A stretch of 42,648 nucleotides of DNA from Dimargaris cristalligena (Eukaryota). The position numbers and the translations under genes are program-made. The DNA is taken from the NCBI GenBank assembly GCA_003614675.1, contig ML002316.1, forward strand, positions 1 through 42,648, given 5' to 3'. Under the pieces are notes generated by a model that ran no database searches, was not told the DNA's origin, and worked only from the letters and a program-made list of their open reading frames with translations. Below, in pieces: positions 1-42,648 of the stretch (position 1 is the stretch's first letter; each line of letters opens with the position of its first letter).

Positions 1-1750
1 TTTCTGTGGGGTGAAATATAAGTGGCTAATATGAATGATCTCATGATAGCAGAATAAACTAACGTAATTGGGTAAAAATAGGATAGAATAAAGAATATGT
101 AGGAATATATTCTTCAACAAAATATGCTAAGGTGGTCCAGGTAATGATAAGATGCTAGAAAATGGTGAAGAATATATAGATGCTGGGGTGATTGACTAAA
201 TAGGGCCAGTAAATGGGTGATTGGTGGGAATGGCTGACGTAGGGTAGTTTTTAGAAACTCTGGGGAGAATAGATAATTATGGAGTGGAAGGTCTTGATTG
301 CTTTGGATATGAATTGATGATATTAGAGGGGGGCTTTTGATGCTATTTATACTAGATTTTACCAATTGCACAATGTAGAAAAGGGGCCGGAAGGATATCA
401 AGAAATGGTGTCAGAGTTTACAGTGTCAAATGAAAGAAGTAGGATATCCATCACTAATTCCTTCAACATATGGACAACATACTGTATTTTGGTCAATACT
501 CCTCTATACTACCTATACAACCGAACAACTGAACAAATGTATCAATATAACTCTCACACTATTTAGTAAGGCTGCAGATTGCAATTTCAAAGAATTGTCG
601 TACGTGCATATTTTTTGACAAGGCTAGCCTGACACTGGTCAATAACATCATTATTTAGGTCGTATCCGCCTAGTGTATGTATTAGAGAGATCCCCCACCC
701 CTATTTCAATTCAGAAATTATACAATGGTAATGCAAGTCATATATGGATTAGTGAATGAAAAAATTACTAGCCAATCATAAAGTGAATGTATATATACCA
801 TAGATTATTTAAATTGGTTGAGCTAAGCGTCAAAGTGAGTATCACTGAAACCATGGTGTGCGATGGTGAGATCGCAAACCCCATTGTCAGTGCTCCCACA
901 GGTGATAGCGTTTCCATATGATCGTGGGGAATCTATCAGCGGTTATTTGGCGATTCACTTGGTCTCCGAATATGGGATCTCCTTAATCTCTGACATGAAC
1001 CGTAAGTCTCGAGACAAAGGGCGGATAGTAACAGTGAAGTGAGTAGCTAGGCTTAATGTTATGTTCCCTGTAAACTAGACTATACGCTATAGAGTGGTCC
1101 AAGTTTCAGATCTTTAGTATAATACGCAGATGGAGCTTGGCGAGGCATTCCAGAGTAGCCAACCAATATTATGTTCATATGTTCGGAGTACCCCATCCAT
1201 TTTGGGACCATGGGGTTTAATGCCATGTGGATATACACTGGAGCTCATATTTACTCCCTAGCGGCGTGAACAAGATTCGTCTTGGATGGCCTACTAATCC
1301 AGGTTTCTCTAGGGAGCGGGCGTATTATTTAAGTACGTTTATGGTTAATACGCGATAGCATTAATTGAGTTTACGGATCAAAAATATGCTAAAAATAGTG
1401 GTTTTGAGCGTAGGCGGCTAAAAGTCGGGCTGAACTTTTTAAAATAAACGAATATACTTTATCTATCAAAATTAAAATTAAACATCGATGTCGGAATCTT
1501 TGTTAATCAGTGCCATCATTAACTAACATGCGACGATCGACTAGTGCAGCCGTAAAATAGAAAATCCGCGTTTTGAGCGGGAATTGTCAAATCATAATTA
1601 TATATATTTATAAAACTCAGCTATCTTCTCTATGTCGAACATGAAAAATCGGGTTGCCTACACTGAGTCCTATGGCAATGAGTGCGCCGTGTGGTATATT
1701 TTCATCTGGTCGCGCCATTGATTCAGCTCTATTTAGCCATTGTGGCGTTC

Positions 1751-1894
1751 ATATGGGAGAGGTTCAACCAGGCTGTATAACGAACAATCCGTTGATTGAA
1801 GTGAATATTACTGGTTGAAAATAAATCTCCCATATATTATCCCATATACGTATCATTTAAAACCTTATACAGCTGGGCCGCATTTCACCCATAT
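1751..1894. mobile_element. MITE-like element with terminal inverted repeats, copy 1 (144 bp)
   Basis: Left end ATATGGGAGAGGTTCAACCAGGCTGTATAA; right end TTATACAGCTGGGCCGCATTTCACCCATAT (imperfect ~30-bp inverted repeat). Co-linear with 16743-16886, sharing the internal TACTGGTTGAAAATAAA. Non-coding. Confidence 0.7.
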
Positions 1895-2407
1895 CTTTTA
1901 CATACCGCGGTGAGGCCAGACGCTTCTTTAAATTGACACTATGCCAAAGCCTCGACAGTCGTACCAATATTCAGGAGTGACCAGTATGGGTACTGTTGCC
2001 TTTAAAATTAACCACCTGGTAGTGACCAATTTCTATATCGAGGTTAGGCTTTTATTCATATTTTTGGGGTATTTTCATAATAATAGAGAACCTGTGCAAG
2101 ATTCGCGACACGGCTGTCTATTGTGAATGGTATGTGCATGGGGGACTGGGTAGTAATACCATATCTTACCTAGTGGGTTATTCGATATACAGATGGGTTG
2201 AATTTGTTCGCTCAAAACTATATCAATAGAAAGAAGCAGGAATGCAATATATATTCAGCGGATAATACTTTTATTAAACGTGATGTAGGATATTAAGAAC
2301 TCGATACTTAGCTTAATATAAGAAATCGCTCGAGTTAGACGCCTTGGTTTGAGGCTCTTAATACCCCCACCTCTGTCACTGATGTGTGTGAGTAGGACTT
2401 ATTCTAA

Positions 2408-2500
2408 CTGTATAACGAACCATCTTTTTCGAAAAGCCATATATTATAGGTTTATTATCCCTTTCATATTTACATTTAATTCTCAGTTCTAGACAGCCAG
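2408..2500. repeat. Degenerate partial copy of the MITE-like repeat
   Basis: CTGTATAACGAAC at 2408-2420 is identical to copy 1; TTCTAGACAGCCAG at 2487-2500 resembles the right-hand TTATACAGCCAAG. Confidence 0.35.
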
Positions 2501-2848
2501 ACTTGATTTTATTACAGACATCGGCCTGATGGTCTGGATAGGCGGCCTCATCAACAGGTTACATAAAGGTAGGTACAGGCAGTGTGATGCGGTAGGTTAC
2601 ACAAAACCCTTTATTGGGGGGAAAGTAGCCAAAGAGGAATAGCGAGAGGGGTCTCAGGAAGACGACTATTCACCCAAAGGTTGGCTGGTGCGGGAGAGTA
2701 GGGAGAGAAGAAGTCCTTTCATTAAGCTACACTAACCACACCAAAGCAAAGTACTGTGGCTCTTATTCTTTAACCCGAGCGTAGAGCCGGAAAAAAAGGA
2801 CCATCGCTCCCCTAATTAGCCACCAATTTCTCCAACTCCACTACTAAA

Positions 2849-2991
2849 CTAGTGTGGGTGCTTGTAGCTGTGGCGGTTGAGCGCGTTCGCGTTTCTACAG
2901 CTATCGAGATTGGCTGTTTCCCCAGCATGTACCAACCGAGCCACTGTTGTTTGGCCTTGCGTTTCGGATTTCTTTACTGGGTTCACTCTAG
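2849..2991 (+). other. Candidate structured RNA in the TRM8 5' leader
   Basis: Closing helix 2849-2859/2981-2991 encloses hairpins 2865-2903, 2904-2939 and 2940-2955; G-U pairs favour the + strand. Confidence 0.4.
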
Positions 2992-3037
2992 CGCCTTTTC
3001 GCTCTGCTCATTCCAATTTTATTGTCCCTTTGCAACC

Positions 3038-4397
<1,360 letters not shown>

Positions 4398-5611
4398 ATG
4401 TCACCTAGGCTGGGCGAATAGCCCGAAGGGTGTTTGAATTTGCTTTATCATTTTATATAGACGATTGGCGGTAACGTTGGTACTGATATATCTTATGACT
4501 TCTGAATAAATAAGGTATTGGTCGTTTTTGACTGTTATCAAGTTGCTTGATTAATGCTTACCGAAGGAAGAGGGTATATTCGGTTGGTATTTGGTCCCCG
4601 TATTCAATAGGAGAGTATAGGGAGGGTATTATGGTGGGCCTAATTACCCTACCAGTCCAATCGTTCTATAGTGGTGGTATGCGGTTGGGATACCTTTTTA
4701 TTACACTGATTCCAACCAATTTTTTTCGTGGTCACCTGACTACTAATTCACAGGTCCTATCTAGTGCGTGAGTTCTATAACCAAAATTGGCCAGTAAAAA
4801 AAAGGATCATTCTATACACTCCAGTTGTTAACCGGGCAGAGAGGTTCCTGCATGCTCCCACAAGTCCCAATTACTAAATGGCGGCAGTATTTATAACCAT
4901 CGGGTAGTGGGCACCAGGTTGGATCCCTATGTTTCACAACATTTATATGTGGAATTAACAGCGTGGATATGCCAGAAGCATTACTTTTAAGGAATGGTTC
5001 GAGATGTTTAACGCTAGGTTATTCACACTAGACTAAACTCTGGCAGTTGCAATTAAAACACCGTGGCAGATCAGAGCCTCCTTCGGGATACTCGCGGTAC
5101 TCATTCCTTGACGCCTTGGCACCTAGCACGCCAACATATATACATTTCCTTTACTTTCCAATAAACGAAACACTAAACAACTGCTAATGATTCCTCTTTT
5201 CAATCGTCTTTTATAACCAAGGTTTACTTCCTTTGTATAAATGTGAGAGGGTTATTTCCTCAAGAGAAGTCCCGAAAACTAAAGATAAAAAGGGTTACGA
5301 GATCGAGCCCAAAAATGGGCATATTTTTGACAGTCTAGTTTGGGCTTTATCTAACTAAGCGACATCCCTTCCGCAGTATTCATTAACCACATATACCCGC
5401 CCCCAACGACGACAGCCTTGCATTATTTTCCCCTCACCTTATCCAAAGTGCATATACTTGGGCTTCAATCACTCACAACGTCTACTTCTTCCAGATTCCT
5501 TTGCCTGCCTTCACTTTCCCCATGTTCAACCCGGCCCCTTCGGCCAACCCATAACTGTTTTTGACCCTCCCCAGCCTTAATCTCATTCACTTACCCATTC
5601 CCAACTCCACC

Positions 5612-6036
5612 ATGTCACACGGTGGCAAAATGGCCCTCCTGGCCTCGCTCATTTTCTCCGGGGCCGTCATTTACGGGGTCCACTACCAACAGCGTCAAGA
5701 GCGAGAGGTAAGTCCAGCCCGAGTAGGCCAGATGCAACGATCTCCCTCCATTAGCACCCCCATGTATAACTGGAAAAGAGGGGAGAGACTACTTGGTTCC
5801 CTTCTATTTACACCACTCTTCCATCGCCTCTCCTCCTCCTCTATAACATACCCAAATCCGTATCCCTATGCCATGTACAACAACACCCTTCCCCCCTTGA
5901 AACCTTCAAGATTATGCATTACGGTATTATCAAGGACGAAGAACGGCGTCGCCGTAAACTACAAAACCAGGCCGAGCTCGAAGTCCAGCGGTCGCTGCAG
6001 GCGGAATACGAAAAGGAACAGAACATTAGTCGGTAG
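5612..6036 (+). CDS. PET117: Cytochrome c oxidase assembly factor Pet117, 73 aa
   Basis: Exons 5612-5707 and 5911-6036: MSHGGKMALLASLIFSGAVIYGVHYQQRQERE|IMHYGIIKDEERRRRKLQNQAELEVQRSLQAEYEKEQNISR. Matches the Pet117 pattern (TM helix, VH-Q--ER--MH-G--KD-ER). Confidence 0.9.
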
Positions 6037-7261
6037 ACCTCTCCTCGTTTGCATTCGCAGTATATCCTTACCCTTTATGTTTCATTACTATCACCAATAA
6101 ATGTATAGATAGATATAGACCCCGTTTGATTCATTAGGGTGGACCGTTGCCTCCCGGCTCCTTATATTGCGACCGACAGGTTGCCAAATGAATAATGCAC
6201 TATCATCGGCTGTGTTGTATTGTGGCGATGCAATGAACCAAATAAGTTTACATAGACCCGATTCTAACTATGTATAAAAGAGGCAGTACTTGCTATCGAT
6301 TTTGTGGTTTAGCGGCATATTCAACAAATCAGGCCGATTTACTCCTTGTAAAAACTGTGGAAGAGTAAGGGGGGTTCTAGTCACCCAGCACTTCGTTTAT
6401 TATATAACTAACCCCACCCGAAATAGCATGCCTTAGTTAAGTACCAAACCAACCACTTTAACCCTCGATGGTACAATCCTGGCATAGACCATCAACCGTA
6501 ACTGAGCATCCAAGATATACCTCTAAACAGCTAGGTTAGCTACACTCTACCCTCTGACCTTCAGAAATTCAAGCAACATTATACCATGACCAAAGGTGGG
6601 GGGGGAGTGGATACATCCAGCTCCTAATAGGTCAAGTCACAAACGCTGGGGGTATTACAAACCATTATATTATTAGTTCATTGGTAATTGTTGGCTAAGC
6701 CAAGAAAGTGGAGGGTGGCAAAACGGCCCCAGTCAAGTAACACAGGTGGATAATGGGTTTAAAAATATAACAAACGATGGGCGTATATGTATTATGTAAG
6801 CGCAATAATAAAGATAGAAGTAATAGTATGTCGAATAGTCGGGGGTAGGCAGTATGAGATATGTAAAAAGTATACAAAAAGGGAGTGGGGTTGTACAAGT
6901 GAGAAGAGAATGATGATACACGAGTAAACAAAATAGTAAACATATGGCAAGATATTAAGTAAAAAGACGGTCAAGAGTGGCATTGGCCCAGTGAAGCACC
7001 AACTCCATAGAAAGGGAAACTGTAGAAGCAGAAACCAAATGACCCGAGAGTTCGAATAACCTCGAATGAAAATAAACAAAATGAATGATTTTCAAGTAAG
7101 CAGGTTAATTGACTCAAAGTAGCCGGAAATCATTAAAAAAAATAGGAATGATAAGCCATACCAAAGGGCAAAAAATAAAATAAAATTGTGTAGTAAACCG
7201 GTGGGGTATAAACAAGTTCCCAAAAGGAATCGCAACCCAGGTATCAGGGATTACGCAGGCA

Positions 7262-9970
7262 TTACACAATATCCCATGATCCAAAACACCGGCGGCTGGT
7301 TTGGTTGACGGCAAATGTGGTTAGACGGTCGGCAATTCCAACATAGAGACTATTGCAGTCGGGTGTGAAAGAGAAGCCAGTAATTTTCTGGCCATCGGGG
7401 GCAACGCGAATACGCTGGATGTCCTCGAAATTGCGGGTGTCGATGACATTAATGTAGTTCGTCTGCTCGGAAAAGACCATCAGGTCGGTTGAATAGCCAG
7501 GCGAGAACTTGACCACTCGACAGGCACCACCAGTACGAGGGTGCTAGATAGTAGGAAAATATTATTTTAAAACACAGCCGTACAGTACCATATCATAATA
7601 AATTGTTAGTCTAGTGTATTGTATAGGGCAGGGTATGACTAGTTAAGATTACTTGTGTGGAGGTAGGGGTGGTAAGGGGAGTTGGACTCGAATACTCACC
7701 TGTGTGGAGCGAATTTCTCTGAACTTCTTTTGGCTGCGAATGTCAAAGATGTCAATAAAGCCATCGGCGGTGGCAACTGCAAACATATCGGACAATTGGT
7801 TCCAGTTGCAGGAGTATGATGCGTTGTGGAAGGTGTTAAACGATTGGACAGGGGTGTAGGTAGACCCGCGTACATCGAAGAGTTTCACTGCCTGGTCGTC
7901 GGTCACCACCACCATTTTACGCCCGTCAGGACTGACCGAGGCGTAGTTGACGGAATAGAGCATAGGGATTTTCTTAATGATGCGCAGGTCGGGTAAGGAC
8001 AGCACTCGGATATTGCCGTCATTGTTGCAGGCCAATAGATGGGGTTCAGACGGTGGCCGACATCCCGCCGGTAGGTAGATGGGATTGTAGTTGAAGGATA
8101 GGTGGTTGTTGATGTCCTTGCCAATGTGGTGGGTCCGGGACTGGTTGCAGTATGAGTCGTAGATCGAGATTTCGCTGCTTTCACCCGATGTGACTGAGTA
8201 TCCGTATCTAATCGATGGACAGCAGAAGTGAGAGGGGGGGGGTAATTGATGCATTGTGGGGACATGGTGGATATTAGTGATGCATAACAATCTAAACGGA
8301 ATGCAACAAATCAGGATTTAGTGGATGATTGGGGCGGAAACGTGTAGAGGTGTTTGGCAATCACGGGAAACACCGATATGCTTTAACTACCAAGGTACCT
8401 AAATCGCAGCGATGCGACTGTGTCTAATAAAAACTTACCCGACATTTAGGCTAACGGACTTGAAGTCGAATTTGTGAGGGGTAGTTTCAACCTAGGGTGG
8501 GAAAAATAATAGACGGGTGTAAGGGAACCATCGCATGACACACCCATGGTTAAATCACACACCAGAATAATTATTTACCCCCTTCCGCCTCAGACAGTAC
8601 AGCTATCCTTGGTCGTCCATGGTGTGTATAGGAATAGTCCAATGGAACATAAGACACGCCAGCAGGAAGAGGAGACGATGGTCGGATGAACAGCCAGGTC
8701 CCCGCCGGGGTGTCTGAGTGACCCATACACCAACGAGGATGGAGGGGATCGATTACGGAATTACAACAAAAAAAAAAGACTCACCTGCTGAGTGACCTGG
8801 TTGAACTTCTGCACCCGATAGTCATTGAGGTAGTATACTTCGGACTGGCTTTCGGGGCATACAACACAGTCTTGCAGTTGCCTAAGTGGGGGAAATGGAA
8901 AAGGGTGGGGGGGATACGTGTGGGGGAAAACGGACACTTGTTAAAGCGAGTGACTAGTGTAGGAGCCCCTTCACCGTTGGTCGATATATAGACGACGGAC
9001 CAGACCACCACCCCTGCTGCGCGGTGGTCGATGGAGTGGGAAAAATGAAAGACAGGGGCTTACCAGTGCTGGGCGGTAGACTTAAGGGTATATTCCTTAG
9101 TCCGATTAATGAATACGCTACCACGTCTGTAGAGAAGCGGAGGGATGTACATTATAAACGGAATATTTGGGAAGAGAAAATTAGATTAGTTAAGGAACAA
9201 GCTGGCAGAGTACTTTAGGATTAATTAGCCACCCCCCACTGATACCCAAAAAAACTATGTATCCGATTAGATTCAGGAAGCACAGTGGTGATAAACATGA
9301 ATGCGCATAGGGGCTGGGTAAATGAATGAATGAATGCCGGAGGAACTGAACGGGGGGGGGGATTAAAGTGAGATGGAATGGAGGTGGTGCGAGGCATGAA
9401 ATGAATGAATGCGCACCAAGGAAAGGGCCCACTGCCTCACTTGAACCCTTTTGCCACTCAATGTGGCTGCAAGGGGGAGTGAATCGAGGCGTAGGAATGA
9501 CCGGATTCCTCTAACGCTTTCCCTATTTTAGAGGCCCAGCAGCTAGTTAACTAGCCTTATGGCCCATCAATGTGAAAGTTCCACCAACACGCCCAATCGG
9601 CCACTGGTGTACACACCGTTCCAGCAGTTTGTTGACAATATATGCCAAATACCCACCCCACCTCCAATGGCCGGTATATTTCGGAACCGGCGAGCGGAGC
9701 GGAATGGGGCGGGTGGCCTTCCATTCATTATTGAAAACAGCACGAGGCATGGGCGAGGATTGTCCCCTCAGTCTCTGACCACCATGGTCAAGCGGGATAG
9801 CATAGCTAAAACATGACTCCAAGCAGAGGCAAAGGACTGTCCCACTGTACCTTAGCCTACACCCGCTGTGCCACTCCAGGTTCGACGGAGTTGCTACCGC
9901 CATAGAGAACCCTTCTTCTGATAGCTATAATAGAAGGGTTAACTTACTCAGTGTAGGGAACCTTGGTCAT
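7262..9970 (-). CDS. WD40-repeat protein, DUF2415-like family, ~341 aa
   Basis: Exons 9970-9948, 9126-9064, 8881-8785, 8491-8439, 8207-7700, 7543-7262 join in frame with canonical GT-AG ends. Motifs QHWQLQD, LLACNND, VNYASVSPDGRKMVVVTD, FAVATADG, GACRVVKFSP, DLMVFSEQTNYINVIDTR. The first exon (MTKVPYTE) is the least certain. Confidence 0.85.
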
Positions 9971-10726
9971 TGTGTAAGGGTAAGGGCGGTACGAGTTTGA
10001 AGGAAACGGGGCAAGGGTGGTGGTAAGGTACGACGACTAGACCAAATGGGTCTACCAAGCGACCAATGGAGGGGGTTGACGAAGCGGACGAAGGAGTAAT
10101 AGTACGAACTGCTAGGTAAAGAAGAGGTCGATAGACAGGTAGGTGGCTTGGCTGGAGTATAAGTATACGTAGTGACAGCCTTTTGAAAAGAGGGAATGGC
10201 CGGAGTTTGCGGGAGAGTATATGCAGTCAATGGGAATGAGGAGGGGAAAAGGTAAGAGGGAAAGTTTTGGGGTATGGCAGGAAGGGGGAGGAGGGGGGTA
10301 CTTAAAGAGCAAGGCTATGCTAAGTAGCCGAGAAGGAATATATAGAGAAGGACTATGTGGCAGTAGTAGAAGTCATCGTTATTTACAAGTCCGGAGGCGG
10401 ACCCGGCAGCAGTAATTATAGCACTGCGGACCGTAAACCCCCATCACGCACACAGCCATTGCTACCCTACACATGCACAATAATAGCTTGCTTTGGGTGT
10501 CATCCACCTCCCCTCCTCCCCCTCCAGCCTCTTTCTCTTACAAGCGAGAGAGAGAACATATAGCAGGATTTGAGGTGTGCGTGGGTGTAGAGAGGAGAGC
10601 CGCGGTGGTAACATGACCACCCATCTCCCACGTCCAATCACACCCCCACACACTCACTTCCATCTACCGTATATATAAGGTGGACAATACCCTTGGCTGG
10701 ACGGGGAAGAGAGGAAATAATAGGTA

Positions 10727-10775
10727 AGTAGTAGTAGTAGTGGTGGCAGTAGTAGTTGTTGTAGTGGTAGTAGTA
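10727..10775. repeat. Imperfect (GTA/GTG/GTT)n trinucleotide repeat
   Basis: agtagtagtagtagtggtggcagtagtagttgttgtagtggtagtagtag. Confidence 0.75.
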
Positions 10776-11719
10776 GAGGAGGACACCGGTCAGATGGTCC
10801 CGGCCCGCACAGAATACCCACGCACCCCCTCCCGCTTGTTTATGTGCCACCCGTTCTCAGGGCCCGCCCCGCTATGGGATCTCTTGCCCATACCCTTCCA
10901 TTCATTATACCTTCCAGCAAGGAAGAAAGTCCTTTCCTTACATTCTGAGATATATATATATATATGTATGTATGCGCGCATACATTCCGTCTGATCCGGC
11001 CTGTATGCGCAGAGAAAGAGAGAGAGACAGAGAGTAGAGGACCCTGGTGGCTACATAGTGTCTCATCTGGTGGATGGCACTGAGGGTGATAAATAGGCCC
11101 CCAACCACATTTAGACATAGCCCACCGATCCATGTAGTCCTTTAGGGAAATTCCGACAGCCTATTACTGTCGTTGCAGTTGCTGCTGCTGCTACTTTGCA
11201 AGCGAAGGGCTTCCCGTCCTATCTAGGGTATATGAAGAAGCGCCTGGGAGTGAGCAACCTTCACTCCCCGATACTTTCCTTCAGGAACGAAGCCACTGAC
11301 TCCAGTCTAGACACTGAAAGGATTTCAGGGCCGTGGAGATCCTCGGGTCAATTAATCAAAACTATTCAGGAATCGCCCTTCCTCCTCTTTGATTTGGCCG
11401 CACTGTCTCACCGTTTGGACAGTCGCTTTGTTACTATTTCCGCATTTCATTTTCCCAAACCCAGCCCTGTTCCACCTTCCTTTTCTGGTCCCCATGTCCA
11501 GCACCATCTACATGTATCGGGGATGTTAGTCTCGTGATAACGAAGATGGAGATAGAGATGGTGCCAACTAAGGGCTATCGGGCTGGCCCACGGGGATCTT
11601 GAAACCCCTTGGTTGACCCTGCCGCCCCAATTCCCTGTAAACAACCTTATTATTATTATCAAAGAATGCACCGGAGTCCAGAATATGATACATACAATCA
11701 ACACTACTACTAGTACCAC

Positions 11720-11748
11720 TATTATTACTATTATTATTATTATTATTT
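11720..11748. repeat. (ATT)n microsatellite
   Basis: attattactattattattattattattt. Confidence 0.8.
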
Positions 11749-11976
11749 GGAAGGCATACCCCTCCCCAATAGGCTCACTCAGCACAGACCCCCTCTCCCC
11801 AACTACAACCAATCTATGAGATGACTGAAGAGGTCATACGCCAAACGGCTGCTCTACCCATTCATGTTTTATGTAAGCGTGGCTCTCACGCACTGTATGT
11901 ATTATGGATTCCTCCTCCTTCATCCTCCTCCACCTGTTCAGTAAAGCAATAAAACGACCAACCCGGTGGCAGGCGG

Positions 11977-12473
11977 TTAGCCACCACTCACCGGTGGGAT
12001 GAGGGCCACCTCGTCGTTGGGCTTCACCCATACTTGATCACACCCGGTCCCCTGGGGCACGTACTCTTGGTTCAAGGCCACCATGCACCGGTCCACCACC
12101 GCCTGAAGCCCCGGGTGTTTAGCGACGCAACGGGCGAGAACCTCTTGCACTGATATCCGCAGTCCGCTCCCGTCCGGACCCGACTGGCAAGTGGGAGGGT
12201 AGTCGAAGGACTCCGACGTTGTGTCATTGGCTGCCTCACGGGCCGACGCAAAGTAGTAAACCTTGTATTGCGGTGACTGTAGGAGTCCGGGGGGTGGAGA
12301 CAAGAGCAAACGGGGAGGAGAGGTGTAGTAGATTTAGGGAAAAGGGGTGAATAATAGAAGTCGGGGAACACAGCCCATGGGACGCATATACGAAGAGGGA
12401 AGAATACACCTGGGTTTGGGCACTGGGCCAGGGCCGAGTCACCTGGCCATACCATACTGCTTACCTGGGCCAT
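11977..12473 (-). CDS. MOCS2A: Molybdopterin synthase sulfur carrier subunit (MoaD/MOCS2A/CnxG), 102 aa
   Basis: Exon 12473-12465 (MAQ, donor GTAAGC) and exon 12276-11977: KVYYFASAREAA...MVALNQEY...DEVALIPPVSGG-stop. Ubiquitin-like fold ending in the diagnostic Gly-Gly. Confidence 0.93.
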
Positions 12474-13429
12474 GGGTCAAATTAGCCCGACTAGAAAGGA
12501 ATGCGTGGGTTAATGGAGGTGGTGAATGAAGATGGGCTCTTGGCTCAAGCAAGCTAGAAGAGAAGGGAATGGTTGTGAGGGTAAGTTGGAAAAGGACGAT
12601 GCTGGGGGGCAAATTGGCATTAGAGTACCCTTCCCCAGGGAAACTTTCTCACTGTACCGTACTGTCACGTTGAAGCGAGTAACGGGATGGCTTAGAGTGA
12701 GGGTGGTGCATAAATAAACCCAGAGTCACACGTTGTTCCCAGACCTCAACAATCCTAGTTTTTATAGCACTAGAAAGTAGGCTATATGCTATATGGTTAG
12801 AGAGACACATACATACTCCTTAATGGGGACTATTTACCAGGTCTCTTGTCCAGCCCCTCTCTCCCTCTTATCTGGCTAGTGCCGTAGCCAAGGTGCAGTG
12901 ACTGCGTTTTTGCCTCTCCGATTTGACTAGTCCGTTTTTGGTCAGAGTGAGTATGTTGTTTGGCAAACGCTGTTTCCTCCCTCTTTAACGCACCTAGGCC
13001 AGTGGCATTTGTTATACAGCTAAACCACACGAGCCCACCCCCACCCTAGCTGGTGTGGTTGGCCCACGGTCTGTATTATCTATTTCAGCAGGTGATCGAG
13101 AAAGAAGGAAATAGGAGTATGTGAATATAGAAAAGCATACATTCCCAGCGGATAAGAGGAGTTCTTCCCGCCTATTGGCTGTCCGGTGGTTGGGGTAATT
13201 GGTAGGGATTGGCGGGCTTGTTTAGAATGGGCTGCTGCGGCAACACGGGGCGGTTGTTTCTTCCTCATTGCATTACCTAGTTGCTGGTTTGGGTGGATGT
13301 TACACACATTTCCTCGGTATGTTCGATTTCCACCCAACCTATAGTCTGCGATTCCTTAGCAAATCTCTCTTCTTCTCCATCCATCCATTTTATTAGATTA
13401 ATCCGTAGATGTTGCTGGAACCATCGATG

Positions 13430-13441
13430 ATGAGTCACGTG
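13430..13441. promoter_or_regulatory. Overlapping AP-1/Gcn4-type (TGAGTCA) and E-box/Cbf1-type (GTCACGTG) motif
   Basis: ATGAGTCACGTG in the divergent intergenic region between MOCS2A and mitochondrial HSP70. Motif match only. Confidence 0.3.
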
Positions 13442-13564
13442 CTGATTACCTGCCCCATTGGCTTGATGGTTCAGGAAGCAGTACTATATAGCCTATATGA
13501 CGCTTAAACCTATCCTAACTGCGGTTTATCACAGCAGCAGTGGGTGCAAGGCTTTCCAAGTTAA

Positions 13565-13594
<30 letters not shown>
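13565..13594. repeat. (TAG)10 microsatellite
   Basis: Perfect tag repeat run. Confidence 0.9.
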
Positions 13595-13596
<2 letters not shown>

Positions 13597-14352
13597 AGTG
13601 GGGGGGGGTCTGCCGGGGTTTGAAGGAAGAGCTACTATTAAAATAGAGCAATAAGCGACGAGAAGGGTAGTCACAAACGTGTCTAGATGACCTGGAGTAG
13701 GGGAGCAGGGGGGGGGAACGTGGGTAGCAAAAGAAAACGAAGGAAAAGGAACGGATAGAGTGAGAAAGCAAACCCCTTTCCTCTTCACAAGCATCAGTAA
13801 GAAAGAGAGTACACGGTTGGGTACAACAACGGCGTCCGCAGCGCTGGTCTCCCCTTTGGTTGGTCCACAGCGCCACATCCCAGCTCTCCGCGTGCGTGTA
13901 CTATATAATATACCTAGTTGATAATAGTACTATATGCCACCGATCTCCTCTTCTCTCTATAGCCCGCATTATCGCCGAATGGGGCGGGTTTTTTTTCGTC
14001 CTCGTCATCATAAGTAAGGAAGGGCGGGTTGGGTGTGTAGCATATAGGCGAAACTGAGTCGGGTGGCGGGTTGTTGGATATAATAAATAACCAACCCAAC
14101 CCAACCTAACTCACCCTGTTCCACCCACACCCTCTTTTCCCCGCCTGGCCGTGTTTTTTTTCTCCTTCCCTGTATGCAGTGAGTTGGCCCTTCTTGCCTA
14201 TCTATCTATTCGTTCGTCTGTTTAGTCGACTGTATTTCCTATCTTGCTTTCACTTCTTTATTTCGCTTGGCATTGCCTTCCTTGATCCGCACACATACAC
14301 GCTCTCTCCTGTCTCGCATATATCCTATTCCCATATATCTTCCACCGTCACA

Positions 14353-14904
14353 ATGTACCTCGCTGGTCTATCTACTCATGCCCGTTTGGCTTCAGCCTCC
14401 GCCAACCGCGCTCTGCTCCGGCCCTCGCTGGGCCTCCGTGCCATGAGCTCCAAGGTCCAGGGCGCCGTGATCGGTATTGATCTGGGCACCACCAACTCCT
14501 GTGTCTCCATCATGGAGGGCAAGACCCCCAAGGTCATTGAGAACTCCGAGGGTGGCCGTACCACCCCCTCCGTGGTCGCCTTCACCAAGGACGGCGAGCT
14601 TCTGGTTGGTCTGCCCGCCAAGCGCCAGGCCGTGGTCAACCCCGAGAACACCCTGTTCGCCACCAAGCGTCTGATCGGTCGCAAATTCACCGACGCCGAG
14701 GTCCAGACCGATATCAAGCAGGTGCCCTACAAGATCGTCGGCCACTCCAACGGCGACGCCTGGGTGGAATCCCGCGGTAAGAAGTACTCCCCCAGTCAGG
14801 TGGGTGGCTTCGTCGTCAACAAAATGAAGGAGACCGCCGAGGCTTACCTGGGCAAGCCCGTCAAGAACGCCGTCATTACCGTGCCCGCTTACTTCAACGA
14901 CTCC

Positions 14905-14945
<41 letters not shown>

Positions 14946-16392
14946 CAACGTCCTGCGTGTCATCAACGAGCCCACCGCCGCTGCCCTGGCCTACGGTCTG
15001 GACAAGGTCGGTGACAAGGTCGTCGCCGTCTACGATTTGGGTGGTGGTACCTTCGATATCAGTATTCTGGAGATCCAGAAGGGCGTCTTCGAGGTCAAGA
15101 GTACCAACGGTGACACCCATCTCGGTGGTGAAGATTTCGATATTGCCCTGGTCCGTCACATCGTCGAGGAGTTCAAGAAGGAGTCGAGCATCGATCTGAA
15201 CAACGACCGCATGGCCATCCAGCGTATCCGTGAGGCCGCTGAAAAAGCCAAGATCGAGTTGTCCTCCACTCTGCAGACCGATATCAACCTGCCCTACATT
15301 ACCGCCGACGCCACTGGCCCCAAGCACATCAACCTGAAGATGTCCCGCTCCAAGTACGAGGCCCTGACTGCTTCCCTGATTGAGCGCACCGTCCAGCCCT
15401 GCAAGAAGGCCCTGAAAGATGCCCAGGTTAACCCCAGCGAAATCAACGAAGTCATCCTGGTCGGTGGTATGAGCCGTATGCCCCGTGTGATCGACTTGGT
15501 CAAGTCCACCTTCGGTCGCGACCCCACCAAGAGCGTCAACCCCGACGAAGCTGTTGCCATCGGTGCCGCCATTCAGGGTGGTGTCCTGGCCGGTGAGGTC
15601 ACTGACATTCTGCTGCTCGATGTCACTCCCCTGTCCCTTGGTATCGAAACCCTCGGCGGTGTCTTCACCCGTCTGATCAACCGTAATACTACCATCCCCA
15701 CCAAGAAATCCCAGGTCTTCTCCACCGCCGCTGACGGTCAGACCGCCGTGGAGATCAAGGTCTTCCAGGGTGAGCGCGAGCTGTGCCGCGACAACAAGAT
15801 CCTGGGCAACTTCCAGCTCATCGGTATCCCCCCCGCTCCCAAGGGTGTGCCCCAGATTGAGGTTACCTTTGACATTGACGCCGACGGTATCGTCAACGTT
15901 GGTGCCAAGGACCAGGCCACCGGTAAGGACCAGTCCATCACCATTGCCGCATCCTCCGGTCTAAGCAGCGACGAGATTGAGACCATGATCCAGCAGGCTG
16001 AGGAACATGCCGAAGCCGACAAGGCCCGCAAGGAGACCATCGAGGCCACCAACCACGCCACCTCCGTCGTGGCTGATACCGAAAAGGCCATGGGTGAGTT
16101 CAAGGACCAGATCGATGCCACCGAGGCCAAGACCATCAACGACCTCATCGCCGAACTGCGCTCCACTCTGGCTAAGGTCGAGAGCGGCGAAGTCCAGCTG
16201 ACTTCCGAGGAGATCAAGGCCAAGGCCGGTGAGATCCAACAGAAGAGCCTCAAGCTGTTCGAATTGGCCTACAAGGCCCGTGCTGCCGCCAACTCCGGTA
16301 ACAACAACTCTTCTGACTCTTCTAACTCTTCTTCCAGCTCCTCGTCTGATGCCAAGGAGACTGAGTACCGCGACCCCAACAAGAAGGAGTAA
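14353..16392 (+). CDS. SSC1: Mitochondrial Hsp70 (Ssc1/mortalin), 679 aa, intronless
   Basis: Arg/Ser/Leu-rich presequence [33 protein letters not shown], then [52 protein letters not shown]. No cytosolic EEVD or ER HDEL end. Strong C-ending codon bias. Confidence 0.97.
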
Positions 16393-16742
16393 ATAGTTTT
16401 GCTTGTTCCCTCTATGTTCTTCAACTCACATATACCCCCCCTCCCACACACACATACACACCCCTCCTCTTTTTATGTCATCATATCTGCCCCCTTCCTC
16501 CTCGGGCTGTAATGTGCACTTTAAAATAATTACATTACACCCCCCCCTTATTTACCCACACCCTTTTATCAGTCATTTGTGTTTTAATCTTCTGACCAGC
16601 TGGTAAGTGACAAATTAAAAATAAACCAATTTTGTTACACCTATTTCTTTCAAGAATGTCTGTATATAACAATGGCAACATGAAGACTCTGTTTCGGGTA
16701 TATAATGGTTTTGGATGCGATGATGGTGCCTTAAATATTATC

Positions 16743-16886
16743 ATATGGGAGTAGTTCAGCAAGGCTGTGTAACGAAAAATCCATTTGATAAGGCAAATAC
16801 TACTGGTTGAAAATAAACATCCCACCGATTTTCCCATACACATATCAGTTAAACCCTTATACAGCCAAGCTGAACTTCACCCATAT
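16743..16886. mobile_element. MITE-like element with terminal inverted repeats, copy 2 (144 bp)
   Basis: Left ATATGGGAGTAGTTCAGCAAGGCTGTGTAA versus reverse complement of the right end ATATGGGTGAAGTTCAGCTTGGCTGTATAA. Same length as, and co-linear with, 1751-1894. Confidence 0.75.
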
Positions 16887-19258
16887 TGTTCCGTATTTCG
16901 CGCGCGTCGTACTACCAGATGAAGGGTTGACAGCTGCGTTTCGCAATTAGTGTATTGCCTACCTAATACTACCAGTTTTAGTTCAATTGGTGTAACTAAT
17001 CACTAGGGGAGTTGTAGTATGGCCACTTAAATGGGATGACTTGATCAGCCCTTTCTGTTGCCCCTATTTCTCCCAACTATTATGGTACAAATCGATTAGT
17101 TCTAGTATACTAGGCATTTCTGGCTTGCAAGGTTAGATATACTATGGTTGTTTTTGAATAAAATATACATTGTAGATAATTGATTATTAGAGAGTGTCGT
17201 TTCCCGGGTCTCTCATTCCCATTCGATTGCCGCATCATTCTAGTAAATCCTGATTTCTGGTTGGCTAATGCCATAAATTCATTAAGCCGCCGAGAAGCCT
17301 TCATCATGCTTCTTGCGGGGGAGGGGTTCTTTCCAGATCCAATTCATATAGCCAACCCTATATTGATATATATTACTATATCTCATTATAGCGGCTATTG
17401 AAAGAACTTGCGGTTATCAAGACCAAGCATTTACATCCTCTTCCCCCCGCTTCATGGATTGACAGTATCTTTGGTGGTACTCATTTTATGTTCTTATAAA
17501 ATCGCAATGGGGATGAGAGTACGCAGTACAATGAGAGGAGGGGGTAGAGCACTTTCCATTATTATTGCATGATGGATGGCTTCAGCCTTTTCCTTCCAGG
17601 TGCACGCCCATCATCCACCCATTCGCTGATTCATGTTTATCCATGGTGACTTTAAATAGTGACATTGAGCTCAGAGCCCATTTTGAAAATCCCGATCCAT
17701 TCCTAATATCCACACTTATTGTTAGTAGGCCGATTAGATTACGCCCCTTCAAATCTCGATGTGTGAATAGATCCTTATACTTACTACCCCATTAAATCAA
17801 TTATAATTGCGGGGGTCGGGAAGACTATACGATGCTGTATTATGTAAACAGGGTATATATCCTACCCGTTTTTCAATCATCCAGGGACTTGATTCCACTA
17901 ATACGGACCAACTGGGAAACAACCGCATTTCCTTTTACGTTGTCAAGGGCCGCCCCGTTTATTAGAGTGAAGGCTGTGTGAAAAACGGTCTCTAGAAATC
18001 TCGGCGGAGCTTCCAACCTCGGTCCCTTTCACACAACCCTGCACCCACTTATATTTCTCCGCAAGTCCATCCACACCACCCCTCCCCCTCCCAAAAAAAA
18101 ATGGTGGCGGAGCCCCCCCCTCCATTCTATTGTCCTCCAACCCGCCTTTCCGCCAACTTTAGATTCCGCTTTTTTATTATATGCTAATTGAGTGCGATGG
18201 TTCGAGAAAAAGCAGCTTCCGTTGGAGTGAAAAAGAGACCCAGGTTATTCTAATATACGGTATACTTCACCTATTCCCCGGTCCGTTCATTCATCATAGC
18301 GGCTTTATCCACTAAACGCGCTTGTCCGTCGAGTTAAGTCAGATAGATGGATTAGGTATATATAAGGTCTAGGTTGCCCCGAGGCCTCCTGGTCTATTTT
18401 CCCTACTCTATTGTTGTCAACCGTTTTCCTCTATGCCTACTATTGCAATTATTAAGCAACTTTTCGGTGCTGTTCAATCCGTATAGCAAGTACACTACTA
18501 TATTGGAATATTCCTCATACCTTCCTCGGGTTTACCAAACAACTCGGGCCCAAAACCCCTTTCTCATATATAGCTCCGCTGGCACTGTAATGTACCACTA
18601 CTGTTCGGCGCTGGGGTTTTGCTTCGGCTACATTGGACTATTCTATCGCTGATACTGGTTTTCATGCAACATTGAACCCCCTAACCCCAAAGTTTGTCAG
18701 CGGTACATGTATATATAGCTATTTTTTAAAAAAAAGAGAAAATTGGACCAAGCAAGTGTAAAGAGGTATAGTATTATAAGACCCATAGTGGCGGGAACTT
18801 ATAGAGGGTTCGACGCTCATCTCAGGTTAGAGCGGTGTTACTTTTCCACCAGGAATTAGGCCAATCTCTCCCATTTTCTTTTTATCTATTTCTCCCATGC
18901 ACAGTTCGCCTACTTTCCTTTCCTCCCTTTTCTTTTTATATATTTAAATAGAATACTAGACTGCATTGTTAAAAGTCGGCCATATACAACCACCACATCT
19001 TCCATAAAAACCGGCATTCCTTTCCATTGATACGTTGCCTCCGTCTTATAATTTCCCCGTATTACCCTTATTATCCGTTTGACTCTATACGGCAAAACCC
19101 AATCCTCCCAGCGAGAGGCGACCTTCCCACTCTTACCTCGTGTGTCCTTAGCGAGCGTGAACGACGGGTGTTGGCTATTCGTTGATCTGACACACTCACG
19201 ATAAAACCGCTTGTCGCTTCAGTTGATTTATTTAATTTTTTAGCTGCCAACGCTAATC

Positions 19259-21114
19259 ATGAACGAGTCGACCTCGCCCGAGTCCTACTTTTACTGCATA
19301 TCAGCCAAACCCAAACCAGGTACATTCTCATTTACCGTGCTTTGCCTTTGAGTATATATATATATATATATATATATTAACCGTGTAATAGTCCCGGACG
19401 CGTTCAAATTACGTGATTGTGAATGGAGATGGGGCAACCGTTACCATCGCTAGGCATTAACCCCGACAATAGACTTACCCTGGTAATTGGGAAGGTGCAT
19501 TGCCGGCAACCGGAAGCGATTGCCAGATGCAATTGCAAACCTTCGCCAACGTGCCTTACCGGGCCACAATAGTCATGAACGCGACCCTTTCTCATGAAAG
19601 ATTGTAGTAACAACCGCGACTAACTTACCATCGGATACTGTAAACTCGTGTTTGTATATCCGTGTGTATTGTATATTGACGATGTTTCCACTGGCTAGAT
19701 AAACCCTCTAATGATAGACACTGCCTGTCCGCAGCCCACGACCTTTTATGCCAGTTCAATCTCCTACCACTGTACGATAAATATGTCCGACCTTATAATC
19801 CTAAACCGGAAGAGCTGGGTAAGTTTACCGTATATCTATATGTAAATGGTCTGGTTACCTTCTACGTGTGCGCACGCACATGCGTGCACCAATGATTCAA
19901 TATTTAACATGCTAGTCCACTGTGTTATCGCTTCCGTGGTCTTCGTTCTATATCCATCGCGTGCGGATGCGTTAATGTTCTTTATTTCCCATCGGTGATT
20001 AAATCAGAGGAGGCCCGTAACGGAGTGGCCCCCACAGAGAGCTCGATGATAGGCAATCTCAGCAAAGGTCGACAAATGCAGGAGACCCCCGTGGAGTATA
20101 TTCGGGATCTACCAGGTAATGTCACTACTATTATTATTATTTAACAAAAATTCACGTGGTATCGATCACAATGTGTACCACTGCCTTTTTTTTATTTGGT
20201 GCCAAGCATCACTACTTTGCGGACCCCGTAATTACGCCGGCTCCTTTATGTCGGCGTTTTATATTGTACCGGCCATGATTGGTGGTCGGAATGCGAAAAC
20301 TCTATTAGGTTATTTGTCCACTCTGCCCACGTTTCTTGTTGGGCCTTAGAATAGCCAGTGAACTAATCATGCCAATCTATATCCTGTTTTAATTATACAT
20401 ATCAACCGCTGTTTACTCATCTAGGTACTTCCAATATTACATTCGAGCCCAGTGTTTATCTCCGTGATCTCATCTTCGAACCTCCCAAAGATAGGGTCGC
20501 CATTGAACCCTTTGACACAAGTAACTTGATCGATAATCTGATCCAGCATGCCGGGCCCTCCCATCGGGTACGTTTCGTAATCCTCATTATTGATATAATG
20601 GCCTTGTGATCTATAATGTTTTGCCTTACTGCGCACCCAACCCCAGGGGTTCTTGCACTGTAACAATAATAGATTCTTGGTTTTGCTAATCCCTCCCCTT
20701 CCCTCTTCTCACCCTCCCATACCCTCACATTTTACGTCCAATCTCGTCAATACTTTTTTTTAATGCGGGAAATAGATCCATACCACGTCATTCAGCCACG
20801 ACACGACCAATCCCATGGCCCCCATGGCCAAGCCCACTTTGATTATCAGCCGTTCGTTATTCAATACCGATAACAATCCTAAGCTACCCCAAGACGATCC
20901 CGAAACCGGCAATCTCGGTTTACTTCCCGCCTACCAAGGGTACGATGGCGATCTACCCATCTACGAAGGGGAAGGGTCGGCTGAGCGGAAGCACAAGAAG
21001 AAAAAGAAGAAGCATAAGCACGAGTACGATTACATTGACGAGAATGGCGAGCCAAGGCGTAAAAAGAAGAGGAAAAAGGACAAGGAAACGGGGGAAAGCG
21101 AAGAACACCACTAG
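19259..21114 (+). CDS. MED19: Mediator complex subunit 19 (Med19/Rox3), ~256 aa
   Basis: Exons 19259-19319, 19699-19818, 20008-20115, 20425-20567, 20776-21114 join in frame. Motifs LSAAHDLLCQFNLLPLYDKYVRP, YIRDLPG, YLRDLIFEPPK...IEPFD and a Lys-rich tail KHKKKKKKHKH...RRKKKRKKDK. Confidence 0.88.
19353..19377. repeat. (TA)n microsatellite in MED19 intron 1
   Basis: Run of about 12 TA units. Confidence 0.9.
19381..19634 (+). ncRNA. Candidate intronic structured RNA (possibly H/ACA snoRNA-like) in MED19 intron 1
   Basis: Nested helices covering most of ~250 nt (listed in findings). ACAATA (H-box pattern) at 19466-19471 and ACA at 19566-19568 flank an 85-nt hairpin. Confidence 0.5.
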
Positions 21115-22144
21115 ACTTTTTTTTAGTCTCATTGGCTGTTTTTTTTTTCTTCTGTGATCTTCACCCCAATATATATATACATATATATGTGTGTATGTGT
21201 GGCAGATTGTGTGCTTTAAGTCCACCGCCTTCTTTATATACATTGCAAGTGAAATGTTCGAGAATGTATTATTTATTTATATAATTTTTTGATGAAGTAA
21301 ATAAACCGCCTTGGCGGTGAATAAATGATGATTTTTTTTTTTGGAACTAATGATGTAGGTGGTGTAAAATATTGGTGAAATAAACATGCCAATTGGATTT
21401 CGAGGATACCGTAGGTAGTAGAGAGGTACAACCACGGTTTGTGTTATCTACAATGAATTCATCGGTCAAAACCTTTAAATAAAATATACCGCAGGGATAT
21501 GGATACGTATATGTAAAACCAGCCATTTTACCTTAAACCCGAGCAAGCACATGGCCATTAGTAAAGCAGATGTCGAAAATCAAGTGGGGCGGTAGAATTC
21601 ATATAGGAATATTAGCTGTGCCACTATCTTGTAATAGTGTCACAAAGTCAGCTAGAAGATACTGGCATATTTATGTGTAGTGGGTTTTCAGCACCCGGTA
21701 CCAAATTATAATTAGACTAACTGAATATATACCTGGCCTACAATAAACCAAAGATATCACCCCGACTAGCATGTATCCTTTAAGCTGATATTTGATATGT
21801 CAGTGTAGCCATTGCAGCCAGCTAATTCAATAATGTCCATCCAAAGAAACAAAGGCATTCTTTCACAGCCCCGCCATTATCCATATTGCCACGGTGACAT
21901 TATCATGTGTATATGGAATCATTAAGTCCAGCTGGCTTTTAACCTATGCTATTTTCTAAAAAAAATAATGAATTAAACAATTGGCATGATTTATTAAATA
22001 AATAGACATCACAATATAAAAAGAATGTTATATCCTTATATGTATAATTTCTTATATATACATATTTGATGGTGACAATAATGTAAGAAATGATTTCATT
22101 TAACCCACACCTTAGCAGGGGCCTCCTAGTTTGTTTGTTGTTGA

Positions 22145-22366
22145 TTAACTGGAGGCTGGGATGTCGACCTGACCCCGGTCAGCCTCAATGAGTTTGTACC
22201 GGGGATCATGGATGGGGTAATCCCTCAGGATAAAGGAGGGATACCTAAAGTCACCCCCAGCAGGGTGACTATATGGAATAGTTCCCTACATTACTGCAGA
22301 GGATGGCAAGTATGTATTTATACTGGCAGTCCAAGGGTTGGCGAAAATGGTGTTTTTTCTTGCCAT
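22145..22366 (-). pseudogene. Small 73-codon ORF interrupted by one in-frame TAG
   Basis: TATAAATA near 22515-22522 (- strand), CT-rich leader, CACAATGG start context: MARKNTIFANPWTASINTYLPSSAVM*GTIPYSHPAGGDFRYPSFILRDYPIHDPRYKLIEADRGQVDIPASS. No recognised homology. Confidence 0.3.
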
Positions 22367-24060
22367 TGTGAAAGAGAGGAGGAGGAGGAGAGAGAGAGAG
22401 GGAAAGAAGGGTGGTGGAGTTAGGATGAGAGAAATGCGGGAAGCAAGTGATGGAGGTATAAAGCTTGTCTGGTATTTGTTGTTAATTGGATTCTTGGGGT
22501 AGCATTCACTTGCCTATTTATAGTCGACTGGTAATTTTATCCATCAGATGCAATGTAAGTGGAACCTATCTATCTCTTCAAAGTGGACTACATTCATATG
22601 GCTATTCCGGTAATACTATTGGGGAGACAATGCCCTAATCAGTGATGTATATTAGGAATTGGCCAAGGAATGACAACCATACCCTGACACCCCCTTTGGC
22701 ATCTTTGCAAATGGCTTCATGTATGACTGTTGTAATAAAACAAAACCTACCATACAATAACTATTGGATTTGGGTTAGGCACAACCAATGGGTGTTATGG
22801 CCCAAGGCACTCTTCCTGCGGCACCTGGTCCTGAGATAGGGTTATGTCCGGGGTTTTGGACTGGATGCTTCTACATTATAAGATTTTTTCATGGCAATAA
22901 TGCAGAAAAGCACCCTGAACAACCTGGCCTGTTTTCATCTAATGATGATCAGTCCAGCCATTTCTGCCGGACCTTTCATTGCTAACCGCTGTATACCTTA
23001 CCTTATTTGGGAAAATGAGTCCGCCTGTCGGCCATGGTAACGAATTGCTGGCGACACCCGTTAAGCCCTACTGGACCTGCTTAAATCATCGATCAAATGA
23101 TCGCCGCCTGGCCATAGCCAAATAAAGGGGCCCTAATAGGAAATGTGACGCTTCTTGCCTTTTGGTGGTGGATTAGAGCACAATAGACAGACGGGCCAGG
23201 AATTGCTAATGACTGTTCAAGTTACAATCAGGATAGGTCGTGTTAATTAAAATCACTGGTGGTTTAATTTGGCACCAGCGGGCATTGAAGAAGGGAATGG
23301 TTAGCCTCAATTAATTGTCCGCCGTCTAGTGGTTGTGACATAATTTCCTAAATGTGACAGTAAGCTGGGATCCTGGAGTGTAATCTTTGCACCACTGCAG
23401 TCGCCATGATTCTTCAGGATATCGCTAATTTTTTTCGATCACAGGTTAATATTGGTGGATTGCTTTAGCTGGGCAGGAATCCCCATCCTTTGTTGTATCA
23501 TGGCTTGGTCATCTTCCCGGATAGTGGGCTGCTTATGAGACTAACTGTTGAGTAACAGGCGACCATATACCTGATAATTGGGTCTAAATCCCCGAGATGG
23601 TACATTTAATGGCACTGGTATAAAATACCATTACAGGTCGCCGACATGGTATGTGTACGGTTAAATGGGGGGCATATTTCTATTTCAATCAGTAATACCT
23701 GGCATCTCAATCGGACCTTTCGCTACATAGCCTAATCAGCCTACCACATATCACAGACTAGTAAAAGTCGTATCAGCAAATGGATTTCTATGGAATTTCC
23801 ACCAGGTCGACGTGGTAGTCCCGGTCTAGACCAGGCATTAAGCAATTGGGTACTGAACTGACCTGAGCAGCGGTTTATTAATGACAAACTGCTTGTTGAA
23901 ATAGTTAAGGTCACTATATCCAATAATACATGTCACCAAAACCATACTACCTATTCATTGATTATATTCAGTGTCGTTTATATTTATCCCAGATGGGCCA
24001 GGCTAGAAGTAAAATAATGCTCCGAATCAAAATATGTGTACCAATCTAGCCTGGTTTACA

Positions 24061-25397
24061 TTACGGGCGATATTTAGCCAAAGTTTCCCGGAAACCATGT
24101 CCGTTCTGAATATCCCGTTGACACTGGGCTTCAATGGGCTGGCACCGCTTGCATAAATCGACGACGGCCTCCAACTGATCCTGCGGAATCCGTACCACAC
24201 CATTTAAATCGGCCACCAGGATATCCCCATTGGTAACCCACATGGGTATGCCCATATCCCCTTGCACCAGTATGCGGGGCGAAGAAATGGCGGGGTTAAA
24301 GGCGGATACGACTCGTCCCCCGGTTCCGACACAGGACTGACCCTTGGCAAAAACCTGTACAGGTAAGGTATATTGGGGAGGGCGGGTGATTGCCGGTGGC
24401 CCCATCCAATGAATCGAACATGTTAGTTACAGGTGCAACTAAAAAAAATAATCTACAATACATAGGGGGTGATAGTATAATGAAAGCCTGCCTATCCCTC
24501 ATAGACGCTTCCGGAAATTTCGGAAGATATGGTGGGAAGGGGGAGGGCAGTCAAAAAATAAATATATATAGAACCAAGTAAACCTACCGGGAATCCCATT
24601 TCTTGCAATTCATCCAGGTCGCGAATACGCCCATTAACTACTATGCCACTGGCCCCAAGCACTTGGGCACGAGTGGCTAGTAGTCCACCCACTACCGCAT
24701 TGGTGCAATCCGAGGGAGCAGTGATGAACAAAACGGAGCCGGATGGCACTTGGTCGACAAAATGAACCGAAGATTTGGGGGTCGGTGGGGGATTTTCGGA
24801 GTCTACTTTAACCATCTACTAGATTTCAGTTCCGAAACAGTAGTAGTGATGGCAAAGGTGATGGTGATAATTTCGATACTCGTAACAAATAGTGGTGAAT
24901 TGTTTACGAGGTGATGAGATGATCGATAGATAGATGCAGAGATCGGTACAGTGGAGGGGTGTATTTTTATATTATTAAACTATTGACAATTGATGTTTGA
25001 CTGACCTTGACGGTAAAAGCAGGACCAATAATTTTGACGGTTGGATCAAGCCATTGGGGGGAGTACATGGAAATGTCGGGTATAAACCCTAGGACGCTGA
25101 GCTTCTGGAGGGCGTCGGCCACCTGGAGTGGGGGGGGGGGGATATTCAGCATAGACAGACCAAAGGGGTGTGCAATATATACAGCTTCTTCTTGGAGTTA
25201 GACCAGCAACAGTATGAGGAAGTTGTTATTTATAGCCGACTCGAGGCACCCGGGACTCACTCGGAAGAAACGGAGCCCCGGCGTGGGCCAGTAGGCCTAG
25301 TGGAGCCGTGGGTGAAGTTGAGTCGCAAGGGTAGGAGGAGCCTTACGTCACAAGCGGTAAAGGAGTCGAGCTCAGCGAGTAACTCGGCGGTGCTCAT
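24061..25397 (-). CDS. RraA-like / 4-hydroxy-4-methyl-2-oxoglutarate aldolase family protein, 229 aa
   Basis: Exons 25397-25347, 25122-25006, 24815-24588, 24354-24061, all phase 0: FTACDVADAL, IIGPAFTVK, NAVVGGLLATRAQVLGASGIVVNGRIRDLDEL, FPVFAKG, VTNGDILVADLNGVVRIP. Confidence 0.92.
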
Positions 25398-26464
25398 TTC
25401 TACGGAGAGTAGGCGGAGGTGCCCAAATAGTGGAGTAATAGGGAGAGGGGCAGTATATAAAAGAGGAGAGCGATATAGTGGAAGGTTTCCTTGGGAGCCG
25501 TCGGCTTGGAAATAGCAGTGGTTAGAGGAGAAGGGGAAAGATAGAAGGAGGAGAGGCGGTGGTATGGGGTGCCCCTGTCATTCTCCTTAATACGCGCGTT
25601 CTTTGCCAGCCAACGCAGCAGCGGTTTAACCTTGCCGTGCTGGTGAATAAGAGACAGAAAGGCTGATGAGATGATATTAACTCACCTTCCTACGACTCCT
25701 TTTGGCCCCGTATTCCAGAAACTGGCGCATTCACGTGAGACCCTCTCGCCCAAGCAATGGGACCGCGACAACGACGGGGAAGGTAATAATCCAGTAGTAG
25801 TGGTCAGGTAAAAAACCCCAATGATTGATTAAATTAAAAGGGCAATCCTTGCTTGGTCTATTATATATCTCCACTCCAACATTAACCGACGTGGCTGCAG
25901 CCTTGAAGTATTTCGCGTGGTTGACTGACTGCACGAAGCTATTGCTTGTTGGTGCTGTTGTTGTTGTTAATGAACACACCATGTGTCTAGGGGGGAGACG
26001 TTGGGCAAAAATGCCTGGTGGTGGTAGATTAATGCGAGAGAGGTGAAGAAAAGCAACTCCAAGGAAATATAGAGGGAAAGAAGGAAAAAGGAGGATGGTT
26101 TCCGCCTAGAGTAATCCCCGAAGCAACCGGCACACACTACTCTCTCCTTCGCCCTTCACTCTTAGACTCGCCACAATAGCCGTTTTTTCCACACCACCTA
26201 ACAACCCCGAGGCAGGAAGGCACTACTATACTATACTAAACTGTCACAGTATCTATCTCCTCCCCCTCCTCCTCGTTTCACCTGTGGTCCTGGTATTATA
26301 AAAACCCACCCCCGAGACACCTCGTCCCAGAACGAAGAAAGAAGCCCAAAGCCACATACACTATAACCTCTTCTACTTCTACTTCCTCCTCTTCTATTCC
26401 CGTATAGTCCGCCCCACGTCGAAGACTCTCTCTCGCTCTCTCTTCGTCCTTTAAGTGCCGTAAC

Positions 26465-28224
26465 ATGACCGACCCCCCACCAATCTACCACGAACAGCAA
26501 TCCAATTGGTTGTGCGCCAAGGTAAGCCAGCCGCCAAATAGTTGCACATCCTCCTAGGTGGTGTGGTGAATGAGGTGGAACAAGGAGAGAAGGGTCCTAA
26601 TCCCTACCCCCCTTCGAAATGTCCCCAAGCGGTGTCGGCCTTTAGAAGGGTTTTCTATGGAGAGGCTACTGGGGCTTTCGGGTCCTCTCCCCCTCTCGCC
26701 TTTTCGACTTACGCCCACCAGTCCTACCGCGCGAGATATGGGGCGAGTCTGGGCCAGCTCACCCTCGGTTAGGCCTGCAACAGGCAGCCAAGTGGCCGGA
26801 AAATGGAAAGGTACGGGCATCTTTTCCTTACTTCTTTTCGTCCTTTGTACTGCTGTGTGTGTGTGTATGCTGGATATGGAGGAGGAGGAGGAGGAGGAGG
26901 AGGGTGGTGTCTCATATGGTAGCGGCAACACTTCGGCTGCTTACTAAATAGGTGATAACGCGGGAGAGGCCCCTTTTCTACCACTCACATACTGCACGCA
27001 TACCCATCGGTCAATGCACCTCTATTTTAGCCATCTGCTCTGCCTTAGGCTCAATTCCAATTACAACTTCAACTTCTATTATACTTGCCTATTCCTTGGG
27101 GTGGATGGCGTCCGCTATCTCTCGCTATTATTCGACCGGGTGGGTCCCGCAATTATATGCATGTAGCATACACTGAATAATCTCGTAAGTACCTGCATAC
27201 TGAACCTATTCGGCATTCCGGGTCATAACCACTTGCGTTGACTCATCCTGCCCTTCTTCCCGCTGTTTTTCCACATTCCTTAGTTAAATTTAATTGTATT
27301 GATTTTAAAATTTTACTTTAACATTCGCATACTCCGCCATTTCGACCAAACTCAGCGCTAATCTAATGGGTAGCTAACGACCTACTTGCATAATACCCCT
27401 CCGCTCACTCACTACTCTGGGTCGGATTCACCTTCGTCCATGTATATATATAGCTCCAGGAAGCCGCATTCAGTCGCAATGACCTGGAACAGTTTGCCTC
27501 CGACCTTGGCCAGGTCTCAAACAATATCCACCGGCGGTGGTGGAATCCCCATCGCCTATTGTTTAAACTCGGCGACTACGACATCAACGTTCTGACCCTG
27601 GCTCTGGAAAGCCGCGGATTCGATTTACAGTGGTTCGATGCTCGAGAAGGTAGGCTTAGTGTTACGGATATCAGTCATATGTACCGCCGGTTGTTGGTGT
27701 TACTCCCCCCCCTGCCAATGTATTTTTATCTTATCAGGATGTGGGTGGACGAGGGGAACAGACTGTACGGCAAGCTCGTTCTTTATATGCGCATGCCATT
27801 TAACGTCACTGATTTAATATACCGAACTATATGCAATCCATTTCGCCCGACTATATTCCACCAACGCCCTTTTCCTACAGATGCATCGACCATCCCACTG
27901 GCGACCTTGGAAGGGATTATTGTTAATACTGCCCCCCAACGGGCCTGGAACCGACGTCACTGGTTTTGCATTCGGCTGATTCGGGGGGTATACTGGAATC
28001 TAGACTCCCAGTTGACCCAGCCCCTGCCCTTTCGGGAAGGGTCCGGTGAAGTTGTTGGTTTTTTGAACCATATGATCGGCCTGGGTGCTTACGTCTTTCT
28101 AGTTCGGGCGGCCCAGTCATCGTCGGATTCTACCACCACCTCACCACCACATCCTCCCATCGGTTGCGAAGAGTCGTCGTTGGCGGAGTCTTCCCAGGAT
28201 AACAACTCATCATTGGCCAATTAA
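26465..28224 (+). CDS. Josephin-domain deubiquitinase (JOSD1/2-like), ~204 aa
   Basis: Exons 26465-26521, 27167-27184, 27454-27649, 27881-28224: IYHEQQSNWLCAKHTLNNLLQ, NPHR...LGDYDINVL, RRHWFCIR, YWNLDSQL. Cys-His-Asp triad intact; no UIM or polyQ tail, so not ataxin-3 type. Confidence 0.92.
26877..26902. repeat. (GAG)n microsatellite in Josephin intron 1
   Basis: ggaggaggaggaggaggaggaggagg. Confidence 0.85.
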
Positions 28225-30688
28225 CCGATTAGATCCAGCGAAGCCCCCCTCCCTTAGTTCCCCTGCCATTGGGGCTCTTGATCACGTGATTATATACTGC
28301 CATGTATGGGTTGGACATCGCTTTTCATCAATCGTGAGGGGGTTTTTTTTTTGTATCGCCGCGTAGCTGAAGTAGTGGGAGCGTGCGATGTATGGCGCGT
28401 ATGGTGTGGATGGGTGGAGGAACAATAATCGACGACAATTGTCCTTCTGTCGCGCCATTTCGTTTATTCCACCGGCCGCCCATACACTCTATTCACAGTT
28501 ACTGACAAGGATGTCCCTGATGCCCTGAAATGACCTTAGGTCGCTACCATGGGTGTGAGTGAGGTCTTCAATATACTACATCTAGTAGTGGTTGGGGAGT
28601 GGGGCATCAGGTACGGTGTCCAGCAGTACTGCACACACTAATCAGTTCGCGGATCAACCCACTCATGTGTGCGTGCTGTTCTCTGTCATCCCTCCGTGTC
28701 CGTTGGGATCGACGGCCGGTCCTCAATTGATGATTTGCTGACCCTTTTCTTATGAAGAGATCCGACTCACACACCACAATATCCCAGCATATCTGGCAAA
28801 TGGAATGGGGGGGCATTCCCGCCTGGCGAATAACCACACCCAGAGTCTCGCTTACCGCTTTCACACTGCACCTAAATATAGCCTCCTCCACACACACCAG
28901 CCTTTAGACCTCCACTGCCCCCCTCCCACTCTCCCTTGTACAGGCGCGCCCTTCTTCACTCCCCCCGCCCACCCTAAGGGCAACGGTAGTTTTGGCTAGC
29001 TGCCATCCGGTAGCCCTCCCTCCGAATTATCCATAATGTATGCCCATCGGTTACACAACAGGGTCTCGCAAGGATCTTGGCAAGCCTGATGATTTGTGTT
29101 CGTGAACGACGAATACGAATTCGGTACGGGTGTACTCTCCCTCTTCTCACTGCCGAATCTTGGTGCAGAATGTGCCAGTTTTTTTCCCCCAAGCACTGGC
29201 TGCAGGCCTCCCGGGAAAATGCCTCTCCCCCCCTAGGTCTACAAGAATCTTCACCCCCCCTTCCCCCCCTTCATACATACTACTAACCACCGTTTACTCT
29301 CCACTGGTGCCACCACTATTACAGCGACTGTACTCATCTCTTAACTATGCCCGCCCTTCGATGAAACCAACTGCTAGGCCCGAAGACCTTCGTGTGACCA
29401 CCCTTCTCCACAAACCAGCCGTCGGATGGGCCTGTCGTAGTTCGATTGTTCAGGGTCGTTCGGGTCGAAGAGTTATGAGGCCACCACGGTTGGCCAACGT
29501 TGTCGGCGCGCTCCTTAGGGCCCATCCCAACCAACCCCATTCGTTGGTGGTGGTGGGCCCTGCGGCGGATCTGTCCAAAGAGGAAAGCCTCTCCCCCCCT
29601 CTTTCTCTCGGCTGCTATGTACGTTCCTGTCACCGATACTCTCTCTTAGCGTCTTACTGAAAGGTCCTACTAATATGCCGTTTCCTTATTGCCTCAGCCC
29701 ACCACTATTGCCCCTCACTTCTCTCCACCCGCCGACGCGTGCAAAGTAGAGGAGAGAGTGCCTTTGTGTCCTTTTTTTCCTTCCTTTCTCTCTCTTTTGC
29801 CCTTTCGTTTCGCCATATGCGTCGTAGTCTCTATAACTTTTCGCTATCTCTTGACTGTTTGTATCCTTTTCTTGTTACGTATACCGCTCATTCCCTCCCT
29901 TTCCTTTCATACCCTATTTCCTACCTTTTATCTTTTATTCCCTTGTTCGCCCGACCCTCTCGTTATTCCAACTCGTTCCTTAGGTGGCCTTTTCCGTCAT
30001 TTCCTCTTCGTTTCTTCGTCGCCTCGTTCATCCTCCTTTTACCCTGTCGTATTTGTCTCGCTTACACGCCTCCCTCGCCTCGAATTCAGGTGTGACGCCA
30101 CTGATCCCCTCGTTCGTTCCGGTCGGCTTTTTGCCCCCTCCCCGTTGACCGCAGAGACCCAGTGACCATCCTAAACGCACGTCCGTGTGCACTGTCTACC
30201 ACTTATTCTTTCTTTTTCTCTTCTCCTTTCTCCCCATCTCATCGTGTTTCCCTTATCATCTCGCTCCAACACAAGCCCACCCCTGTCTTCTCAGACTATT
30301 CAACGACCCTTCCCACTGCTCGCTCGTTACTCCCCAGTCTCTCCATCGTATAGCTATTTAGTATCTCGCTGCTCGTTGGACCGCTCTAAAGCTCTCATTC
30401 CCCTCCGGCGCCCAGCTCTGGCCAACTCTCGTATTTTTAGCTAGTTTATCTTGACCGGCGGGTTCCGACTATATATATATAGCCTTACTTGGCCTATACC
30501 GAGGCCCCTCTCTTCTATTGTTTATACCTTCCTCCTTATCTCAAAAACTGGCGTTTCTTACGCAGACCAGATACGGCCCTTTGCCACTGCCCTCCCGCCT
30601 CTGAATCACCTCAGCGGACTCTTGACTACACTTCCGGTCGTCTTATCGGCCGGTTGCACGCTGTTTACATAACATACCCTCACATATA

Positions 30689-33600
30689 ATGACCTCTCGC
30701 CCACCAGAGCTATTCCCCGCAACCCCCCCGCCGAACCAAGGCGACACTGGCGAGATTCGCTGTATATGTGGCAGGACCGAGGACGATGGGTTTACGATCC
30801 AGTGCGACTCCTGTTACGTTTGGCAGCACGCAGTCTGCGTCGACGTTGAAAGCACGGCTATTCCCAAGCATTACTACTGTGAACGGTGCCAACCCCGTAC
30901 TAAATCTCGTGTAAAACCCCCACCGCTTGGCCCTGCGGGTGCTGGTACCGTTACTGGTCCTGTCCCTGGTTTTGCTCGGATAGCGTCTCCCCGCGATTCC
31001 GGTGAATCGGAGCCCGCCTTAGGCCGTACTCGCAAGAACCCCGGGGACACTGACGAGCGGTCACTCCAAGAACGTCGCAAACGGGTTAAGCACCGACCCG
31101 ACTCGTCCAGCGATTCCTCAACTCAAGCCCCGTTGGCCCTCCCTAAGTCCTGTGACTACGAGGCCCACCTCGCATTTCAACCCATATCATCCAATCACAT
31201 CCCCAACGAATCCCCACAGCAGCCCGGCCCCGTTTACCAGTACTTTCAACTTATCGCGACCCATCGTACCCACAAGTCCGAGATCCGGAAACGGTCCCAG
31301 TCGATGGCCTCCCGTGATGCGGACGCACGGTCGTCTTCCCCTCTTCCCCCATCCCCACTGGAGCCCGCCCTACTCGCCAATCTCTCCCATTTGACGGCGA
31401 TGGACCATGAGACCTTGAATCATCCCCTATTTAAGGTTACCCAGCAAACGTTGACCACCACCACTGCAACGACCCCCAAGACGAGAGTCGGACTGTTCGC
31501 CGAGTCTAGCGTGGCTTCCCATCGCTTCATAATTGAATACAAAGGTCAAATCGGTCTCAAAAGCGTCTATATTAAAGATCCCACTAACGATTATGCCCAG
31601 CTACGAACCTACCGGCCATTTGTTGAGGGTCACCCCCATTTCGATCTCTACGTTGACGCTCGTGCCGCTGGTAATAAGGCCCGGTTTATAAGGCGCAGTT
31701 GCCAGCCTAACGCCGAGTTACGGAGCGTGACCCTTCCCGGTAACGGCGATCATTCTGTAGTCCACCTTGCCGTTTTCGCCACTACCGATATTCCACAAGG
31801 CGATGAGATTACCATTGGCTGGGTGTGGGAGGTTAGTCCCCCTACACCCGAAACCGACCCGGCCAGTTCCAACCCTTCCTCGCCCCTTCCCTCCAAAATC
31901 AGTCTGATTCCAGGGTCAGTGACTAAAAAGCAAGTGCGGCTGCTGTACCGGACATTTGGTGAGATGCCCTGTGCATGTGGCCAGCTGAAATCGTGCCGGC
32001 TCAATACTTTGATTGATCGGTACGTGGCGCAGGCTAACCCAGAAAAGCAACTCCTGATCTCACCTGATTCGGGCAAACGTAAAGTGGGCCGACCCCCAAA
32101 ATCGGCCACCACCCCTTCCGATCTTTCGTCGGCCGGCTCCAATACTGGCCGGCCTCATGCCCGTACCGTAAGTAGTGTGGATAGCGTGCCCCGCTTGCCA
32201 TCCGTATCGCCTCGGAAAAAGAAAGGCCCTACTAGCAGGCCGAGTAGCAATCCCGACTGGTCAGAGTCCGAGACTTCCCGAACCAATGGGTCCGCTAGCT
32301 CGTTATTTTCCGATCCCCACGGACACATGACTATTGATCACAACCAAATGTCCCAGCAGCTCAACCGGGTCGACCCTAACGAAGTCTCCGATGGGCTAGG
32401 CCCTCTTTCCCGCGAGGAGCGCAAGTTACGCGATACCATGGCCTTATTTGAGCGGATGGAACATAAGAAATCTCGGGACCGTGCTCGGTTCTCGTCACCC
32501 CCTCTCCCAAGTGACTTGGAACCAGCGTCGGGTCCTCCCGGCGATTCGTCAGGAGCATCGACTCCACTCGGTCTAACTTCTGATTCGGACCATCGTCGTC
32601 CGCTACCCGGTAAAGATCGCTTAGTTAATCGCCGAATTGTTAGTGCGGGTGCAACGGCCACGACTAATCCGATGGGGCCGAAACGTAACGGCCAAGACAC
32701 TGATGCCCCAATTGGCCCCGTGCTATCTAACGTTGGAGGCTCTTCCGAATCAGCCTCCGATAGTGAACCCGAAATCCCCGACAGCGATTATGAAGCGAGG
32801 CGTAACAGGGCATCCCGCTCAATCAGCAAGGGAAGTAAGCCCCACGACCCCAGCCGGAGAGAGTCCATTCCCAATCGGACCCGGGCCCCCTCCCGCTCGT
32901 ATCCGTCAAGTAGTGATCCTGATCTTATGGGCAAGAAAAGCCGTAAGCGGCCTCGATCATCCAAAGGGGAGTCCGGTACACCTGATGCGAACGAGTCCGA
33001 GAACGTCGACATTGAAAACGATGCCAATTCTCCCGTCTTTCCATCCACGCCGGCCGCCTCCAGCGATCCCGCCGAAGGCAGTCGCCGGAAGCAAATCAAA
33101 GTTGACCCACTTCCTCAGCTGCGCTGCGGTCTTAAGAAATATTACATTGACTGTTATCTTGCGCAGCAGGCTTTGACCAAGACGAGCCGCTCTCCTAAGC
33201 GCGTTATTACCCCCATCCCCGTGCCTTTGTCCCCGAAGGTTAAGTCGGAGCCCGTCCAAAATATTGCACCGACGTCCCCCTCACCTACCACTCCGGTCAA
33301 TGATGCCGAGACTTTTACTCAGCAGTTAGCTGTTACGGCTGATGTTCCCGAACCCTTGTTCTTCAACAAATCCCCCGCTTCATCCGATACCGAGTCCACC
33401 ATCGATATCGACTCAGGTGATATGGTGGAGGTACACCAACCAGAACCTATAGCCAAATCCCTGCCCCAGTCGCCCCCGAACCCTCCCCATCTCACTAACG
33501 GGAATCCCGTTGAGGTTCCATCCGAAGACACTCATATCGATATTGATACCATGAGCCCTCTCCAACCGAAATTAGTCAAAATGGAAAACGAAGCCAGTGC

Positions 33601-35701
33601 TACCAGTCTACCCATCCCCGCCGACGACTCCGCCCAGTTTCCGATCCCGCTCTCTTCTGTACCCATGGAGTTATCTACATCGGCTGGGTCGAATCCCGTT
33701 GCGGCGATTGATGGTTCTCTTCCTCGTAAGACGAAACTGTCACTTTCTGAATACCAGAAGAGAAATAAGGTGCCCAAATCCGAACCCGATTCCGATCCAT
33801 CTTTAGCTTCCATGGTAATTGGGGTATCTACCGTGGCCCGGACTGAGCTAGTACCAGAAATTTCGGTATCCCCTCCACCACCGGCCCCCGTCGCTGACCA
33901 ACCGGCTGGTCCGGTCGTCCCTGAGGACCAGGTCGAGTTTCCTGGAATGGTGGCAGCCAGTTCCGAAGCCCCTGTAGATAAAGGGGTTCCTATTCCCCCT
34001 TCTTCCCCACCACCAACCACTTCCGCAAAAGAACTAGATGTTGCCGAGGAACCACCTACTATGGCCCCCGCCCTCGTGTCTACTGAAATCCCCCCGCCTG
34101 ATGTTGCAACTGAAACTCCCTCCCCTGTCGCCCCTTCTGCCCCTGTTACCAAGACCCGTGTGTCGTTGAAGGAGTACACAAGCCTTAAGCGTAAGACCAA
34201 GTCCGCCACCCATGTGATCACGCGGACTCCATCTAATCAGCTGATTGACCCGCCACCCGTCCCCGTGACGGTGTCTCCACCCAATGATGACTTGCCATCC
34301 AAGCCCAAGGAAGTCGAACCCCCCGTTGAGCCCCTAGAGACCCCCCAAGAGGCTCTTGGGCTGAAGGCGTTGGTTTCCCCGCCTACTCTAACCGCATCTA
34401 TTCTCACCTCACCCGATGAAGCCAAAGATGAATTACAGAGCATCTTGTCGCGTGAGCTGACGGGTATTGTTGCCCCGGATGTGATTTCTCGCCTTTCCAC
34501 GCCCACCAGTACACCCTGTACGGCCACTAAGCCCATGACTCCGCACTCGGAGGATATTGTGCCGCTGGTTGCCCCTGTAGCCAGTGCAGTGGAAGCTAAA
34601 TCCAGCCAAGCCCCCCAACCCGAGGATCCCTTCCAACTCCCCGAGCTGCCGAATGTAACTGTCTACCGTAAGCCCGATGGGCAGCTCAATGCCTCCGAAA
34701 CCTTGGTTAGCCCTCGTAGTTCCCCCGTGGCGGACTTGCCTCCAGTGTCAGCGACCGCGCCGTTTGTGAAACGCGACCTGCGGTCTAACGATTTGCATGA
34801 AAGTTCCGAAGAAGGCGAGGTAGTGTCGGATGGTCAAATGGCCGACGAACCCACTGGATTCGGTTATGATCAACCCCCTTCCCGTCCGGTAACTCCTGGG
34901 GCTGGTTTACCCTACCCGCCCCCACCTGTGTCACGCCGTGTTTCCCACCACGATTACTCAGCCTCATCATACCGTTATCGGGGTCAGTCTGGACACAGCC
35001 CACGTGAGCACGGTAGCCCGGAAAATGGCGAACGTTCTTCAACTCGTACCCCTGGCTCACGAAATCTGAGCCCCGAACAAGGGGTTCCTGCCTACAGCCA
35101 ACACCATCACCACCATCGCAGTCATCCCTATGCTGCCGAACCGGGCACGTTGTACCCTAGTAACAAGCCCTCTGGCGGTACCGGGCACAGCCGCCATTCC
35201 GGTTCCTCCCATTCGACGGCCCCCAACTGTGGCAGCAGCTACGGGCGCAATAATTATAGCAGCACGCGACCTAATTTCCGGAATTCTAATTACACCGGTG
35301 GCAATGTCAATGGAAACTACAACGGCCTACCCAACGGGGGCGGCCCTCATCGCACCCAATCGTATTCGGGCGGATACTCAAATGACCGCCGTGGGGGGAC
35401 TACGCCTCCTCCAAGTTCGCGTTCCTACAACCATCCGCGGCACGGCTATAGCGGAAATAACAGCGGTATTAATACCTCGGCGGCACCTGTCCCAAGTGGA
35501 GGCGCGAGTGGAAGCAGTAGTAGCTCCAAGTCAACTTACCACCATTCGTCGTCGGGTGTGCGTGGAGGTGGCCCTACGGGCGGCAGTGGGGGTAGTTCTT
35601 TCGGTTCATCTAATAGCCGTGGCCTCAGTCATTCGGGCCCTCGCAATCGGTCGCCCTATTACCCGAAGCACACTCCGCCACCACCCCCTCCTCCCATGTA
35701 A
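30689..35701 (+). CDS. SET3: PHD-finger and SET-domain protein, Set3/Set4 (KMT2E/SETD5-like), 1670 aa, intronless
   Basis: PHD: IRCICGRTEDDGFTIQCDSCYVWQHAVCV...YYCERCQP. SET: IIEYKG, VDARAAGNKARFIRRSCQPNAE, GDEITIGW (RRSC in place of NHSC, typical of the catalytically inactive Set3 clade). Conserved SREERKL..MALFERME helix; long Pro/Ser-rich tail. Confidence 0.9.
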   Translation: MTSRPPELFPATPPPNQGDTGEIRCICGRTEDDGFTIQCDSCYVWQHAVCVDVESTAIPKHYYCERCQPRTKSRVKPPPLGPAGAGTVTGPVPGFARIASPRDSGESEPALGRTRKNPGDTDERSLQERRKRVKHRPDSSSDSSTQAPLALPKSCDYEAHLAFQPISSNHIPNESPQQPGPVYQYFQLIATHRTHKSEIRKRSQSMASRDADARSSSPLPPSPLEPALLANLSHLTAMDHETLNHPLFKVTQQTLTTTTATTPKTRVGLFAESSVASHRFIIEYKGQIGLKSVYIKDPTNDYAQLRTYRPFVEGHPHFDLYVDARAAGNKARFIRRSCQPNAELRSVTLPGNGDHSVVHLAVFATTDIPQGDEITIGWVWEVSPPTPETDPASSNPSSPLPSKISLIPGSVTKKQVRLLYRTFGEMPCACGQLKSCRLNTLIDRYVAQANPEKQLLISPDSGKRKVGRPPKSATTPSDLSSAGSNTGRPHARTVSSVDSVPRLPSVSPRKKKGPTSRPSSNPDWSESETSRTNGSASSLFSDPHGHMTIDHNQMSQQLNRVDPNEVSDGLGPLSREERKLRDTMALFERMEHKKSRDRARFSSPPLPSDLEPASGPPGDSSGASTPLGLTSDSDHRRPLPGKDRLVNRRIVSAGATATTNPMGPKRNGQDTDAPIGPVLSNVGGSSESASDSEPEIPDSDYEARRNRASRSISKGSKPHDPSRRESIPNRTRAPSRSYPSSSDPDLMGKKSRKRPRSSKGESGTPDANESENVDIENDANSPVFPSTPAASSDPAEGSRRKQIKVDPLPQLRCGLKKYYIDCYLAQQALTKTSRSPKRVITPIPVPLSPKVKSEPVQNIAPTSPSPTTPVNDAETFTQQLAVTADVPEPLFFNKSPASSDTESTIDIDSGDMVEVHQPEPIAKSLPQSPPNPPHLTNGNPVEVPSEDTHIDIDTMSPLQPKLVKMENEASATSLPIPADDSAQFPIPLSSVPMELSTSAGSNPVAAIDGSLPRKTKLSLSEYQKRNKVPKSEPDSDPSLASMVIGVSTVARTELVPEISVSPPPPAPVADQPAGPVVPEDQVEFPGMVAASSEAPVDKGVPIPPSSPPPTTSAKELDVAEEPPTMAPALVSTEIPPPDVATETPSPVAPSAPVTKTRVSLKEYTSLKRKTKSATHVITRTPSNQLIDPPPVPVTVSPPNDDLPSKPKEVEPPVEPLETPQEALGLKALVSPPTLTASILTSPDEAKDELQSILSRELTGIVAPDVISRLSTPTSTPCTATKPMTPHSEDIVPLVAPVASAVEAKSSQAPQPEDPFQLPELPNVTVYRKPDGQLNASETLVSPRSSPVADLPPVSATAPFVKRDLRSNDLHESSEEGEVVSDGQMADEPTGFGYDQPPSRPVTPGAGLPYPPPPVSRRVSHHDYSASSYRYRGQSGHSPREHGSPENGERSSTRTPGSRNLSPEQGVPAYSQHHHHHRSHPYAAEPGTLYPSNKPSGGTGHSRHSGSSHSTAPNCGSSYGRNNYSSTRPNFRNSNYTGGNVNGNYNGLPNGGGPHRTQSYSGGYSNDRRGGTTPPPSSRSYNHPRHGYSGNNSGINTSAAPVPSGGASGSSSSSKSTYHHSSSGVRGGGPTGGSGGSSFGSSNSRGLSHSGPRNRSPYYPKHTPPPPPPPM

Positions 35702-36474
35702 CCGCCTCTTGTAGTTGAAATTTGGCACTGCCTTATTTAACAATCTTCTCCAGTGGGTTTAATATCCTTAGGCTTATTTACTTTTTCTTCGGTTGATTGG
35801 TGGATACTTTCTATTTACCTCGCCTCTTTATTTATCTTTCCATGACCGATCGTAGCGATTCCTCGTTCACACGTGTGGGGAAGGGGGCACCCCTTTTGTA
35901 TCTAGACGCGCCGTCGATATACCACGTGCTTGTACCATAGCTCTTTTTAATTCCTTAATTCTTGTGGAGAAATTCAATATAGCGCGCATACCCCCTCGAT
36001 CGTTGGGTTTCTAGGATTTATTTACGTCATTTCTATATACACACATAGATATTACCTGCCTACCCCATCGCCTCTTGCATTTAGCCCATTCTTCCTTAAA
36101 TTGTTCATTGTTCTAATTTAAATACTATAATATATTCGCCCCAGTCGTCGTAGTGCATCACAATAATATTTATCATAGTTCAATATCTTTGGTACTTTCG
36201 AATGTTGGTCCATGTGTTTGGGGGTAACAGGGTTTAATGAATGAAGTGATGTTTTAAAATAGTGGTTGGCGGAAAAAGCGCAGATTTTTTGAAGTAAAAT
36301 CCCCGGATGCTTATTCTAAGGGTCTTTTCAGCCGATATTTCAATAAAATCATAAGATCAGGCTAAAATACTGAACAGGTAAAGACCATTGTAATACTCTG
36401 AATTATTATTATTTTATACCCGACGAATGGGGTGACCCACTATGAGACTTCATGTGGCAGACACCCTGAGATGA

Positions 36475-37541
36475 TCATTCAATTTTCAGGGGATTGAGTA
36501 AATCATTCATAAGCGATTCCAGATCTTGATGGGAAATTCGGGCTCCCATGACACGATTAGTTTCCCGCAGGGCCTGTTGGAATTGGTGCAGGGTTGGATA
36601 GCATGGTAAGCTCTTAATGATGGAAATCATTAACATTAGGATATATTCCCGGGGACGCACATCGGAGATGAGCCGTGGTGGGCGGCCGTTAGTGGCTGCA
36701 CGTTTATTGGCATCTTCTGTCGAAGTGGGAAGTTTCCGAAGAGTTCAGTAAAGATAGAGCCCGAAGTTGGTGATGACTTGGGCCTGAACCATGACCAACT
36801 CTTCGTAGGCCAAGGGGGATTTGGCGGCATTTGATTGGATAATCGCTTCACGTAAGGTACGTTTCATGAGCACTGGCTCGGTGCTGAAAGGTCCGGGTCG
36901 GATCGAGCGCTTATCAGACGTGGTATATTGGCGCGCGAAGATAATGCGAGGAGGCAATGGGGTTTGGAGGAGCTTGGTGACCTCAACCCGGGAGGGGGAG
37001 GAGAAGGTCCCCTTGGTCGGTCATTCGGGGAGGATTCAGCCGGGCCGCCTGAAGAGAAGGCTGGCGGGGCCGTAAGCGGGCCGAATCGAGTCTCGTTGTC
37101 TAGCAGTAGCGCGAATAAATCCGAGAGGGCCCACACAATGGCTTTGCTAGACTGGGTAAGGGTACACATATTGGTATCGCGTGAAGATACGGCCGCGGGC
37201 TAAACTGTGGTCAAGGAGGAGGAGTAGGAGGAGAGTGGGGGGTATTCGGGGCCAATTTGCGCGGCAGACATGGGCGTAGGCATTGTCAGGGTGGGGTTGG
37301 AGGTGGAGGTGGGGGGAGCGAGCGTTAGCTTCAAATGAGTACCCCCAAGATGACGCTCGGTAAACCAGCGGAATAGGACATGGTCCACAAGATGGGGGTT
37401 ATCCAGGTCTTGGCTATATTCTTCGGGGTGTTCTGAATCAACGAAATAGAAGAGGCGCGCCACGGTGGGTTGGTCCTCGTCAATCTGTAAATAATAGCAA
37501 CTGGCCATTTTAGGGAAGTCATTACTTATTTTTCCTTCCAT
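36475..37541 (-). pseudogene. Disrupted reading frame of unknown family (two in-frame stops, one frameshift)
   Basis: ORFs 37541-37200 and 37169-36864 share a frame across one TAG (37202-37200). ORFs 36957-36745 and 36660-36475 share a frame across one TGA (36747-36745). The frame shifts near 37020-36960. Confidence 0.55.
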
Positions 37542-38096
37542 TGCATTGTTTGGTGATCGAAGTCTTCTGCTAGTGACAGTGATATATCGGTAGGTACGGG
37601 CGCATAGAGGGACATTCGTGGCAAGTAAATCAATCAGGCAGAGTTAGATGGAGGGAATTACGAGCATCATTATAAATACCCAATTCTTATAGCCCTTGGT
37701 GGGGCTGTAAAAGGGTAGCGCAAGTAAGAGTATAACGCCGAGGAATCATTCACTTTGCTTCCAAAACTACCGGTGAGCTGGCCAGATTATACAACAGTGG
37801 CTGTTTCAAATATACTTACGTTAGGCTGATGTACACGGTAAATTGGAGGGGTTCATTGGAAGCTTCCCGGCCGTCAATTCTACTTCTGGAAGATATACCA
37901 AATCCATACAGAGAGAGAATATCGATTCGCTATAATGCGGTCCAAATTATTCGGTTGCTTTAAAAGATGTACAAGAAATACATTTATAATTCTAGTTCAA
38001 TAAGATAGCCTCGGATTTAAGCCTATTTGGGCATACCGGGGTACCCCACTAGAGTTAGCAATATTCCCCCTATTGTGAATTAATATGAGAAAATCA

Positions 38097-39311
38097 TCAG
38101 GTTACCATAGATAGGGGTAGCCCGCACGCAGTGCTCCAGCCACGGGATTGAAGGTGTCCACCTACATCTGCAATACGATTCTTGACCTTATCAAAGAATG
38201 ATTCACCTTTGCCACCGGCAAGAAAGGGTTGTGTTTCTTCAATTATCTTTCGGCTATCACCCAAAAACTTCATGCGCACCATTGAAATTGGGTTTCCCCC
38301 CTGGCGACTTTGGTTCTTTTGTTTTTTCGTCAGAGCGGGCAACGACTCCAGGGGCACAAGTTCCAATTTTCCCCGAAACTCAGTGGTAGCGTACGCTCTA
38401 ATTTCCGGGTGGATGGGGTAATTGAAAACATATCCATTTCCGAGAACGCTCCCCACAGTAGCCCCCGCATAAACCTCATAGTTCAAGACGACCATTTCTG
38501 CTGGGACCAAATATTGTTGAAAAGCCCACCATGGGGATCGCACGGTCATGGTCGCCACGTTCTCCCACTGTTCTTCGACAAGTTTAGCCAGCCGGAACTG
38601 TTTGTTAACACCATCGTACTCGTAGCCTAAATTGGGAAAGCCCGCTAGCTCGTCCCGATAAATACCTAAGAGCACTGGTTTTAGATCGGGCGCTTCTCCC
38701 TTCAATAGTTTGCGGGTGATAAATCCGATGGCTTCGTCCTGGTTGATAGTGATTAGACTCTTAGCCAAGGGCTCGTCATTTTCCGCCTGACCACCGACTC
38801 CGTTTGCCTGGTGGCCTTGGACAGAGTACTCTCTGAGTTGTAGGGTAAGGGTCTCACCCCCCACGCGCTCGGTCCAACTAATGCGGCGTTGAATAGACAC
38901 CAGATAACGGCGGGTAATGCCGCACCATAGCACATGAATAATCTCCAAGGCCGTCCCAATGAGATTATTTCTTTTCTTGAACCGCATGGGGGTAGACTCC
39001 ACCTGGATATTTCTCAGATACGAAGGGACAGTCTTCCCTTTTGGGTTTGCCCCTTGGTCGACGATGAACCTATTGACAGTTTGTTCGACCCACTGCCGCA
39101 CCAAGGCCTGGATATCGGCAAACGGAAGCGGTTCGCGGTTAGGCATAGGGTCCGGGCTATTGAGGGGATCCCATAGTCCGAGGACCGGGAGGGATTCTCC
39201 CATATTGGGCGCTGGACTACCGTGCACCATGCTGTTAAGCGCGACTAGGGCGAAAAGCGCCACCATCGTGGCATAGGCCAAAGGTCGATTGCGGGAAAAG
39301 ACGGGGCACAT
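38097..39311 (-). CDS. Orphan predicted secreted protein, 404 aa, intronless
   Basis: Long open frame from ATG 39311 (or ATG 39266); N-terminus ...MVALFALVALNSMVHG-SPAP looks like a signal peptide. No family motif recognised. Confidence 0.75.
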   Translation of the reverse strand: MCPVFSRNRPLAYATMVALFALVALNSMVHGSPAPNMGESLPVLGLWDPLNSPDPMPNREPLPFADIQALVRQWVEQTVNRFIVDQGANPKGKTVPSYLRNIQVESTPMRFKKRNNLIGTALEIIHVLWCGITRRYLVSIQRRISWTERVGGETLTLQLREYSVQGHQANGVGGQAENDEPLAKSLITINQDEAIGFITRKLLKGEAPDLKPVLLGIYRDELAGFPNLGYEYDGVNKQFRLAKLVEEQWENVATMTVRSPWWAFQQYLVPAEMVVLNYEVYAGATVGSVLGNGYVFNYPIHPEIRAYATTEFRGKLELVPLESLPALTKKQKNQSRQGGNPISMVRMKFLGDSRKIIEETQPFLAGGKGESFFDKVKNRIADVGGHLQSRGWSTACGLPLSMVT

Positions 39312-41030
39312 GCTAAGTGGCAGTGAATGGGTGGGGGAGAGAGGGGGGGGTATAAGGATAATACGATACAAAGATACAGATACTCTTAAAATGGAGAAAG
39401 ACGAACAATATAATATAAACCCACTACTATATCGAATAGCGGCAACACGGCCCCTGTCCAAACGAATGGCTAATTAGAATATGGTAGGTAATTGGGGTAA
39501 TAATCTACGGAAATTTATACGGGCCCGAAGAGGTAGTATTAGTTAATGAACAAGGAGCGTAGGGAGAGGGGGAAATCGAGCGTAGTTTATAAACGGGGGA
39601 AGGGTGGGTGGCTAACAGTGCCTCGTCCCTAATGGAGCGAAATTGTAATATTTTCGACCACCTGGAGTGGAAGTGGGTCAAAGAGTTTGCGGTGGAGGAG
39701 AAGGATACTAGGGTCTTTCGATTAATCTATTTCGGTCTTCAACTTCATTGAACCATCTATGTTACCCTATACGCAACTGATAGAATACTGGGGGAGGCAA
39801 TTGTAATTAAATTGCATGAAGTAATATAAACGGTATTTCCTTTGTTATCAATAATGATCGCAGTTAAGAGCCGAATCTACGGACTGACTTGGGGCGGATA
39901 GCAGTGGGCGGGATGGATGGGTTACACCCGTCCTCGAGGGCAATAGGATGAGGGTAGTTCTGGGACTAAGTGAATCCAATGCGGAAACTGGCCGAACGGA
40001 TATTCACCGTACACTATGGGGAAAAAGAGTGAGGCACTCGTCCATGGGTATATACCATGTGTTCTTTCTTTCACCTCCCCACACCTTCTCTTGGAGATCC
40101 AACATGGGCAGGTTTAATTACAATGGATGATTGGACGGGGCTAAATCTCGTCTTTCCCCAACCGAGCCCATTTTGACGCCATTATACACCCTTTATTTAC
40201 CTGATTATATACAACCATTGCGGTTTCAAAACGGGCAGTTAAGACCTCACCTGGCTCGGTTGCTTTCAAGCCGAGGATTAGATGCTGGTGACCCAACTAC
40301 GCCCCCAATATCCGCTAATCGACAGAAACATGTATTAACTGGTGAGCATAGTAAGTGGCAGCTTAAAGATATAGCATGCATGTAATTTCCATTCGGGTCT
40401 ACTTTCTGGTATATTCCATACAGGCGCAGCATGCACATAATCACATTATCGTAAACTGCACTACCGACTTTATTTTTAGTCCATCATCCAGCTGTTTGAA
40501 GAGGACAGGTCTCAAATGGGGGACATCAGGGCCTCTCCCAACTTTCATGACTAGAGCCTGTAAAAAAAAAGAAATGACTATACACCAATAGAATAGAATA
40601 GAATAGAGGGCACATAGGGGGCTCGCAATAGCGATGTGGTTGATATCTAACAGCGAGGAGTTGTGCAACCATTGTGCGAAATTGAGTACAAAGAGACTCG
40701 ACAAAAATAGATAAAATCGGAGAATGATGCAGGGGAATTCAAAGGAAATGGGTCGGGTGTAGGTTTAGCCACAGTGTACGAATAAAAAATACTGACATCC
40801 CTAGGAAGGCTGAGTCGGGGCTACATTGTCTCAGTCTGAAGCGCTGTCTTGAATATTCCATCGAAAAATATGACGCCGTTTTTATTTGAACGGGGGAAAT
40901 CAGCCCTGTTGAATTAGTGGCCCAAAAAGGGGGGGGAGAATGGCTTGTCGTGGTAGCGGACTTTCGTTTTACAACAACGAATGGTATTATTGGTTAGATG
41001 TGCAATAGGTGGAGTTGATGAAGGAAGGGG

Positions 41031-41400
41031 TTATTGACTGGTGATAGGTATATCGATGAGTGAAGGAGAATGAGTGGCGAAGGGTAAAAAGACGGCGGCG
41101 GTGGTACCTTCTTCTCTCATGGTAACCAGAGCTAACTTCGTGTTGGTCATATCCAGCCCTTTACGATATCGGCCCACTTTGGCTGTCAAGTATTCCACCT
41201 ACTCCTCCAGGGCCTGTACGTAGCCCCTTTTTTTGTGTCACTATTCTTTGGTTATAATACAGTTGCACAGATGTCAATGCTCCTGACTATCATCAGAGGC
41301 AGTCGTGCTGCCCCATTTGGCAATACCATTACCACTAGCTGCTGTGCACTGGGTTGGTGGCCACCCTAGTGAAATGTTTATATATATTGTTCTCGCTAGT
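41031..41400 (-). pseudogene. bZIP transcription factor pseudogene (5' limit uncertain, may extend to ~41700)
   Basis: Frame from 41285: QEH*HLCNCIITKE**HKKRGYVQALEE*VEYLTAKVGRYRKGL. Fits N-x7-R-x9-L-x6-L once TGA is read as former CGA; four in-frame stops. Confidence 0.75.
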
Positions 41401-42593
41401 TGCTGGTGGCCTGTGAGTGGGTGGGGTATGGTCATCACCACCAGCACTATAGAAGGAACCTGGTGGAATAGTGTATTCCTTTGCCATTTATACCTTCCAG
41501 TATATCAAAGGCGGGATTGGCAGGCTAGGTGGGGTTGACTGCCACTGAATTAGCTGGGTGAACACCACTGGTTGAAGAGCCCATGGCAACTGAATCAATT
41601 GAGCCATCAATGGAATGGCCAGATACACTTGGATGTGTAACTGGAGTAAAGTGACTTGGCGCCTCCCTATTAAATAACCCTTCATCCTAATGACTTTATC
41701 CTCACTTTTTTATTCTCTGCCCCCCGGTGTTCAGTGCAGAGAGTGCTGTGATGGTACTATACAAATCATCCAACTACCCAATCTTGTCTAAGGTATATGG
41801 GGAGCTAGAATGCTTCTGCTGCTGGGAGTCATGGGTGATAGTGGTTGTGCTAATGTGTGAAGGGTTTGATATGACTAGTACAGGGATAATAAACCCAGGC
41901 ATATAAAAATATACAACTAAACCCACATGGGCTGATTTGGAATATAAGCATGAATAATGGTAATTGTCCCCAACATGTTGCTTGGAGCCCTTAGGGGTGA
42001 TGGCCTGACCAGCACCAATATTTTTGGGAAATCTTTAATACTTGGTGGGGGGTCTCTCTCTGTGAAACAGTAGTCACTGTGGTCCAATTGGAGAATAGAT
42101 ATAAGTGGGCCATGTATTAATTGGCAAGCTATAATCAGGCTCGAAAAGGGTAGACAGTAGTGGCATGAGGAGCACAATATTCATGGAGTAGTTTATGGGT
42201 ACAGGTAGTATGCAGAATTTGGAAGGTGAGTTATTCAAATTTAATAATAATAGTAGTTAATAAACTTGATAATTACAAGTAGTTCTAATCTAATGAAACA
42301 TAAATAAGTGAGGATATTCCTGGTAATTATTATTTATAGTATCAAATCAATATTGGCCTAAATATTAATTTAGGAGGAATTATGATAGTTTGGGGATTAT
42401 ATATGACTATTTTTCTGAATATAGTATTGAAATTAGGTTAAATCACAGGTCATATTACCTCATGATGTTATTCAATTATACTAATTTAAAAAAAAACTGC
42501 TCGTTAAACATAATAGGACCATGTTTCTTACCTATAATATATATAAAAGCCGTTTATTAAATAGTTCTGCGATAACTGCAAATTTAAAAAATT

Positions 42594-42648
42594 TGGAGGA
42601 CCAGGGTATCGATCCCCGTGCCTCTCGCATGCTAAGCGAGCGCTCTCC
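42594..42648 (-). tRNA. tRNA-Ala(AGC), 5' end cut off by the window edge
   Basis: Minus strand GGAGAGCG-CTCGC-TTAGCAT-GCGAG-AGGCA-CGGGG-ATCGATA-CCCTG-GTCCTCC-A, followed by a T6 Pol III terminator at 42591-42586. Anticodon AGC and the Ala-type A54 T-loop. Confidence 0.93.

Follow-up and report, generated by a model that had tools for sequence, protein, structure and literature searches.

Does a stretch of about 250 nt inside an intron, predicted to be extensively base-paired, act on splicing, give rise to an RNA of its own, or simply fold as introns do? The question is raised by positions 19381-19634 of a 42,648-nt stretch of DNA (the window) from Dimargaris cristalligena, a mycoparasitic early-diverging fungus. 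An earlier note on this DNA placed the element in intron 1 of MED19, described it as sequestering a branch point and regarded it either as a cis element that controls MED19 splicing or as an intron-encoded non-coding RNA.

Host Gene and First Intron

Exon structure and orthologues indicate that positions 19320-19698, which hold the element, form a genuine first intron in a MED19-like gene, in agreement with the placement proposed before. Exons 1 and 2 are both backed by orthologues. Exon 1 (19259-19319, + strand) begins with the ATG at 19259 and comprises 20 codons plus one base; no other substantive exon running from ATG to GT ahead of the acceptor has the right phase, and its sequence 'ESYFYCISAK' aligns with the N-terminal 'ANLFYCVQNK' of P0006, the Dimargaris verticillata orthologue. 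Intron 1 (+ strand) is 379 nt long, reads GTACAT...TAG and has its acceptor AG at 19697-98. Exon 2 (19699-19818, + strand) is in phase 1 and encodes ...LSAAHDLLCQFNLLPLYDKYVRPYNPKPEEL; its frame is conserved with P0003 (BLASTP 2e-11). Since this frame lacks an ATG and a stop at 19677-79 closes it, the gene requires an exon further upstream. MED19 orthologues include KAJ1981903.1 of Dimargaris verticillata, IWQ61_008553 of Dispira simplex and IWQ60_011142 of Tieghemiomyces parasiticus; the exons that flank intron 1 are marked by '..FYC..' and 'LSGSxDLL', respectively. The public protein model of the gene starts in the wrong frame, and the correction of that start is a by-product more solid than the fold itself.

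Family assignment draws on several sources. The proteins P0002, P0003 and P0004 score 12-13 bits against Pfam Med19 (PF10278), below its cut-off of 25, with E-values of 0.12, 0.10 and 0.24 and mutually consistent profile positions. The UniRef name 'Mediator of RNA polymerase II transcription subunit 19', assigned automatically, is carried by P0006 and by P0008 from Batrachochytrium. A PDB profile search returned no Mediator chain, single exons had no usable match in Pfam, the PDB or the protein Atlas, and a MED19 profile scan of metagenome contigs produced 194 pattern matches, of which none was confirmed. Contigs of runs X4 and X5 break within intron 1, at 19353-19377. The word 'intron' is absent from the paper on Kickxellomycotina genomes (PMC9866270).

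Probable Branch Site and AG-free Tail

The motif GACTAAC (19618-19624, + strand) starts 13 nt past the last internal AG. The claim that no AG occurs between it and the acceptor holds for the whole of 19625-19696 (+ strand), a stretch whose own fold is ordinary (z -0.11). Being the only CTRAY in intron 1 and followed by an AG-free tail, GACTAAC is probably the true branch site, with A19623 as the putative branch adenosine. There is evidence that Dimargaris cristalligena uses branch sites lying 57-87 nt from the acceptor, with AG-free tails.

Predicted Fold

Every complementary segment described in the earlier note is found in the sequence, at the coordinates given there. CGCGTTCA/TGAACGCG, ATTGTG/CACAAT, GATGG/CCATC, CTTTC/GAAAG and TTGT/ACAA are perfect complements, and a single C:C mismatch interrupts the outer helix TAGTCCCGG/CCGCGACTA. 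The minimum free energy (MFE) structure from RNAfold, with all parts on the + strand, combines a four-way junction with an 85-nt rod. In the outer helix, the 5' arm at 19385-19397 (GUAA / UAGUC / CGG) pairs with a 3' arm at 19614-19628 that includes the branch motif; its pair probability is 0.96-0.97 at 19389-97 and 0.40-0.89 at 19385-88. The second long-range helix joins CGCGTTCA (19399-19406) to its perfect complement at 19576-19583, with a pair probability of 0.94-0.96 in all contexts. The rod hairpin spans 19479-19563 (base-helix probability ~0.8), and the small hairpins of the junction are CTTTC/GAAAG at 19587-19600 (0.99) and TTGT/ACAA at 19602-19613 (about 0.6-0.77). Both long-range helices (outer and CGCGTTCA), the base of the rod and both small hairpins have ensemble pair probabilities of 0.77-0.99. 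The core helices are retained in 560-nt and 908-nt contexts with probabilities of 0.61-0.98, the weakest being the hairpin at 19602-13 (0.76 and 0.61, respectively). RNAfold returns the four-way junction and rod claimed in the note, but ATTGTG/CACAAT (0.08) and GATGG/CCATC (0.21), which the note had also included, are not favoured in the ensemble.

Several words recur within the intron. AATAGTC..ACGCG occurs at 19387 and 19568, with a looser copy at 19603, and AATAGTCCCGGACGCG and AATAGTCATGAACGCG form direct repeats with 81% likeness. CGCG is found three times in the 254 nt (ACGCGT at 19398, AACGCG at 19578 and CCGCGA at 19614) against 72 times in 42,648 nt; ACGCGT itself occurs only three times in the window.

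The proposal that the fold sequesters the branch point agrees with the prediction for most of the motif. The predicted probability of being unpaired, P(unpaired), along GACTAAC is 0.01, 0.00, 0.01, 0.01, 0.11, 0.94 and 0.94; five of the seven bases (19618-22, 0.00-0.11) are thus paired in the favoured fold, and A19623 and C19624 are unpaired. The mean over the heptamer is 0.29 compared to 0.62±0.16 in shuffles, 6 of 120 of which are as masked, so that predicted masking of the branch site is marginal when set against chance. The path from the 5' splice site to the branch motif is reduced from 298 to 29 steps in the MFE graph; this distance, taken from the MFE structure only, compares to 42.8±18 in 120 shuffles, of which 34 are as short.

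Fold Statistics Compared to Chance

Statistical support for the fold is modest. The comparison with shuffled sequence that the earlier note had suggested gives z -2.81 on the + strand, with 2 of 200 shuffles as good, but the tail of the local background reaches the same score: z<=-2.8 was seen in 5 of 235 sampled 254-nt windows of the 42.6-kb window, and in 4 of 117 when only the - strand is considered. At the rate of 5/235, several of the ~336 non-overlapping strand-windows in 42.6 kb are expected to reach this value. The - strand of the element has an MFE of -91.5 and z -3.37 (1 of 200 shuffles as good), and the - strand of the whole intron has z -3.60 (0 of 150). By GC-corrected MFE, the element ranks 54th of 848 on the + strand and 6th of 848 on the - strand. 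A z based on dinucleotide regression was not used because its RMSE of 7.3 kcal/mol exceeds the shuffle spread of 4.4.

Most of the signal comes from the rod, the best-supported sub-structure: folded by itself, it gives z -3.47 on the + strand (1 of 150 shuffles) and -3.78 on the - strand. Positions 19381-19478, the left third, are no more structured than expected (z +0.42). The MFE structure has 24 long-range pairs compared to 21.9±11.8 in shuffles, a number equalled or exceeded in 79 of 200 shuffles and 180 of 438 natural windows. Counting only long-range pairs with p>=0.9 gives 19 against 2.9±5.1, with 3 of 150 shuffles reaching it in the element context and 20 of 150 in the whole-intron context. 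Overall, the statistics do not clearly lift the fold above the tail of the local background. The strongest-folding windows, 10451-10750 and 22001-22350, were considered as sister elements and rejected, neither having long inverted repeats; 10480-10780 consists of low-complexity CT/GA tracts.

Non-coding RNA Features

A search for Rfam families, which the earlier note had called for, gave no match reaching the gathering score anywhere in the window, on either strand; within 19200-19800 there are only three matches, all with E>5 and all in a TA repeat, and no snoRNA family at E<=10. The alternative H/ACA fold proposed in that note has the right box layout, with an H box ACAATA at 19466, an ACA at 19566 and a 94-nt 3' hairpin between them; no other layout of this kind on the + strand has a strong 3' hairpin. 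The spacing also stands, at 16 nt from the upper-stem CCAA to ACA, or 21 nt once TTGG/CCAA is opened. The pocket does not: an H/ACA pocket is a two-sided internal loop with its top 14-16 nt from the box, whereas the 3' hairpin has a one-sided bulge, with 6 nt (CGTGCC) on its 3' side facing 0 nt on the 5' side. The 5' hairpin is weak as well.

The features of C/D box snoRNAs (RUGAUGA, and CUGA by a terminal stem) were not found, since CTGA and TGATGA are missing from both strands of 19320-19698 and the only C-box-like word with one mismatch is GTCATGA at 19572. A possible U1-like element, ACTTACC(C)TGG at 19473, was likewise rejected, as no U1 model matched at E<=10.

Copy Number and Strain Comparison

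Dispersed copies, which according to the earlier note would have pointed to a transposon-derived foldback, are absent. No second copy of the element was found within the 42,648-nt window, and at a likeness threshold of >=80% the depth over 19515-19715 corresponds to a single spanning contig in all four runs. As a control served a MITE-like element at 16743-16887, to which hundreds of contigs match, with summed depths of 4x10^4 to 8x10^5; this very abundant element lies near the MED19-like gene. A two-arm DNA pattern of the CGCGTTCA helix is present at at least 120 loci, and among the matches listed none is similar to the MED19 intron by blastn (E<=0.01), indicating chance matches. In a second strain (X5), there are 0 changes in 19386-19634 and 15 differences per 2,987 nt; as ~1.25 changes would be expected in the element, the lack of differences says little.

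Possible Explanations for the Fold

The most likely explanation, to which we give about an even chance, is ordinary intron folding that is weakly or not maintained by selection; the RNA presumably adopts the fold in the cell and likely has no dedicated function. The pre-mRNA stretch would fold into a compact domain within the 379-nt intron, the rod arising locally from an imperfect inverted repeat and the two long-range helices, by which the four-way junction would be closed, arising partly from the repeated CGCG-containing words. The better fold of the - strand fits such DNA-level inverted repeats rather than a strand-specific RNA. The domain would loop out ~220 nt, U2 snRNP could pair with the branch site only after displacing a short helix with interruptions (5+3 bp, plus 4 optional), and any effect would be in cis on splicing. 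Counted against ordinary folding are the z of -2.81 and that of the rod (-3.47), the number of pairs with p>=0.9, branch masking greater than in 114 of 120 shuffles, the persistence of the core helices in the 560-nt and 908-nt contexts and the CGCG enrichment. The main rival is a cis-acting splicing element, which is possible though rather doubtful: the junction would compact the interval from 5' splice site to branch in a zipper-like manner, the outer helix would mask the branch motif and, with a weak GTACAT donor, removal of intron 1 and MED19 output would hinge on the opening of that helix by temperature, helicases or a bound factor. This rival draws on five motif bases paired at p>=0.89 beside A19623 and C19624 unpaired at 0.94, masking matched by only 6 of 120 shuffles, helices robust in larger contexts at z -2.8, and the status of GACTAAC as the only CTRAY with an AG-free tail; introns of S. 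cerevisiae are moreover documented to contain zipper stems, downstream stems and multiway junctions (PMC12350175). It is weakened by a path shortening no better than chance (34 of 120 shuffles), by the positions of the helices, which fall outside the zipper-stem definition with the outer helix overlapping the branch site, by the short and interrupted nature of the masking helix, and by the better folding of the - strand.

The element is most likely neither a separate RNA gene nor a mobile element. A stable non-coding RNA released from the excised intron, whether H/ACA-like or from a class not yet described, is unlikely: the hairpin-ACAATA-rod hairpin-ACA layout with its 16-nt spacing and the well-supported rod (z -3.5) speak for it, as does the poor coverage of early-diverging fungal snoRNAs by Rfam, but the window has no Rfam match, the bulge is one-sided, the 5' hairpin is weak, the C/D boxes are absent, and size and junction architecture misfit both snoRNA classes. 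An RNA from the opposite strand, the better predicted folder (MFE -91.5, z -3.37, 6th of 848; whole intron -3.60, 0 of 150 shuffles), is more improbable still, given no Rfam match on either strand, no snoRNA boxes and - strand background windows that reach z<=-2.8 in 4 of 117 cases. Equally improbable is a DNA-level element in which palindromic CGCG words serve as putative transcription-factor sites in a promoter-proximal first intron and the RNA helices are a by-product. The three CGCG words, the rarity of ACGCGT, which we take to resemble the MluI cell-cycle box of yeasts, the 81% alike repeats and folding on both strands would fit this explanation; it leaves the rod, the bearer of most of the signal, unexplained, and the CGCG enrichment was noticed post hoc. 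The slimmest chance is given to a decayed foldback or MITE insertion, now single-copy, in intron 1. The overall foldback shape, the abundance of a MITE-like element elsewhere in the genome and ends (GTCCCGG and CCGCGAC) that are 6/7 complementary with TA beside each, if the end TA is taken as flank, are in its favour, but there is no second copy in the window, depth is single-copy in four of four runs, and the complementary ends are far too short for terminal inverted repeats.

Significance

The strand 5'-GUAAUAGUC-3' (19385-93) of the intron can be read as U2-like, and it would be very surprising if it were a built-in U2 decoy that gates excision of intron 1. Complementarity to a branch site makes any sequence resemble U2. 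If the decoy were real, output of a core Mediator subunit would be gated by temperature, helicase activity or a bound factor. If the fold were conserved, it would represent an intron structure touching the branch site outside budding yeasts, in a gene for a core transcription factor, and a simple system for the competition of pre-formed helices with U2. At present it is another predicted intron fold. Further solid by-products are the evidence on branch-site and AG-free-tail usage and the nearby abundant MITE-like element.

Comparison with Known Systems

Like intron-encoded H/ACA snoRNAs, the element is intronic, has a hairpin-ANANNA-hairpin-ACA order and places its upper stem 16 nt from ACA; unlike them, it has no two-sided guide pocket, its 5' hairpin is weak, it belongs to no Rfam family and its outer helices fall outside the would-be snoRNA. 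It shares the foldback shape and short complementary ends of MITE and foldback transposons, but is single copy.

In the duplex of U2 snRNA with the branch site, and in domain VI of group II introns, the branch adenosine is unpaired at a helix. The predicted MED19 outer helix is similar in that its 5' arm ..UAGUC pairs with GACUA, leaving the putative branch A unpaired beside the helix, and when GUAA/UUAC is formed (p 0.4-0.9) A19623 would be bulged between two helices. It differs in having two unpaired bases rather than one and, compared to the U2 duplex, in being intramolecular, so that it would compete with U2 rather than replace it.

Alternative intron structures are reported to inhibit splicing in the autoregulation of RPL7B, RPL18B and RPS22B, and PMC2275289 describes a branch site sequestered by an engineered theophylline switch. 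As in these systems, a splicing signal lies within a helix of the MED19 intron, and such pairing could lower splicing efficiency; the predicted masking helix here is short and interrupted.

According to PMC12350175, a zipper stem has >=6 bp, and the linkers that connect it with the 5' splice site and with the branch sequence total 42-85 nt. The linkers of the CGCGTTCA helix are 73 + 34 = 107 nt, and the shortening of the distance from 5' splice site to branch is within the shuffle range. Compared to the yeast zipper-stem introns of that source, the branch motif of MED19 is not free but covered by the outermost helix, the host is a zoopagomycete Mediator gene rather than a yeast ribosomal-protein gene, and the fold is predicted. 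With those same introns it shares a long intron with an ACTAAC-like branch motif far from the acceptor, an interior looped out by long-range helices and a multiway junction.

Host gene and intron 1

The predicted folded RNA domain at 19381-19634 (the element) lies where the earlier note had placed it, within the real first intron of a MED19-like gene whose exons 1 and 2 are supported by orthologues. P0002, the public 207-aa 'hypothetical protein' of Dimargaris cristalligena, matches a 47-residue exon at 100% identity; its model starts at ATG 19783 and reads exon 2 in another frame. P0003 of Dispira simplex and P0006 of Dimargaris verticillata, both orthologues, share the conserved block LSGSxDLLxxFxLxxLYxxYVxPY, which aligns with the window frame 19701-19817 (18/31 identical, E 2e-11). 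Since this frame lacks an ATG and meets a stop on its upstream side at 19677-79, the gene needs a further exon upstream. The sole substantive ATG-to-GT exon in matching phase is 19259-19319, where ESYFYCISAK aligns with ANLFYCVQNK at the P0006 N-terminus (E 0.008 for the pair), and together with the supported exon-2 frame it places intron 1 at 19320-19698 (GTACAT...TAG). The P0002 model misses the conserved N-terminal block and the 20-codon first exon (19259-19319), and its frame is not supported by the orthologues; at the tandem acceptor CAGAG (20005-20009) it and the orthologue-supported model pick different AGs. Intron 1 also carries a (TA)12 microsatellite (19353-19377), at which contigs from two runs break.

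MED19 is a reasonable but soft name for the host gene, its basis being the UniRef automatic names of P0006 and of the Batrachochytrium orthologue P0008. Three orthologues match Pfam Med19, all below its cut-off (E 0.10-0.24), and a PDB profile search returned no Mediator chain.

Probable branch site

As described previously, GACTAAC occupies 19618-24 and no AG occurs in 19625-19696 ahead of the acceptor AG at 19697-98. AG-free tails of 65-102 nt terminate all four introns of the gene (19320-20775), and in three of the four the only CTRAY of the intron lies 6-15 nt past the last internal AG and 57-87 nt from the acceptor. The sole CTRAY of intron 1 is CTAAC at 19620; because it soon follows the last internal AG and precedes an AG-free tail, the sequence supports GACTAAC, with A19623, as the probable branch site. 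This pattern shows that long predicted branch-to-acceptor distances are normal in the MED19-like gene, and suggests that distant branch sites with first-AG choice may be used in D. cristalligena, in which one gene was examined.

The sequestration of this site proposed in the earlier note holds in part. The predicted ensemble pairs G19618-A19622 (unpaired probability 0.00-0.11) but leaves A19623 and C19624 open (0.94), and the masking is marginal: the heptamer has a mean accessibility of 0.29, compared with 0.62±0.16 when the upstream intron was shuffled 120 times, and six of these shuffles were as masked. The word ACTTACC, at 19473-19479 and 19623-19629, complements the donor consensus GGTAAGT, including the intron 2 donor at 19818; two of its five plus-strand occurrences in the window fall inside intron 1, the second overlapping the branch motif, and this pair may be coincidental.

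Predicted fold and comparison with chance

All of the complementary words reported for the element are present; the outer helix TAGTCCCGG/CCGCGACTA contains one C:C mismatch, the sole flaw among the helices. RNAfold reproduces the proposed architecture on the plus strand: a four-way junction, closed by the outer helix (19381-97 paired to 19614-34), contains the second helix CGCGTTCA/TGAACGCG (19399-406/19576-83) and two small hairpins, with the 85-nt rod (19479-19563) inside the closed domain. In the element ensemble the core helices pair at probabilities of 0.77-0.99, and they are retained when the whole intron, or a 560-nt or 908-nt context, is folded (0.61-0.98 in the latter two), whereas ATTGTG/CACAAT (0.08) and GATGG/CCATC (0.21) are not favoured. 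The predicted fold has two sources: the rod, which is an imperfect inverted repeat, and recurring words that contain CGCG.

The plus-strand fold is better than most shuffles (z -2.81; 2/200 as good), as is that of the rod alone (z -3.47; 1/150), but the background tail reaches the same level, with z<=-2.8 in 5 of 235 sampled same-size windows scored with 25 shuffles each (1/118 plus, 4/117 minus). By GC-corrected MFE the element ranks 54/848 on the plus strand. Its position in the background tail is weak evidence, because the window's best-looking fold was the one selected in the earlier note. The element has 19 long-range pairs with p>=0.9 against 2.9±5.1 in shuffles (reached by 3/150), and the whole intron has 14 against 5.1±7.0 (20/150). 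The 24 MFE pairs spanning at least 150 nt are average (shuffles 21.9±11.8), as many being found in 79/200 shuffles and 180/438 natural windows. Excess structure is absent from the left third of the element (z +0.42), from the branch-to-acceptor stretch (z -0.11) and from introns 2 and 4 (z -0.20, +0.65); intron 3 reaches z -2.16 on the plus strand. Of all predicted folds in the window the strongest, at 10480-10780 (z -4.33), consists of low-complexity CT-rich tracts pairing with GA-rich and GTA-repeat tracts and forms no discrete element.

Copy number and relatives

The element is single copy. No second copy was found in the window by blastn, and in each of four DNA runs, whose contigs were compared with the window at 80% likeness, depth over 19515-19715 equals that of the single spanning contig. 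For dispersed foldbacks the same comparison contains its own positive control, a 145-nt element (16743-16887) whose terminal inverted repeats measure ~26 nt (ATATGGGAGTAGTTCAGCAAGGCTGT ... ACAGCCAAGCTGAACTTCACCCATAT): hundreds of variant contigs occur in all four runs, with summed depth of 4x10^4 to 8x10^5 against ~10^2 in flanking sequence. This 145-nt element has the appearance of a very abundant MITE-like repeat of the D. cristalligena genome, and has no tRNA or Rfam match. A second multi-copy stretch, 22187-22256, has several divergent contigs per run, and depth of bin 22128-22328 is raised in all four.

Over 2,987 nt the run of a second strain (X5) carries 11 substitutions and 4 indels relative to the window; it has no differences in 19386-19634, but only ~1.25 were expected, so this is uninformative. 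A MED19-profile scan of metagenome contigs for orthologous DNA confirmed nothing, and a DNA-pattern scan gave, among the matches listed, only chance ones.

Alternative explanations

The complementarity and predicted fold in 19381-19634 are real, with modest statistical weight and a putative function only. The reading as ordinary folding within a real intron, under weak or no selection, is by our own judgement, as for all the readings here, about evenly balanced against everything else. On this reading any cis effect on splicing would be at most modest, because U2 would have to displace a short, interrupted helix. A cis-acting splicing structure, in which a compacting junction and branch-site masking would act with the weak GTACAT donor, is a possible but clearly less probable reading. 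It draws on the marginal masking statistic (6/120 shuffles) and the robustness of the helices in larger contexts; against it, compaction is no better than chance (the fold shortens the 5'ss-to-branch path from 298 steps to 29, and 34/120 shuffles do so equally), and the fold does not fit the S. cerevisiae zipper stem as defined in PMC12350175 by 42-85 nt of linkers.

An intron-hosted stable RNA seems improbable. The window matches no Rfam family at gathering score, and at E<=10 within 19200-19800 only spurious miRNA and nos_TCE matches in the TA microsatellite appear; the element itself is without a family match. Neither strand of intron 1 contains CTGA or TGATGA, and the only near match to a C box is GTCATGA. 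The suggested H/ACA alternative retains its layout (H box 19466, ACA 19566, 16 nt from upper stem to ACA) but is not supported: in place of a two-sided pocket the 3' hairpin offers no more than a 6-nt bulge on one side, and the 5' hairpin is weak. The minus strand folds better than the plus (element z -3.37, whole intron z -3.60), which DNA-level inverted or palindromic repeats fit at least as well as a plus-strand RNA; putative DNA-level CGCG sites and a possible antisense RNA are each still more doubtful than a stable intronic RNA. Least likely is a relic foldback insertion, the many dispersed copies of a transposon foldback having been found in neither the window nor the four runs.

Comparison with known systems

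The element, in which the branch A stays unpaired next to a UAGUC/GACUA helix, is reminiscent in its geometry of group II domain VI and the U2-branch-site duplex, a likeness that complementarity to a branch site entails. Structured yeast introns, which have zipper stems and multiway junctions (PMC12350175), are the nearest known kind, followed by introns whose alternative folds inhibit splicing and by engineered branch-site sequestration (PMC2275289).
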